Shown here piece by piece: positions 1 through 64,000 of a stretch of DNA of 64,000 nucleotides. The DNA lies in NCBI GenBank assembly GCA_037445065.1, contig JBBILD010000002.1, forward strand, positions 128,001 through 192,000. The letters run 5' to 3'. The stretch comes from Myxococcales bacterium (GTDB lineage: Bacteria; Desulfobacterota; Binatia; HRBIN30). A program made the translations under genes and the position numbers. Below the pieces are notes generated by a model. It ran no database searches and was not told the origin of the DNA. It saw nothing but the letters and a program-made list of their open reading frames with translations. How positions within the stretch are numbered: the first letter of the stretch is position 1; every line of letters starts with the position of its first letter.

Positions 1-1
1 C

Positions 2-457
2 ACGTATGGTGGTTACGGGCGCCATGGCGGTGGTGCCTTTTCTGGGAAGGACCCAACAAAGGTGGACCGGAGCGCGGCTTACATGGCGCGTTACATCGCC
101 AAGAATATCGTGGCTGCTGGGCTGGCGCGGAAATGTGAAGTCCAACTTGCCTACGCGATTGGCCTTGCCGACCCGATCTCCGTGCTGGTGGATACCTTCG
201 ACACCGGCGTTGTACCCGACGAGCAACTGGGCGCTCTGGTGCGCGAAGTGTTCGAAATGAAGCCCGCGGACATCATCCGCACGCTACGCCTGCAAAGGCC
301 AATTTACAAGCGAACCGCTGCGTACGGCCACTTCGGCCGCAAGCCCGAGGGAGATTACTTCACCTGGGAGCGGGAGGATCGCGTGGCAGAGCTGCGCAGT
401 GCCTTAGGTGCCTCCTCGGCAGAGGGAGCGAGCAACACTCGCGTTGCTGTGGCGTAA
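2..457 (+). CDS. metK: S-adenosylmethionine synthetase, C-terminal part (5' truncated by window edge)
   Basis: Frame from nt 2 reads [40 protein letters not shown]...TAAYGHFGR, hallmark MetK motifs. Confidence 0.97.
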
Positions 458-495
458 GAGCGAGAGCTCGGTCGCTCTTCCTTTCTGATACAACG

Positions 496-530
496 CGGGA
501 GCGCCCGGCGGGGCGCTCCCGTGTTTTGTT
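496..530 (+). terminator. Intrinsic terminator-like hairpin between metK and ahcY
   Basis: 11-bp perfect stem cgggagcgccc/gggcgctcccg, loop ggcg, followed by tgttttgtt. Confidence 0.55.
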
Positions 531-532
531 GA

Positions 533-1837
<1,305 letters not shown>

Positions 1838-1998
1838 AAAACCTGTTTCCTGCACGCCGACTTCGTGCCAAAAGCGAGTTATGCGCTCGCGATCCCAGGC
1901 GCCGGCAACGGCGTACGCGCTGCCGCACAAGCGGTGCCGGCGCCTCCGCTTAACGTGGCCGTGGTGGGGCTTTCGCGGGCGCGGGAAAGGCGACATCC

Positions 1999-3402
1999 AT
2001 GCCGCTCCGTTTTGACGAGTTGAGCGCAGCCGGGCGCCTGGAGACCTGCTACGACCGGGGATCGTTTCAACCGCGCTGGCAGCGGGACGACAGCCCACTG
2101 GTGATCGGGAGCGGTTTCATCGCTGGTGTGCGGGTCTTGGGGATCGCTACCGATGGCCGAGTTCGCGGTGGCACGTTCGGAGTGACCGAAGCAGGAGCGG
2201 TAGCGCAGACCCTGTCCGAACTTTGCCGCGATGGTCGCCGCGAGGCTGAGGCGGTCTTGCTCTGTCTCGACACGGGTGGGGTACGGGTCGAGGAGGGCCC
2301 GCGAGCTTTGGCCGCGACCTCTGCCGCGGGTGTGTTGCTGGCGGAGTGCTCCTTGGTGGGGCCGCCGATCGTACAGGTGATCTCCGGGCCGCGGGGTTGC
2401 TTCGGAGCACCAGCAGTGATGGCCGGCCTCCCCGACCTCCGCGTCATGGTGGGTGATTGTCATTGGGGCCTCACGGGTCCGCAGCTCTTCTCGGAGGTGT
2501 GCCCGGGAGTCTCGGCGGGCGAGGCGTTACGCGCAACTTCTGCGCAGCATCGTTGGACCACTGGCGACGTCCGGTGGGTGAGGGAAGCCACCGTGACTGT
2601 GGTGCGCGAGGCGGTGTGCAGCGGGTTTGAGCAAGTACGCGGTTTGCGGCGCAGCTCGTTGCAGGATCGGCTGACCGAATCCGCCAGGCTCGTCCAAGAG
2701 CGCCTGGAGCAGCTTCCTGCAGGAACCGGGCGTTGGCGGGCTTCTGCGCGCAAGCGCCGGCGAAGGCTGCTCGAGTATTCCTTGCGCCGGCAGTGGAAGC
2801 CATTTGGAGAGGTCGCCATGGCGGGGCTCGCCCAAGCTGCGTGGGGGCGCCTGGCGGAGCGCCCCGCATTGGGGGTTGTCCTCGGGCCGGCTGATGGCGA
2901 GAGCCACGGCGTGGGAATTCCTGAAGTGGCTTTGGTGGTTGCACAGTTAGCCCGGGTCCGAGACTTCTCTCCCGAGGAACGGGCGCTGATTCTGAATTGC
3001 ATTTTTTGCCAGGGGCACGCTGTAGATGTGGGGCAGGAAGGGAGTGGGCTACCCCGGGTGCTTGCCGAGTGCTTGCGTGCGTACGTTGCCGTCCGCTTGC
3101 TTGGACATCGAATCGTGTCGGTACTGGGAGGTGGAACCTACGGTGCGGCGTTTTTGGCATTCGCGGCGCCGAGCCAGCGCATCCTGGCAATCCGCGGAAC
3201 AAAAGTTGCGCCGATGGCGCCCGAGCTCTTGCGGGCGTTTCAGCGTCTGAAAGGAAAGAAGGAGGATCGGGAAGGCAGTAATCTGGCTGAGCTGATTCCC
3301 GAGGTGCGGGTGGTCGAAAGCGTGCTGCGCCTGCCGCGGGTGCTCCAGGAGGAAGTGCAACGGTTGGAGGCCAGTGCACGAGTCGGGGTGGGAGCTGCAT
3401 GA
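1999..3402 (+). CDS. Fused biotin-independent malonate decarboxylase beta+gamma-like (MdcD-MdcE) carboxyltransferase-fold protein
   Basis: N-half GGTFG...LDTGGVRVEEG...GPRGCFG...GLTGP resembles MdcD; C-half CQGHA..QE..GLPRVLAECLRAYVAVRLLGHRIVSVLGGGTYGAAFLA resembles MdcE. Confidence 0.7.
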   Translation: MPLRFDELSAAGRLETCYDRGSFQPRWQRDDSPLVIGSGFIAGVRVLGIATDGRVRGGTFGVTEAGAVAQTLSELCRDGRREAEAVLLCLDTGGVRVEEGPRALAATSAAGVLLAECSLVGPPIVQVISGPRGCFGAPAVMAGLPDLRVMVGDCHWGLTGPQLFSEVCPGVSAGEALRATSAQHRWTTGDVRWVREATVTVVREAVCSGFEQVRGLRRSSLQDRLTESARLVQERLEQLPAGTGRWRASARKRRRRLLEYSLRRQWKPFGEVAMAGLAQAAWGRLAERPALGVVLGPADGESHGVGIPEVALVVAQLARVRDFSPEERALILNCIFCQGHAVDVGQEGSGLPRVLAECLRAYVAVRLLGHRIVSVLGGGTYGAAFLAFAAPSQRILAIRGTKVAPMAPELLRAFQRLKGKKEDREGSNLAELIPEVRVVESVLRLPRVLQEEVQRLEASARVGVGAA

Positions 3403-3475
3403 GAAGAGGCGCACAGCAGAGTGCGGTGCGTGCAGGGCAACAAGAAATCCGCACACAATCCACGCGGGAGACCCA

Positions 3476-5329
3476 ATGAGACGAAGAGCACAGGCGGTAG
3501 CATTTTTATGCGCGCTGCTGTCTTGGATTTCGGGTTCGGCCGCGGCGGCCCGAGACGTGGCGGGAGGCGGACCCATCGTCAACGGGGTGCTGACGGGCGA
3601 GGCCCCAGCGGTGGGAATGCTGTTGTTCAGCAACAGTGGCAACGCCGAGTCGGCCGCTATGATTTGTACGGGAACGTTGATTGGTTGTCACACCTTTTTG
3701 ACCGCGGCCCACTGTGTGTGCGACACACTGGGGATTGCCTGCCAAGGCAGCAATGCGCCCAACCCCGGGCGATATTTTGTGTTCCTTCAACACGCGGGCG
3801 TGTTCGCGGTGCAGAGTATTCGTGTGCCGGTGGAGTTCGACTTTCCGGTCGCCGACGTGGCGGTGCTCCGACTCGCGACGGACGTCACCGGCATTGTCCC
3901 GGCCCGGATCAACGATGTGGCTTCCCCGACACCGGGCAGTGCAGGTCGGATTGTTGGGTTCGGGCGGACTGGCGGGCGCGATCAATCGGTCGGCATCAAG
4001 CGAGCGGGAAACGTGGTCACTGCGCCCTGCGCCGCGGGAATCTCGGACACCACTTCAGTTTGTTGGAAGTTTTTGAGTCCACTCGGAGTGCCTGGTAGCA
4101 ATTCCAACACTTGTAATGGAGATTCCGGTGGACCGTTGTTTGTTGATTTCGGGACTGGCCCACGCCTCGCTGGGGTCACGTCCGGCGGCCACCAGGAAAA
4201 CTGTGGTCTGGGGGACCTGAGTTACGATGCCAACGTGTTTCAGTACCGTTCTTGGATTGAAGGGGAGGCTGGAGCTGACCTGGGTGCCAGCACGTGTGGA
4301 TCCTTGGCGCACGTCGGCGAGGAGGGGGCCTCCGTCGCCATGTACGAGGGTGTCTTGGCGGCCGGGGAAGTGTTGCCGTATCAGTTCGAGGTACCCACAG
4401 GAACTCAAGAGTTGCGCCTCACGGTGAATGCCACGAGCGACTTCGATTTGTTCGCGGGACCCGGCGTTGGTTTGACCGAGACCACAGCCGATTGCGTTGA
4501 CGATGGAGTACGTTCGACCGCGTTCTGCCGATTCGTGAACCCCGTCCCTGGTCCGTGGTCCGCTCTGGTCAAGGCATACCAGAGTTCCGGGGTCTACCAG
4601 TTTACGGTGTCGCAACTGACTTGGCGCTGCGCCGATCCGGCAAACGAGGGGAAGCCGTGCAACGATGGCAACGACTGCACGGTCGGAGATACTTGCCAAA
4701 GCGGGGATTGCCTGGGGGCGCCGGTGGACGACGGGACGAGTTGTTCGGATGGCAACCCGTGCACCAACCCTGACCAGTGCATTGCGGGGATGTGCATCGG
4801 CGATGAAGAGCCTCGCTCGGGCTGCAAGCAGCCGAGCCAAGCGGCAGCGAGTTCGTTGGTCGTGCGCGACCCGCTCACGGGCAAGCCGACACTTAGCTGG
4901 CGCTGGGATAAGGGCTCGTCCACTTCGGTCGCGGAATTGGGAAACCCGCGTGCAAACGATGGAGTGACGGTGTGCCTGTACGATTCGTCTGCGGGCTCTT
5001 CGCTCCTTGTGTGGGAACAGGCTGTCTCGCCGGGAGGGCTGTGCACGACCAAAAAGCCCTGTTGGGTGAAGACCAAACGAGGCTACCGCTTCCGGAGTTC
5101 CGATGGCAAGCAAGGTGGGGTGGTGTCGGTGCGGCTAAACAGCGGGGATCCCGGCAAAGCCAACGTGAGCCTGCGGGCTTCCGGCTTCAACTTTGCGGTG
5201 CCGGCGTTGCCGTTCGATCAAGATCCACAGGTGGTGCTCCAACTCACGAGCGGGCAAACTTGCTGGGAGGCGCGCTTTACGAACAACACCCGCAATTCCG
5301 AGCAGGAATTTCGGGCGCGTTCGGATTGA
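3476..5329 (+). CDS. Secreted trypsin-like (S1) serine protease with PPC-like domain, Cys-rich repeats and uncharacterised C-terminal domain
   Basis: Signal peptide; IVNG mature N-terminus; triad motifs LTAAHC, DVAVLRL, GDSGGP; DFDLF..GPWSALV PPC-like region; two CxDGNxCT repeats. Confidence 0.88.
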   Translation: MRRRAQAVAFLCALLSWISGSAAAARDVAGGGPIVNGVLTGEAPAVGMLLFSNSGNAESAAMICTGTLIGCHTFLTAAHCVCDTLGIACQGSNAPNPGRYFVFLQHAGVFAVQSIRVPVEFDFPVADVAVLRLATDVTGIVPARINDVASPTPGSAGRIVGFGRTGGRDQSVGIKRAGNVVTAPCAAGISDTTSVCWKFLSPLGVPGSNSNTCNGDSGGPLFVDFGTGPRLAGVTSGGHQENCGLGDLSYDANVFQYRSWIEGEAGADLGASTCGSLAHVGEEGASVAMYEGVLAAGEVLPYQFEVPTGTQELRLTVNATSDFDLFAGPGVGLTETTADCVDDGVRSTAFCRFVNPVPGPWSALVKAYQSSGVYQFTVSQLTWRCADPANEGKPCNDGNDCTVGDTCQSGDCLGAPVDDGTSCSDGNPCTNPDQCIAGMCIGDEEPRSGCKQPSQAAASSLVVRDPLTGKPTLSWRWDKGSSTSVAELGNPRANDGVTVCLYDSSAGSSLLVWEQAVSPGGLCTTKKPCWVKTKRGYRFRSSDGKQGGVVSVRLNSGDPGKANVSLRASGFNFAVPALPFDQDPQVVLQLTSGQTCWEARFTNNTRNSEQEFRARSD

Positions 5330-5387
5330 TTTGGAACCACACCTCGTGCTTTCTCTGGAGTCCCACTGCACTTGGCCGCCGAAGGGG

Positions 5388-7364
5388 CTACTCGGCCGCC
5401 GCTCCGGCGGAGGGTCGGGCCCTTGGCGGGTTTCTTCTGCGCGGCGTGGCCGCAAACTCTTTCTGCTCACCTGCGCGGGTGAAGTCGTAACCGGCCAAGG
5501 ATGCAACGCTAGCGCGGAAGCTCGCGGACGTTAACGCAGCGAGTAAAGCCTTTCCCGCGTCACTTTCGGCGAAATCTCGGCGTAGCACAAGATCGTACTC
5601 CTCGTGTTCGATCGGCACGAAATCGAGGCCCATCGCCTGGGCAGCGGCGGCGATCCCGAGGCCACAATCGGCAATCCCTCCAGCGACGGCGGCAGCAACC
5701 GCCATGTGGGTGAATTCTTCGCGTTCGTAGCCGCGAATACGCGTCGCTGAAATTCCCTGGCGGGCGAGCAGGTAATCCAACAACACGCGGGTGCCAGCCC
5801 CTGGTTGCCGGTTGACGAATCGCACGTCCTTGCGCGGCAGATCCGCGATGCCGTGGATGCCCTTCGGATTCCCGGGCAACACCAGTAGACCTTGTTGGCG
5901 AACCGCCAGGTGCACGACCACGACGTCGCGAGCCCGGAAGTGCTTGCGGACCTCGGGCAAATTGTACGTGCCGGATTCCGGGTCCAGCAAGTGACATCCC
6001 GCGACGTGCCCTTCGCCACGGGCAAGACCCAGGATTCCTCCCAGGCTGCCCACGTTACTGCACGCAAGGCGGAACGCAGGATTGCTTTGCCGCAGGGCAT
6101 CTTCGAGGTAACCCAAGGTTACGTCGTGACTACCGACAATCAAAATCGTGCGTTGAACTTCATGCCACGGGCGGAGCAACTCGACCGGCACGTTCTGTCC
6201 AGGATCAACTCCTTCGGAGAAGGTTGGAATGCGCACGAAACCGTCTGCACGGACGAGGGAAGAGATCGCACCGGCACCGCGGGGAAGCGGAGCTGCAACA
6301 ATCTGCTTTCCCACCACACCAACATTCACGCGCACGAACTCTTCGAGCCCGAGCTTCGAGGGCATCTTGCGAAGCGCGCGAGCGTGAATGGTCGCAGGCT
6401 CGTCCTCCACGCAGCCGAGGGCGCGGGCCAGCAGGGGACGGAGGAGTTGTTGCGCTACGATGACCGCCGACACGGGATAGCCGGGTAGACCTAACACGGG
6501 CTTACCCTGTACGACTGCACAGAGGGCGGGCTTGCCTGGCATGATCTCGATCCCATGCACGAGGATTTCCCCCGCGGTGCTGAGCAATTGCAGGCTGAAA
6601 TCGTGTTCGCCGGCAGAGGAGCCGGCAATCCATACCAAGATGTCGTTTTCAGCCACAGCCTGTTGGAGAACCTCCTGCATCTCGTTCAGTTCATCTGGTA
6701 CGATTGGATAACGCCTCGGGCTTCCGCCCCATTCGGCCACGAATGCGGCAGCGACCCGTGAGTTGAACTCGACGATGTTCCCAGGCTTGAGTTCGGCACC
6801 CGGCTCGACCAGCTCGCTGCCGGTGGGAACAATGCCGACCAGCGGGCGGCGGGCGACGGTGATCTCGGCGTATCCGGCTGCGAGAAGGGCGCCGATGTCA
6901 TACGGGCGGATTCGATGCCCGCGCGGCAGCAGAGGCTCGGTGGCAACGATGTCCTCCCCGACCAACCGGACATGTTGCCAAGGAGCGGCCGCCTGTCGGA
7001 CCTGCACCTCGTGTGGGTTCAGTTCTTCCGCGTGTTCGATCATGATCACGGCGTTGGCCCAGTGGGGAAGGGGTTGGCCAGTGTCTACGTAAACAAAGCC
7101 GTTCTCCTGCGCGTCGAGCCGCAGGGCCCGTGGCTGCGCCTCGCTAGCACCGAAGGTGTCTTCCGCGCGCACCGCAATGCCGTCCATCGCCGCAGCGTGG
7201 TAGTGAGGCACGGAGTTGCGGGCGAAGACTGGCTCGTAGAGGATTCGGCCGAGGCTTTCCTCTACGGCTACCCTCTCCCCGCTAGGATGCACCCGGGCAG
7301 CTTCCAGAAAGAGCCGCCGAGCTTCGGGCAGCGTCTTTTTGTGCAAAAAACGAGTTCGCGCCAT
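5388..7364 (-). CDS. moeA: Molybdopterin molybdotransferase MoeA fused to C-terminal PBP (LysR substrate-binding-like) domain
   Basis: AAMDGIAV, TGSEL, MPGKP, GLPGYPVS; C-terminal VGSHD, GSLGG, FVNRQPGAGTR, GYEREEFTH. Confidence 0.92.
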   Translation of the reverse strand: MARTRFLHKKTLPEARRLFLEAARVHPSGERVAVEESLGRILYEPVFARNSVPHYHAAAMDGIAVRAEDTFGASEAQPRALRLDAQENGFVYVDTGQPLPHWANAVIMIEHAEELNPHEVQVRQAAAPWQHVRLVGEDIVATEPLLPRGHRIRPYDIGALLAAGYAEITVARRPLVGIVPTGSELVEPGAELKPGNIVEFNSRVAAAFVAEWGGSPRRYPIVPDELNEMQEVLQQAVAENDILVWIAGSSAGEHDFSLQLLSTAGEILVHGIEIMPGKPALCAVVQGKPVLGLPGYPVSAVIVAQQLLRPLLARALGCVEDEPATIHARALRKMPSKLGLEEFVRVNVGVVGKQIVAAPLPRGAGAISSLVRADGFVRIPTFSEGVDPGQNVPVELLRPWHEVQRTILIVGSHDVTLGYLEDALRQSNPAFRLACSNVGSLGGILGLARGEGHVAGCHLLDPESGTYNLPEVRKHFRARDVVVVHLAVRQQGLLVLPGNPKGIHGIADLPRKDVRFVNRQPGAGTRVLLDYLLARQGISATRIRGYEREEFTHMAVAAAVAGGIADCGLGIAAAAQAMGLDFVPIEHEEYDLVLRRDFAESDAGKALLAALTSASFRASVASLAGYDFTRAGEQKEFAATPRRRNPPRARPSAGAAAE

Positions 7365-7425
7365 GGTGGGCAAAGGTAACAAAAGCCGCTGGGCCGTCTA
7401 CCGTCCCACCAATACGCCAGAAAGT

Positions 7426-9333
7426 TCAGCACCCGTCGAGAGCAACTCGCACCGCTGCAATCACCTCGTCCACAGTCACCGAGCCGTCACTGTTGCGGTC
7501 CCCGGCGGGACAGGCTGTGACTGGTTCTTCACCAAGTGCGATCCGAACCAAGCGGATGAGTTCTTCGATGGTCACCTGAGCAGACTGGTCGCAGTCCCCA
7601 ACACACGACAGGGTTCTTGTCGGGAGCGGAGTGGTGAGAGTGGCGGTTGGGCTGCTGGAAGTTGCGGTCGGAGGGGGCATGGTCCGGAGCGGAGTTGGAG
7701 TGGCTGAGAACGGGGTGACGGGCGGGAAGCTGGCCGTGCGAGTGGGAGAGGCGCTGGGTGAGCGGGTAGCCGAAAACGTCGGTGTGGGTGTTGGCGTACA
7801 GGGGGCAAACGAGGCAGCAGAAACTGGTACGTGAAAGAAGCGCGTGTGGCTACGGCCACGAGCGTCTTGAACCTGAACGAAGACGTAGGGACTCGGAGCG
7901 GGTGTGGGTGGAGGGGGAAGAGTCCTGGCCGGGCAGAAGCAATCCGGGACGGCGCCGGTAAGCGTGCCGTCATTGAGGAGGACGAAACCGCAATAATCCG
8001 ACCGCGTCAGACTCCAAGAATACGGCGGCTCTCCGCCGCCCACCATGAAGGAATATTGGTAGGGTTGCCCAGGAATTGCCGGAGGCAAAGTTTGTTGGCC
8101 GAGAATGGATGGCGGTACTTCGGCAGGATAGAGAAAGCGGAGACCGTCGAGGTCGTCGTCCATCAGGCGGGCGCAGCGGTCGTCGAAGTGGGCTCGCACG
8201 TACATGGTCGCAAGGCGCAAGCGGTCATTCGGCTCCGGTTCGCGCTCGGAGGAGTGAGCCAGTCCGATTGCATGACCCAGTTCGTGGGTGGCAATCTCGG
8301 CTAGGTTGCACTCGGACCACTCCGGACACGAGCCCCAACCATCGGCAAAAGTCAAGGTCGCGCAGCGGATGCGCGCGAACGTCTGGCCGAAGAAACTTTT
8401 GGTCTCCGCTTGATTGGCTCGGTACGAGGTAAGTGCCAGCACGCCGCGGCACGCAAGGGGCGGATCAATCATTCCTGCCGGATCGTCGAAAAAGATTTTG
8501 AACGGCTGGCCGCCCGGGTCCGGGCATGCCGTCCCGAAGTCTCTTGCCGCACCCCCGAAGGATAGCTGGAGACTTGCTCCTGGTTGTTCGCTCCAAGCGT
8601 TCAAGCCGGCTTGAACCGCTCGCCATGCTGCCTCCACCCCCAATGCAGCGTCGCCGCGTGGGTCGGCGAAAAACAACACCGGTTCCCCGACGTCCGGCTC
8701 GAATAAACGCCCCAGCGGCCGCGCAAGCTGAAAACGAGCCGAAGCCGATTCTTTAGGGATCAACGGCTCGGTGAGATTGACAAAGTCGGGACGCGCGTCC
8801 CGCAGGATTTGCGCGAAGGCATCCCAAGACCACTCGCTGGCTGTAGAGGGGATCATCGGGGGCACCTGCACCCGGACTTCTCCCTCGAATGGTTTCCAGA
8901 CGCGCTGAGTAGCTGTCGCGCGCGCGAGTCGGAAGATGCCGGCGCCAAGCTGCACGGGGCGCCACAGACTAGGAGCAACTTGCCGCAAGACCAGGGCGTA
9001 TGTGTTTCCAGGGATTAGGGCCGCGCCTCCTGCAACGATCTCGATTTCGTCCTGCAATGCACCGCCCAGCGTGAGCACTTCCACTTCCCGAGGAGGAACT
9101 CGGCCAACCAGCGTCTGAAGCACGGACAGGCGGGCTCGGGTCAGGAAATGGCCGTGGTGCCCGATCTCGAGGGACACGGAGAGCACGGTGCCGACGATCA
9201 CGGCGTCGCCGCTGCGCACAACGTCGTGCACTGGAATCGGTACGAAGATGGTAGCCCGCGCCATGGTAGGGAGGGCGAGAAGAGCGAACGCGCAGTACCA
9301 GCGTGCTCGCCTGGCGCGCGCGATTGTTTCCAT
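7426..9333 (-). CDS. Secreted matrixin-like (metzincin) metalloprotease with Ig-like domain, Pro/Thr linker and C-terminal dockerin/EF-hand-like module
   Basis: Signal peptide; HELGHAIGLAH Zn motif and ATMY Met-turn; GGEPPYSWS Ig-like segment; PTPTPT linker; CVGDCD...ELI..V.IALG...C..GDRNSDGSVTVDEVIAAV..AL.GC. Confidence 0.85.
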   Translation of the reverse strand: METIARARRARWYCAFALLALPTMARATIFVPIPVHDVVRSGDAVIVGTVLSVSLEIGHHGHFLTRARLSVLQTLVGRVPPREVEVLTLGGALQDEIEIVAGGAALIPGNTYALVLRQVAPSLWRPVQLGAGIFRLARATATQRVWKPFEGEVRVQVPPMIPSTASEWSWDAFAQILRDARPDFVNLTEPLIPKESASARFQLARPLGRLFEPDVGEPVLFFADPRGDAALGVEAAWRAVQAGLNAWSEQPGASLQLSFGGAARDFGTACPDPGGQPFKIFFDDPAGMIDPPLACRGVLALTSYRANQAETKSFFGQTFARIRCATLTFADGWGSCPEWSECNLAEIATHELGHAIGLAHSSEREPEPNDRLRLATMYVRAHFDDRCARLMDDDLDGLRFLYPAEVPPSILGQQTLPPAIPGQPYQYSFMVGGGEPPYSWSLTRSDYCGFVLLNDGTLTGAVPDCFCPARTLPPPPTPAPSPYVFVQVQDARGRSHTRFFHVPVSAASFAPCTPTPTPTFSATRSPSASPTRTASFPPVTPFSATPTPLRTMPPPTATSSSPTATLTTPLPTRTLSCVGDCDQSAQVTIEELIRLVRIALGEEPVTACPAGDRNSDGSVTVDEVIAAVRVALDGC

Positions 9334-9423
9334 GACAAACCTTCAGAACACGAAACACAATGCAAAGGAAAGCACCAAATCTCGATGCTATGGGTGCACC
9401 CACCCACACGAGGAGAGATCATC

Positions 9424-10323
9424 GTGCGAACTCCGATCGAGCACCGCTTCGTCCTTGCAAACCAGCTACGCTTTCACCTAGCGGAGTGCGGCGCAGGAGA
9501 GCGCTTCGCGTTGTGTCTGCATGGGTTTCCCGAGTGTTGGTATTCGTGGCGGTACCAGTTGCCGATCTTGGCGGAGGCGGGATACCGGGCTTGGGCACCG
9601 GACCTGCGTGGCTACGGAGAGACCGAACGGCCGCTGCGGATGCAAGATTACGCGATCGAGTACCTGTTGGAAGACGTGCGCGGTTTGATCGCGGCCTCGG
9701 GTAGCCAGCGAGCGCTGTTGATCGGACACGACTGGGGCGCCGTGATCGCTTGGTATTTCGCCATGCGACACCCCGAGCTTTTGCGTGGACTTGTGATCAT
9801 GAACGTACCGCACCCGGCGCTCATGGAGCGGGCTATCTGGGGCCGGCAACTGCTGCGGTCGTGGTATGCCCTGTTTTTTCAGCTTCCCTGGTTACCCGAA
9901 ATGCTGCTGGCGGCCGGGGACTATCGGGCGATTCGCCAGGCCTTCGTTGGGATGGCGGTGGACAAGAGCCGCTTCCCGCAGGAGGTATTGCAAGTTTATC
10001 GAGATCAGGCGGCCCGACCCGGAGCGCTCACTGCCATGCTGAACTATTATCGCGCTCTGCTACGCGGTGGCGGCGCTCAGCGGCAGCGCCGTTTGGGGTA
10101 CCCGCGCATTGACACCCCCACGTTAATGATCTGGGGCGAGCGAGACGCAGCTTTGGGAAAAGAAACCACGTACGGTACGGAGCGCTTTGTGACTGATTTG
10201 ACGCTCCACTACTTGCCCAACGTGTCGCATTGGGTACAGCAGGAGGCGCCGGAAGAAGTGAACCGCTTGCTCTGGCAATGGTTGCAACGGCTCGATGCGC
10301 AGGCTCGGGGCTCAGCGCAATAA
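9424..10323 (+). CDS. Alpha/beta hydrolase, epoxide hydrolase-like
   Basis: HGFPE oxyanion motif, DLRGYG, GHDWG nucleophile elbow, SHWVQQE; AGGAGA before GTG 9424. Confidence 0.9.
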   Translation: MRTPIEHRFVLANQLRFHLAECGAGERFALCLHGFPECWYSWRYQLPILAEAGYRAWAPDLRGYGETERPLRMQDYAIEYLLEDVRGLIAASGSQRALLIGHDWGAVIAWYFAMRHPELLRGLVIMNVPHPALMERAIWGRQLLRSWYALFFQLPWLPEMLLAAGDYRAIRQAFVGMAVDKSRFPQEVLQVYRDQAARPGALTAMLNYYRALLRGGGAQRQRRLGYPRIDTPTLMIWGERDAALGKETTYGTERFVTDLTLHYLPNVSHWVQQEAPEEVNRLLWQWLQRLDAQARGSAQ

Positions 10324-11583
10324 CAAGACCTCGACCGGGCTTCCTGCTTCGAGACCCTCGGCGTGTGCGGGGATCCGGATGAGGCCGTCGGCATGGATCA
10401 GGTTGAACACCGAAGCCGATTTGCCGGGCACTGGCACCGCAACACAGGTCCCTTCCTGCTCGTGCAAGCGCACCCGGACGTAATCTTCCCGGCCCGGTTG
10501 CGAGGGAACCCCCTGAGCCAGAACCGCGCTGGTGCGGGCACGCCAGCGAAAGGCAAACTCGGGGCGCTCGCCGCCGAGAATCCGCAAGAAGGGCGCTCCG
10601 AAAATTTGGAAAATCACGAGCGCTGATTGGGGATGGCCGGGCAGGCCCAGAACCGGCTTGCCCGAACAGAGCGCAAAGAGCGTCGGCTTTCCGGGCGCTA
10701 CCGAGATTCCATGGAAGCGTACTTTTGAACGGGGGAAGGACATCAGAACGGCAAGCGCTACGTCTTTTGCGCCCACAGAGCTGCCTCCCGATAACAGCAC
10801 GGCGTCATGGTGAACGATGGCTTCCGCGAGCGCACCGCGAAGCGCCGGTGCAGAGTCTCGAACGATGCCGAGGTTTGTTACCTCGGCTCCTTCCTGCTCG
10901 ATCATCGCAAGCAAAGAGCATTCGTTTACGTTCCGCACTTGGCCGGGACGGGGCCGCACTTCCGGGGGAACGATCTCGTCCCCTGTGCAGAGGAGGGCGA
11001 CACGTGGCCGCCGGAAGACGCGCATCCGTGTGATGCCAACGCCGGTGAGGGCACCCAGATCGATGGGGCGCAGCCGGTAGCCGACTTCGAACAGCAACGT
11101 GCCGCGGCGAACATCTTCGCCGACGCGCTGTACGTTCTCCCACGGGGCCACGCTGCGCCGCACCTCTAAAAGTCCGTCTGGCGTCTCTTCTGTGTACTCA
11201 ACCATCACCACTGCATCGGCTTCGGGTGGCAGCATTCCCCCAGTGGCAATGCGGGCCGCACATGCAGGGGGGAGTGGGTCACGAGCCTCTTGCCCCATTT
11301 CAATCGTGCCCACCAGCCGAAGGTACGCTGGCTGGCTCTCCGAGGCCCCGAAGGTATCCGCGGAGCGAACCGCGTAGCCGTCCATGACCGCGCGATCGAA
11401 GTGAGGTAGGTCAATGGGGCTGGCTACCTTGCGAGCCAAGACCCGGCCAGCTGCCTGCGCTACAGCGACGCTCTCGGTGCCCACCGGGCGAATCTCTGCC
11501 AGCCGCGCGCGCGCTTCCTCGCTGCTAACGACCCGGAAGAAACCTTTGTGCGGCTGGGTCGGCGTTGTATGCGCTTTGAGCAT
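10312..11583 (-). CDS. moeA: Molybdopterin molybdotransferase MoeA (gephyrin-like), second paralogue
   Basis: DRAVMDGYAV, IATGGMLP, TGDEI, SGGSSVG, PGKPT, GLPGHP. Confidence 0.92.
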   Translation of the reverse strand: MLKAHTTPTQPHKGFFRVVSSEEARARLAEIRPVGTESVAVAQAAGRVLARKVASPIDLPHFDRAVMDGYAVRSADTFGASESQPAYLRLVGTIEMGQEARDPLPPACAARIATGGMLPPEADAVVMVEYTEETPDGLLEVRRSVAPWENVQRVGEDVRRGTLLFEVGYRLRPIDLGALTGVGITRMRVFRRPRVALLCTGDEIVPPEVRPRPGQVRNVNECSLLAMIEQEGAEVTNLGIVRDSAPALRGALAEAIVHHDAVLLSGGSSVGAKDVALAVLMSFPRSKVRFHGISVAPGKPTLFALCSGKPVLGLPGHPQSALVIFQIFGAPFLRILGGERPEFAFRWRARTSAVLAQGVPSQPGREDYVRVRLHEQEGTCVAVPVPGKSASVFNLIHADGLIRIPAHAEGLEAGSPVEVLLLR

Positions 11584-11589
11584 CTCCCG

Positions 11590-12474
11590 TTATCCGGTTC
11601 GGGGGTTGGTAGTTTGCTTGGCCGCCGCACTCCGTGCCCGCTGCGCCGAGACGGTGTTCGCGACGGGCAGCCGGATATGCGCCAGACAGGGAAGTTCGGC
11701 CCGAACTCGCATGACGTGCTCCAGGTCTACCTCTCCGATGACCACACATTCCTCGTCGCGAGCCTGCCCGACCACGACACCCCAGGGGTCCACGATCGCC
11801 GAGTGCCCGAAACTCGGAACGCCTCCTTCGCCCTTCCCGATCTGATTCGGGGCAATCACGTACACTTGGTTTTCCACAGCTCGGGCGCGGAGCAACACCT
11901 CCCAGTGCGCCGCCCCGGTGAAGAAAGTGAAGGCGCTCGGCAAAGCGATGATCTCTGCCCCCTGGAGGGTTAAGGCGCGGAACAATTCCGGGAAGCGCAA
12001 GTCGTAACAAATGGTCAGGCCAATGGTCCCCAACTCGGTTTCGACGATGACGATCTGGTCTCCGGCCTGGCGACGGGCCGACTCGAGGATCTCGACTCGA
12101 CCCGGGATAGCAACGTCGAATAAGTGGATTTTGCGGTACTTCGCCAGGATTTGACCGCGAGGGTCAATCAAGACGCTGGTATTGAACGGGCGCTGGCCCG
12201 CATTGTGTTCCAGGATCGAACCAGCAACGATGTACACGGCGAACTGCCGCGCAAGAGAACAGATGCGCTCTGTCGTAGGCCCGGGGATGGGCTCCGCCGC
12301 CGTCGCTTCAGCTTCCGGTTGACCGCGCCAGAAAAACAGCTCTGGCAGGGTAACCAGAGCCGCTCCCCTGCGGGCTGCCTGCTCGATGTAAGAACCCGCC
12401 CGGCGCAAGTTCTCCCCCTTGTCAGCAGAGGCGTTCATTTGCACCGCGGCAGCCAAGAAGCGACGCGCTGGCAT
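11590..12474 (-). CDS. Carbon-nitrogen hydrolase (Nit1/deaminated glutathione amidase-like)
   Basis: Triad motifs LPELF, YRKIHLFD, ICYDLRFPE; HWEVLLRARAVEN. Confidence 0.9.
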   Translation of the reverse strand: MPARRFLAAAVQMNASADKGENLRRAGSYIEQAARRGAALVTLPELFFWRGQPEAEATAAEPIPGPTTERICSLARQFAVYIVAGSILEHNAGQRPFNTSVLIDPRGQILAKYRKIHLFDVAIPGRVEILESARRQAGDQIVIVETELGTIGLTICYDLRFPELFRALTLQGAEIIALPSAFTFFTGAAHWEVLLRARAVENQVYVIAPNQIGKGEGGVPSFGHSAIVDPWGVVVGQARDEECVVIGEVDLEHVMRVRAELPCLAHIRLPVANTVSAQRARSAAAKQTTNPRTG

Positions 12475-12593
12475 CGAGCGCAAACCTACAGAGGAGCGAA
12501 CGCCTTAGCAATGCGTTCGCCGTGCCCGCGAAGTGCATTGCTTGCGTTCAGGCTCATGTGTTAGCTGCTAACCTCAGCTCAAGGCCGTTCATC

Positions 12594-13220
12594 ATGCCGC
12601 GCGTGATCAAGCGATACGGGAACCGCAAACTCTACGACACCGAGACCAGCCGGTATGTCACGCTGGATGGCGTGGCAGACCTAGTGCGGGCTGGTGAGGA
12701 TGTACGTGTGGTGGACAACGACACGGGCGAGGATTTGACCGCTGTGACCTTCGCCCAGATCATCTTCGAGCAGCAAAAAAAGCCGCGCCCGTTGCTCCAA
12801 CTACCGGTACTGCGTTGGTTGATCCAACAGGGTGGCGAAGCGCTGCACGAACTGCGTTCGAGCGTCGAGAAGGGGCGGGAGGCGATCGAAGAGTTGGCGC
12901 AGCGGGGCGTGCGCCAATTGACGGGTGTCGGAGGCCGGAAAGGCAACCGGGGCGGGGAAGCTTGGTTTGAATCGCCGCAGCGGCAGCTCGAGGAATTACA
13001 GCATCGAATTGACCAGCGAGTACGGCAGTCCTTGGAACGATTTGCCGCTCAGCCCGCGGTGCAAAAAGAGCTGCGGCGCGTGGAGCGAGGGCTCCGCGCT
13101 TTGGAAAAGCAGTTACACGCGCTGCTTTTGCGGCAGCAAGGGAATCAGAGGAAGAAGGTGCGAGCCGCGGCGAAGCGGAAAAAAGCGCGGGTTGCGAAGA
13201 GCCAAGCTGCGAGGGCGTAG
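12594..13220 (+). CDS. PHA synthesis regulator-like protein (PhaR-type DNA-binding domain, coiled coil, basic tail)
   Basis: IKRYGNRKLYDTETSRYVTL...VVDNDTGEDLT matches the PhaR N-terminal domain. Confidence 0.85.
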   Translation: MPRVIKRYGNRKLYDTETSRYVTLDGVADLVRAGEDVRVVDNDTGEDLTAVTFAQIIFEQQKKPRPLLQLPVLRWLIQQGGEALHELRSSVEKGREAIEELAQRGVRQLTGVGGRKGNRGGEAWFESPQRQLEELQHRIDQRVRQSLERFAAQPAVQKELRRVERGLRALEKQLHALLLRQQGNQRKKVRAAAKRKKARVAKSQAARA

Positions 13221-13239
13221 GGCGACGTCAGGAGGCAGC

Positions 13240-13515
13240 ATGCGGCTACGACCGGAGCAAATGGACGCTCTCGCGCGGGAGATTGTGGAGTCGTTGGTTC
13301 AGAAAGGGTTCGTGCGCCCCGCGGCTGAGGAAAAGGTTCTACAAAATATGGTCGCTCGGGTCCTGATGCAAAATCTCGAAGAAGAAGCGGCGCTGGAAGC
13401 AGAGGCAGAGCAGATGGCCGAGAAGTACTTGCGCGGCAACCCGGAACTCGACCGGCGCAAACTCGTGCAAGGGATCAAGGCACGCCTTGCGGAGGAACGC
13501 GGCTTCGTTCTGTAG
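13240..13515 (+). CDS. DUF507-like protein
   Basis: MRLRPEQMDALAREIV...KARLAEERGFVL; GGAGG before ATG 13240. Confidence 0.7.
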   Translation: MRLRPEQMDALAREIVESLVQKGFVRPAAEEKVLQNMVARVLMQNLEEEAALEAEAEQMAEKYLRGNPELDRRKLVQGIKARLAEERGFVL

Positions 13516-13525
13516 GTACTTGGAG

Positions 13526-13798
13526 ATGCAGTTCTCGGAGGGACGCAGGTCGTACTTGGCTCACCGGATCCTGGATGTTCTCAAGCGGGAAGGCTTGGTG
13601 GTGGTGGAAAACGAGCGGCAAGCGCTGGCAGAGATCAAGCGGGTATTCGAACGGGAAGAGCAGCTCGACGCGCAAGTGGACGCCTTGGTCCGAAAGAAAA
13701 TCAGCTCCCTGTCGCGTCCCGTGCCGGTAGGAAGCCGCGAGTGGCAGGTACTTTACCGGCAGTATTACGAACAGGAAATGCGCCGACGCCGGCGCTGA
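13526..13798 (+). CDS. DUF507-like protein (second type)
   Basis: MQFSEGRRSYLAHRI...VRKKISSLSRPVPVGSREWQVLYRQYYEQEM; GGAG before ATG. Confidence 0.7.
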   Translation: MQFSEGRRSYLAHRILDVLKREGLVVVENERQALAEIKRVFEREEQLDAQVDALVRKKISSLSRPVPVGSREWQVLYRQYYEQEMRRRRR

Positions 13799-13811
13799 CT
13801 TGGGGAATTCG

Positions 13812-13906
13812 GGACCACAGGGGCCGACCGCACCAGTGAGAGCCTGCTGCGGTCGGAAAACGGCTTTCGCCGATGCCCACTCGGGGAGGTTAGGGCTGCA
13901 TGGTCC
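13812..13906. other. Multi-stem intergenic structure, candidate structured RNA
   Basis: Complementary pairs ggacca/tggtcc, ccgaccgca/tgcggtcgg, cggc/gccg and gccc/gggc. Confidence 0.35.
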
Positions 13907-14010
13907 TGGCGGTATCCGGAACGGGGCGCTCGCGCTTGACTTCCGCTTCAAATTCTGGCAGCCGGCCCCCAACCGCCTTCGTGATAGGCGGACGAGGAAG
14001 GGGAGGGTCT

Positions 14011-15018
14011 ACGAAGAAGCCGAGATGGACAACTGTTGTGTGGATTCTGGCGGGAGCAGTCGTGCTCTGTGCCGGGCGAGTATCGGCGCAGCCGTGTATG
14101 ATTTTTGTGCACGGCAAGCAGACGAATACCGACACGTACACAAACTGGTCCGTTGCGCGGAATTACTGGAAGACGAGCAGCACCGATTTCGTGAAGACGG
14201 CGACTAAGAACTTCGCCGCAAGTTATTACGTGGTCGGTTACAAGGGAAACGACCCGTACTGGGGAGCCGGGGCCGCCGACGAAGTCGCCAACGAAATTAT
14301 CAATGCCACCAACGGTGGTGCTGACGGTGGAGGGAACCGCTGCGCACGCACGTACGCGAACGGGGGGACATTTTGGGTCATCGCGCACAGCATGGGCGGC
14401 ACGATTATGGACTTCATTCTGGGCAACAGCCGTTCCACCGATCCGAACTACAAGTCCATTTACGGCACGGTCGGACAGCGAATCAGCCGGGTGATCGCAG
14501 TCAGTGGTGCTCACCGGGGTTCTCAGGGAGCGGACGCGGTGTGCGGCAACAGCTCTTTGTTGTGCAATTTCATCGCACGGTTCATTCAGAGCTGCGACAC
14601 CGCCACGTACTGGCTCCGCAGCGCAGACGATGTGCAGGTGCGTACGTATTCGAACGCCCCGTCGAAGAACGTGTACCTCGTCGGCGGCTACCAGGCGATC
14701 TTTGGTGCCAGCGCCTGCTTGAGTGGGGAAGATGACGGCATCGTTCAGTACGCCTCCATTTATGCCTGCAACGGAAGCGCAACGGCAGGCTACGATAACA
14801 GCAACGTTTGCGGCAACAGCTATAAGCAGGAGGCCTCAGGGTTCCGGAACTTGGACGCGGGGTATGAGAACCACGACAACATCCGTAACGACTCCCGTTA
14901 CAGCACGCGCAAGCAGATTCCGGACGGTGTGTGGTACTGTGGCAGCTCTCCCTGCGCGCCGAACACCAGCGTGCAGAGTTCTATGTCGACCGCGAAATTT
15001 ATCACCTTGCTTTACTAA
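14011..15018 (+). CDS. Secreted Cys-rich alpha/beta-hydrolase (lipase-like); start uncertain (ACG 14011 or GTG 13981)
   Basis: Signal peptide KKPRW-hydrophobic-VSA/QP; IFVHG, AHSMGG nucleophile, GAHRGS, DDGIV, NHD. Confidence 0.8.
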   Translation, partial: TKKPRWTTVVWILAGAVVLCAGRVSAQPCMIFVHGKQTNTDTYTNWSVARNYWKTSSTDFVKTATKNFAASYYVVGYKGNDPYWGAGAADEVANEIINATNGGADGGGNRCARTYANGGTFWVIAHSMGGTIMDFILGNSRSTDPNYKSIYGTVGQRISRVIAVSGAHRGSQGADAVCGNSSLLCNFIARFIQSCDTATYWLRSADDVQVRTYSNAPSKNVYLVGGYQAIFGASACLSGEDDGIVQYASIYACNGSATAGYDNSNVCGNSYKQEASGFRNLDAGYENHDNIRNDSRYSTRKQIPDGVWYCGSSPCAPNTSVQSSMSTAKFITLLY

Positions 15019-15051
15019 GGTCGCTTTGTTCCAGACGTGGAATCCATGTAC

Positions 15052-15090
15052 GCGGAGGGCGTGGCTTTTTGCTGCGCCCTCCGCTGTTTT
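15052..15090 (+). terminator. Intrinsic terminator-like hairpin after the hydrolase gene
   Basis: Stem gcggagggcgtggc/gctgcgccctccgc (with G-U pairs) followed by tgtttt. Confidence 0.6.
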
Positions 15091-15147
15091 CCGGGGTAGA
15101 AGTAACCGCCGTTCGCCGAGGTCTCTGACAGCGAGAAACCCTAGGCA

Positions 15148-16380
15148 ATGAGAGAGCGACGGTCTGGAGGGTGGAAACGGGGGGCCTTGCTGCTTGTCAC
15201 GCTGGGAGTCGGGACCGGTGTGCTGCTTTGGTTTCGGGGAAGAACGCCTGAGGTGGGGAGGTTGGCGCACTCTGCCGAACGTACGGAGCGGCCGACCCAG
15301 AGGGTGCAGGCGCAATCCAGCAGCGTTCCGCCATCGTTAGGCGAAGGCATCGGTGCGAGCCGAGAGCAGCCTTCTCCGACGGCGCAGGTGCAGCAGGAAT
15401 CCGATGAGGAGGAAATCTTCGACCCGCGCGCCGCGATTGCGTTGACCCAAGAGCTGATCGAGGACTACAGACGGCGGAGCGAGTTTCCCCCCGAATCGCG
15501 CCCCATCGAGAGTGGCCAGGACCCGATTTTGGCGGAGCGAGAGGTGTCCCCCATCGAGGCAGGAGGGCCCGAGGGCGAGGATCCGGTGCTGACGGTTTTC
15601 TCCGGGCAGCTCGTGTTCGAAGAGCCGGACAGCGTTCTGGTGTATGCTTATCTCACGGCCCAAGGAGAGAAGGTTCCAACTCAGTCCATTACGGGAATCC
15701 TGATGAGTGAAGCACTCCAAGAAGTCGGAACATTCGACTTTCGTGACGATGGGCAGGACGGAGACGCACAAGCTGGCGATGCGGTTTATACAGCGCGGAT
15801 CGAGCCGCCCGCCGGGGAGGAGGTTGCGGTATCGTACCTGGTCCGAGTGGTGGCGGTTTCCCTCGATGGACTGGAGCGGCGAGCGGGTACGAGTTTCCAG
15901 TATAGCCGGCCCGGGGCGCGGCTCACTGGAAATTTCCGTGACCATGTCGAAAACGGTAGCGTCGTGATCGAAGTGGAATTGGATGTGCAAAGGGGTGGAG
16001 CGTTCCATTTGTCGGGGACGTTGTACGATTCGGGAGGGCGTCCCGTGGGAGTGGCGCAGAACCGCAAGGAGCTGGAAGCAGGACAGCATTGGATCCCTTT
16101 GCTGTACTACGGTCGAATGTTTCATCCCGACGAACGGACCGGTCGCCCGGCGGCTACCGGGCCATTCCAACTGCGCTTCGTTTCGCTGCTGAACGCCACC
16201 AACATGCCGAACGCGCTCAGTCGCTTGTGGGAGCCCAATTATTGGACGCGCGCATATTCGGGCGCGGAGTTCACCGCGGAGCCGTTCAACGATCCCTTTT
16301 ACCTAGAAGCCATTGCCCGCGAGGAGAAGGAACTCGAGCGCTTACAAGCGTTGGCCGCCCAGGGTGACAAGGAGCCATGA
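15148..16380 (+). CDS. Membrane-anchored exported protein with choice-of-anchor X-like motif
   Basis: N-terminal TM helix; FRDDGQDGDAQAGDAVYTARI motif; beta-rich C-terminal part. Confidence 0.65.
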   Translation: MRERRSGGWKRGALLLVTLGVGTGVLLWFRGRTPEVGRLAHSAERTERPTQRVQAQSSSVPPSLGEGIGASREQPSPTAQVQQESDEEEIFDPRAAIALTQELIEDYRRRSEFPPESRPIESGQDPILAEREVSPIEAGGPEGEDPVLTVFSGQLVFEEPDSVLVYAYLTAQGEKVPTQSITGILMSEALQEVGTFDFRDDGQDGDAQAGDAVYTARIEPPAGEEVAVSYLVRVVAVSLDGLERRAGTSFQYSRPGARLTGNFRDHVENGSVVIEVELDVQRGGAFHLSGTLYDSGGRPVGVAQNRKELEAGQHWIPLLYYGRMFHPDERTGRPAATGPFQLRFVSLLNATNMPNALSRLWEPNYWTRAYSGAEFTAEPFNDPFYLEAIAREEKELERLQALAAQGDKEP

Positions 16381-16709
16381 GCAGCCGCGGCGACTCGCGT
16401 GATCAGCGGGGCCATCGGGAAGCCGCACCTTCGCGTAGGGCGTGGCTTCTCCTACCACAACCGGTTGGAACCCTGGGCTACCTTTTGCTCATGCGCATGG
16501 AGGTTTTCGCGCCGCGAGTCGAGATCGTACTCGCCTTGGCGGTCTTTCCGCTTGTCTGTCTCGCCTCCCTCTGGCGGGCCCGTGCCGCGGTAAGCCGAGC
16601 GAGGATCGGTTGCCTGGCGGCACTTGCGCTCGGAGAGATCGTTGCCGCCTTGATGGCTGCGCAGTTGGTGCGGATTGCGGCGGCGTGGAGGCTGGCAGGG
16701 GCGCAGTGA
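16377..16709 (+). CDS. Small integral membrane hypothetical protein
   Basis: ATGA overlap with upstream gene, AAGGAG SD, about 3 hydrophobic segments. Confidence 0.55.
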   Translation: MSSRGDSRDQRGHREAAPSRRAWLLLPQPVGTLGYLLLMRMEVFAPRVEIVLALAVFPLVCLASLWRARAAVSRARIGCLAALALGEIVAALMAAQLVRIAAAWRLAGAQ

Positions 16710-17152
16710 TGGTGCCGAAGAACTTTCTTTTGCGGCGCGGCGAGTTGGAGCCGGCACGACCTGCCAAAGCCGGGGGGTGGCACCGCCGCCTTCTGCTTAT
16801 GTGTTCGGTGTGCTCGCTCGCCCTGGCGCCGCCGGCTTGGTGGCTTCGATGCACTGTGGCGGATGCCGTGCGTTCTGGTCTCGTGGGCGTGGCCCAGGCA
16901 GAGAGCACGGCGGAACCGCGAGTCGGGGAGCAGCCGGCAGAAATTGAGCCTGTCAGGCCGGGCGGGGGCGAGGGGCCAGCGCGACCGCTTCCGAGAGAAA
17001 TGACCATCTGCCAGGGGGCGTCTGGATGTTGGTCGGAACTCGATCCTGCAAGCTGTAGAGCGCAGGGAGGGAGAGTGTTCCGCACCCTGCCAGTGGATGA
17101 GTCGCCTTCGCTCCCCGAGGCGTTGCGCGAGTGTGTTGATGCGTCGCGTTGA
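16709..17152 (+). CDS. Hypothetical protein with hydrophobic segment and 4-Cys C-terminal region
   Basis: TGATG overlap with upstream gene; ICQGASGCWSELDPASC..GG...EC. Confidence 0.5.
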   Translation: MVPKNFLLRRGELEPARPAKAGGWHRRLLLMCSVCSLALAPPAWWLRCTVADAVRSGLVGVAQAESTAEPRVGEQPAEIEPVRPGGGEGPARPLPREMTICQGASGCWSELDPASCRAQGGRVFRTLPVDESPSLPEALRECVDASR

Positions 17153-17208
17153 AGGGGCGCGGTATGGTTGTGGCCGTCGTCCCACTCCGCTGGCCAAGGC
17201 GGCGGTGC

Positions 17209-18981
17209 TCACCCCAGTAACGTGCCCGGCGGCTGCGCCGGTAACTTCACGGTAAATGTGGAGCCTCTTCCAACCTCACTTTCCACGTGAATCTCGGCAC
17301 CCAGCAACTCTGCGAAGCGGTGTACTAAGTAGAGGCCCAAGCCGGCGCCGGGTGGGTCTTCATTGCCCCGTTCGCGGAGCTGGTGGAAGGGCCGAAAAAT
17401 ATTCTCGAGTTCCGCGTTCGGAATGCCCCGGCCGCTGTCTGACACAGAGATTTCCACGCCAGGGTAACTACGCCGGGCTCGGACCCGAACGTAGCCTTGG
17501 TCGGTATATTTTACTGCGTTCGACAAGAGATTGCGCACGATGACCTTCACCTTTGTTGCGTCGGTGTAAAGAGCCGGTAAGTCTGGCTCGATGTCCCACT
17601 CGATACGGACGCCCGATTTCTGGAGTTCGGCCGTGCCTTGTCGAATTTCCTCTAGCACAGCGCCGGGTTGCACCACTTCCAACTTGACCAGGGCTTGGCC
17701 ACTTTCGATCCGGCTTACATCCAAGGCGGAATTCACCAGCTCCAAGAGTTCTCTGGCCCGCAGGTTCATCCTTTCAAGGATTGCCCTTTGCTCCGGAACC
17801 AGCGGCCCGAAGGTTCCTTCCGCGAGCAAACCGGCGTATCCCATGATTGCGTTCAGGGGGTTGCGCAGTTCGTGTGACATGGTTGCCACAAAATCCGCGC
17901 GTAACCGATCCACCTCGCGGAGTTTCTCGATCGTGTTGCGCCGTTCTTCTTCGTCGCGGTGTCGTTCGGTAACGTCTTGGCACATGGACAGCACCCCGAA
18001 GAACGAGCCGTCGGCGTCGCGTAGCGCTACAATGCTCCACTCGCAGATAATTCGGCGTCCGTCTTTTGTCAGGTTTTCCGATCTCACTGGACCGATGTTG
18101 CCTACCCGCGCGGTGAGTTCGATCCCGCGACGAGAGAGGTCTCGAAGGTGTGGGGGCGTGATGACTTCGAACACAGTCTTGCCAAGCACTTCTTCGGCAC
18201 CGTAGCCAAAAATGCTCTCGGCGGCGCGGTTCCAGTAAATGTACCGGTTCTCCCGGTCGCTTACGACGCAAGCTGCGGGCATGTGATCCAAAAGCAACTG
18301 CAGTCGCCCCAGAGTTACGTCACGAATGAGCGCGTGGCGCACGAGTTCTAATCTTTGCCAGGCAACGGCACGGATGCCGAGGATGGAGAAACCCCCGGCG
18401 ATGAACGGCAGTGCATACAGATGCAGGCGGTGGGTTTCCAAAGCGTAGCGGACCGAGTAAGGGAGGCAGATCCCATAAAAAAGCAGAGCACCGCACACGG
18501 AGACCCACTGGTATCGTGGTCGCCACGGCACAAAGGCCGCAACGGCTAACAGCTTGACAGCCACGAATCCGGCGATTCCTGACGGGTGTGTGTCGGGTCC
18601 CAGCAGTTGGGCGCAGAGGGCACCGGTATAGACGAGGTCGGCAGCCAAGAAGGCGGTTTCAACGTGCGCCTGCAGCCGCGTTTTCAGCACGCCGAGGAGA
18701 AACAACGGCACGGTACATTGAACCACGTACAGAGGCCACACCGATAGGGCCTGGCCGGGGCGAACCCAGAGTTGTGCCAGCGCATACGCAGCGGTAATCG
18801 TGGCCGCGCTCCACGCAATCGGCGGGATCGCGGCAGCCATGGCCTCGCGCTGGATTTTGCGAGCGAGAGACTCCCAGCCACGGGTGGGCTCCGCAAGGGG
18901 GGCTAAAGGCGAATCGATGAGGTAACCAAAAATCGCGCGCTCTCGCTGCAACAGGGTGTCGAGCCAACGTGTTGCGATCAA
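17209..18981 (-). CDS. Membrane PAS-domain sensor histidine kinase (orphan)
   Basis: Several TM helices, PAS (YWNRAAESIFGY...KDGRRI), H-box SHELRNPL, NLLSNAVKY, DSGRGI, GAGLGL. Confidence 0.92.
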   Translation of the reverse strand: MIATRWLDTLLQRERAIFGYLIDSPLAPLAEPTRGWESLARKIQREAMAAAIPPIAWSAATITAAYALAQLWVRPGQALSVWPLYVVQCTVPLFLLGVLKTRLQAHVETAFLAADLVYTGALCAQLLGPDTHPSGIAGFVAVKLLAVAAFVPWRPRYQWVSVCGALLFYGICLPYSVRYALETHRLHLYALPFIAGGFSILGIRAVAWQRLELVRHALIRDVTLGRLQLLLDHMPAACVVSDRENRYIYWNRAAESIFGYGAEEVLGKTVFEVITPPHLRDLSRRGIELTARVGNIGPVRSENLTKDGRRIICEWSIVALRDADGSFFGVLSMCQDVTERHRDEEERRNTIEKLREVDRLRADFVATMSHELRNPLNAIMGYAGLLAEGTFGPLVPEQRAILERMNLRARELLELVNSALDVSRIESGQALVKLEVVQPGAVLEEIRQGTAELQKSGVRIEWDIEPDLPALYTDATKVKVIVRNLLSNAVKYTDQGYVRVRARRSYPGVEISVSDSGRGIPNAELENIFRPFHQLRERGNEDPPGAGLGLYLVHRFAELLGAEIHVESEVGRGSTFTVKLPAQPPGTLLG

Positions 18982-19190
18982 GTCTGTGGTCCCCCGAGAG
19001 CCGGTGGCAGTTGCCGACCCGCCGCTCTCACCATCTTGACTACACTACGGCGAATCTCGCACACAAGTGCATCTGCGCCCGCTGGTTGCTCCGGATCCGT
19101 CGCCGCTGGCGACGGTTTACGACCTTAGCTTGCCCTGTGAGGCGATTTTGCTTTCCCGACGAGTGCCAAATCGTTACAGGCCTCACCGGG

Positions 19191-20546
19191 ATGGAGAAGC
19201 AACTGCCGGTACGTACCAAGATCTTGTACGGGGTAGGGGAACTGGCCGTGAGCGCCAAGAACGCCACGTTGAACCAGTACTTGCTCTTCTTCTACGTGGA
19301 TGTCCTCAGGGTTTCTCCGGTGCTGGTGGGTGGCGCCCTGTTTCTGGGGAGGCTGTGGGACGCGGTTACGGATCCTTTGGTCGGATACGTGTCCGACACC
19401 ACCCGCTCCCGCTTTGGGCGCCGCAAGCCTTATTTGCTTGCCTCGGCGCTTCCCCTCGGAGTGCTTTTGTTCTTTCTTTTTGCGCCGCCCGTGCAGAGCC
19501 CCTGGCTCACTGCCGTTTATCTTGCCTGCGCGTACATCCTCTTGATGACGGCCTTCACGTTCTTTGCGACTCCGTATCTAGCCTTGGGAGCTGAACTGAC
19601 CGACGACCCGCACGAGCGCACCACCGTGGTTCAAGTGCGCAGCCTGTTCGGCGTTCTTGGCAGCATGATAGGAGGAGTGCTGCCGCTCACCATTGTCCAT
19701 CAGTTCGAAGCGCCGAGAACAGGCTTTGCGGTCATGGGTGCGTTGCTCGGCTCGTTGCTCTCAGCAACGGCCTTGGTGAGTGCGCTGGGTGTGCGCGAGA
19801 ACAGGCGCAGCAGGCCGCCGAAGGCCAGTTTGGCGCACTTTCGCAAGGGACTCGGGCACACGCTGCGCAATCGTGAGTTCCGGATCGTGTTTGGTACGTT
19901 TTGCTTGATGACGGTGGCACTTTCGCTGGGAAACTCCTTGCAGATTTTTGTGGTCAAGTACTGGCTGGGACTTTACCAGTACTTCCCGTGGATCGTGGCT
20001 GTGTTCGCGTTGAGCTTTGTTGCCTCCTTCCCTTTTTGGGCTCACCTCTCACGCCGAGTCGGGAAAAGGCAAACGATGCGCTTTGGTTTGTTCCTGGGCT
20101 GTTTTATTCCACTGGGGTGGCTCCTGCTCCCGCCGTACGACCTTTCTGCCATGCTCGGGTTTGCGAGTGTGGGGGGATTCTCGACCGGATCGGTGACGGT
20201 CGTCATTTCGTCCGCCATGGATGCGGTGGACCTGGATGAGTGGAACACCGGTGAACGCCGAGAAGGCGCATACTTCGGGATTTGGACCTTGGGACTGAAG
20301 AGTGCCGCAGCGATCGGCGCATTGTTGGGCGGTGTGCTCCTGCGGCTGGTGGGATTCGAGTCCGAAGGCAACCCGGCGCCGGAAGCGATTCGGTGGCTTT
20401 TGCTGATTCTCGGGCCGCTGCAAGCAAGCGCCCACTTGTTCGGACTTGTGGCGCTCCGAAACTTCCAGATTGACAGCCACGTTTTGCAGGAAGTTCGTTT
20501 GCGCCTCTCGCAACGACGCGCTGCGGACGCAACAGCAGCCTCTTGA
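19191..20546 (+). CDS. MFS transporter, glycoside-pentoside-hexuronide (MelB-like) family
   Basis: KILYGVG, WDAVTDPLVGYVSD.TRSRFGRRKPY, ELTDDPHERT, TGERREGAYFG. Confidence 0.9.
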   Translation: MEKQLPVRTKILYGVGELAVSAKNATLNQYLLFFYVDVLRVSPVLVGGALFLGRLWDAVTDPLVGYVSDTTRSRFGRRKPYLLASALPLGVLLFFLFAPPVQSPWLTAVYLACAYILLMTAFTFFATPYLALGAELTDDPHERTTVVQVRSLFGVLGSMIGGVLPLTIVHQFEAPRTGFAVMGALLGSLLSATALVSALGVRENRRSRPPKASLAHFRKGLGHTLRNREFRIVFGTFCLMTVALSLGNSLQIFVVKYWLGLYQYFPWIVAVFALSFVASFPFWAHLSRRVGKRQTMRFGLFLGCFIPLGWLLLPPYDLSAMLGFASVGGFSTGSVTVVISSAMDAVDLDEWNTGERREGAYFGIWTLGLKSAAAIGALLGGVLLRLVGFESEGNPAPEAIRWLLLILGPLQASAHLFGLVALRNFQIDSHVLQEVRLRLSQRRAADATAAS

Positions 20547-20647
20547 AAATGACCAACGCGGGCGACCAGGGGCGCCAGCGGCCGTTTCCCATTTGGCCGT
20601 AGCGCTGCGTATCGGTGTGGCAAGCTTCGCGCCGTGGGCCCCGGTGC

Positions 20648-22249
20648 TCAGAGCGCCTCTTCGTAGAAGAACGCCATACTACTCCCCAGCGCCACGATCA
20701 GGGCCGGCCATACGTGCTTCCAGCCGTGCTCGGGCAGCAAGCGTCGGAGCATGAGCCAGCGAATCGTGCCGGCAAGGAGGCCGATGGTTCCCATGATCGC
20801 GTGTTGTACGTTGATCAGGTTCGTCAGTTCTTGAGTGCTTCGCACCGAGGCGTGAGCGTGACCCAACAGGAGCAAGCTACCAGCAATCATCAGAAGCGGT
20901 AGCGCTGATCCTAAAGGACGCTCGGAGCGGGGCCGCTTGTGGTCTCTCCACCCCAGCCAAACCAGCACCAGAACCATCAAAGCACCGATTTGATGTTCCA
21001 CCACCACAGGGTCGCTGATTGCCTCCCGCAGAGAGACCCGGCGTAAGACGAAGACTTCCGGGTCGGCGAAGTAAGAGATAAAGACGGCAAACGGAACCAA
21101 CAGTGCCGGCCAAATCCGGTTGGCCCAATTTGCCAGTTGATTGTCCAAGGACTGTAGCCACCAGGCAACGCCCATGAGAATTACGAAGACACCTGCCCAC
21201 TGGTGCATGAACTCCGAGTATTGGAGATCGAAGAGATTTCGGTCTGCCGCCCCGACGAAGGCATTGGGATCGACGAATTCGCCTGGCGGCAGGCCAGGTC
21301 GTAAGATGGCTGTGAGTTGTTGGTCGTTCAGGGTGACAGCGCCGTCGTTCCACGGTGGCGAGACCGAGCCCACGATTCCTGCCACGACCACGACCAGCAG
21401 GCCAGCAGTGACCTCCAATTCCAGGGTGCGGCGAAAGCGGGCGAGAGTGACTTCTTGGGCTGCCGATGTTGCGACCAGCGCAGGCACGATCCAGCGGAAG
21501 TTGTGATAGCCAGCCCACAGAACGGGAAGCAACAACGTTAGTTTCAGCAATAAGCTGAGGCCATATGCGGACAGCAGGAGGTCACGCAGGGAGGGAACAA
21601 AACGCACCGCTGCGAGGAGGCCACTGGCGAACACAAGCGTAGCGACCAATAGCGCCCAGGGGGAAAAACGGCGGAGCAGAGCGACACGGAACGCCGCACA
21701 GCCAGCCCCTGCGGCGAGGAACCGATCGCGGAGAAGCCACCAGTGGAACAAAACCCCCATCCAACTGGAGACGGCGAGCAAGTGAAGCACCTGGAGGGTA
21801 AGGGCCAAGGTACGGTCGTATGGAAGGGCAGCAGCGTGACTCACCGCTGCGGTGGCCAGGAGCGCACCGAGCGAGGCAGGGAGCCCGAAGGGCCATGCTA
21901 GCTGCAAGGGCAGGCAAAACGCGCCCGCCGCTAGTAGGAGGCTGGCGATGCGCGCGAGAGCCAGGTGTCCCACCGTCGTGGAGGAAAGAAACTCTACGAC
22001 GCCAGCGATCGGAACTCCTCCGAACACGGTTTGCCCCGAGGTTTCTGCGACCTGGACGAAAACGTCCAAGCTCGCGGCCAGGGCGGCAACACAAGCAGCT
22101 CTGCGGCTGACCCGCAGCCCCGCCCTTTCCCAAGCGAGAATGGGCGCAGGACGCCCCAAGCCGCGGGCCAGCACCAGCCAGTGAATTGGCCCAGCGATCG
22201 CGATCAGGAGCCCGAGCAGTTGGAGGCCGTGAAGAAGTGAGTGTTCCAC
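20648..22249 (-). CDS. copD: CopD-family copper transport membrane protein with extra His-rich C-terminal membrane domain
   Basis: SHAAA, HLLAVSSWMG, RFS, SAYGLSLLLKL CopD motifs; downstream of copC; C-terminal SEFMHQ, EHQ, HAH, QH. Confidence 0.8.
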   Translation of the reverse strand: MEHSLLHGLQLLGLLIAIAGPIHWLVLARGLGRPAPILAWERAGLRVSRRAACVAALAASLDVFVQVAETSGQTVFGGVPIAGVVEFLSSTTVGHLALARIASLLLAAGAFCLPLQLAWPFGLPASLGALLATAAVSHAAALPYDRTLALTLQVLHLLAVSSWMGVLFHWWLLRDRFLAAGAGCAAFRVALLRRFSPWALLVATLVFASGLLAAVRFVPSLRDLLLSAYGLSLLLKLTLLLPVLWAGYHNFRWIVPALVATSAAQEVTLARFRRTLELEVTAGLLVVVVAGIVGSVSPPWNDGAVTLNDQQLTAILRPGLPPGEFVDPNAFVGAADRNLFDLQYSEFMHQWAGVFVILMGVAWWLQSLDNQLANWANRIWPALLVPFAVFISYFADPEVFVLRRVSLREAISDPVVVEHQIGALMVLVLVWLGWRDHKRPRSERPLGSALPLLMIAGSLLLLGHAHASVRSTQELTNLINVQHAIMGTIGLLAGTIRWLMLRRLLPEHGWKHVWPALIVALGSSMAFFYEEAL

Positions 22250-22283
22250 GATCCGCGACCAGAGAAGCCTTTCGTCAACGCGA

Positions 22284-22679
22284 CTACGGACCCTTGGTGA
22301 CTCGGAACGAGATTCGACCAGGAGCGGTGTGCCCGTCGCGCGAGAGCACCCGGTATTCCACCACGTAGTCGCCGGGCGGTAGCGGCTTGAGCTGGACGCG
22401 CAAATGCGTGCGGTCCTCTGGATCCACCTCAGCCGGACCGACGATGAAGTTGGCGCGCTGCTTCTTGCCGCGTTCCGCCGCAGGATAGACCTCGATCGAG
22501 TGGAAACCGCGGTCCAGAAGTTCGTTGAACCACAAATGAACCGACCGTGGCGCTTCCGCCAGCACGGCCTCGTTCTTTGGTTCGGAGCGAAGCAGACGAG
22601 CGTGCGCCCACACCTGCTTCGGGTCGCAAGTGAAAAGCATAGCGAGCGCGATCAAGGCAATGAAGCCCCGCCGGATCAT
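22284..22679 (-). CDS. copC: Periplasmic copper-binding protein CopC
   Basis: Signal peptide then [10 protein letters not shown] (His1) and [13 protein letters not shown] overlap with glyA stop. Confidence 0.9.
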
Positions 22680-23935
22680 GGTACCATGAAGAGTGCCTCG
22701 TAACCGATCGGGAACTTCTGACACAGAGAGATCACGTCGTCGGCGACCGAGCGAAGGGCCTGCTCATTGCCAACGTTCTGCAGTGCTCGTGCAATGAGGT
22801 CTGCAATCACGCGCATTTCTGATTCCTTCATGCCGCGGCTGGTTACCGCCGGGGTTCCGATGCGAATACCACTGGTCACGAAAGGCGAGCGCGTTTCGAA
22901 GGGAACCGTGTTCTTGTTCACCGTGATGTGTGCCCGGTCTAGGGTCTCTTGCGCGAGCTTCCCGGTGAGTTCCGTCGGTCGCAGGTCAATGAGCATCAGG
23001 TGATTGTCCGTGCCGCCAGAGACGGCCCGGAACCCATGCTTTTGCAGGGCTTCGCACAACGCCTTCGCGTTGCTCACGATCTGTCGCTGGTAACTGCGGA
23101 ACTCCTCGCTCAGCGCTTCCCGAAAGGCCACGGCCTTGGCTGCGATCACGTGCATCAGCGGCCCACCCTGGTTGCCGGGGAACACGGACGAAGCGATGGA
23201 CTTGGCGTAGGCTTCCTTGCACATGATCATGCCACCGCGCGGCCCGCGTAACGTTTTGTGGGTCGTGGTCGTGACAAATTCGCAGTGGGGAACGGGTGAG
23301 GGATGAATGCCGGCTGCGACCAGTCCAGCGAAGTGCGCGATATCCGCCATGACCACAGCTCCGACTTCGTCGGCGATCGCGCGAAAGCGCTCGAAGTCGA
23401 GTACCCGAGGGTAAGCGCTATATCCGACCACGATCATGCGCGGCCGGTTGCGGCGGGCAAGTTCGGCCACTTCGTCGTAGTCAATCCGCTCGGTTTCCTT
23501 ACTGACCCCGTAGGGGACAACACGGAAGAAGCGGCCCGAAAAGTTCACCGGACTACCGTGGGTCAGATGGCCGCCGTGACTCAGGTCCATGGCCAAAATC
23601 GTATCCCCGGGCTGCAGTTGGGAAAAATAAACCGCCATGTTGGCTTGTGAGCCAGAGTGCGGTTGAACGTTAATGTAGTCAGCGCCGAACAGTTGGCGTG
23701 CTCGGTCAATGGCAAGCTGTTCGGCGATGTCTACGAACTCGCAGCCTCCGTAGTAGCGCTTGCCTGGGTAGCCTTCTGCGTACTTGTTGGTAAGGATCGA
23801 GCCCTGGGCTTCCAAAACCGCGCGGCTGACGATGTTCTCGGAGGCAATCAGCTCGAGCGTGTACTCTTGTCGCCGGGCCTCGTCACGCAAGACGCGGTAG
23901 ATCTCTGGGTCCACGCGCGCGAGTTCGGAAATCAT
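22676..23935 (-). CDS. glyA: Serine hydroxymethyltransferase
   Basis: [38 protein letters not shown] motif. Confidence 0.98.
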
Positions 23936-24177
23936 TTGTCCTCCCGGTGCGCTTCGATGTAGTCAATGGCGTCTTGAACCGTGCGGATCTTTTCTGCCTC
24001 CTCATCGCTGATCTCGATGTCGTACTCTTCCTCGAGAGCCATGATTAACTCGACGATGTCGAGGGAATCGGCACCGAGATCCTCCATGAACGAGGCTGAG
24101 GGGGTGACTTCCTCTTCACTGAGGCCCAACTGCTCCGCCACAATCTCTCTCACTTTCGCCTCGACGGAAACTCCCAT
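23932..24177 (-). CDS. acpP: Acyl carrier protein
   Basis: [19 protein letters not shown] phosphopantetheine motif. Confidence 0.97.
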
Positions 24178-24265
24178 GGACTACCTCCTCCTTGCTCGAA
24201 CCAAGCGCACAGCGCAGTGTGCGAGTTTTTTTCCCGAACGGTGCTCTCTGTTATCCAGATCGAGC

Positions 24266-25015
24266 TCACATGTACAGGCCGCCATTGATACCCAGCACCT
24301 GGCCAGTAACGTAGGCGGCCTCGGGCCGAGCCAAGAAAGCCACCGCTTCCGCAACTTCTTCGGGGCGCCCAAAACGCCCGAGTGGAATAAGGCGGAGGTA
24401 TTCTTCTTGCCGCGGCGCCGGTAAAGAGCGCACCATGTCGGTTTCGATAAAACCGGGGGCTACGGCGTTCACGGTAATGTTCCGCGACGCCACCTCACGA
24501 GCCAAAGACCGCGTGAACCCTTCGAGCCCCGCTTTGGCAGCCGAGTACGCCGCCTGTCCAGCATTGCCCAAGTGGGCCACGGCCGAACTCACGTTGACGA
24601 TGCGCCCGTAACGGGCGCGCAACATCGCCGGCAGAATGGCCTTGGTACAGAAAAACGCCCCGGTGAGATTTACCCGCAAAGCCCGATCCCACTGCTGCTC
24701 TTTCAGGCGCAGCACGAGCTGGTCGGCGGTCACCCCCGCGTTGTTGACTAAAATGTCGCAACGGCCGAGCCGCTCGAGCAAGCTCGTGCAGGCGGCCCGC
24801 ACGGCATCCGCCTCACCGACATCGAAGCTGCAAATCTCGCCTTGTCCTCCGGCGGCCTCGATTTCCGCGAGAGTGGCGCGAGCACCCTCCTCATTGCGAG
24901 CGAAGTGAACGACGACATACGCGCCATCCCGTGCAAGCCGGCAAGCGACCGCTCGCCCGATTCCCCCAGAGGCACCAGTGACGAGAGCCACCTGACGTTG
25001 GAGTTCCGCGCTCAT
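24266..25015 (-). CDS. fabG: 3-oxoacyl-ACP reductase
   Basis: TGASGGIG, NNAG, YSAAK, VNAVAPGFIET; fab context. Confidence 0.93.
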   Translation of the reverse strand: MSAELQRQVALVTGASGGIGRAVACRLARDGAYVVVHFARNEEGARATLAEIEAAGGQGEICSFDVGEADAVRAACTSLLERLGRCDILVNNAGVTADQLVLRLKEQQWDRALRVNLTGAFFCTKAILPAMLRARYGRIVNVSSAVAHLGNAGQAAYSAAKAGLEGFTRSLAREVASRNITVNAVAPGFIETDMVRSLPAPRQEEYLRLIPLGRFGRPEEVAEAVAFLARPEAAYVTGQVLGINGGLYM

Positions 25016-25947
25016 GAGGCCGGCACTCCTTGTTGGAGCGCTTCCCAATCTTCCCCCGCATAGCAGGGAAAAGTAGGCACAATGCGACGTACCAAACCGC
25101 GCAACACGTGGCCGGGTCCTACTTCGATCGCTGCGGCAGGACGGTAGGACCCGACCAAATTTCGCACGGACTGCTCCCAAAGGACCGGGCGGGTAACCTG
25201 CTCCCGCAACAAGGTGCGGATTCCGGTTTCGTCCTGCGGGTACGGACTGGCCGTTGCGTTCGCGAGCACGGGAAAGCGCGGTGGGCGAATGGTGCATTGT
25301 GCCAGGGCAGCGGCGACGCGCTCGGCTGCCGGAGCCATTAGCGAACAGTGAAATGGAGCACTCACGGCAAGAGGCACGACCCGCTTTGCTTTCGCGGAAC
25401 GCGCTCGGCTTGCAAAGCGTTCGAGCGCCGTTTGCGTTCCAGCGACCACGATTTGGCCGCCGCCGTTGAAGTTTGCCGGGGCCAGCACCTCGCTACCGGC
25501 CGCTTCGTCACAGAGTGCCGCCACTTGCTCAGCACTCAAGCCGAGCACAGCGACCATTCCGCCCTCCCCCACGGGAACCGCCTCTTGCATTGCCCGTCCG
25601 CGCTCGCGCACCACACGCAAGGCATCGGCAAAGCTCAAAACGCCTGCGCACACAAGAGCGCTAAACTCCCCGAGGCTGTGACCGGCTGCGCAAGAAGGCT
25701 GAAGTCCGAGTTCCTCTTCGAGAACTCGTGCCATCGCTGTGCTCACAGTGAGCAAAGCGGGTTGCGCATTTTCGGTTAGCCGCAGCTCGTCTTCAGGTCC
25801 CTCGAAGCAGAGCCGGCTGAGCGGGAAATCGAGGGTCGCGTCCGCTTCGTCGAACACCTCTCGGGCGCGAGGAAATGCCCGGAAAAACGACAGCCCCATG
25901 CCGGCGTACTGGGAGCCTTGGCCAGGAAATAGGAAGGCGAGACCCAT
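25012..25947 (-). CDS. fabD: Malonyl-CoA:ACP transacylase
   Basis: FLFPGQGSQ, GHSLGE, VSAPFH, EVGPG. Confidence 0.96.
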   Translation of the reverse strand: MGLAFLFPGQGSQYAGMGLSFFRAFPRAREVFDEADATLDFPLSRLCFEGPEDELRLTENAQPALLTVSTAMARVLEEELGLQPSCAAGHSLGEFSALVCAGVLSFADALRVVRERGRAMQEAVPVGEGGMVAVLGLSAEQVAALCDEAAGSEVLAPANFNGGGQIVVAGTQTALERFASRARSAKAKRVVPLAVSAPFHCSLMAPAAERVAAALAQCTIRPPRFPVLANATASPYPQDETGIRTLLREQVTRPVLWEQSVRNLVGSYRPAAAIEVGPGHVLRGLVRRIVPTFPCYAGEDWEALQQGVPAS

Positions 25948-25955
25948 GCGCGGCG

Positions 25956-26138
25956 TCAATCAGCGCTGAGATCGAGCACCTTTCTTCCCTTGTACATGCC
26001 GCAGGAGGGACAAGCACGGTGTGGCATTTTCGGCTCATCGCACTCCGGGCAAAGCGTCCACGCCGGGGGCACGAGGGCGTCGTGAGCGCGGCGCTTGTTG
26101 CGCTTCGAACGTGAGGTCTTGCGTTTTGGGACAGCCAT
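25956..26138 (-). CDS. rpmF: 50S ribosomal protein L32 (Zn-ribbon type)
   Basis: [19 protein letters not shown]...[12 protein letters not shown]. Confidence 0.97.
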
Positions 26139-26202
26139 TCACCGACTCCTTCGGGTGATTTGTCGCGGTTCTCCAGGAACGAGAACCACAAAGAAAGCCC
26201 TT

Positions 26203-26733
26203 CTATAGATTGGGCTTGAGCTGGCGCAAGACCGCAAAGCGGGGGTCGCCCAGTTCGGGTTTGCAATCGCAGGTCTCGCAGTTGCGGTTCGCTCCGCACT
26301 GCGGGCATAGGCCGCGGCACTCCTCGCTGCAGAGAGGTCGGGTCGGGAGGGCAAGAATGATTTGTTCGTCCACCAATGGGGAAAGGTCAATTTCGTCGCC
26401 CTGGTAGTACACCAGGTCCAAATCCTCTTCCGTCAGTTCCATGCGCGCCGGCAGGCGTTCCTGGGGTACCAAGACCAGCGAGAAGTCTTTTCGCAGATCG
26501 AAAGTGTACGACTCCAGGCACCGGGCACAATGGCCGATTACCCGACTAAGCACAGTCCCCCACAAGAAGATCTCTGCACCGGAGCGGTAATACTGCGCAT
26601 CCACTGCAGCGTTGCCAAGCAGTTCGTAATCACGTACGCCACCGTGAACCAGGCGTGCGTTGAGGAGGGCGGTGGGTTCCTCGTAGGTGACGCGCTGGGT
26701 ACTCTCGTCAATATCTTGCAGAAGGAGTTTCAC
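26203..26733 (-). CDS. yceD: YceD/DUF177 family protein
   Basis: CARCL, LCSEECRGLCPQCGAN, DPRFAVL; upstream of rpmF. Confidence 0.92.
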   Translation of the reverse strand: MKLLLQDIDESTQRVTYEEPTALLNARLVHGGVRDYELLGNAAVDAQYYRSGAEIFLWGTVLSRVIGHCARCLESYTFDLRKDFSLVLVPQERLPARMELTEEDLDLVYYQGDEIDLSPLVDEQIILALPTRPLCSEECRGLCPQCGANRNCETCDCKPELGDPRFAVLRQLKPNL

Positions 26734-26980
26734 TGTAACCCACCCGTGATTCGCGAAATGGTACGTTCAATGGCGGCGCGGCGACGTTGCCGTAGCGGAT
26801 CGCGCTCAGCGAATCAAGCGCATTGTCTTTGATTCTAAGCACTTACGTGGGCTTGAGCCCGTGGGCCTCGAGGCCGCCGATCTACCCTGGGGCAGGTACC
26901 TGGCCGTTGCCGCAGTGGAGCCGCGCGCAAGCTGCGGTTGAGTGCAGCACTGGCTTCCTGGTAAACGCGGCCGGATCGGT

Positions 26981-27715
26981 GTGTCGAACGAGCGAGAAAT
27001 TGTCACGTTGGTGGAGTTGCGAGGTGTGGCCAAGCGTTACGGCCCGCAGTGGGCTTTGGTCGAGGTAGATCTCCGCTGCGGGCGCGCGGAGAGCATCGCT
27101 CTCCTTGGACCGAACGGGGCGGGCAAGAGCACGTTGTTGCGCATACTAGCCGGGGTAACGCGTCCGACCCGAGGCAGGATCCTCTGGGGCGGGCAGGAGG
27201 TGGCGTTGGCAAGCGCGTCTTGGGGGCGGAAGAGGATCGGCTTTGTCGGCCATCGCAGCTTCTTGTACACGTCGCTTTCCGTGCGCGAGAACCTGATGCT
27301 GTATGCATCGTTGTACGGGCTAGCAAACCCAGCCCAGCGGGTTGCGGAGCTTCTGGGTCGCTTCGGGCTTTCCTTCGTGCAAGATCGCGCCGTGTCCCAC
27401 CTCTCCCGCGGGCTCGAGCAGCGCGCTGCCCTTGCGCGTGCCTTGCTGCACGACCCGGAGCTCTTGCTACTTGACGAGCCGTTTACGGGCTTGGATGTGG
27501 AAGCCTGCGCCGCGCTCATGGAACTCCTACGAGAAGAGCGGGCGAGGGGGGTTTCAGTGGTGCTTGCCACCCATGATTTTCAGGTAGCAGAAGCGTTGTG
27601 CGAGCGCGTTGTGATCCTCGTGGGCGGAAAGTTCGAGCATGACGGCCCGCTGCCCGCATCGGTGGAATCGGTGTACCAAGCGGTCGTCGCGGCCAGGCGG
27701 CAAGCGCTGGCATGA
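26981..27715 (+). CDS. ccmA: Heme exporter ATP-binding protein CcmA (start approximate)
   Basis: GPNGAGKS Walker A, LSRG signature variant, LLLDEPFTGLD; ATGA overlap with ccmB. Confidence 0.9.
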   Translation: MSNEREIVTLVELRGVAKRYGPQWALVEVDLRCGRAESIALLGPNGAGKSTLLRILAGVTRPTRGRILWGGQEVALASASWGRKRIGFVGHRSFLYTSLSVRENLMLYASLYGLANPAQRVAELLGRFGLSFVQDRAVSHLSRGLEQRAALARALLHDPELLLLDEPFTGLDVEACAALMELLREERARGVSVVLATHDFQVAEALCERVVILVGGKFEHDGPLPASVESVYQAVVAARRQALA

Positions 27716-28371
27716 TCCCGTTGCTTCGCAAGGAATTTTTGATCGAGTGGCGAGCGAGAGAAGCGCTCGCCACTGCTCTCCTCACAGGGCTTTTGCTGCT
27801 GGTGGTGCTGAGCTTTGCTTTCGATCCAACCAGCCCGTTGCGTCGCGAGGCGGCACCGGGTGCGTTTTGGGTTACGGTAGTTTTCAGTGGGGTGCTGGCG
27901 ATCGGGCGCTCGTTTGTGGCGGATCGGGAGAACGATTGCCTGCAGGGGCTGCTGTTAGCTCCGCTCGATCGGGGAACGATCTTTTTGGCGAAGGTCTTCG
28001 CGCAAACAGCCTTTTTGCTTGCTGCGCAATTGCTCCTAGTGCCGTTGTTCATCGTTTTCTTCGACCTGCCCCTGAGCGCACACCTACTTCCCTGGCTGCT
28101 CGCCCTGGTGCTGGTCGGAGTGGGATTGAGTGCGGCTGGAATTCTGCTCGCGGCGATTGCTGTGCAAACCCGGGCGAAAGAGATCTTGCTCCCCCTTCTC
28201 CTCGTGCCGCTTGCCGTTCCGTTGCTACTGGCCGGCTTGCGCGTCTCCCAACGAGCCTTTGCCGGCAAGCCGCTAGGCGAGGCAGTGGCATGGCTGCACT
28301 TGGCAGTGGGGTTCGACGTGATCGTGTTGGTTGTCGGGTGGCTGCTGTTCGAATATGTAGTGGAAGACTGA
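27712..28371 (+). CDS. ccmB: Heme exporter permease CcmB
   Basis: LRKEFLIEWR, GRSF..DREN..L.GLLLAP, LLPLLLVPL. Confidence 0.9.
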   Translation: MIPLLRKEFLIEWRAREALATALLTGLLLLVVLSFAFDPTSPLRREAAPGAFWVTVVFSGVLAIGRSFVADRENDCLQGLLLAPLDRGTIFLAKVFAQTAFLLAAQLLLVPLFIVFFDLPLSAHLLPWLLALVLVGVGLSAAGILLAAIAVQTRAKEILLPLLLVPLAVPLLLAGLRVSQRAFAGKPLGEAVAWLHLAVGFDVIVLVVGWLLFEYVVED

Positions 28372-29084
28372 TGCAGATCGGGCCGCAAACCGTGGTGTCG
28401 CGTTCCCTCGTGCCTCTGCTCGCCGTATGCAGCGCAGCGAGCATGTTGCTTACCCTCTGGTTGATTTTCGTGTACGTGCCCACCGACCGCGTCCAGGGCG
28501 TTGTGCAGCGAATTTTTTACGTGCACGTGCCGCTGGCGATGATGACCTTTCTTGCTTTCGGCGTTACGGCGGTGGCGAGTGCGGCATACCTCTGGTCCCG
28601 AAACCCGAAGTATGATCACTGTGCTCATGCCAGTGCGGAGGTCGGGCTGTTGTTTTGCTCGCTGGTGCTGATCACCGGCCCCATTTGGGCGAAGCCCATT
28701 TGGGGAACATGGTGGACGTGGGATGCCCGGCTGACCACGACACTGATTCTGTGGCTCATTTATGCCGGCTACCTGATGCTGCGCAGCTTGACGATGCATT
28801 CCGAGCAGGGCGCGCGATATGCGGCTGTACTCGGCATCGTAGGTGCGTTGGATATTCCGATCATCAACCGGTCCGTGTACTGGTGGCGCACGATTCACCC
28901 GGCAGTGTTGGTAACGCGGGAGGGGGGGACGGGACTCACGGATCCGCGCATGCAACTTACGTTGCTGTGCAGCGTGCTGGCCTTTTTCTTTCTCTTCGCT
29001 TGGTTGCTTTGGTTGCGCTACCGGCAGGCCGTATTGGAGGCGAGGATGACGGCGCTGTGGGCGGCGCAACGGATACCGAGGTGA
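28371..29084 (+). CDS. ccmC: Heme exporter/CcmE loader CcmC
   Basis: [26 protein letters not shown] (WWD motif), WWRTIHP. Confidence 0.95.
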
Positions 29085-29090
29085 GGAGGC

Positions 29091-29303
29091 GTGGGCGTGA
29101 CGGCGGAATCCCTGACGTATCTGTTTGCTGCGTATACCGCGGTGTGGGTCGTGCTCGTGGCGTATCTCTGGCGCCTGTCGCGGCGTTTACAACAGTTGCA
29201 TCGAGAACTGGAAGAGCTGCGTTCAGAAGAACGCCACGAAAGGGCTACGGACACGGCCCCGGCACAGGAGCGCGTGGCGCGTGGTACGGGTGGGGCACCA
29301 TGA
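29091..29303 (+). CDS. ccmD: CcmD-like small membrane protein
   Basis: [20 protein letters not shown] followed by charged helix; follows ccmC. Confidence 0.8.
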
Positions 29304-29509
29304 GCGACCTAGTCGTGCGTTGCCCGATTTGCCGCGCTCCTGTGAAGTGGAGTGAGATCCGATGGCGGCCTTTTTGTTCCGAGCGGTGCAAACTCGTGGA
29401 TCTGGGGCACTGGGCTAGCGGGTCGTACCGGATCCCGGGTGAACCCAGCGCGACGGAGGAAGGCGAAGAAGAGGTCGCGGCCGGAAGGCGAGACTCAAGA
29501 AACTCCTAA
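29300..29509 (+). CDS. yacG: DNA gyrase inhibitor YacG
   Basis: CPIC...[28 protein letters not shown] overlap with ccmD. Confidence 0.92.
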
Positions 29510-29543
29510 AGCATGGTCTGACGGGAGAGAAGGGAGCCACGTC

Positions 29544-30350
29544 GTGCCGATCCACCCCACTGCGATTGTGGACCCGATTGCGGAGATCCACGACAGCGTT
29601 CGAGTGGGGCCCTACGTGGTGATCCAGGGGCCGGTGCGCATCGACGCGGGGACGGTGCTGGGGCCGCACGTGGTGCTGTTGGGTCCGATTTCGATTGGTC
29701 GCAACAACGTTTTGCACACTGGGGTCGTCGTGGGCGACGAGCCGCAGGACCTCGGCTATCGGGGCGGGGCTAGCGGCGTCGAGATCGGCGACGGCAACGT
29801 GCTGCGAGAATACGTGCAAGTACATCGCGGGACACAGCCAGGGAGTATGACGCGGATCGGAAGCGACAACTTTCTGATGACCCACGCGCACGTGGCGCAT
29901 AACTGTACGATCGGGGATCGAGCCATTCTGGCGAGCGGTGCCTTGCTTGCCGGGCACGTCCAAGTGGGGGACGGTGCGTTTATCTCCGGCAACTGTGTGG
30001 TTCACCAGTATGTTCGGATCGGGCGGCTCGCCTTGCTCCGCGGCTTGAGTCGTACGAGTCGCGATGTTCCGCCGTTCTGTATCATGGACGGCACCCATAC
30101 GGTGCGTGCGATCAATCGCGTTGGGCTGCTGCGCGCGGGCATTCCCAAAGAGCGGATTGTTGCTTTGCGACGCGCCTTTGCACGTTTGTTTCGGACTACA
30201 GGGAATCTCCGCGCGCGGCTCGACCAACTAGACGGCTTAGAGATCACGGAAGAGGTGAAGGAACTGCTCGACTTTATCCGCACCTCGAAACGGGGAGTGT
30301 GTTTTGGGCCGCGGCGCAACACCGATCAGGAACTCGGCGCAGAGGAATAA
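29544..30350 (+). CDS. lpxA: UDP-N-acetylglucosamine acyltransferase
   Basis: IHPTAIVDP hexapeptide repeats, GDEPQDL, REYVQVHRGT, HVAHNC, VHQY, DVPPF. Confidence 0.92.
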   Translation: MPIHPTAIVDPIAEIHDSVRVGPYVVIQGPVRIDAGTVLGPHVVLLGPISIGRNNVLHTGVVVGDEPQDLGYRGGASGVEIGDGNVLREYVQVHRGTQPGSMTRIGSDNFLMTHAHVAHNCTIGDRAILASGALLAGHVQVGDGAFISGNCVVHQYVRIGRLALLRGLSRTSRDVPPFCIMDGTHTVRAINRVGLLRAGIPKERIVALRRAFARLFRTTGNLRARLDQLDGLEITEEVKELLDFIRTSKRGVCFGPRRNTDQELGAEE

Positions 30351-30985
30351 GGGCCGACCGACAAGCGGCGCGCTCCGAGATACCGGGCCGCGTAGTAGGG
30401 ATGGTCGAGTGAATCAACCCGTACACCTCCGCTTCGCCGGGCGGCGTGCAAAAACTTCCCGTCGCCCGCGTAAATCCCTACGTGGCTAGCGTCGCGACGG
30501 TAGGTGCGGAAAAACACCAAGTCGCCTGGCTGGAGTTGATCACGACGTACCGGTGTGCCGGTCCGAAACTGCTCGCGTGCGGAACGGGGCAAGGAGAGGC
30601 CGGCCGCAGCCGCCGCTGTGTGTACGAGACCGGAGCAGTCGAACGCTGATCCCATGGCCCCAAATCTATACGGTCGCCCCACATACTGGCTTGCCACAGA
30701 GAGCAGAGGATGGCTGTCTAGGTCTCCTACCTGACGCGGCGCGGATGACTGCGGGCCTGCGAGCGTACTCGTTTTACGCGAGTTTTTTCTCGTCGGAGCG
30801 TTGTGTAGGCCTCGGGTTCTGCCCGTTTTTGCGACCGTGCGAATCGGTGTTCGAGCATGCACGGCAAGAGTTTTTCTCGGTGCTGTACGGCGGGCTTTCG
30901 TTTCGGCGAGTGCCGGCAGGATACAGGTTCCGAAAGCGACGAGCACTAGCAGTCCGTAGGCGATAGGCCTGCTCCGTGAGTACAT
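30326..30985 (-). CDS. NlpC/P60 (C40) peptidoglycan endopeptidase
   Basis: Signal peptide, basic linker, GRPYRFG..FDCSGLV, PGDLVFF, SHVGIY, FLHA. Confidence 0.9.
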   Translation of the reverse strand: MYSRSRPIAYGLLVLVAFGTCILPALAETKARRTAPRKTLAVHARTPIRTVAKTGRTRGLHNAPTRKNSRKTSTLAGPQSSAPRQVGDLDSHPLLSVASQYVGRPYRFGAMGSAFDCSGLVHTAAAAAGLSLPRSAREQFRTGTPVRRDQLQPGDLVFFRTYRRDASHVGIYAGDGKFLHAARRSGGVRVDSLDHPYYAARYLGARRLSVGPYSSAPSS

Positions 30986-31165
30986 GCCCTTGCCGCCTGC
31001 GCAATCGCTCCGTAGCCACATCACCACACCTCTCTCCAGCGGGTCCTTCATCCTGCTGCGCAGAATGAAAGCGGCTGGCTAGCCTCTTGCTTGCTAAGCG
31101 TCAACCGCGGCGGTTAGGTGTACGCGCGTTGCGGCCGGCAAGGGTTTCGTTTAAGCGCACTCCTG

Positions 31166-31606
31166 ATGAGCAAGAAGTTCCGGTTCTTGCTGGCGGCGTT
31201 CCTCCTCGTCGGTGCGGTGGTTTACTTGATGTACACCGGTGTCAGCCGCACTGCTGTGTATTACCTCACGGTGCAGGAGTTCGAGGCGCGTAGGCCGGCG
31301 CTCGAAGGGGAAGGTGTTCGCGTGGCCGGGCGCGTGGCTGCGGGTTCGGTACAGCGGCGAATGACGCCGAAAGGTGAAGAGCTTCACTTCGAGATTGGCG
31401 ACTTTTCGACCGACGGCTCCTCTGGCCCGCGTGTGAAGGTGCATTACCTCGGTGTCGTGCCGGATATGTTTCGCGACGAGGGTGGTAGCGACGTGATTGT
31501 CGAAGGCCGTTATGAGGGCGGGATTGTCAAGGCGCAGTCGGTGATGACTTCCTGCCCCTCCAAGTACGAGCCGATGGACGAAGGAGCGCAAATGCCCGCC
31601 AACTGA
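31166..31606 (+). CDS. ccmE: Heme chaperone CcmE, CxxxY variant
   Basis: N-terminal TM, VYYLTV, VRVAGRV, PDMFRD, MTSCPSKY. Confidence 0.92.
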   Translation: MSKKFRFLLAAFLLVGAVVYLMYTGVSRTAVYYLTVQEFEARRPALEGEGVRVAGRVAAGSVQRRMTPKGEELHFEIGDFSTDGSSGPRVKVHYLGVVPDMFRDEGGSDVIVEGRYEGGIVKAQSVMTSCPSKYEPMDEGAQMPAN

Positions 31607-31696
31607 GGCGGGGTACGGATTGGCAAGGAGCCTTGCTCCAAAGCCGCGGGCGCTCGAGAGCGGGGAGCCCCCGGGCGAGAGGCGAGGAAGTTCGGA

Positions 31697-33697
31697 ATGC
31701 AAAACATAGACGTTGGCGCGGTTGCACTCAGTGTGGCGTGGTTGCTCGCGCTGTATGGCCTGGTGGTATCGCTCTGGGGCGGGTGGGGCAGGCGGGAGGA
31801 GTTGGTACGCAGCGGCGAACACGCTCTGCTAGCCATGTGGGCCCTGGTAACGATTGCCACCGCAGACTTAGTGCACGGGCTCGTTAGCCGTGACTTCAAC
31901 TTGGAGTACGTCGCTCAGTACTCCAGCAGTACCCTACCGCTGCATTACACAGTCGCCGCATTGTGGGGCGGGCAAGCGGGTTCGCTCCTGTTCTGGTTGC
32001 TGATCCTCTGCTCGATGTCGGCGGTTCTCGTTTTGCAAAATCGAACGGCGAACCGAGTCCTCATGCCATTCGTGTCGGCAACGCTACTCGGGGTGGCTTT
32101 GTTCTTTTTGTCGCTGCTGAATTTCGTCACGCCTCCTTTCGATCGTCTGCCATTTACCCCGGGAGAAGGGCGCGATTTGAACCCCTTGCTGCAGAATTAC
32201 TGGATGACCATTCATCCCCCGTCGCTCTACCTCGGCTATGTCGGTTGTTCCGTTCCGTTCGCGTTCGCGCTTGCTGCGTTGATTACTGGACGCCTTGATG
32301 ATCATTGGATTCGCAGTACGCGGCGCTGGACACTGTTTGCCTGGTTTTTCCTGAGCCTCGGAAATTTGTTTGGTGCGCTCTGGGCGTATCGGGTTTTGGG
32401 ATGGGGCGGTTACTGGGCATGGGATCCGGTGGAGAACGCGGCCCTTATGCCTTGGCTCACCTGCACCGCGTTTCTGCACTCGGTCATGATCCAAGAAAAG
32501 AAAAACATGCTGAAGGTCTGGAACATGGCGTTGGTGATCCTGACCTTCCTGCTCACCATCTTCGGCACCTTCTTGACGCGCAGCGGCGTCATTTCCTCGG
32601 TGCATTCGTTCACGCAGTCTGGCCTCGGCCCGTTTTTCATTGCTTTTTTGTTGCTGGCGGCGGCTTTGTCCGTTGGCTTACTTTTGTACCGGTTGCCGCT
32701 GCTCCGCAGCGAGAACGAGTTGGATTCCATTTTGTCGCGCGAGGCCGCTTTCTTGGTGAACAACCTGGTTTTTGTGGCGATCGCTTTCGCGGTCTTTTGG
32801 GGAACGATTTTTCCGGTGATCTCGGAGGCCGTGCGCGGTGTAAAGATCACTGTGGGGCCGCCGTTCTTCAATCGGGTCAACGCTCCACTGGGACTGTTGT
32901 TGCTGTTTCTGATGGGGGTGGGTCCGCTGATTGCTTGGCGAAGAGCCTCGTGGAGCAGCCTGCGCCGGAGTTTCCAGTGGCCGGCAGTCGTAGGGGCTGG
33001 TTGTGTGGCGGCCTTGCTCGCGATGGGCGTGTGGCACGCTTGGGCGTTGGTTTCCTTTAGTCTTTGCGCGTTTGTGACTGCCACAATTGTGCAGGAATTT
33101 TGGCGTGGGGCGCGCGCTCGTCAGTCGATTGTGGGGGAATCGTTCGGACAAGCGCTGGCGCGTTTGGTGGGAAAAAACCGTCGCCGGTACGGCGGGTATA
33201 TCGTGCATTTGGGTGTCGTCTTGGTCTTTCTAGCGATCACCGGCACCTCGGCGTTTCGGATCGAGCAGCAGGTTGTGGTGAAACGGGGAGAAGCCTTCCG
33301 CATTGGCGACTACCAATTGCGTTTCGACGGGGTGCGAGCCTGGCAGACCGACCACTCCGCGCACCTCGCTGCGGACATCGCCGTGCTGCGAGACGGCCGG
33401 ATGGTGGATGTGCTGCACCCGGAAAAGCGGCTCTACAAAAAGCCGGAGCAGCCGGCCACGGAAGTTGCGATCCGTTCGCGCTGGGGCACGGACCTCTACG
33501 TCGTGCTGGGTAGTTTCGACGAAAAAAGCGGCAGTGCGACGATCCTCGCTTACATCAATCCACTGATCGGCATGTTAGCGTGGGGAGGTCTGGTCTTGGC
33601 TGCTGGCACGTTGATCACGATATGGCCGCAGAGAAGGGCACGGGCGGTGGAAAGCTGGGCTGCAGAGCACCGGGGTCAGAGATCGGCAGAGGGCTGA
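31697..33697 (+). CDS. ccmF: Cytochrome c heme lyase CcmF
   Basis: WGGQAGSLL, NPLLQ, IHPP, WGGYWAWDPVENA, SVHSF, YGGYIVHLG. Confidence 0.96.
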   Translation: MQNIDVGAVALSVAWLLALYGLVVSLWGGWGRREELVRSGEHALLAMWALVTIATADLVHGLVSRDFNLEYVAQYSSSTLPLHYTVAALWGGQAGSLLFWLLILCSMSAVLVLQNRTANRVLMPFVSATLLGVALFFLSLLNFVTPPFDRLPFTPGEGRDLNPLLQNYWMTIHPPSLYLGYVGCSVPFAFALAALITGRLDDHWIRSTRRWTLFAWFFLSLGNLFGALWAYRVLGWGGYWAWDPVENAALMPWLTCTAFLHSVMIQEKKNMLKVWNMALVILTFLLTIFGTFLTRSGVISSVHSFTQSGLGPFFIAFLLLAAALSVGLLLYRLPLLRSENELDSILSREAAFLVNNLVFVAIAFAVFWGTIFPVISEAVRGVKITVGPPFFNRVNAPLGLLLLFLMGVGPLIAWRRASWSSLRRSFQWPAVVGAGCVAALLAMGVWHAWALVSFSLCAFVTATIVQEFWRGARARQSIVGESFGQALARLVGKNRRRYGGYIVHLGVVLVFLAITGTSAFRIEQQVVVKRGEAFRIGDYQLRFDGVRAWQTDHSAHLAADIAVLRDGRMVDVLHPEKRLYKKPEQPATEVAIRSRWGTDLYVVLGSFDEKSGSATILAYINPLIGMLAWGGLVLAAGTLITIWPQRRARAVESWAAEHRGQRSAEG

Positions 33698-33701
33698 CAG
33701 G

Positions 33702-34190
33702 ATGCGTTGGCTGAGCGCCGCTTTGTGCGGGGTTGCCCTCCTGGTGGCGGCGCCTTCGAGTTACGGGAGTGCGCGGCCGCCCAGTATCCAGGACCTCGAA
33801 GAATCGCTGACCTGCCAGTGCGGTTGTGGGCTCACCGTACACAGTTGTAATCACGTTGACTGCAGCTCGGCGATTCCGTTGCGCAAAGAAATCCGCGAAC
33901 AACTGGAAGCCGGGAAAAGTCGGGAGCAGATTTTGCGGCATTTTGTTGAGAAGTACGGGGAAAAAATTCTTTCCGCGCCGACGTTCCAAGGCTTCAATGT
34001 GCTCGCATGGACGACGCCATTCTTGATGCTGGCGCTGGGTGGCTTGGGGCTGGTCGTGATCTTGAGGCGTTGGGGCAGACAAGAGCGTAACAGAAGCTCA
34101 GCCGGGCCTCTGGAAAGTACCCGTTCCACCCTTGTCGAACGTTACCAGCGCAAGCTGGAAGACGAACTCAAACGTTTCGAGGAAGTATAA
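33702..34190 (+). CDS. ccmH: CcmH/CycL-like protein
   Basis: LTCQCGC, then A..LRKEI...L..GKS.EQI...FVEKYGE.IL.AP and LAW..P TM segment. Confidence 0.82.
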   Translation: MRWLSAALCGVALLVAAPSSYGSARPPSIQDLEESLTCQCGCGLTVHSCNHVDCSSAIPLRKEIREQLEAGKSREQILRHFVEKYGEKILSAPTFQGFNVLAWTTPFLMLALGGLGLVVILRRWGRQERNRSSAGPLESTRSTLVERYQRKLEDELKRFEEV

Positions 34191-34589
34191 GTGGCCACGG
34201 AATTTGTGTTCGGCTTGATTCTAGCGCTTGCCGCGGGGGGATACGCGGTTTTGCCTCTTTGGCGGTTGCAGTCACGACCGGAGCAGCCTGGGGATGGGGT
34301 GGAAAAGGAGTGGGAAGCGCGCAAACGCGAAGCTTTGGCTGCGATCAAGGAGGCCGAGTTCGACTTCGCGATGGGCAAAATGACCGCCGAGGACTTTGCG
34401 CAGATCAAGGGCAAGTACCTGGCCCTGGCCGCCCGAGCGGAGGCAGCGCTCGAGCAGAGTCGAGTCCGGTCAAGTCCCGTTGGCGACCGGGCCCAAGTAT
34501 TGCGGCCGCGTTTTTGCCCCCTGTGCGGTGAGGCGCAACCGGTAAGCGGCCGTTTTTGCGCCCATTGCGGTGGGTCGCTTGCTGCCTGA
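34191..34589 (+). CDS. CcmI-N-like membrane protein with C-terminal double zinc ribbon
   Basis: TM helix, IKEAEFDFAMGKMTAEDF..IK.KY, FCPLCG...FCAHCG. Confidence 0.7.
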   Translation: MATEFVFGLILALAAGGYAVLPLWRLQSRPEQPGDGVEKEWEARKREALAAIKEAEFDFAMGKMTAEDFAQIKGKYLALAARAEAALEQSRVRSSPVGDRAQVLRPRFCPLCGEAQPVSGRFCAHCGGSLAA

Positions 34590-34734
34590 TCGGGCGGAGG
34601 CTCGCTTCGGGGCTCGCTTGGCTGCTGCGTCCAGGCAGGGTTGCTTGGCAAAAGCCGTGCGCCTGGTTTCAAACCCTGCCTTTTTTAGCGAACGCTTGCA
34701 ACGAAACAGGCATTGCAGCATTGTCATAAGGACC

Positions 34735-35715
34735 ATGCGACGTGAACGAGGACCCGTATCGCAATTCTTGGAGAGGCATTTTTTGCACTTCAACGCCGCG
34801 ACACTGGTCGACGCCGCGCGGGCGTATGAGGATCTGGTGGAACGGGGCGGTAAAATGCTGGTGGCTCTCGCTGGAGCGATGAGCACGGCCGAACTAGGGC
34901 GCAGCCTTGCCGAGATGATCCGCCAGAAGAAAGTGCACTTGATTTCGTGTACGGGTGCCAACCTTGAAGAAGACGTGATGAACCTGATCGCGCATTCGCA
35001 CTACAAACGGATTCCGAACTACAGAGAGTTGACGCCCGCAGACGAACTGCAGCTGTTGCGCCAGCAGTACAATCGGGTGACCGATACGTGCATCCCGGAA
35101 GAGGAGGCGTTCCGGCGGTTGCAGGCTTTGTTACTGGATGTCTGGACGCGGGCGCGGGACCGGGGGGAGCGGTTTTTCCCCCACGAGTACTTTTTCCAGC
35201 TCATTCGCGAGCGGCGGTTGGAGCCGTATTACGAAATCGATCCGCGCGATTCTTGGGTGGTGGCTGCGGCGGAGCACGATGTCCCGATGGTCGTTCCAGG
35301 GTGGGAGGACTCAACTTGTGGAAACATCTTTGCCGCCTACGTGATGAAAGAGGCTCTGCCAGTGGAAATCGTTCGCTCGGGCATCGAATACATGGTGTGG
35401 CTGGCGCTCTGGTACTCGCAGAATGCGCAGCCCCCCGGAGTTGGTTTTCTCCAAATCGGCGGTGGAATCGCTGGCGATTTCCCGATTTGCGTGGTCCCAT
35501 TGCTTCATCAGGACTTGGGGAAGCGAAACGTGCCCCTGTGGTCGTACTTTTGCCAGATCAGTGACTCGACCACGAGCTATGGTTCGTACTCAGGAGCGGT
35601 GCCCAATGAGAAAATCACCTGGGGCAAACTCGGTGTTGACACTCCTCGCTTCATGATCGAGAGCGATGCGACCATAGTGGCGCCTCTGTTATTTGCCTGG
35701 GTACTGGGCTGGTGA
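34735..35715 (+). CDS. Deoxyhypusine synthase-like protein
   Basis: HFNAA, LAGAMSTAELG, CTGANLEED, IGGGIAGDF, SYSGAVPNEKITWGK, ESDATIV. Confidence 0.9.
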   Translation: MRRERGPVSQFLERHFLHFNAATLVDAARAYEDLVERGGKMLVALAGAMSTAELGRSLAEMIRQKKVHLISCTGANLEEDVMNLIAHSHYKRIPNYRELTPADELQLLRQQYNRVTDTCIPEEEAFRRLQALLLDVWTRARDRGERFFPHEYFFQLIRERRLEPYYEIDPRDSWVVAAAEHDVPMVVPGWEDSTCGNIFAAYVMKEALPVEIVRSGIEYMVWLALWYSQNAQPPGVGFLQIGGGIAGDFPICVVPLLHQDLGKRNVPLWSYFCQISDSTTSYGSYSGAVPNEKITWGKLGVDTPRFMIESDATIVAPLLFAWVLGW

Positions 35716-35773
35716 GGTCGTGAGGAAGACCGAGAAGAGCTGCGTTGCGGGGAAGGGAAGGCAGGAGGGAGCG

Positions 35774-36937
35774 GTGAAGAGGCAGGTGCGAAGGCAAACG
35801 AGGACAGGCCGGATCGGGATGGTACTGTCGGGCGGAGGCGCACGGGGAGCGTTTCAAGTGGGGGTGTACGAACGGTTGCTCGCTGATCCACGGTTTGCCC
35901 GTGGACCGGTGGCCCTTTCTGGTACCTCCGCGGGGGCGATCAATGCTGCACTAATCGCGGCTGGGCGCTCACCCAAGGAGATGATGGAGTTCTGGAACTC
36001 GATCGCAGACAACCCTCCGGCAACAGTCAGCCGAGTGTTTTTTTCCTCGGCTCTGCGCACGTTTGTGACGCTTGCCGTTCGAGAAGGCATCCGCTCTCTG
36101 GTTCCCGGACGCCGCTGGACCTCCTTCTGGCAGCGATTGCGAAACCACATGCCCCCTAGGCCGGGAGATCTCCTCGCTTTTTGGGTGGAGTACCTGCTCG
36201 CCGTCCGCTTTGAACTTGTGAGCGACTTGCTATCGGGAATCCGCGAGCCGTTTCTTGCTGACACCCGCGAACTTCGTTCCCGACTCATTGAGTTCATTGG
36301 CTCCGAAACGGTTCCCACTGGTCGTGTGGACTTGGCCATTAACACCGTGGACGCGCACACGGGGCGGGTTGTGCGCTTTGTCACGAAGCGAACGCCTCTG
36401 ACTCGGCCCCCCGACTACCACATCGTTGATGCGATCACGGTGGACATGATCATGGCGAGTTGCTCCATTCCTCTACTGTTCCCCCCGGTTCGACTCGGGC
36501 CCCATTTGCTTTGGGACGGTGGGTTGCTCGTGAACACGCCGTTGGCCCCCGTCGTTGCGCTTGGCGCGGATGAGATTATCCCGGTGTTGGTTACCGAACC
36601 ACCAGAGGCAGAACTTCTGCCTTTAGGCCATTTTGGTCGCGCAGTGGAGCGGACGGTCGACAGCCTTCTGGAAAACGCATACAACGTGGACCGTAAGCTG
36701 CTCCTCGAGCGGAATCGTCTGGCCGCGTTGGATCCGGGCACGTATCGTACGGTGACGTTGTACGAGGCTGTACGGCCTGCGCGTGACGGCTTGTTTAACG
36801 CAGGCTCGTATTTGTACTTCGAGCGCTCGGTGCTGGCCGCTATGCATGGCGCCGGAGTGAAGGCTGCGGAGGCGTGGCTGGCCCGCGGCCCGGTCATTGA
36901 CCATCTCGAGGAGAGCACCGCCGGGGCCGCCGCGTAG
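35774..36937 (+). CDS. Patatin-like phospholipase
   Basis: LSGGGARG, GTSAG, WDGG. Confidence 0.9.
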   Translation: MKRQVRRQTRTGRIGMVLSGGGARGAFQVGVYERLLADPRFARGPVALSGTSAGAINAALIAAGRSPKEMMEFWNSIADNPPATVSRVFFSSALRTFVTLAVREGIRSLVPGRRWTSFWQRLRNHMPPRPGDLLAFWVEYLLAVRFELVSDLLSGIREPFLADTRELRSRLIEFIGSETVPTGRVDLAINTVDAHTGRVVRFVTKRTPLTRPPDYHIVDAITVDMIMASCSIPLLFPPVRLGPHLLWDGGLLVNTPLAPVVALGADEIIPVLVTEPPEAELLPLGHFGRAVERTVDSLLENAYNVDRKLLLERNRLAALDPGTYRTVTLYEAVRPARDGLFNAGSYLYFERSVLAAMHGAGVKAAEAWLARGPVIDHLEESTAGAAA

Positions 36938-36998
36938 AGCAGGCCTTCTCCCATCCGGCTCGCTTGCGGTTGCGACGTGCTTGGGCCATGCAAGCGGC

Positions 36999-38147
36999 AT
37001 GCGCCGTGAAATTTTCAGTCACGAACACGAGCTTTTTCGATCCCAGTTCCGCCGTTTCGCGGAGCGCGAGGTCGTACCGAAGATCGCGCGCTGGAACGCG
37101 CAAGGGATGAGCGACCGCGAGACGTGGCGGCGAGCCGGCGAAGAGGGCTTCCTGGGTGCCAACCAACCCGTCGAGTACGGAGGGAGCGGAGGCGACTTCC
37201 TGTACGATGCGATCATTATGGAAGAGATGGCGGACTTGCGCGCACACGCCATGATGATCTCACTCCATTGTGACATTTGCATGCCGTATTTGGTCTCGTA
37301 CGGTTCCGAAGAGCAGAAACTGAAGTACTTAGCGCCCGCGATTCGTGGCGAAATCATTCTCGGCATCGCGATGACGGAACCGGGCGCCGGCTCTGACCTG
37401 GCTGGTATTCAAACAAGAGCAGAGCGCCGGGGCGACCATTACGTGTTGAACGGAACCAAAACCTTTATCTCGAACGGGCAAATCGCTGATCTGTTCATCG
37501 TCGTTGCCAAAACGGATCCTGCGGCAGTGCCACCACACCGGGGCATTAGCCTGTTCTTGGTGGAGGCGACGAGCCCGGGATTCCGGCGTGGCCGGCGCCT
37601 GGAGAAGTTGGGCTTACGCGGCCAAGACACCAGTGAAATCGCTTTTGAAGATTGTGTCGTGCCGCGCGAGAACCTCCTCGGTGAGGAAGGGAAGGGCTTC
37701 CGCATGCTCATGGAGAAGCTGCAGCAAGAGCGGCTGTGTATCGCGGTTGCGTCCCTGGCTTCCAGTCGGCGCGCGCTCTTGGACACGATGGAGTACGTGA
37801 GACAGCGCCGCGCGTTTGGTCGAGCCATCGCGTCGTTTCAGAATACGCAGTTCAAGCTGGCTGAACTGGCCACTGAGGTGGAAATCGGGCAGGCCTTCAT
37901 TGACAAACTCCTGCTAGCACACGTTCGAGGGGAGGACTTGGTGACCGAGGTCAGCATGGCGAAGTGGTGGACCACGGATTTGCAAAAGCGCCTCACGAGC
38001 GAGTGTTTGCAGTTACACGGCGGCTACGGTTTTATGTTGGAGTACCCGATCTCCATGGATTACGCGGATGCTGCGGTGCAAACGATTTACGCTGGTTCCA
38101 ACGAAATCATGAAAGTGATCATCGCGCGCCGGCTGGGTTTGGAGTGA
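36999..38147 (+). CDS. Acyl-CoA dehydrogenase (long-chain type)
   Basis: AMTEPGAGSD, NGTKTFISNG, KLGLRGQDT, QERL, RRAFG, LHGGYG, IYAGSNEIMK. Confidence 0.94.
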   Translation: MRREIFSHEHELFRSQFRRFAEREVVPKIARWNAQGMSDRETWRRAGEEGFLGANQPVEYGGSGGDFLYDAIIMEEMADLRAHAMMISLHCDICMPYLVSYGSEEQKLKYLAPAIRGEIILGIAMTEPGAGSDLAGIQTRAERRGDHYVLNGTKTFISNGQIADLFIVVAKTDPAAVPPHRGISLFLVEATSPGFRRGRRLEKLGLRGQDTSEIAFEDCVVPRENLLGEEGKGFRMLMEKLQQERLCIAVASLASSRRALLDTMEYVRQRRAFGRAIASFQNTQFKLAELATEVEIGQAFIDKLLLAHVRGEDLVTEVSMAKWWTTDLQKRLTSECLQLHGGYGFMLEYPISMDYADAAVQTIYAGSNEIMKVIIARRLGLE

Positions 38148-38383
38148 AGGACGCCACGGGAGTGGAGAGCTGCGGTTCATCGCGGCGCCTGAACCCAGGG
38201 GGCTCCTTTGGGAAAGAAAGAATGTGGCGCCTCGCTCGTCGAACCAAGGCCCGACCCTCCGCCTGCCGGTGGGTTTCATGCCGGCTCTCAGGCCCGTTTC
38301 CGAATAAACGAGTGCCTCTCGCTTGCTTCGAACAAGTTTGCGGTGATGCTAGAGCGCGCTTTGGGGGCGCTCGTCACGAAAAG

Positions 38384-38456
<73 letters not shown>

Positions 38457-38538
38457 TTGCGTGCCGAGACAGGTACCCAAGGAAGGCAGCGTGCGCAAGG
38501 GGACCCTTTCTCTGTCAGGCTAGAATGGTCGCCAGTAC

Positions 38539-40263
38539 GTGGCGCGAGCTGCCGGGCCTGTGGTACACCTAATCCCTGTGCAAGAGGCAGAGTTTTTAGT
38601 GATCGGCAGCGGGCTTGCAGGCCTCACCTTTGCCCTCAAGGTTGCTCCGTACGGGCGGGTCCATGTGGTCACCAAGGATCGGTTGCCCGAAAGCGCGACC
38701 GAGTATGCGCAAGGGGGCATTGCCTCTGTGTGGAGCGCGGAGGATTCTTTCGCGGATCACGTCCGCGATACGTTGGCAGCAGGTGCCGGTCTTTGCCATG
38801 AGGAGATTGTGGAAATGGTCGTGCGGGAGGGGCCGGACCGGGTGCGCGAGCTGATTGCTTTAGGCACGCGCTTTTCGACTCGCGGAGGATCGGAGGACGA
38901 GTACGACCTGGGGCAAGAAGGCGGCCATAGTCACAGAAGAATTCTCCACGCCTCCGACGCCACCGGGCATGAGATCATGCGCGCCTTGGTGGCCGCGGTG
39001 CGGTCCCAGCCAAACATCAGGTTGTTCGAAAAGCACCTCGCGGTCGATCTCCTGGTGGATGCGAAGTTTGGGCGCCAGGCGGACGGGCCCAACTGCTGGG
39101 GCGCGTACGTGCTGGATTTGAACCACGGGGGAGTGGAACGTTTTCAAGCGAAGGTAACGTTGTTGGCAACGGGCGGTGCCGGCAAGGTGTACTTGTATAC
39201 GAGCAATCCAGATGTTGCGACCGGCGATGGGATCGCCATGGCGTACCGGGCCGGAGTGCCGATCGGAAACATGGAGTTTTTCCAGTTCCATCCCACCTGC
39301 CTGTACCACCCGCGGGCCAAGTCCTTTCTAATCAGCGAAGCCTTACGTGGTGAAGGTGCCGTTCTGCGGGCACCCAGCGGTGAGGCGTTCATGCGGAAGT
39401 ACGACCCGCGCGGAGAATTGGCCCCGAGAGACGTGGTCGCGCGCGCGATTGATCACGAGATGAAGGTCCACGGGTACGACTGTGTCTTCCTCGACATCAC
39501 TCACCGGCCAGCCGAGTTTGTGCGCCAGCGCTTTCCGCTCATTTATGAGCAATGCAAGCGCTATGGGATCGATATTACCTCGGAATGGATCCCGGTCGTG
39601 CCAGCGGCGCACTACTGCTGCGGGGGTGCAATCACCGATGCCGATGGGCGAACAGAACTGCCCCGTCTGTTTGCCGCTGGTGAAGTGGCCATGACGGGTC
39701 TCCACGGCGCGAATCGGTTGGCATCGAACTCCTTGCTCGAGGCCCTTGTGTTTGGTCATCGTGCTGCAATGGCTGCCAGGGAGTGGGTTGCGTCGGATCA
39801 CCAGCCCCTGCCGGAGCTGCCGGATTGGAACCCAGGCAATGCAGTCAACAGTGACGAAATGGTTGTGGTGAGCCAAAACTGGGACGAGATCCGGCGCGTG
39901 ATGTGGAACTACGTGGGCATCGTGCGGTCTAACCGCAGGTTAGCGCGGGCTTACAAGCGCATCCGCCTACTGCAGGAAGAGATCCAGCAATACTACTGGG
40001 ATTTTCTCATCACGGGGGATCTAATCGAGTTGCGCAACATTGCCTTGGTTGCCGAGTTGATTATTTGTTCGGCAATTTTGCGCAAGGAGAGCCGGGGGTT
40101 GCACTTCAATTTGGACTACCCACAGCGCGACGACATCCACTGGAGACGCGATACGGTGTTACGACTCGGCGAGCCGCTGCCCATCGACTTGCCTGAATTG
40201 TTCGGTGTCGCTTCCGTGCGAGCAGGGGCGGCGAATCCCACACCGCTCTCGGTGGGCGGCTGA
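38539..40263 (+). CDS. nadB: L-aspartate oxidase (start approximate)
   Basis: IGSGLAGL, AQGGIA, EGGHS.RRILH, QFHPT, LISEALRGEG, HGANRLASNSLLE, ESRGLH. Confidence 0.96.
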   Translation: MARAAGPVVHLIPVQEAEFLVIGSGLAGLTFALKVAPYGRVHVVTKDRLPESATEYAQGGIASVWSAEDSFADHVRDTLAAGAGLCHEEIVEMVVREGPDRVRELIALGTRFSTRGGSEDEYDLGQEGGHSHRRILHASDATGHEIMRALVAAVRSQPNIRLFEKHLAVDLLVDAKFGRQADGPNCWGAYVLDLNHGGVERFQAKVTLLATGGAGKVYLYTSNPDVATGDGIAMAYRAGVPIGNMEFFQFHPTCLYHPRAKSFLISEALRGEGAVLRAPSGEAFMRKYDPRGELAPRDVVARAIDHEMKVHGYDCVFLDITHRPAEFVRQRFPLIYEQCKRYGIDITSEWIPVVPAAHYCCGGAITDADGRTELPRLFAAGEVAMTGLHGANRLASNSLLEALVFGHRAAMAAREWVASDHQPLPELPDWNPGNAVNSDEMVVVSQNWDEIRRVMWNYVGIVRSNRRLARAYKRIRLLQEEIQQYYWDFLITGDLIELRNIALVAELIICSAILRKESRGLHFNLDYPQRDDIHWRRDTVLRLGEPLPIDLPELFGVASVRAGAANPTPLSVGG

Positions 40264-40297
40264 TTGTGAGGATATCGGCGAGCGAAGGGTTCAGGGT

Positions 40298-41458
40298 ATG
40301 AAGCGGCTCAGTATCCTTGGCAGCACCGGGTCCATCGGTGTGACCACCTTGGACTTGGTGGGGCGATTCCCAGACCGCTTTGCGGTTGTGGGCCTGGCAG
40401 CAGGCAGTCGGGTCGAGCGGGTGATTGAGCAGGCCCGGCTGTTCCGGCCAGAGCTGGTTGCCCTGGGGAGCGAGGAGGCTGCTCGAGAGTTCCGGCAAGG
40501 GTTTCCTGGGTTTCGCGGTGAGGTGCTGAGTGGACCCGAGGGGCTGGTGGCGGTAGCAACGGCGCCGGGCGTGGACCTGGTCGTCTCTGCCCTGGTCGGA
40601 GCCGCAGGTCTCATGCCTACCCTCGCTGCTTTGCAGCGGGGCACTGCGGTTGCCTTGGCGAACAAGGAGGTTTTGGTGGTCGGCGGGGACCTGGTGACGC
40701 GTACGGCGCGTGCCTCTAACGCCCCGCTCATTCCGTTGGATAGCGAGCACAGTGCTTTGTTGCAGGCACTGGACGGACAGCCCCGGGAGGCGGTGCGCCG
40801 TCTCATCCTCACCGCTTCTGGAGGTCCTTTTCTCCACACCCCCAAGGCGGAGCTCGCGCATGTCACGGTAGAGCAGGCATTACGGCATCCCACTTGGAAG
40901 ATGGGCAGTAAAATCACGGTGGATTCGGCTACGCTCATGAACAAGGGCCTCGAGGTAATCGAGGCGCACTGGCTTTTTGGATTTCCGCCGGGACAGATTG
41001 ACGTAGTCGTGCATCCGCAGAGCATTGTGCACTCGCTGGTCGAGTACGTTGACGGGTCTGTACTTGCCCAGCTTGCCGTTCCGGACATGGCGATCCCAAT
41101 TGCCTTTGCCTTGTCTTACCCGGAGCGACTCTCCCTCGACCATCTCCCTCGCCTTCGCCTCGAGGAGGTGGGGCGACTCGAGTTCCTCACCCCGGATGTC
41201 GAGCGCTTTCCGTGCCTGGGTTTGGCATACGAGAGTTTGCGTCTCGGGGGGACTGCCCCGGCCGTGTTAAACGCCGCCAACGAGGAGCTTGTGTCGGCTT
41301 TCCTAGCGGGCCAGATCCCGTTTTTGGCGATTCCGGCGGGCATTGAACGAGTACTGGCGCGTCACTCGCCGCAACTAGCAAGCTCGCTCGAAGTCTTGCT
41401 TGCAGCTGACCACTGGGCTCGCGAGGAGGCGCGGAACTTCGTTCATGTACGAGCGTAG
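40298..41458 (+). CDS. dxr: 1-deoxy-D-xylulose 5-phosphate reductoisomerase
   Basis: LGSTGSIG, LANKE, PLDSEHSA, TASGGPF, HPTWKMGSKITVDSATLMNKGLE. Confidence 0.97.
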   Translation: MKRLSILGSTGSIGVTTLDLVGRFPDRFAVVGLAAGSRVERVIEQARLFRPELVALGSEEAAREFRQGFPGFRGEVLSGPEGLVAVATAPGVDLVVSALVGAAGLMPTLAALQRGTAVALANKEVLVVGGDLVTRTARASNAPLIPLDSEHSALLQALDGQPREAVRRLILTASGGPFLHTPKAELAHVTVEQALRHPTWKMGSKITVDSATLMNKGLEVIEAHWLFGFPPGQIDVVVHPQSIVHSLVEYVDGSVLAQLAVPDMAIPIAFALSYPERLSLDHLPRLRLEEVGRLEFLTPDVERFPCLGLAYESLRLGGTAPAVLNAANEELVSAFLAGQIPFLAIPAGIERVLARHSPQLASSLEVLLAADHWAREEARNFVHVRA

Positions 41459-41517
41459 AAGCGCCTTTACTGTGAGCACAATCCTGTGCTAGCGCGTCTG
41501 AGCGAGGGTGAGGACGC

Positions 41518-41883
41518 GTGGAACAGTCTGAGTTGGAGGTCTTCCGCAGTCTGTTGATGAGCCGGAGGGATGCAATCCTAGCGGAAGCGGGTCGTACTGT
41601 GGGTGGCATGAGCCGCTCCCGTGAAGACGTGTTCGACGATATTGACCTCGGCAACATGGAGGTAGAGCGCGCCCCCCTGCTGCGGATTCGGGAACGAGAA
41701 CGCAAGCTGCTGGGCAAAATCGAAGCGGCCTTAGCGCGCATCGAGGCGGGGACATATGGCGTGTGTGAACGGTGCGGCGGGCCGATCGGAGTGGATCGCT
41801 TGCGAGCCCGGCCGGTGACCACGTTCTGCATCGCGTGCAAGGCAGAGCAAGAAGAGCAAGAGCGCCGCAAAGGTGCCCGCTAA
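41518..41883 (+). CDS. dksA: DksA/TraR C4 zinc-finger protein
   Basis: Coiled coil, RERERKLL.KI..AL.RI..GTYGVCERCG..I...RL.ARP...CIAC. Confidence 0.85.
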   Translation: MEQSELEVFRSLLMSRRDAILAEAGRTVGGMSRSREDVFDDIDLGNMEVERAPLLRIRERERKLLGKIEAALARIEAGTYGVCERCGGPIGVDRLRARPVTTFCIACKAEQEEQERRKGAR

Positions 41884-42041
41884 AGCGGGGTCTTTGTAAA
41901 GGACCTAGCGAAGTGGGCGTTGTGCTCGGGCTGAGTCCCAGTTACTTGCAGAAAATCCGCTTTGCTCGGCGGTCGCTGTGTGCTACAAGCGCCGCGTATC
42001 TAGCTTGGGCCGCCGGCTAGTAAGAACGAAAGGAAAGCGGC

Positions 42042-42476
42042 TTGACTACTGTTCTGGACAAGCAAATTTTGCAGGAGATTGTTCGGGTTGTTCAAGCCGA
42101 GGAGCGCGTCCCGACTGTGGTTCAGGTGAACGGTCAGCGCTACGTGCTGACATACCTCGAGGATCATGACCGTCGCATGCAAGATGCCCTCGCGAACCGC
42201 GACCCGAACCTCCTGAGCATGTTGTTTGGCCAACTTGCCAGTAAGGTGAAGTACCAACTGTTTGTGCCCCAGGTGGTCAAACCGAGCAAGGACGTGAGGA
42301 AGCCTGAGGCGGGGCCGAGAGAGGCCAAGCGGAAGAAAGCCGCCGCCAAAACTCCAGCCCGTGTGCGGGGCCAGCGTGCCGCAAAGGGATCACAGCGCGA
42401 CAAGGCGCGCGCGAAAAAGAAGGCCAAGGTTGCCAGCAAACGAGCAACTCGGCGCGCGGGTAAAAAAACGAGGTGA
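42042..42476 (+). CDS. Hypothetical protein with Lys/Arg/Ala-rich histone H1-like C-terminal tail
   Basis: AAAGGA SD before TTG; ordered N-terminal ~80 aa, then AKRKKAAAK...AKKKAKVASKR. Confidence 0.7.
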   Translation: MTTVLDKQILQEIVRVVQAEERVPTVVQVNGQRYVLTYLEDHDRRMQDALANRDPNLLSMLFGQLASKVKYQLFVPQVVKPSKDVRKPEAGPREAKRKKAAAKTPARVRGQRAAKGSQRDKARAKKKAKVASKRATRRAGKKTR

Positions 42477-42505
42477 CCTGAGTCTCGCCGCATCGAAACC
42501 CGGTT

Positions 42506-44068
42506 GTGAGAATCGGGGTAAGCATCGGCCCGCGGGGCAAGCGCGGAATTCAGGCTGTTGCCGTTGTCGGCGGACTCACCGCCGGTATCTGCGCTCTTTT
42601 CCTTTACGCGTATGGCGACTGTCTGGCTGCGTTCTTTCACTTCGATGATTTCTGGGTCCTCGGCAGGGTAGCGGCCATTGAAGAAGGACTGCCGGCAAGT
42701 TGGTACCGGATCTTCGAGCCGGTTCATGGCTTCCTCCTGTACCGGCCCTTGTCCACTGTGGCCTATTTTCTGGCTCTCAGGTTGACCTTTGGGAATGATC
42801 CCGCCGGGTACCACGCTGTGCAACTGGCGTTCCAGGTGGCGAATTCGCTCTTGGTCTTTGCGCTTGCTTGCGGGGTGTTTCGTGCGTATGCGCCCGCCCT
42901 AGCAGCTGCGCTGTGGTATGCGACTGCCCCAGCGCTAGGCATTGGAGCTTGTTGGAACTCTCTGTTCACTGCAACCGGGGCGTCCTGCGCTATCTTTGTG
43001 GGCGTTCTCGTTTGGATGCGTTGGCCAGGTCGGTGGGGACGGGCCGTGACCTTGGTTTGCTTCGTGTTTGCGTTGCTCGCATCTGAGCACGGCGTGACGT
43101 TTCCCCTTTGGTTGCTGGCGAGCTGGCGGCTTCTGGGAAGTAGGTGGTCCGAAGCAGGCAGTAGGCGGCTCCTGGCACTCGCGATAGCGGTGTCGGTGGC
43201 GTACTCCGCCGCAAAGTTGGCTTACCTGCGCTGGGGACTCGAATGGAGATTTCCAGACCCCGCAGAACGTGCCTTTGTCCTCCATGGGTATCAACCGGAT
43301 TGGCATCCCTCGATAGGCCTCACAGCGATCGGAACGTACTTGGGTTATGCCGGTGCACCATTGCTCTTTTTAACCGATCTATCTGCGCCGTGGCGTTTGG
43401 CCGTCGGGTCGCTCCTCCTGCTCGTGGCGGTGGGTAGCGTCGTCTGGGCGCTACGAACGGAGCCAGAAGCTATGCAAGTTCGAGCGGTTGCCTTTGGGCT
43501 GACTTGCTTTCTGGCCTCGATCTTACCTGTGGCGTTCCTTCCCAGGCACGTCGCTTCGTATTACGCGACCGCCGGTGCGGCAGGGGTCGCGATTGCAACG
43601 GCGGCGATTTTTTCTCTCTCGACGCCTTACCGGAAGATCGGGGCGACCCTGCTTTCGGTGGCTGTACTCGGTGCATTTTTGGGGAATCAGCCAAAGGTCC
43701 AGGCTTCTGAAGAGTTCGCGTTCTTTCGCAACTTTACTTGGGCGGCGGAACGGTGGCTGCACAGTGTGGCCGACATCGGGAGTTGGGGGCAGGTCCAGCG
43801 GGTTGTGGTTCCGGATAGTGTTTTAGCGCAACTTGTGTTCGAGCAAGGGCGAGCTCATCAAGTATTGCTTTGTTCTCCGCTCGAACTGGAAGTGGCCAAG
43901 AACCTGGAGGACATCCCAGAGCGCCCGGGCCAGGTGATCTTACGGCAGCCGTTTTTATATCCAAGAAACGAAGGTCGAAGGCGGGCATGGCTGCCGAATC
44001 GGTGTGCTGCCCCCTCGCTAGCGCCGTTACCTTCTCCGAGCGCGCGTCGCGGAGCCAACGGTGGCTAG
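42506..44068 (+). CDS. Polytopic membrane protein, GT-C glycosyltransferase-like
   Basis: FFHFDDFW after TM1, YRPLST, GYHAVQL, ALLASEHG; about 10-12 hydrophobic segments. Confidence 0.6.
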   Translation: MRIGVSIGPRGKRGIQAVAVVGGLTAGICALFLYAYGDCLAAFFHFDDFWVLGRVAAIEEGLPASWYRIFEPVHGFLLYRPLSTVAYFLALRLTFGNDPAGYHAVQLAFQVANSLLVFALACGVFRAYAPALAAALWYATAPALGIGACWNSLFTATGASCAIFVGVLVWMRWPGRWGRAVTLVCFVFALLASEHGVTFPLWLLASWRLLGSRWSEAGSRRLLALAIAVSVAYSAAKLAYLRWGLEWRFPDPAERAFVLHGYQPDWHPSIGLTAIGTYLGYAGAPLLFLTDLSAPWRLAVGSLLLLVAVGSVVWALRTEPEAMQVRAVAFGLTCFLASILPVAFLPRHVASYYATAGAAGVAIATAAIFSLSTPYRKIGATLLSVAVLGAFLGNQPKVQASEEFAFFRNFTWAAERWLHSVADIGSWGQVQRVVVPDSVLAQLVFEQGRAHQVLLCSPLELEVAKNLEDIPERPGQVILRQPFLYPRNEGRRRAWLPNRCAAPSLAPLPSPSARRGANGG

Positions 44069-45844
44069 GTCGGGTAGTGTTAAGTGGAAAGTCGTGCCCA
44101 TCCCTGGCCTACTTTCCACCGCGATCTCTCCGTGCAGTAGCTCGACAAACCTTCGCACGATGTAGAGACCTAGACCTACGCCCCTCGTTACCACGTTCGG
44201 CCGTTGGACCTGGTAAAACATGTCGAAGATACGGCCTAAGTCCTGACTTGGGATCCCAATTCCGGTGTCCGACACTGTAAATTCAATCTTACCGTTGGTG
44301 CGCGCGCTGGCGTGTAGGCGTACCTCGCCCGTGGGGGTGAATTTCAATGCGTTACCGACCAGGTTCCGCAAGATGATGGCGACCTTGGCTGGGTCGGTCT
44401 CGATCGTGCTGTCTCCGTCCACCCCGACGACCAGCCGCGTTTCGGGGAGGCGCGGCAGGCGCTCCAGCTCGACCGACAATTCATCCACGAATCGCCGCAG
44501 TTCCAGCGGTGAGCGCTCGACAGGCAGCCCTTTGGACTCCAGGCGGTTGACGTCCAGGGTCGCTTGCACCAGGCGCAGCAGCTCGCGGGATTGTTCGGCG
44601 ATGCGCTCGACCGCCTCACGCGCGGGCTCGTTCAGGTGTCCGAATTCTTCCTCTTTGAGTAAATCCGCGTACCCGATAATGATATTAAGCGGAGTCCTGA
44701 GTTCGTGGGACATGGTCGCTACGAACTCTGACTTGAGCTGATTGGCGGACCGCAATTCGGCAACTAGTTGTGCATTCTCGATCGCCGCAGCGGCTTGTGT
44801 GGCGGCGCCACGCAGGATCCTCTGGTCCTTTGCCGGGAAGGCTGTGGGGCTTCGCCCCCGTCCGACGGCCAACAGACCAACGATCCTACCTCCCCGAACC
44901 ATGGGCGCTACCATCATCGAGCGTATGCGGAAGTAGGCCATGATGGCCTCCCACTGCGGGTCGGGAACCACACCGTTTGGGATTTCAACCAGACCCTCCT
45001 TGTCGCGAAGTGGCTGGAGGGGGAGGTAGTCCCGGAGGCGTACCTCGATGCCTCGAGCCTCTTGCAGCAGATCGGGGCGCAGAGCATCCCCGGTGGCAAC
45101 ACGGAAGCAGTCTTCCTCTCCGGTGGGAAGGAGAATCACGCACCATTCGGCGTCTGAGAGCAGTTGGCGTGTCGTTTTCGCGACGACGCCGAGGACCTGC
45201 TCCCAATTCGATGTGGAATCCAGAGCGTGAGAGAGGGAGAGGAGTCCGCGCGTCACCTCCGCTTCTTCGTCTTTCGCCTGGATTTCTCGATAAATCGCGA
45301 GGCGCTGCAGGTCCATTTGCTCGGCGATCCACACTGAGGCGACCGCTCCAGCAAACAGCAGAGCCGCAGCATAGGCGGGCGGTAGGGCAGGGGACTCGTG
45401 AACAAAAAGGAGCATGCCGAAGGAGAACAGGGCGGCAGCGCTGACTGCAGTCTGCTTCTTCCAGTTCCAGGGTAACAGCGCCGACTCGACTAACAGTAAT
45501 CCCACCAATACCGTGGCGATCACCAGGGGTTCTGCCCGCGTGGTTCTCCCGTATGCAACCAGGACGACGAAAAACGCAGAGACAGCCACTGCAACCAGGT
45601 TGCGCAGTTGGCCGCTGCGTAAGGCGGCACGGCGAAGGGCGAGCAGTACTGTGCTGAGGACAGTGCCAACGCCCAGAACAGACAGTGCAGGGATCAACCT
45701 TCCTGGACTGATTAGAGAGTCGACCAGTACGAAGACGCCGCCACCGATTGCAAAGGTGGCGAGAAACAAGCCAAGCCGTTGTGCCAGCAAGAGTTCCAGT
45801 TCCCGCTGGTAACCATGTGGGCCGAGTTGGTTGGCTTCCTGCAT
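44027..45844 (-). CDS. Membrane GAF-domain sensor histidine kinase (orphan)
   Basis: TM helices, GAF (SMMVAPMVRGGRIVGLL...AIENAQL), SHELRTPL, NLVGNALKF, DTGIGI, GVGLGL. Confidence 0.92.
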   Translation of the reverse strand: MQEANQLGPHGYQRELELLLAQRLGLFLATFAIGGGVFVLVDSLISPGRLIPALSVLGVGTVLSTVLLALRRAALRSGQLRNLVAVAVSAFFVVLVAYGRTTRAEPLVIATVLVGLLLVESALLPWNWKKQTAVSAAALFSFGMLLFVHESPALPPAYAAALLFAGAVASVWIAEQMDLQRLAIYREIQAKDEEAEVTRGLLSLSHALDSTSNWEQVLGVVAKTTRQLLSDAEWCVILLPTGEEDCFRVATGDALRPDLLQEARGIEVRLRDYLPLQPLRDKEGLVEIPNGVVPDPQWEAIMAYFRIRSMMVAPMVRGGRIVGLLAVGRGRSPTAFPAKDQRILRGAATQAAAAIENAQLVAELRSANQLKSEFVATMSHELRTPLNIIIGYADLLKEEEFGHLNEPAREAVERIAEQSRELLRLVQATLDVNRLESKGLPVERSPLELRRFVDELSVELERLPRLPETRLVVGVDGDSTIETDPAKVAIILRNLVGNALKFTPTGEVRLHASARTNGKIEFTVSDTGIGIPSQDLGRIFDMFYQVQRPNVVTRGVGLGLYIVRRFVELLHGEIAVESRPGMGTTFHLTLPDLATVGSATRARRR

Positions 45845-45919
45845 CGCTTCTGATGCTAGCACCAAGGGTACACTGAAGCGCCCAGAAACTTGCCCCACGG
45901 TCGTTTATGTGTGGAAAGC

Positions 45920-45945
45920 GCAACCTTTGCGAAGCAATGGCGTTT
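45920..45945 (+). promoter_or_regulatory. Putative ECF-sigma autoregulatory promoter
   Basis: GCAAC-N16-CGTTT immediately upstream of the ECF sigma SD (GAGGTG); fits the generic ECF AAC/CGT pattern. Confidence 0.45.
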
Positions 45946-45964
45946 GCAACAGCGAGGTGAAGAA

Positions 45965-46558
45965 TTGGAGCCTCAAGACGATCCGGATGTGGAACTCATG
46001 ATGCGAGTCAAAGGTGGAGACCGCGCGGCATTTTCGACCTTATTCGAGCGGTATTTTCCTCCCGTCGTACGCTTCATCACCTTCATGCTCCGTGATCGGT
46101 CACGGGCGGAGGAACTTGCCCAAGATGTCTTCCTCAGCCTCTACCGGTCGCGGCACCGTTACGAGCCTCGCACGCGATTCCGAAGCTTTCTGTTCCGGCT
46201 CGCCATGAATATTACAATCACGGAGCACCGCAGCCGAAAGCGAGAATGGCGGGCGAGAGGGAATCAGCGGTCTTGGCGGGCGGGCAGCACAAGCCAGCCG
46301 GTTTTGATCGAGGACGCGGTTCGACAGAGCCGGTCGGAAGAGACCGTGCTTTTAGAAAAGGAAGAAATCATCCGCCTTTATCAAGCCTTGGGCGAGCTTC
46401 CGGAGCGGCAGCGTGCGGCCATCCTGCTCGCGCGGGCGGAAGGAATGTCTTACGAGCAAGTTGCTGAGGCTCTTGGGGTTACCGTGTCCGCCGTAAAAAG
46501 CCTTGTTCATCGAGCCACTGTGTACATCCGCAACCGTTGCCGGGAGGGAGAGCCATGA
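45965..46558 (+). CDS. ECF RNA polymerase sigma factor
   Basis: DVELM..VK.GD..AF..L, AEELAQDVF, FRSFLFRLA.N, LPERQR...EGMSYEQVAEALG.TVSAVKSLVHRA. Confidence 0.93.
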   Translation: MEPQDDPDVELMMRVKGGDRAAFSTLFERYFPPVVRFITFMLRDRSRAEELAQDVFLSLYRSRHRYEPRTRFRSFLFRLAMNITITEHRSRKREWRARGNQRSWRAGSTSQPVLIEDAVRQSRSEETVLLEKEEIIRLYQALGELPERQRAAILLARAEGMSYEQVAEALGVTVSAVKSLVHRATVYIRNRCREGEP

Positions 46559-47094
46559 GAGTGTTTTGCCGTTGGGTCGAGCGGGAAGTGACCGCCTTCC
46601 TGGACCAGGAGCTGCCAAGCTGGCGGTGGCGGTTGGTCTCTCACCATCTGGAGAGGTGTGAGCACTGTCGTTTCGTTGCCGCAGAGACCGCGCGAGTGAT
46701 TGAGGCCCAGCGCATTGCCTTCTGCGACGCGGCGGAAGAGTTCTCGGTGCCGGTCTCGACGAACTTAGACTCCCTGTGGAAGAAACTGGAAGACGAAGTG
46801 TTTGCGGATCCACTGCCTCTCGGGTTGCGACTCGGCTGGCCGATCAAGCGGATTGGCTACGCTATTGGAGTAGCCTTGTTCTTAGTGGCCGCGGGGTACG
46901 CTGGCCGGGATTTCGATGTCGTGGAAAGAGCCTTGATGGCCATCGGCGTCGTGGACCCACCGCCGGAGGTCGTGCAGAGTGCTGAATTTTTTTGCAACTA
47001 CCCAGTGATCGAAGAGTTGGACGTATTGGAACACTGGGATCGCCTCTCCCAAGGGCTTCCCGTGTCTGCGACCCCCGAAAATGGGCATAGTTAG
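46555..47094 (+). CDS. Zinc-binding (ZAS, zf-HC2) transmembrane anti-sigma factor
   Basis: C..V...TAFLDQEL...HLERCEHC (HxxxCxxC), one TM helix; ATGA overlap with sigma. Confidence 0.85.
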   Translation: MRVFCRWVEREVTAFLDQELPSWRWRLVSHHLERCEHCRFVAAETARVIEAQRIAFCDAAEEFSVPVSTNLDSLWKKLEDEVFADPLPLGLRLGWPIKRIGYAIGVALFLVAAGYAGRDFDVVERALMAIGVVDPPPEVVQSAEFFCNYPVIEELDVLEHWDRLSQGLPVSATPENGHS

Positions 47095-47401
47095 ATCCAT
47101 TATCGCCACGGGGGTGGTTTTCACTGTCAGTGCTGGGGGCCTGGCGCGGCTCTGCCCGGCGCAGTCTTGGCGGGAGCTTTCGCCGCGCGAGCGTTACGAA
47201 GTGCTGCGCCGCTACGAGCGGTACAAGCAAGAGCCCGAGCAGCGGCGAGAAAGACTCGAGGAGAATTACCAGCGCTGGCAGCAACTGCCCCCGGAAGAGA
47301 AAGAAAAGCTCCGCCGCCGCTTGGAAAGTTGGCAAGAGCTCCCGCCGGACAAACGGGAGGAACTCAGGCGGAGGTTTCAGGATCGACAGGGGCAACCCTG
47401 A
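47081..47401 (+). CDS. DUF3106-like exported helical repeat protein
   Basis: Signal peptide; repeats WRELSPRER, WQQLPPEEK, WQELPPDKR. Confidence 0.8.
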   Translation: MGIVRSIIATGVVFTVSAGGLARLCPAQSWRELSPRERYEVLRRYERYKQEPEQRRERLEENYQRWQQLPPEEKEKLRRRLESWQELPPDKREELRRRFQDRQGQP

Positions 47402-47418
47402 CCATCCCGACAAGAGGG

Positions 47419-47637
47419 CTAACTACTCCGGTAGACGATCAGTCCGTGCGACGGATCGTACGGCGAAACCGCCACTGTCACCCGATCCCCAGGAATGACC
47501 CGAATATGGTTGCGGCGCATGCGGCCGCTGATTTTAGCGTGGAAAATCTGACCGCGATCCGATTCCACTTTGAACTGGCCTCCGGCCAGTACTTCCTTCA
47601 CAGTCCCTTCGACGTGAATCAGGTCTTCGCGAGCCAC
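47419..47637 (-). CDS. infA: Translation initiation factor IF-1
   Basis: EGTVKEVL..G.FKV, AKISGRMRRNHIRVIPGDRVTV.VSPYD..GLIVYR; AGGAGG SD. Confidence 0.96.
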   Translation of the reverse strand: MAREDLIHVEGTVKEVLAGGQFKVESDRGQIFHAKISGRMRRNHIRVIPGDRVTVAVSPYDPSHGLIVYRSS

Positions 47638-47737
47638 AAATGCAAACCTCCTCCTTGGTGAGAGAAATTCGAAGTCCAGAATAGCAACTGTCCTTCACCC
47701 ATCCAAGCAAAGCTACTCGCTGCGACGGGTTGCCGTT

Positions 47738-48721
47738 TCACGCCGCTGAGCGGCGCAGCCAGCGTGCTGCAGCCGCGGCGAAATAGGTCAGGATGAAGTC
47801 GGCACCGGCGCGCCGGATTGCCGTCAGCGTTTCGAGTACCACCGACCGTTCGTCAATCCAGCCATTCGCGGCGGCAGCTTTGATCATGGCGTACTCCCCA
47901 CTCACTTGGTAGGCAGCGAGCGGGCAACCAAAGGTGTCTTTCGCGCGGCGCACAACGTCGAGGCATGGAAGTGCTGGTTTGACCATGACGATGTCCGCCC
48001 CCTCCTCGAGGTCGAGTTCGATCTCCCGCAGCGCCTCGTCGGAGTTTGCCGGATCCATCTGGTAGCCACGGCGGTCGCCGAACTGGGGTGCGGACTCGGC
48101 GGCTTCTCGGAACGGGCCGTAAAACGCCGAGGCGTACTTGGCAGCGTACGATAGGATCGGGACCATTTCGAACCCTTCGGAGTCGAGCACCTCGCGAATC
48201 ACCGCCACACGGCCGTCCATCATGTCCGACGGCGCCACAATATCTGCGCCAGCGCGGGCGTGGGAAAGCGCCTCTTTGGCGAGCAGCTCAATAGTGGCAT
48301 CGTTGTCCACCTCGTTCCCGGTCAGCACGCCGCAGTGGCCATGATCCGTGTACTCGCACAGGCATACGTCGGTAATGACGAGCAGCTCCGGCGATGCCTG
48401 TTTGATCGCGGCCACGGCTCGCTGCACCACTCCGTCCGCGCGAAACGCTGCCGAGCCAGTAGCGTCTTTGTGTTCCGGAACCCCAAACAAAATCACTGCC
48501 GGAATCCCGAGATCGGCGATGCGGCGGCATTCGTCGCCTAGCAAATCCACCGAATAGCGGTGCACACCAGGCATGCTGCGTACGGGTTGTGAAATCCGGG
48601 TTCCTGGCACCACGAAGAGGGGCAGGACAAGGTCGTCCACGCTGAGTGTGGTTTGCCGGACCAGCCGGCGGATTGTTTCTGACCGCCGCAGGCGGCGCAT
48701 CCGAGTTTCAGGGAACGGCAT
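47738..48721 (-). CDS. hemB: Porphobilinogen synthase (Zn-dependent type)
   Basis: [43 protein letters not shown]. Confidence 0.97.
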
Positions 48722-48723
48722 CG

Positions 48724-50253
48724 CTAGGCTCCCCCGCATTGGCGGAAAAACTCGACGATGGCATCGGCGAGAGCGTCTACAACATAGCGACTCGGTTGCA
48801 CAACCACGTTGAACTTCAACGTTCGAGCGGTCTCGGCGGTAATCGGTCCGATCGCCGCGGCCGCGAGTCCTTCGTGAGCCACCCCATGGCTCGCGAGCAG
48901 GCTCGCAAAGTTCTGAACCGTACTGGAACTCGTAAACACCACCAGGTCTACCTCTCCCCGGCGGACGGATTCGAGCACAATTGCGAGCTGAGGAATCCTG
49001 CGGGGCAGAACGCTCCGGTACACGCAGACCTCTTCGACGGTTGCGCCGTGGCGCGAGAGCTCCTCGGGGAGCACGGCCCTCGCGTTTGCAGCGCGGGGCA
49101 GTAGAATCCTTTGCCCTTTCACTCCTCGCGCAATCAGTGCCTCAACAAGGCCCTCTGCACGGTAATCGCTCGGAACGAGGTCCACCCGAAGGAAACAACG
49201 CCGCAGCTCCGCAGCCGTTTCGGCTCCAATGGCCGCAATCTTTACCCGGTGCCAAGCCCGCAAATCCAACCCCAAATCGCGTATCCGCTGCAGGAAGGCA
49301 CGGACCCCGTTGCTACTGGTAAACACGACCCAGTCGTAGTTCCGGGGGTGCTGCAAGGCCGTGTCCAAGGCTGCGTACGACTCGGGTGGGACGATCTCGA
49401 TCGTCGGGCATGGCAGCACCTGTGCCCCATCGACCTGGAGTCGTTCAACCAGACCGGAGGCGGTGTGCCGTGGACGTGTAACCACGATTTTCTTGCCGAA
49501 CAGCGGTTTGCACTCGAACCACCGGAGGTGAGGGTGCAGTGCCGCCACCTCGCCAACAACTGCCAGTGCGGGCGGACGAATGGCAGAGCGCTCTGCGCGG
49601 TCGGCCACGTCGGCGAGCGTTCCCAAAACCACGCGTTGCGCGGCCAGCGTCCCGGATTGGATCACAGCTACAGGCGTCTGGGGGTCGCGACCGGCACGTA
49701 AGAGTTTTTCCATGTTCCGGCGAAGCTGGCGCTGGGTCATCAAAATGACCACCGTGTGCCCGCGATCGACGAGTCGCTCCCAGTGTACGGCGGCGTTCTC
49801 CTTTTCTTCGTACTCGTAGCCGGTAACGAACGAAACCGCAGATGCCCACTCGCGGTGTGTCAGCGGGATCCCAGCATATGCGGGTACGGCAATGGCGGCC
49901 GTAACGCCGGGTACAACTTCCACTTCGATCCCTGCGTCAATGGCTGCCTGCATTTCCTCTCCTCCCCGGCCGAAGAGGAAAGGATCCCCGCCTTTCAAGC
50001 GAACCACAATTTTGCCCAGGCGAGCCTTGTCGACGAGGAGGCGGTTGATATCGTCCTGTTCAACTCTTGGACCACCTCCGTGTTTCCCGGCTAGATACAA
50101 CTCAGCGTGCGCCGGCGCATATTCGAGCAGCACCGGATTCGCTAGATAGTCGTAAACGACGACGTCTGCCCTTTCGAGCCACCAGCGGCCGCGAATGGTG
50201 ATCAGACCGGGGTCTCCGGGACCTGCGCCGACAAGAACGATCTTGCCCGCCAT
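48724..50253 (-). CDS. cobA: Fused uroporphyrinogen-III methyltransferase / uroporphyrinogen-III synthase (CobA-HemD)
   Basis: [27 protein letters not shown]-half [24 protein letters not shown]. Confidence 0.95.
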
Positions 50254-50255
50254 GT

Positions 50256-51182
50256 TCAGTCCTGCTCCAGCGCGGCAGCTTCGAGGAGTTCCTGGCCGCC
50301 GTTTGCTAACAGTTCCTCTGCCAACTCTTTGCCCAACCTTTCAGCCTGGTCTCGGGGACCGCGGCGGAGACCTCGGACGACTTGCTTGCCGTTTGGGTGG
50401 GCAATGAGGCCGTGAAGAGCCAGGATGCCGCCGGTGATTTCCCCGCGTGCCCCCAACGGGGTGTGACAAGATCCGCTGATCGTTTCCAGGAAGGCGCGTT
50501 CGGCGCGAACCGCATCGGCGCTGTCTCGATGCTCGAGGCACCTCAACGCGTCGAACCAATGATCTCTTCGGGTCTCGATTGCGAGGGCTCCTTGCCCAAC
50601 CGCGGAGAGAAACAGCCGGGAGTCCAGCACCTCAGCCTTTGAAAAGCTTTGACGCAGTCGCGTGAGCCCTGCGGCAGCCAAAACGATCGCATCGACGCCG
50701 CCTGCGGCCAATCTGCGCAAGCGCGTATCGACGTTGCCGCGTAGCGGCACCACCTTTAGATCCGGACGAAGCCACTTGAGCAAAGCTCTGCGCCGCGGAC
50801 TACTCGTGCCAACGCTTGCCCCTCGTGGCAGGTCGGCGAGCGTTACTCCGTCGCGCGTCAGCAGTACGTCCGCGGGTTCTTCCCGCTCGGGTACAGCCGC
50901 GAGCACAAGCCCAGGCGTCAGTTGCGCGGGTAGGTCTTTGAGGGAGTGCACAGCGCAGTCGACCTTGCCTCGCGCGAGAGCTTCTTCAAGTTCTTTAACG
51001 AAGAGGCCTTTGCCCCCGACGGACGCAAGCGGGCGATCGGTGAAGCGATCGCCACTGGTTCTGATCGGAACCAACTCGGTGGTTAGCTCAGGGTATGTTG
51101 CTTCGATCCGCGCGGCCACCCAACGGGCTTGGGTGATGGCGAGCGCACTACCTCGTGTCCCAATTCGGATCGTACCTCTCAC
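50256..51182 (-). CDS. hemC: Hydroxymethylbilane synthase
   Basis: IGTRGSALA, GKGLFVKE, VHSLKD, GTSSPRR, RGNVDTRL, GSCHTP. Confidence 0.97.
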   Translation of the reverse strand: MRGTIRIGTRGSALAITQARWVAARIEATYPELTTELVPIRTSGDRFTDRPLASVGGKGLFVKELEEALARGKVDCAVHSLKDLPAQLTPGLVLAAVPEREEPADVLLTRDGVTLADLPRGASVGTSSPRRRALLKWLRPDLKVVPLRGNVDTRLRRLAAGGVDAIVLAAAGLTRLRQSFSKAEVLDSRLFLSAVGQGALAIETRRDHWFDALRCLEHRDSADAVRAERAFLETISGSCHTPLGARGEITGGILALHGLIAHPNGKQVVRGLRRGPRDQAERLGKELAEELLANGGQELLEAAALEQD

Positions 51183-52465
51183 TCTCCCTCTTCCTCTTCA
51201 GGATCCATGCCGAACAAACGCCGAGCGGCGGCAACGTAGAGAGCGTGGTGCCGAGCCGAGTCTTTTTTAAGGTGCGTAATCGGTTCGTGGAGAATCTTAT
51301 TCACCAGCCGCCGCGTCATGCCCTCCAGCGCTTGTCGCAGTTCGGGGTTCGTGCTCGGGAGCGAGCTGATGAGCTTGTCTACTTCGCTGCGCCGAATCGC
51401 CTCCACACGCTCGCGCAATGCGACAATCGTGGGTACGGTTTGCAACGAACGCAGCCAGCGGACAAAGGCGGCGACCTCCGCTTCCACGATGGTTTCAGCC
51501 TTCACTGCCTCCCGTTGTCGCGCCTCGCGATTCTCCTGGGCGACCGCAGCGAGGTCGTCAATGTCGAACAGGTAGACGCTGTCAACGTTGCGAATTTCGG
51601 GGTCGAAATTCCGCGGCACTCCCAGGTCAATCAAAAACATCGGGCGAAACTTGCGATTCCGCAGTGCCTCGCGCACGGCAGGCGCTCCGAGGACGAAATC
51701 CTCGGCGGCAGCAGAGCCGATCACCACGTCTGCTACGTGCAGAAAGCGAGTTAGCTCTTCGAATGGGAGCGCTGTACCACGGAATTCTCTTGCGACCTCC
51801 AGGGCACGATGAAAAGAACGGTTGGTGACCATGAGACTCCGCACGCCGTGAGCCAACAAGTGCCGCGCTGCCAACTGGCCCATTGTCCCGGCACCAATCA
51901 GGAGAGCTGCCTTGTCTTCCAGGGTTTCGAACACTTTCGACGCGAGTTCAACGGCCGCAGAACTCACGGACACCGATTTGCTTCCGATCCCAGTCTCGCT
52001 ACGAATCCGCTTGGCCACGGCAAAGGCCTTGTGCAGGCAGCGGTGCAATACGACGCCGACCGTGCCCGCCTGCACCGCGTCCCGGTAGGCTTGTTTGATC
52101 TGCCCCAGGATCTGCGGCTCACCCACGATGAGGGAATCCAGCGCTGCGGCCACGCGAAACACGTGGCGAATAGCTTCTCGGCCTCGGAACACGACCAAGT
52201 GCTGCGTTACCGCTGGGGCATCCTGCGGCCACTGCTCCGCGAAAAAGGCGAAAAGGTGTTCGATCGAGCGGTCCGCATCCCGCACCAGGCTGAGCACCTC
52301 CACCCGGTTGCATGTGGAGAGCACCATCACCTCATCCACTCCTGGCTGGCGGGCGAGCCGGGTGAGCACGGAACCGACATCCGGTGAGGCGACTGCCAGC
52401 CGCTCTCGGAGTTCGACCGGAGCGGAACGATGGTTGACTCCGACAACCACGAGTTCGGCTTCCAT
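51179..52465 (-). CDS. hemA: Glutamyl-tRNA reductase
   Basis: GVNHRSAPVELRE, STCNRVE, LDSLIVGEPQILGQ, IGAGTMG, DLGVPRN. Confidence 0.97.
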   Translation of the reverse strand: MEAELVVVGVNHRSAPVELRERLAVASPDVGSVLTRLARQPGVDEVMVLSTCNRVEVLSLVRDADRSIEHLFAFFAEQWPQDAPAVTQHLVVFRGREAIRHVFRVAAALDSLIVGEPQILGQIKQAYRDAVQAGTVGVVLHRCLHKAFAVAKRIRSETGIGSKSVSVSSAAVELASKVFETLEDKAALLIGAGTMGQLAARHLLAHGVRSLMVTNRSFHRALEVAREFRGTALPFEELTRFLHVADVVIGSAAAEDFVLGAPAVREALRNRKFRPMFLIDLGVPRNFDPEIRNVDSVYLFDIDDLAAVAQENREARQREAVKAETIVEAEVAAFVRWLRSLQTVPTIVALRERVEAIRRSEVDKLISSLPSTNPELRQALEGMTRRLVNKILHEPITHLKKDSARHHALYVAAARRLFGMDPEEEEGE

Positions 52466-52470
52466 AGATG

Positions 52471-53271
52471 TTACATCCCGTGGCGGCCGGGGAAGAACAG
52501 GTTTACGGTGACGAAAGACGCGAGTAGGAACACAAAGGACGCGATGGTGAGCTGCGCCGCGCGGCGCCCTCGCCAGCCGACGGTGCGAGCTTGGAGCAAT
52601 CCCGCGTACATGAGCCAGGTGACCAGGGACCAAATTTGTACCGGCTCCCAAGACCACATCGAGCCCCAGGTCCTTTGTGCCAGCACGGCCCCGGTCACGA
52701 TACCGAGTGTAAACAGGACAAATCCCCAAACCACGAACCGGTGGTTGAGGTGGTCCAGAGTCTCGAGCGGCGGTAAGCGGCGAAACAATGAGCCTCGGGG
52801 ACGTCCCTTCAACTGGGACTCCTGAAGCAAGTAGATCAAGCTCAGGAATGCCGCGAGGACCAAGACAGCGTATCCGAGGAGCGCGGGTGCGATGTGAATC
52901 GGGAGCCAGACGTTATCGGAAGAAGTTGTCGGTAGCGGGCCCACTTCGAACGCATAGGCAGAGAGCACGGCCACCCAGCCGAGAGGGGCCACCAATGCGC
53001 CAAGGACCGCTACAGGTGCGCGTGGCGAGAACAGGAGATACACGAACACAGCCAGCCAGGCGATGGCCGAGAGTTGCTCCGGCAAGGGAGCGAGGCCACG
53101 AAATCCCAATTCGCCCACGCGCGTTGCCAAAGTGACGGCGTGGCTCAGTGCCGCGATTCCGAGGCAAGCCTGTGCGTAGAACCGGGATTTGCCGGCTAGC
53201 AAGTGCAGGAGGAACATCAGCGTAGCGAGCGCGTACGCTCCGGCTGCTAGTAGAAGCATGGCCTGGGTCAT
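52471..53271 (-). CDS. CcsA/HemX-like cytochrome c assembly membrane protein
   Basis: WLPIHI, YLLQESQLK, RLPPLETLD, WGSMWSWEP, GWRGRRAA, terminal His. Confidence 0.85.
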   Translation of the reverse strand: MTQAMLLLAAGAYALATLMFLLHLLAGKSRFYAQACLGIAALSHAVTLATRVGELGFRGLAPLPEQLSAIAWLAVFVYLLFSPRAPVAVLGALVAPLGWVAVLSAYAFEVGPLPTTSSDNVWLPIHIAPALLGYAVLVLAAFLSLIYLLQESQLKGRPRGSLFRRLPPLETLDHLNHRFVVWGFVLFTLGIVTGAVLAQRTWGSMWSWEPVQIWSLVTWLMYAGLLQARTVGWRGRRAAQLTIASFVFLLASFVTVNLFFPGRHGM

Positions 53272-54011
53272 GCAGAAGTGGTGCTGGGCGAAGCAGGGGA
53301 AGGCGGGTTTTCAGGGGCAACCGCGGCGGGAGGGATGCCAAAACTCTGGCGGTCCGGGATATCCAGGTTTGCGAGCGACAGCGGACAGCCGGCCACTTCG
53401 CTCAGGACGCGATTGACCGTCGCCCAGTCCCGCGCTCGAATTGCGGGCAGAAGCGGACCGTGAAAAAGCGAGTCGAAACGCCGTTGTCGCTCATTGAGAG
53501 GCACGCCAGCGGCTTGCCAGCGAGAACGCAGCGCCGCAAAAATGCGCAAGGCCAGAGGATACTCGGGGCCCAGGATGTCCGTGAGCCGATCCCGAACGAG
53601 CCGGGCAAATCCCGGACACAGTCCGTTGGTCGAGACCGCTACGGTTAGGTCATCTGCGGTAAAGATGGCCGGCATGATGAAGGTGCAAAGTTCCGGCCGA
53701 TCCACCACGTTACACGGGATCCCACGCTCGCGGGCATCGTGCGCAACTCGTTGTTGCACAGCAGGGTCGCCGGTTGCTGCCACCACCAGGCAGTGACCGT
53801 CCAGGTCCGTTGCTTGGTACTCGCGCTCGATCGCATCCACCATTCGGTAAGGGGTCCAGGCGGTGATCAAGGGATCAACGCTGGGACTAACCACCGTGAC
53901 GCGCGCCCCTGCGTTGAGCAACACGTTGATCTTTTGCACCGCCACCTGCCCACCACCTACCACAAGACAGCGCCGCCAGCGCACATCGAAGAAGATCGGA
54001 AGATACTTCAT
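53268..54011 (-). CDS. Precorrin-2 dehydrogenase/sirohydrochlorin ferrochelatase (SirC/Met8/CysG-N-like)
   Basis: YLPIF, LVVGGGQVA.QK, AATGD, NVVDRPELCTF..PA, VAVSTNG.CP. Confidence 0.9.
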   Translation of the reverse strand: MKYLPIFFDVRWRRCLVVGGGQVAVQKINVLLNAGARVTVVSPSVDPLITAWTPYRMVDAIEREYQATDLDGHCLVVAATGDPAVQQRVAHDARERGIPCNVVDRPELCTFIMPAIFTADDLTVAVSTNGLCPGFARLVRDRLTDILGPEYPLALRIFAALRSRWQAAGVPLNERQRRFDSLFHGPLLPAIRARDWATVNRVLSEVAGCPLSLANLDIPDRQSFGIPPAAVAPENPPSPASPSTTSA

Positions 54012-54048
54012 GCGCCAGCCTCTTTCCGTGCCGACCAGCTAACCGAGG

Positions 54049-54420
54049 TTACACGGAAAAGGACGAGCCACACCCGCAGGTTCGGCTTGCGTTCGGGTTC
54101 ACAAACTTAAATCCGGCGCCATGTAGCCCTGCGACGTAGTCAATGGTGGTTCCTCGCAAGTACGGTAAGCTTCCTTCGTCGATCACGATCCGTACCCCTT
54201 GATCCTCGAAAACTAGATCTCCCGGCTTTGCTTCGCGGTCGAGTTTGAGCGAGTATTGCATCCCGGAACAGCCGCCCCCCACGACTCCGACTCGCAGGTA
54301 GCCGGTGGTGGCAATTCCCTCTCGCTCGAGGACGAGCCGTGCCTGTTCGGCTGCCTTGGCCGTCAGTTTGACCGGTGCCTCACTACGCCCGTGGCCTTCC
54401 TGTATTTGCATTTCTTGCAT
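54049..54420 (-). CDS. A-type Fe-S carrier (IscA/ErpA/HesB family)
   Basis: LRVGVVGGGCSG.QY, FKFVNPNA.RTCGCGSSF. Confidence 0.93.
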   Translation of the reverse strand: MQEMQIQEGHGRSEAPVKLTAKAAEQARLVLEREGIATTGYLRVGVVGGGCSGMQYSLKLDREAKPGDLVFEDQGVRIVIDEGSLPYLRGTTIDYVAGLHGAGFKFVNPNASRTCGCGSSFSV

Positions 54421-54653
54421 CGTAACTCACCTCCGAAGGATTCCTAGTAACTCCCAACCTTGCGCTTAGCAGCCCGATGCGCCCAACCAGGCTAGCGGAA
54501 CAAAAGCAAAATGAAGTTTCGCTCACTTGAGACGTCACGGCAAGGGACCCACGGTGTGGTAAGCAAAGAAAGGAAGCGCCTGTGCAGCTGGCTCAGATCT
54601 TGGTTGAAGCAAGTCGCAGGCTTCGTCTATAGAGCGCGCAGTCCAAACTCGGC

Positions 54654-55586
54654 ATGAAGCTCTCACCGCGGCACCTCGTGTGGGTCAATCTCGCTCTCTT
54701 AACGGTAGTCGCCTACTTGGCTGCCGCGGCAGTAAGCAGGGCTGTAGCGGCGCGCCTCGTTCCACCCCCGGTGGTTCGGCTGTCGCCTCCGCCGCCGCCC
54801 ATTGCAAAACCACCGAAACGACCCTTGGTCGCATACGCGGCGATCAGCACGCGAGATATCTTCAACCCGGCCAAGCCGGTTGAGGAGGCCAGGATCGAGG
54901 CTCCACCGCCCCCGACGAAACTGAATCTCAAGTTGTGGGGTGTTTCCATTCATTCCCAAGGACGGTCCCATTGCGTGATCGAAGATCTGTCGACCAGGAA
55001 GCAAGAAGTCTATCGGATCGGTGACACAGTGCCGGGTCCCGCTGTGGTGAAGGCAATCGAGTGGGAACGAGTCATCCTGGATCGGGGAGGCTTCGAGGAA
55101 ATCTTGGAGCTCGCGCAGCCAGCGGGAACAAGTGGAGTTGCCACTTCTGGGGCAGCGCGGCCGGTTCTCACTGCTTCTTTACCTCCGCCCGCCACGGACG
55201 CGGCGGTCACCGGCAGTCCCGGCGGCGCGGCCGTATCGGTCAATCCACGCATCCAACAGGTTTCGGAGAATGAGTACCACATCGACCGTGCGGAAGTGGA
55301 ACAGCAGTTGGACAACATGAACCAGCTTTTTACGCAGATCCGCGCGGTGCCCCATTTCGACGGCGGGAAATCTACGGGCTTCCGTCTCTTCGCGATCCGG
55401 CAGGGAAGCGTGTTCGATCAGCTCGGCCTGCGCAATGGAGACATTATCCAAAGCATTAACGGCCAGGAGCTTACGGATCCGGCAAAAGCGTTGGCGGTCT
55501 TCCAACAATTGCGTGATGCCACCGAGATCAAGGTGAGTGGGGTTCGAAATAAGCAGCCATTCGAGACGGTGTACCGAATTCGCTGA
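54654..55586 (+). CDS. gspC: Type II secretion protein C (TM, HR and PDZ domains)
   Basis: N-terminal TM, LNLKLWGV HR domain, GFRLFAIRQGS...LGLRNGDII..ING PDZ; precedes the secretin. Confidence 0.92.
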   Translation: MKLSPRHLVWVNLALLTVVAYLAAAAVSRAVAARLVPPPVVRLSPPPPPIAKPPKRPLVAYAAISTRDIFNPAKPVEEARIEAPPPPTKLNLKLWGVSIHSQGRSHCVIEDLSTRKQEVYRIGDTVPGPAVVKAIEWERVILDRGGFEEILELAQPAGTSGVATSGAARPVLTASLPPPATDAAVTGSPGGAAVSVNPRIQQVSENEYHIDRAEVEQQLDNMNQLFTQIRAVPHFDGGKSTGFRLFAIRQGSVFDQLGLRNGDIIQSINGQELTDPAKALAVFQQLRDATEIKVSGVRNKQPFETVYRIR

Positions 55587-55594
55587 GTCAGGGG

Positions 55595-58441
55595 ATGATA
55601 GGGATGGGCATGGGGAAGCTGTTGGCGACATACAAGAACATCGGGATGCTGGTGGCTGCTGCTTTGCTTGTTTTGACGCCTGGGCTTGGCGCCCAAGAGA
55701 CCCCGCCGGGCGGGGAAGAAGACAGCGCCAAGATCACGATGAACTTCCAGGACGTGGACATTGCCGTTTTGGTCAAGTTCATCAGCGACATCACCGGGAA
55801 GAACTTCATTGTGGATGAAAAAGTTCGCGGCAAAGTGACCATCATTTCACCCGGCAAAATCAGTGTGGACGAAGCGTACCTCGTCTTCCAGTCCGTTTTG
55901 CAGGTGAAGGGATTCACCACCGTACCGTCAGGGTCGATTATCAAGATTCTCCCGACAAAAGACGCAAAAACTTCGACCATCGACACCGTTCTTCCTGAAG
56001 CACGCCCGCAACCGCGGGACGAATACATCACGCGTTTGATTCGGCTGAAGTACGTGGACGCGAACAACATGGTGGCCATCCTGCAGCCACTAGCGTCACC
56101 TGACGGCTTGCTGGCGGCATACACGCCCACAAACACTTTGATTTTGATTGACACCGCCGCGCAGACCGATCGCTTGGCCAAGATCCTGAGCCAACTGGAT
56201 GTGGAAGGACAACAGCAGGAAATCGAAGTTGTGCGGCTGAACTATGCCTTTGCCGGGGATATCGCCGCTTTGTTGCAACAGTTACTGGAGGAGCCGACCG
56301 CGCCCGCGACGGGTGCGGCTCCTGCGACCCAACCCGGAGCGGCACCCGACGCGAGGTTGCGCCGTGGCACGGCCCCCCGGACTGGGGGCGCGGCAACGGG
56401 TTCCGCAATCAGTGGCGGTGTGACGCCGGAAAGGGCGTTCAAGATCATCCCTGACGAACGGACGAACTCGTTGATCTTAGTGGCTGGGCCGGCGGAAGCT
56501 CGGCGGATCAAGGACCTCATCGCTCGCCTGGACGTGCCCTTGCCATTAGGCACTGGGCGGATTCACGTGTACTATCTCAAGTACGCCAATGCTTTCGAAT
56601 TGATTCCTGTTTTGGCCTCTTTGGTGGGGGGAACCGGAGGAGGAATCGGCGGGTTCAGTCCGTTCGGTTTTGGTGGAATCGGTGGGCTCCGGGGAGGTTT
56701 TGGAAGTTTCGGGGGGGTGCGCGGTGGCTTCGGAGGGATCGGGGGTCTTGGCCGCTTCGGAGGAAGTAGCTTGGGGTTTGGAGGGTTTGGTGGCGGAGCA
56801 TTCGGCGGGTTTGGGGGTGGCCTCGGTTTTGGCGGAGTCGCGCCAGGCGTGGGGCTCGGTCTCGGGCAAACCGGGTTTGGCACGGCCGGGGCGTTAGCTG
56901 GGCGCCGGCCCGGACTCGCTGGTGCTACTGGTGCTGCTGGGACGGGTGCGGCGGCGGGTCAGCAAACTGAGTTCGAGGGGCAGGTTCGGATTAGTGCCGA
57001 TCCTGCAACCAATGCGCTGATCATTAACGCTTCCCCTCAAGACTTCGAGACGCTGCGCGAAGTGATCGAGAAGCTGGATGTCCGGCGTCGGCAGGTGTAC
57101 GTGGAAGCAATTATTGCCGAGGTGTCGCTTGATCTCACTCGGGAGCTGGGCATCGAGTTACAAGGTGCAACGGAAATTCCCAACGGCGTGGGTTTTGGCC
57201 GCACCAACTTGCGTGGTGACATCAATCAGCTTTTGAACCCCACCAACTTATCTGGCTTAGTGCTAGCGGCGGCAAGCTCCCAAACCGTCACGGTTAACGG
57301 AGTCACCATTCCTGCACAGCAGGCTCTTTTGCGCGCGCTGGAAAGCCGCTCCGACGCAAACATTTTGTCCGCGCCAACGGTGCTGACAACGGACAATCAG
57401 CCAGCGGAAATTGTTTCTGGACAGAACGTGCCCTTCATCGCGAGTCGGGCCACCAGTGACGTGAACTTGAGCAACACCTTTGCGACCATCGAGCGGCGGG
57501 ATGTGGGAATTACGCTGCGCCTCACTCCTCAGATCTCGGAGGGGGGGCAGGTTCGGTTGGACATCTTCCAAGAAGTCTCCGACGTGATTTCCAACGACCC
57601 GCAACTCGGCCCAACGACCACCATCCGGTCCGCCACCACAAGTGTGGTCACGCGAGACGGCCAGACGGTGGTCATCGGCGGTATCATGTTCGAAGCACGA
57701 GGGAAGAATGTGAGTAAAGTGCCCTTCTTGGGCGACGTCCCAGTGTTGGGGAATCTCTTCCGAACAGACTCCACGCGAAACCGCAAAACGAACCTGTTGA
57801 TCTTTCTGACCCCCCACATCATTCGTAACGAACGCGATCAGCGCAACGTGGCGGTAAACGAGCGGGAGCGCTTGTTGCGTCGCCCATTCGAAGAGATGGG
57901 CCAGCGACCACCCAACTGGGAACAGCTCAATACCCCGTCTTGGGAAGTTCGCCCGTCCATTGACGCTCCGGCTGAGCCTGAGGGGGAGAGCGAGAAACGG
58001 TCGCGTATTGAGATCCACCGCCCAAGTTCTGGAAACGGGGCAGGGGAGAGCACCAGGTCAAGAGCTGAAGAAAGAGGTTCTGCCAGTTTGAATTCCTCTG
58101 CGATTAGCGCGGCCCCACACAACCGTTATGTGTTGCTGGCGACGGTCTCGTCGAGCGGCAGCCCGCCGCAAAGCCTGGAAGGGAGTAATGGCCTTTTGGC
58201 GCTAGCCGTCCCCGCCTCGCTGCCACTTGCGCGTAGCTTCCAGAAGGGCCGCGTGTACCGATTCGTTGGCAATGGCTTCACGGCGAGCTACGTGTGTTTG
58301 GAGGTCTTTGAGGGTCCCAACGAGGCTTTCGCCGTGTATCCAGAGGGAATGCAAGTCAGCACGAACCCACCTAGCTTTCTGCATTGGCGTGAGCCAGTGG
58401 AGGCTTCTGTGCTCGATGACGCAAATTGGAGTGCCGGGTAG
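55595..58441 (+). CDS. gspD: Type II secretion secretin GspD with FG/Gly-rich N3 insert and C-terminal extension (start approximate)
   Basis: MNFQDVDI..ITGKNFIVD, DERTNSLI, ADPATNALII, LDVRRRQVYVEAII, VPFLGDVPVLGNLF, NLLIFLTPHII. Confidence 0.95.
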   Translation: MIGMGMGKLLATYKNIGMLVAAALLVLTPGLGAQETPPGGEEDSAKITMNFQDVDIAVLVKFISDITGKNFIVDEKVRGKVTIISPGKISVDEAYLVFQSVLQVKGFTTVPSGSIIKILPTKDAKTSTIDTVLPEARPQPRDEYITRLIRLKYVDANNMVAILQPLASPDGLLAAYTPTNTLILIDTAAQTDRLAKILSQLDVEGQQQEIEVVRLNYAFAGDIAALLQQLLEEPTAPATGAAPATQPGAAPDARLRRGTAPRTGGAATGSAISGGVTPERAFKIIPDERTNSLILVAGPAEARRIKDLIARLDVPLPLGTGRIHVYYLKYANAFELIPVLASLVGGTGGGIGGFSPFGFGGIGGLRGGFGSFGGVRGGFGGIGGLGRFGGSSLGFGGFGGGAFGGFGGGLGFGGVAPGVGLGLGQTGFGTAGALAGRRPGLAGATGAAGTGAAAGQQTEFEGQVRISADPATNALIINASPQDFETLREVIEKLDVRRRQVYVEAIIAEVSLDLTRELGIELQGATEIPNGVGFGRTNLRGDINQLLNPTNLSGLVLAAASSQTVTVNGVTIPAQQALLRALESRSDANILSAPTVLTTDNQPAEIVSGQNVPFIASRATSDVNLSNTFATIERRDVGITLRLTPQISEGGQVRLDIFQEVSDVISNDPQLGPTTTIRSATTSVVTRDGQTVVIGGIMFEARGKNVSKVPFLGDVPVLGNLFRTDSTRNRKTNLLIFLTPHIIRNERDQRNVAVNERERLLRRPFEEMGQRPPNWEQLNTPSWEVRPSIDAPAEPEGESEKRSRIEIHRPSSGNGAGESTRSRAEERGSASLNSSAISAAPHNRYVLLATVSSSGSPPQSLEGSNGLLALAVPASLPLARSFQKGRVYRFVGNGFTASYVCLEVFEGPNEAFAVYPEGMQVSTNPPSFLHWREPVEASVLDDANWSAG

Positions 58442-58450
58442 GTAACCGGA

Positions 58451-60163
58451 ATGGCGGTCGCAGTCAGCTCTTTGGAGTCGTTCTTACTCCAATACGGGCA
58501 CGTCAGCGCGGAAACGCTCGAGAAAGCTAGAGAGCGGCAACGGGACGGGAAAAACCTCGGCGACGTCCTGCTTGAGATGGGCGCCATTGATGGGGCGACC
58601 TGGGCGCGCGTGGTGGCGGACCATTACGGCCTCCCATTCTGCGACCATCTACCCGATGAGACAGCTGTGCTCGACTTGATCGAGCAGGTACCGATCAATT
58701 TTGCCAAGCGCTACTCGGTGCTGCCGGTGGCTCGCGAAGGGGACACCGTCGTGGTCGCGTGTGCAGACCCGAGTCAGATCGGCGCTTTGCACGACCTCCG
58801 CATTTTACTTGGCTGCCCGTTACGCGTGGTGGTAGCACCGGCGCAGGCAATCATCGATGCGATCAACCGAGCGTACGACACGATTACGGCTGGATCGGCA
58901 TCCGAGTTGATGGACGACCTGGATACCGAGCGGCTCGATTTGGAACTCGCTGACCTCGAGGAACCTAGGGACCTGCTCGATGCGGACGAGGAAGCACCCA
59001 TCATCCGGCTCGTGAACCAACTGATCTTCCAGGCGGTGAAAGACCGAGCAAGCGACATCCACATCGAGCCGTACGAACGGGATTTACACGTGCGCTTTCG
59101 AATCGACGGCATTCTTTACGACATCTTGTCGCCCCCGAAGCGTTTTCATCCGGTAATCATCTCGCGTGTGAAAGTAATGTCGGGGTTGAACATCGCGGAG
59201 AAGCGCCTGCCCCAAGATGGAAGAATTCGGATTCGGTTGGCTGGGAAGGACATTGATATTCGGGTCTCGATTGTACCCACCGCGCATGGGGAACGCGTGG
59301 TCATGCGGCTGTTGGACCGCGCCAGCACGTTGTTGCATCTTGAAGATTTGGGCCTCACGGGAGCGAAACTAGAAACGGTGAACCGACTCATCCGGCAGAG
59401 CCACGGCATCATCCTGGTGACAGGCCCGACCGGAAGCGGAAAAACGACGACGCTCTACGCCTGCTTGTCGAAAATCAACACGGTCGACAAAAACATCATC
59501 ACCATCGAGGATCCGGTCGAATACCAGCTAAAAGGGGTTGGCCAGATCCAGGTAAATCCGAAAATTGACTTAACGTTCGCCAGTGGGCTCCGTTCGATTC
59601 TCCGGCAGGACCCGGACGTGATCATGGTGGGCGAGATCCGCGACGTGGAAACTGCCGAAATTGCGATCCAGGCAGCGCTGACCGGTCACCTTGTATTCTC
59701 CACCCTGCACACGAACGATTCTTTCGGTGCAATGACCCGGCTGCTGGACATGGGAATCGAGCCATTTCTCGTTTCCTCCTCGGTCATTGCGGTGATGGCG
59801 CAGCGGCTCGTGCGGCGCGTGTGCGAGAACTGTCGCGTTGCGTATCGGCCCACCCGCGAAGAGATCGAAGAGATTGGCATTACTCCCCAGCAGTTAGGCG
59901 GACGAGAACTCTTCCGGCAAGGGCCCGGGTGCAGCCAGTGCAAAGGGAAGGGATATCGTGGGCGGACGGGGATTCATGAGTTACTGGTCGTGGACGACGA
60001 AATCCGTTCTCTGGTCATGAAAAACGCAGACGCGGCGTCCATTCGCCGCACTGCAACCGCGCACGGCATGAACACGCTCCGCCAAGACGGAGCAGATAAA
60101 GTACTAGCCGGAATCACTACAGTGGAGGAAGTGTTGCGCGTGACCCAGGACGATATCGTTTGA
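58451..60163 (+). CDS. gspE: Type II secretion ATPase GspE
   Basis: ASDIHIEP, RLPQDGR, GPTGSGKT, TIEDPVEY, LRQDPDVIMVGEIRD, CxxC...CxxC. Confidence 0.96.
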   Translation: MAVAVSSLESFLLQYGHVSAETLEKARERQRDGKNLGDVLLEMGAIDGATWARVVADHYGLPFCDHLPDETAVLDLIEQVPINFAKRYSVLPVAREGDTVVVACADPSQIGALHDLRILLGCPLRVVVAPAQAIIDAINRAYDTITAGSASELMDDLDTERLDLELADLEEPRDLLDADEEAPIIRLVNQLIFQAVKDRASDIHIEPYERDLHVRFRIDGILYDILSPPKRFHPVIISRVKVMSGLNIAEKRLPQDGRIRIRLAGKDIDIRVSIVPTAHGERVVMRLLDRASTLLHLEDLGLTGAKLETVNRLIRQSHGIILVTGPTGSGKTTTLYACLSKINTVDKNIITIEDPVEYQLKGVGQIQVNPKIDLTFASGLRSILRQDPDVIMVGEIRDVETAEIAIQAALTGHLVFSTLHTNDSFGAMTRLLDMGIEPFLVSSSVIAVMAQRLVRRVCENCRVAYRPTREEIEEIGITPQQLGGRELFRQGPGCSQCKGKGYRGRTGIHELLVVDDEIRSLVMKNADAASIRRTATAHGMNTLRQDGADKVLAGITTVEEVLRVTQDDIV

Positions 60164-60238
60164 GCGTTGCGCGCGGACGATCCCTTGGAGTTACGGCGAG
60201 TTTTTCGAGAGAAGTTTCGCAGAGCTGGATGATCGGCC

Positions 60239-61477
60239 ATGCCGGTGTATGCGTATCGCGGGTTTAACGCGGCGGGTCGGGCGATCGGAGGCATCGTTGA
60301 TGCGGACACGCCGAAAGGAGCCAGGCAAAAGCTCCGACGCGAGGGGATTTTCCCAACCGAACTGGTCGAGCAACAGCGACAAGTACCAAAACGTGCGGCG
60401 ACCGAGTCAACCACCTGGCAGTCTTTTACCCGTTATTTCGAGCGAATTTCTCCGGAAGAGCTGGCCCTCTTAACCCGGCAACTAGCAACCCTGGTGGGTG
60501 CCCGGGTTCCTTTGGTAGACTCGCTCTCGGCGCTCATCGAGCAGTCAGAGCACGCTCGCACAAAGCGCATCCTCTCCCAAGTTCGCGAGCAGGTGACCGA
60601 GGGCTCGTCACTTGCGGATGCTCTGAAGGCACACCCGCGGGTGTTCAGCGACTTGTACGTAAACATGGTGCGAGCCGGCGAGGCGTCGGGTGCCCTCGAG
60701 GCGGTCCTTTTGCGACTCGCGGATTACACGGAAAGTTACGCCCAACTCCGTTCGAAAGTGCGCTCGGCACTCACGTATCCGACGCTCATGGCAGTAACGG
60801 GAGCGGCGATTCTCATGTTTTTGCTAGCCTACGTCGTTCCGAAGATCACGAAGATTTTTGCCGAGAATCAGGCAACGTTGCCTCTCATGACGCGCATTCT
60901 GCTGGCGGTGAGTGGCTTTGCCCAGGAGTACTGGTGGCTGATGGTTTTTGTCCTGCTGACGGCAGGGGTCTCGGTGCAGATGAGCCGGCGCACGGAGGCC
61001 GGGCGCTTGCGATTCGACCGCTACATGTTGGCCATCCCATACCTGGGGACGCTGTTTAAAAAGGTGGCTCTTGCGCGCTTTGCGCGGACGCTCGCCACGC
61101 TTCTGAAGAGCGGTGTCAATTTGCTTACGGCGCTGGACATCGCGAAGAATGTCGTAAACAATTCCCTTCTGAGTCGGGCGATCGAAGAAGCGCGAGAAAG
61201 TATCCGGGAAGGACAAAGTATCGCGCCGCCGCTCAAGAAGAGCGGCCTGTTCCCGCCCATGCTGGTGCACATGATCGCGGTCGGGGAAAGAAGCGGGGAG
61301 CTCGAAAACATGCTGAGTAAGGCCGCCGAGGCATACGACAACGACGTATCCACTTCGGTTGCGACCATCACGAGCGTGCTCGAGCCGATGATGATTTTGT
61401 TCGGGGGGGCGGTTGTGTTGTTCATTGTGCTCGCCATCCTGTTGCCGATTTTCGAGATGAACCAGTTGGTTCGTTGA
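60239..61477 (+). CDS. gspF: Type II secretion inner-membrane platform GspF
   Basis: TRQLATLV, EGSSLADAL, AGEASG.L, ALTYP, GERSGEL, LEP. Confidence 0.96.
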   Translation: MPVYAYRGFNAAGRAIGGIVDADTPKGARQKLRREGIFPTELVEQQRQVPKRAATESTTWQSFTRYFERISPEELALLTRQLATLVGARVPLVDSLSALIEQSEHARTKRILSQVREQVTEGSSLADALKAHPRVFSDLYVNMVRAGEASGALEAVLLRLADYTESYAQLRSKVRSALTYPTLMAVTGAAILMFLLAYVVPKITKIFAENQATLPLMTRILLAVSGFAQEYWWLMVFVLLTAGVSVQMSRRTEAGRLRFDRYMLAIPYLGTLFKKVALARFARTLATLLKSGVNLLTALDIAKNVVNNSLLSRAIEEARESIREGQSIAPPLKKSGLFPPMLVHMIAVGERSGELENMLSKAAEAYDNDVSTSVATITSVLEPMMILFGGAVVLFIVLAILLPIFEMNQLVR

Positions 61478-61572
61478 CCCGTCAGGCGTTGAAGGACCCA
61501 TGTCGGCTGTTAGCCTAGCGCTCGCAATTCGTCGGTCCGTAAGTAAGGTTTCACAAGGAGGGCGAAAGGGAA

Positions 61573-61986
61573 ATGCGTCGGCTGTCCGGTTCTGCTGGCT
61601 TCACCTTGATCGAAATCATGGTGGTAGTGTTCATTCTGGGCCTGTTGGTCACCCTGGTCGCGCCGAGGATCATCGGGCGGACCGACGAGGCACGCCGAAC
61701 CAAGGCGGCCGCGGATATCAAAGCCATCGAGCAAGCGTTGAACCTCTTTAAGCTGGACAATGGGTTCTATCCAAGCACCCAGGATGGCCTGCAGGCTCTC
61801 GTCCAGCGCCCGGCAAACGCTCGCAACTGGAACCCTGACGGTTACCTGGACCAGATTCCGGTGGATCCGTGGGGCAACCCCTACGTGTATTTCTCCGACG
61901 GCACGCACATCGTGATCAAGTCATACGGGGCAGACGGTCAGGAGGGCGGCGAAGGCAAGAATGCCGACATTGACAACCGCGGCTGA
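61573..61986 (+). CDS. gspG: Major pseudopilin GspG
   Basis: GFTLIEIMVVV prepilin motif, FKLDNGFYPST.DGL.AL, DPWGNPY, SYGADG. Confidence 0.97.
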   Translation: MRRLSGSAGFTLIEIMVVVFILGLLVTLVAPRIIGRTDEARRTKAAADIKAIEQALNLFKLDNGFYPSTQDGLQALVQRPANARNWNPDGYLDQIPVDPWGNPYVYFSDGTHIVIKSYGADGQEGGEGKNADIDNRG

Positions 61987-62539
61987 CACCCGGGCTGGTT
62001 TCCGAGCGGTATGGAAGCGGGCGGACGATCGCGGTTTCACGCTCCTGGAAATCTCGTTGATCCTCTTGCTCCTGTCGGTGGTACTGGTGGTCGTGGTGCC
62101 CCGGTTCCGCGATCGCAGTCGGGTGGAGCTGTTCGCTCACGCCAACCGCTTGCAGTTGACCTACCGGCTGCTGCGTAACCAGGCCGTCCTCGACGGGGTT
62201 GCGTACCGGCTGTACTTCGATTTGGACCAGCAGCGGTACTGGGTGACGCCGGACGAACCCGGCGCCATCGAGCTGCGGCAGTTCGTTGCAAACCTTGGAT
62301 CGCTCGCACGGGGGGTGGCGCTGGAAGGGGACGTGCAGCTCTTGGACGTCAGCCTCCCGCTGGACGGAGTCAAGCTGGCACAGGGCTCCTTGTATGCCAT
62401 TTTTTACGCCGATGGCTCGGTTGATCCCACCGTGGTTCACCTGGGAACAGCGCAGGAGGCTTACACGTTGTGGTTCGACCCGCGAGCGCAAAAACTGCGG
62501 GGTCGCCTTGGTTACTGGGAGCCGAGTTATGGGCGCTGA
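61961..62539 (+). CDS. gspH: Minor pseudopilin GspH-like
   Basis: RGFTLLEISLILLLL prepilin motif; position after gspG; IFYADG. Confidence 0.8.
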   Translation: MPTLTTAADTRAGFRAVWKRADDRGFTLLEISLILLLLSVVLVVVVPRFRDRSRVELFAHANRLQLTYRLLRNQAVLDGVAYRLYFDLDQQRYWVTPDEPGAIELRQFVANLGSLARGVALEGDVQLLDVSLPLDGVKLAQGSLYAIFYADGSVDPTVVHLGTAQEAYTLWFDPRAQKLRGRLGYWEPSYGR

Positions 62540-62924
62540 TGGTGGTTGGCGAGATCGGCCGACCGGCTTCACATTACTGGAGGTCCTGGTCGCCCTTGCC
62601 GTGGTCGCCATCGCGTTCGTGACCTTACTCGGTTGGCATGCGCGTAACATTCGAACGATCGCGTACAACCAAAACCTATCTCGCGCCGTGTTGCTCACCC
62701 GCGAGCGCGCTAGCTTGGTCCAGTTCCGGGTTTTGCAAGATGGAATCGAGGGGGCCAGAAACGAGGCGGGGCCGATCGACGGCTATCCGGGTTTTTACTT
62801 TGACCAGGAGGTCTTCCCTACCGGAATCGAAGAGCTACGCCAGGTCGTGGTGCGTGTGTACTGGGACCCGCGCAATCCGTCTGCATGTGAGGTGATGTTC
62901 TTTGTTCGCGACCCGATGTTCTGA
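62529..62924 (+). CDS. gspI: Minor pseudopilin GspI
   Basis: GFTLLEVLVALAVVAIA, LRQVVVRVYW. Confidence 0.85.
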   Translation: MGADGGWRDRPTGFTLLEVLVALAVVAIAFVTLLGWHARNIRTIAYNQNLSRAVLLTRERASLVQFRVLQDGIEGARNEAGPIDGYPGFYFDQEVFPTGIEELRQVVVRVYWDPRNPSACEVMFFVRDPMF

Positions 62925-63666
62925 ACGCGCTTGCGCAGGATTCACGTTGCTCGAGCTGTTGCTGGCGATCACGATCTTCGCGATTTTCGCCACCGCGATT
63001 TATGGCGTGCTTGCGCGTACCTTAGAGGGCAAGGAACGGGCCGAAGCGAAAGCGGAGCTGTTCGCTGCGGGTCGCGATGCAGTGATGCGAATCGCAGACG
63101 ATCTAGAGCGTGCCCTTCCGCCTCTGCCGGGTAATCGCAATCAGGTTTGGTTGATTGGGGTCCCAGGGAATGACGCTGTTCCTACCGACCAAATCGGCTT
63201 TGTCATGGACGTGCGCCGAGAGCGGAGTGCGAGCGGCCGCAGAGGTGGGCGGGTGTTCGTGTCGTACCTGCTGGAACCGATGCCGGACATACCCCGTGCG
63301 TTCGCGCTGTTGCGTCACGAGGAGTTACTGCTGGATCCGCTCGCACAAGCAATGGCTGAGGGTGAAGCGGGAGCAGAAAACCAAGACACTTCTCTCGTGA
63401 ACGAGGTCTACCTGGTAGATCGCGTTGCGGGGCTGCGCTTCCGTTATTTGGATCCCGCTTCCGGCGAGTGGGTGAACGCCTGGGACACCACTGCGGCAGT
63501 TCAACCGGGTGAAGCTCCCGTCCCTCTTCCTCCGGTGGTCGAAGTGCAGCTCTTCTTGTTCGACGACACGGGAGGATATGTGGACTTCAGTACACGGGTC
63601 GATCTGCCACTGTACTCGCCACCGCCCACCCCCGCTCCAGGAGGAGTGCGTGCACCGTTGGGGTGA
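62902..63666 (+). CDS. gspJ: Minor pseudopilin GspJ
   Basis: GFTLLELLLAITIF, IADDL, LRFRYLD...W...WD, LPPVVEV. Confidence 0.85.
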   Translation: MFATRCSERACAGFTLLELLLAITIFAIFATAIYGVLARTLEGKERAEAKAELFAAGRDAVMRIADDLERALPPLPGNRNQVWLIGVPGNDAVPTDQIGFVMDVRRERSASGRRGGRVFVSYLLEPMPDIPRAFALLRHEELLLDPLAQAMAEGEAGAENQDTSLVNEVYLVDRVAGLRFRYLDPASGEWVNAWDTTAAVQPGEAPVPLPPVVEVQLFLFDDTGGYVDFSTRVDLPLYSPPPTPAPGGVRAPLG

Positions 63667-64000
63667 GCACAAGCGTGACAACGAGCGTGGGGCGGCTTTG
63701 CTGCTTGCGATCGCGGTGGTGGCTTTACTGACCATCACCGTCTCGGAGTTTTTCTTTTCGGCAGAGGTGGACTCGCGCATGGCGCGCAATTCCGTGCACA
63801 GCCTGCAAGCGTCTCTTCTGGCTCGATCCGGGATTGCCATCGGCGAGGCACTCCTTGCGAAGGATGAGGATCCAGTAACGGACTCGTTTCTAGAAGAGTG
63901 GTGCCCGGCACAAGCGAGAGAGGGCATGGCGTGTCAGATCGAAGACGGTGCCGGGCTGGTGCAGATTCCGGAGGGAATGCGCCTACGCGTCGAGATTTGG
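63650..64000 (+). CDS. gspK: Minor pseudopilin GspK (3' truncated; not in the ORF track)
   Basis: AGGAGGA SD then GTG; MHRWGEHKRDNERGAALLLAIAVV (no Glu5), QA.LLARSGI, D.F.EEW; frame open to the window end. Confidence 0.85.
   Translation, partial: MHRWGEHKRDNERGAALLLAIAVVALLTITVSEFFFSAEVDSRMARNSVHSLQASLLARSGIAIGEALLAKDEDPVTDSFLEEWCPAQAREGMACQIEDGAGLVQIPEGMRLRVEIW

What the first reader, a model, noticed from the sequence alone, without database searches (positions are those of the whole stretch)
56627..56959. Secretin with an FG-nucleoporin-like repeat insert in the N3 domain
Seen: between the N3 start (YLKYANAFELIPVLASLV) and its continuation (VRISADPATNALII), GspD carries ~111 aa of low complexity, GGTGGGIGGFSPFGFGGIGGLRGGFGSFGGVRGGFGGIGGLGRFGGSSLGFGGFGGGAFGGFGGGLGFGG...TGFGTAG. 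I count 12 FG dipeptides, no acidic residues and a few Arg. Codons vary, so this is not simple DNA slippage. Known: T2SS secretins are ~15-mers, the N3 loop is disordered and faces the lumen, and described inserts there are mostly polar Ser/Gly/Thr/Asn-rich. FG repeats form the cohesive permeability barrier of nuclear pores. Inference: about 180 FG motifs in a 15-mer could fill the vestibule with a hydrophobic mesh acting as a gate or cargo filter, a convergent nuclear-pore-like selectivity mechanism in a bacterial secretion channel.
Basis: partly seen in the sequence, partly recalled or inferred. Interest (0 to 1): 0.85.

Follow-up and report, generated by a model that had tools for sequence, protein, structure and literature searches.

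The report
Glycine-phenylalanine floppy loop in secretin
The outer-membrane channel protein of this bacterium's type II secretion system carries a 119-residue floppy glycine-rich loop studded with single phenylalanines, at a spot where known channels have a short loop pointing into the pore; it most likely forms a soft plug under the gate.

Summary
ORF 55595..58441 (+) is a GspD secretin (TIGR02517, 576.9 bits) in a gspC-D-E-F-G operon. Its N3 domain is split between helix 1 and strand 2 by a 119-aa loop (56627..56983).

- **Site:** this is the known variable, unresolved N3 loop of secretins, about 20 aa in solved GspDs.
- **Structure:** AlphaFold gives no structure for it (pLDDT 30-36).
- **Conservation:** all 120 closest homologues (Binatia and allies) keep a 93-142-aa loop of 37-65% Gly.
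- **What is conserved:** Phe itself is not. It trades against Tyr, Met, Leu and Ile, while total hydrophobic content stays at 19.5 ± 2.4%. Hydrophobic residues are always isolated between glycines, and acidic residues are excluded.

Best reading: a cohesive, compressible, disordered plug or gasket that enlarges the N3 constriction. It is not a nucleoporin FG domain: no GLFG, glycine rather than polar spacers, 119 rather than 500-700 aa, and no known receptor. A pore-like cargo filter is not excluded but is untested. In composition it resembles the elastomer abductin at least as much.

The scan had already noted similar loops in other genomes (e1-3020564, e1-3193349). My paper searches found no description. 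It is a new variant of a known kind.

The parts
55595..58441 (+). gspD, type II secretion secretin, 948 aa
   Evidence: ORF; TIGR02517 576.9 bits; Pfam N0, Secretin_N x3, Secretin
56558..56626 (+). N3 domain, strand 1 and helix 1 (aa 322-344)
   Evidence: AF2 secondary structure E322-327, H333-344, pLDDT about 90
56627..56881 (+). Gly/Phe-rich core of the loop (aa 345-429): 13 Phe, all 12 FG, 3 Arg
   Evidence: pLDDT 30-41, no secondary structure
56882..56983 (+). Gly/Ala-rich tail of the loop (aa 430-463), with the family-conserved GRRPG and QQ.EFEGQ motifs
   Evidence: columns invariant in the 9 closest sequences
56984..57076 (+). N3 domain, strands 2-3 and helix 2 (aa 464-494)
   Evidence: AF2 E465-469, E474-479, H481-494; aligns to the residues just after the unresolved loops of solved GspDs
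56294..56398 (+). Disordered Ala/Pro/Thr/Gly-rich N2-N3 linker (aa 234-268)
   Evidence: pLDDT < 50; sequence
57335..57826 (+). Secretin pore domain (aa 581-744) with intact gate region
   Evidence: PF00263 168 bits; alignment to 5wln, 5wq7, 5wq8
58106..58438 (+). Conserved C-terminal beta-rich domain of unknown family (aa 838-948)
   Evidence: pLDDT 94, pTM 0.85; no Pfam; no convincing fold match
54654..55586 (+). gspC (T2SSC + PDZ)
58451..60163 (+). gspE ATPase
60239..61477 (+). gspF
61573..61986 (+). gspG major pseudopilin

Best explanation
The 119-aa segment is a lineage-specific expansion of the variable, disordered helix1-strand2 loop of the secretin N3 domain. It is a 'sticker and spacer' chain. 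Single hydrophobic residues (Phe here; Tyr, Met, Leu or Ile in relatives) and a few Arg are separated by runs of Gly, and there are almost no acidic residues.

Fifteen such loops would be anchored on the inner face of the N3 ring just under the central gate. They would form a cohesive, compressible, self-healing plug that enlarges the known 'N3 constriction'.
- At rest the plug would fill the periplasmic vestibule as a second seal.
- During secretion the pseudopilus and cargo would push it aside or squeeze it out between the N-domain rings. It would then close around them as a gasket.

Shown here: position, predicted disorder, conservation of length and composition, and compensation among hydrophobic residues. 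Inferred: lumen-facing orientation (from other secretins), cohesion, and the sealing role.
For: **Position**
- AF2 places the loop between H333-344 and E465-469 of N3.
- PDB alignments map it onto the roughly 20-aa gap of E. coli, Vibrio and Pseudomonas GspD.
- It corresponds to PulD's unresolved loop 288-303 (PMC6882859, passages).

**Orientation in other secretins**
- In InvG the same helix1-strand2 'variable insertion' was tied to the periplasmic constriction. It moves out between N3 and N1 when the needle fills the lumen (PMC6155069).

**Disorder**
- pLDDT is 30-36 with no secondary structure over aa 347-457.

**Selection**
- All 121 of 121 family members have a loop of 93-142 aa. Hydrophobic fraction is 0.195 +/- 0.024 and net charge is +2 to +9.
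- Pooled Asp+Glu is 2.2% in the loop against 11.4% in the rest of the protein, although GAN codons are one step from Gly codons.
- Phe trades against other hydrophobic residues. Of 37 sister pairs, 25 move in opposite directions, 8 the same way and 4 show no change (p 0.0046).
- On 14 independent pairs on supported branches, 6.2 go the opposite way and 0.3 the same way (median p 0.03).
- In the closest homologues the loop is 73-96% identical, against 83-99% for the rest of the protein.

**Capacity**
- 15 x 10.4 kDa = 156 kDa. Fully dry this is a 43-A column in a 74-A lumen. At the 470-600 mg/ml measured for FG phases (PMC9918544, section 9) it is 100-128 A.

**Specificity**
- The genome's second secretin has an ordinary short loop.
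Against: - No structure or model of the 15-mer was made, so orientation rests on other secretins.
- In InvG's open state the loop lies outside the lumen.
- 156 kDa is more than the N3 ring alone can hold. T2SS cargo of 60-80 A (PMC5646246) needs the vestibule, so a permanent luminal plug could hinder loading.
- Low pLDDT does not prove disorder.
- Cohesion is inferred from composition only.
- Alignments inside low-complexity sequence are uncertain.
- The trees are FastTree only.
- Fractions of one loop are not fully independent, which contributes some negative correlation.
Confidence: 0.5

Rival explanations
1. Nuclear-pore-like selective phase. The loops condense into an FG-type phase that excludes inert periplasmic proteins. 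It lets T2SS substrates or the pseudopilus tip partition in, so it contributes to cargo recognition.
For: - FG density is 1 per 9-10 aa and there are no acidic residues in 111 aa.
- Constant hydrophobicity with interchangeable motifs mirrors published findings. FG phase separation tolerates motif changes if hydrophobicity is kept, and a YG phase is still selective (PMC9918544, abstract).
- The mass suffices to fill the vestibule at FG-phase density.
- How the T2SS recognises folded substrates is stated to be unknown (PMC9251779).
Against: - There is no GLFG, and the spacers are Gly rather than polar residues.
- The loop is 119 aa, against 500-700 aa for an FG domain.
- Spacers this short made Nup98 phases hypercohesive and impermeable even to transport receptors.
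- No receptor-like partner is known.
- Relatives use Met, Tyr or Leu in place of Phe.
- No Pfam hit.
Confidence: 0.1
2. External or interdomain strut. As in open InvG, the loop threads out between the N-domain rings. It then acts as a flexible tie or cushion between N3, N2 and neighbouring subunits, or towards the cell wall, rather than occupying the lumen.
For: - In open InvG the loop threads out between N3 and N1 and stabilises the N domains (PMC6155069).
- The loop mass exceeds the N3-ring lumen.
- The long disordered N2-N3 linker, aa 234-268, could leave lateral windows.
- Short conserved motifs in the tail (GRRPG, QQ.EFEGQ) could be docking sites.
Against: - Most of the loop has no conserved sequence, only conserved composition.
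- AF2 docks none of it onto a domain.
- The anchor points face the pore in f1 pIV.
Confidence: 0.15
3. Assembly aid. Cohesive loops concentrate GspD monomers and favour formation of the 15-mer in a lineage without a recognisable pilotin or S domain. They would have no role in the mature channel.
For: - N3 is reported as essential for secretin oligomerisation (PMC6155069).
- The usual S-domain position is taken by an unrelated C-terminal domain.
Against: No direct evidence. Tight conservation of length and of the total hydrophobic content is equally expected for a role in the mature channel.
Confidence: 0.1
4. Tolerated low-complexity filler. This is a permissive loop that drifted to Gly-rich sequence, with no specific function.
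For: - The loop varies from 13 to about 140 aa and in composition across GspDs.
- On the tree, the Gly-rich state needs at least 4-5 changes.
Against: - Length is 93-142 aa in 121 of 121 family members and the hydrophobic fraction has an sd of 0.024.
- Hydrophobic residues compensate for one another.
- Acidic residues are excluded.
- There are no adjacent hydrophobic residues.
- The loop diverges only slightly faster than the rest of the protein.
Confidence: 0.1

Closest known systems
Variable N3 loop of secretins (InvG 217-267, PulD 288-303, f1 pIV N3 loop, the 59-aa unresolved N3 gap of D. radiodurans DR_0774)
   Same: It occupies the same site, between helix 1 and strand 2 of N3. It is unresolved or disordered there too, and is associated with the periplasmic or N3 constriction.
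   Different: It is 2-7 times longer. It is about 50% Gly with isolated Phe/Tyr/Met/Leu and almost no acidic residues. This composition is conserved across a large clade.
Cohesive Nup98-type FG domains of nuclear pores
   Same: Both are disordered, depleted of acidic residues and dense in FG. Both keep hydrophobicity constant and line a channel in many copies.
   Different: There is no GLFG, and the spacers are Gly rather than polar residues. The loop is 119 aa against 500-700 aa. Val, Ile, Tyr and Met are used, and FG motifs are packed more densely. No transport receptors are known and there is no homology.
Abductin, the compressible Gly/Met/Phe elastomer of scallop hinges
   Same: [quoted passage not shown] It is 58% Gly, about 1% Pro, random coil and 116 aa long (PMC9999432, passages). 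The loop here is 46% Gly and 2.5% Pro, 119 aa long, with single hydrophobic residues between Gly blocks. Relatives are Gly/Met-rich.
   Different: This is an analogy of composition only. Abductin is an extracellular cross-linked material from an animal. Nothing is known here about cross-links or mechanics.
RGG/GAR and aromatic-Gly low-complexity domains of eukaryotic RNA-binding proteins (recalled, not from a call)
   Same: RGGF and GFGG strings, with Arg plus aromatic stickers in Gly spacers. These are typical of phase-separating domains.
   Different: The loop is periplasmic and anchored at both ends in a ring. No nucleic-acid context is known.

Membership tests
T2SS secretin GspD (TIGR02517) | Equivalog model score above the cut-off | tested here: met
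   576.9 bits against a cut-off of 351.35, covering aa 49-752
T2SS secretin GspD (TIGR02517) | N0, N1-N3 (Secretin_N) and C-terminal Secretin domains | tested here: met
   PF21305, PF03958 x3, PF00263; AF2 fold
T2SS secretin GspD (TIGR02517) | Encoded with gspC, E, F, G and pseudopilins | tested here: met
   T2SSC+PDZ, T2SSE, T2SSF, T2SSG, N_methyl and T2SSJ in flanking ORFs
Secretin N3 variable loop | Lies between helix 1 and strand 2 of N3 | tested here: met
   H333-344, loop, E465-469; alignment to solved GspDs
Secretin N3 variable loop | Disordered | tested here: met
   Prediction only: pLDDT 30-36 and no secondary structure
Secretin N3 variable loop | Points into the channel lumen | not testable with these tools
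   Known for f1 pIV and proposed for closed InvG. No 15-mer model was made here.
Nup98-type cohesive FG domain (features as listed in PMC9918544 section 19) | Overall length about 500-700 residues | tested here: not met
   119 aa per chain
Nup98-type cohesive FG domain (features as listed in PMC9918544 section 19) | Extreme selection against charged residues, above all negative ones | tested here: met
   0 Asp/Glu and 5 Arg in 111 aa; family net charge +2 to +9
Nup98-type cohesive FG domain (features as listed in PMC9918544 section 19) | Selection against Tyr, His, Cys, Trp, Val, Ile | tested here: not met
   The query has 3 Val and 3 Ile. Relatives have up to 9 Tyr+Trp, and Val and Ile are used across the family.
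Nup98-type cohesive FG domain (features as listed in PMC9918544 section 19) | Constant hydrophobicity, about one FG per 12 residues | tested here: inconclusive
   The hydrophobic fraction is constant at 0.195 +/- 0.024. FG is denser in the query, 1 per 9-10 aa, and ranges from 0 to 15 per loop in the family.
Nup98-type cohesive FG domain (features as listed in PMC9918544 section 19) | Prevalence of GLFG motifs | tested here: not met
   0 GLFG
Nup98-type cohesive FG domain (features as listed in PMC9918544 section 19) | Sequence-family match (Pfam nucleoporin FG models) | tested here: inconclusive
   No Pfam family at E <= 10 for the loop alone. Low-complexity filters may hide weak matches.
Abductin-like Gly-rich elastomer (analogy, not homology) | About 58% Gly, di/tri-Gly blocks separated by single residues, very low Pro | tested here: met
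   46% Gly (family 37-65%), 0 adjacent hydrophobic pairs, 3 Pro in 119 aa, compared with PMC9999432
Abductin-like Gly-rich elastomer (analogy, not homology) | Rubber-like compressible network | not testable with these tools
   Needs the purified loop or the assembled channel

The most novel reading that the evidence does not exclude
A whole bacterial lineage (Binatia and allies) fills the vestibule of its type II secretion channel with about 156 kDa of cohesive Gly-plus-hydrophobic chains. These would behave as a condensed, self-healing phase. Such a phase would be a convergent counterpart of the nuclear-pore FG barrier. It would seal the open channel and bias which folded proteins can enter, so soft-matter partitioning would contribute to the unsolved problem of T2SS substrate selection.
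Probability: 0.12. Interest if true: 0.85.

Novelty: new variant of a known kind. Interest (0 to 1): 0.5.

Why it matters
Secretins must pass 60-80 A folded proteins without making the outer membrane leaky. How the T2SS picks its cargo is also unknown.

A conserved loop of about 10 kDa, present in 15 copies under the gate, with glycine spacers and hydrophobic stickers, would add a gel- or rubber-like sealing element to the hard beta-hairpin gate. It is directly testable:
- loop swap
- hydrophobic-to-Ser variants
- leak assays
- cryo-EM at low contour
- phase behaviour of the peptide

The natural series of Phe, Tyr and Met versions in related genomes is a ready-made set of variants. If nothing comes of it, this is simply the longest and most glycine-rich version of a loop already known to vary.

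Tried and rejected
- **DNA slippage array:** rejected. Codons are mixed and there is no tandem repeat apart from a 9-bp x 2.4 repeat.
- **Antisense genes:** the Pro-rich ORFs on the minus strand (56572..56883, 56546..56869) are the mirror image of Gly codons, not genes.
- **Pfam on the loop alone:** 0 families at E <= 10.
- **ESM Atlas on the loop:** best scores 0.82-0.84, below the level at which a hit means anything. Two of the three top clusters are Secretin_N fragments.
- **Regular structure (polyglycine-II or beta-solenoid):** considered and dropped. The hydrophobic spacing is irregular at 2-16 residues, there is no period of 3, and AF2 gives no structure.
- **Literature:** searches for secretin with N3 constriction, glycine-rich or FG repeat listed no paper describing a Gly/Phe-rich N3 insert. 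The library holds open-access papers only. The key GspD structure paper (Yan et al. 2017, cited within PMC9251779) was not read.
- **Scan look-ups:** look-ups by place and by sequence gave nothing for this locus.
- **C-terminal domain fold search:** Foldseek's best match had E 0.55. VIA-align's best had Z 4.2, rmsd 3.8 A over 68 residues, to an intein fusion. Neither is convincing.
- **15-mer modelling:** not attempted, because no tool here returns coordinates.
Full report
**1. The observation**

The window holds an ORF at 55595..58441 (+) of 948 aa.
- It scores 576.9 bits on the GspD equivalog TIGR02517, whose cut-off is 351.
- Pfam finds N0 (aa 49-118), three Secretin_N stretches and the Secretin domain (aa 581-744). 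The third Secretin_N stretch runs from aa 324 to 500, so it is interrupted.
- The flanking ORFs are gspC (T2SSC + PDZ), gspE, gspF, gspG and minor pseudopilins.

Between them lie 119 aa, window 56627..56983.
- Gly and Phe codons are mixed, and no DNA tandem repeat explains the region.
- The FG count exceeds shuffles of the same residues: 12 against 6.5 ± 1.7, with 17 of 10,000 shuffles reaching 12.
- No two hydrophobic residues are ever adjacent: 0 against 6.3 ± 1.9, with 1 of 10,000 shuffles as low.

**2. Where the loop sits**

An AlphaFold2 model built with an 80-sequence alignment gives the N3 domain as strand 322-327, helix 333-344, strands 465-469 and 474-479, and helix 481-494. Residues 347-457 have pLDDT 30-36 and no secondary structure.

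Sequence alignment to solved GspDs (5wq7, 5wq8, 5wln, 6hcg; 15 chains per entry) puts the insert where those proteins have roughly 20 residues.

The literature covers this site as follows (passages read in each case):
[quoted passage not shown] It threads out between N3 and N1 once the needle occupies the lumen (PMC6155069).
- The D. radiodurans secretin has a 59-aa unresolved gap in N3 (PMC10828601).

So the site is a known variable loop. Its size and make-up are what is unusual here.

**3. Relatives**

*Closest homologues.* The 120 best hits are 49-99% identical, and those that carry a source name are labelled mostly Binatia.
- All have a loop of 93-142 aa with 37-65% Gly.
- Phe ranges from 1 to 18. 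Some members have Tyr instead (P0043: F 1, Y 8; P0052).

*Named MAG contigs.* I parsed 67 of 77 loci. By my count from the table, 26 have loops of 93-124 aa with at least 37% Gly. They are labelled Binatia, Binataceae, delta- or other proteobacterium.
- The hydrophobic residue is Phe (GGSSFGG repeats in L027 and L060), Tyr (L048) or Met (L020: 28 Met, 1 Phe).
- Nitrospirota, Zetaproteobacteria, Gammaproteobacteria, Burkholderiales and Myxococcales loci have 13-54 aa.
- Bdellovibrionota loci have 71-87 aa rich in Ser, Asn and Gly.

*Diverse representatives.* I parsed 149 of the 151 sequences (the 150 best representatives at 50% clustering, plus the query). Of these, 131 passed stricter filters: 94 loops under 50 aa, 29 long loops of other composition, and 8 long Gly-rich loops.

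*Tree.* A FastTree tree was built without the loop columns, using those 131 rows plus 13 family members.
- One clade with 99 support holds all 21 Gly-rich rows, 21 other long rows and 4 short ones.
- The query's subclade of 17 rows is all Gly-rich, with 89 support.
- The Gly-rich label needs 5 changes, of which 4 are forced by starred branches.

*Same genome.* The second secretin in this genome has an ordinary loop.

**4. What is conserved**

Across the 121 family sequences:

| Property | Value |
|---|---|
| Loop length | 115.7 ± 8.8 aa |
| Hydrophobic residues (FYWLIMV) | 22.6 ± 3.5 |
| Hydrophobic fraction | 0.195 ± 0.024 |
| Net charge | +2 to +9 |

- Pooled Asp+Glu is 2.2% in the loop against 11.4% in the rest of the protein.
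- The residue after an aromatic is Gly in 909 cases; the next most common is Glu, with 89.
- Phe content falls as other hydrophobic residues rise: rho −0.53 with L/I/M/V and −0.36 with Y/W.

This trade-off survives a phylogenetic control.
- In 37 sister pairs the two changes are opposite in 25, the same in 8 and null in 4 (binomial p 0.0046; rho −0.54).
- The variance of the total is half the sum of the separate variances.
- On 14 independent pairs on starred branches the other hydrophobic residues go the opposite way in 6.2, the same way in 0.3 and show no difference in 7.5 (median p 0.03).

Among the 8 closest homologues the loop is 73-96% identical, against 83-99% for the rest of the protein. 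The query's 14 Phe columns hold 97 Phe, 14 Leu/Ile/Val and 1 Gly out of 112 cells.

Short motifs are conserved: Arg positions, G[ST][IL].GRR.G, and the closing QQ.EFEGQ.

Caveats: alignment inside low-complexity sequence is uncertain, and fractions of one loop are not fully independent.

**5. Physical capacity**

One loop weighs 10.4 kDa, so 15 weigh 156 kDa.
- Their summed residue volume, 1.86 × 10^5 Å^3, equals a 43-Å column in a 74-Å lumen.
- At 470-600 mg/ml it would be 100-128 Å tall. That is the density range measured for Nup98 FG phases (PMC9918544, section 9).

PulD is 200 Å long overall. If the loops are inside, they therefore fill most of the vestibule as a dense phase; a dilute brush would not fit. 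Cargo of 60-80 Å (PMC5646246) would have to displace them. The 35-aa disordered N2-N3 linker may leave room for that, as happens with InvG's loop. This step is inference.

**6. Comparison with known systems**

*Nup98 FG domains.* PMC9918544 (abstract and sections 9 and 19) lists their conserved features:
- 500-700 aa
- extreme depletion of charges, and selection against Y, H, C, W, V and I
- one FG per 12 residues with constant hydrophobicity
- prevalence of GLFG

Here the acidic depletion and the constant hydrophobicity are met. Length, GLFG and the exclusion of Y/V/I are not.

The same paper reports three further points:
- Phase separation tolerates motif changes if hydrophobicity is kept.
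- A YG phase is selective.
- Shorter spacers give hypercohesive, stricter barriers.

These fit a cohesive plug better than a freely permeable selective phase.

*Abductin.* Its composition is at least as close: a [GGFGGMGGGX] repeat, 58% Gly, 1% Pro, random coil, 116 aa, and the only compressible natural elastomer (PMC9999432, passages).

Similarity to RGG/GAR domains and to aromatic kinked segments is recalled, not tested. No Pfam family matches the loop.

**7. Verdict**

The feature is a clade-wide, selected, disordered Gly-plus-hydrophobic expansion of the secretin N3 loop.
- I rate a soft plug or gasket at about 0.5.
- The rivals are an outward-threading strut (0.15), a nuclear-pore-like selective filter (0.1), an assembly aid (0.1) and neutral filler (0.1).

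Earlier notes of this scan describe a Gly/Met/Tyr loop in an acidobacterial GspD (e1-3020564) and a GGGG[F/Y/L] array in a verrucomicrobial pilus secretin (e1-3193349). They agree with this reading but are unchecked AI notes. I did see Gly/Met and Gly/Tyr versions myself.

My paper searches listed no description of such inserts.

Noticed in passing
window 58106..58438 (aa 838-948 of GspD): A conserved beta-rich C-terminal domain sits where Klebsiella-type secretins have the S domain. AF2 gives pLDDT 94 and pTM 0.85. It has no Pfam family. The best Foldseek match has E 0.55 and the best VIA match has Z 4.2. It is present in 76 of 80 aligned family members. It may be an unrecognised fold, perhaps taking the place of a pilotin-binding domain.
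   Followed up: partly
window 56294..56398 (aa 234-268): The N2-N3 linker is a disordered Ala/Pro/Thr/Gly-rich stretch (pLDDT < 50, aa 234-268), much longer than in the solved GspDs aligned.
   Followed up: no
window 56546..56883, minus strand: Two overlapping Pro-rich ORFs of 103 and 107 aa lie antisense to the loop. They are the reverse-complement image of the Gly codons, not genes. The same stretch has a GC skew of +0.40 and runs of G on the coding strand.
   Followed up: no
L002 (own genome, contig C31:17932-21441): The genome has a second secretin gene, with an open frame of 693 aa or more. By eye it looks PilQ-like, but it was not classified here. Its loop at the equivalent site is short and ordinary.
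   Followed up: partly
L020, L024, L040: Relatives have N3 loops dominated by Met (GMGGMGMGG...). L020 has 28 Met and 1 Phe in 122 aa, an abductin-like Gly/Met composition.
   Followed up: partly
L022 and L023: One Binataceae MAG carries two GspD paralogues. Both have Gly-rich loops but with different hydrophobic residues: Phe/Tyr/Leu in one and Met/Leu/Phe in the other.
   Followed up: no
P0204 (5532 aa), P0212 (5131 aa), P0268 (1666 aa): Giant proteins among the representative hits have 9-45 separate stretches matching the secretin query, so they carry many tandem N-type domains.
   Followed up: no
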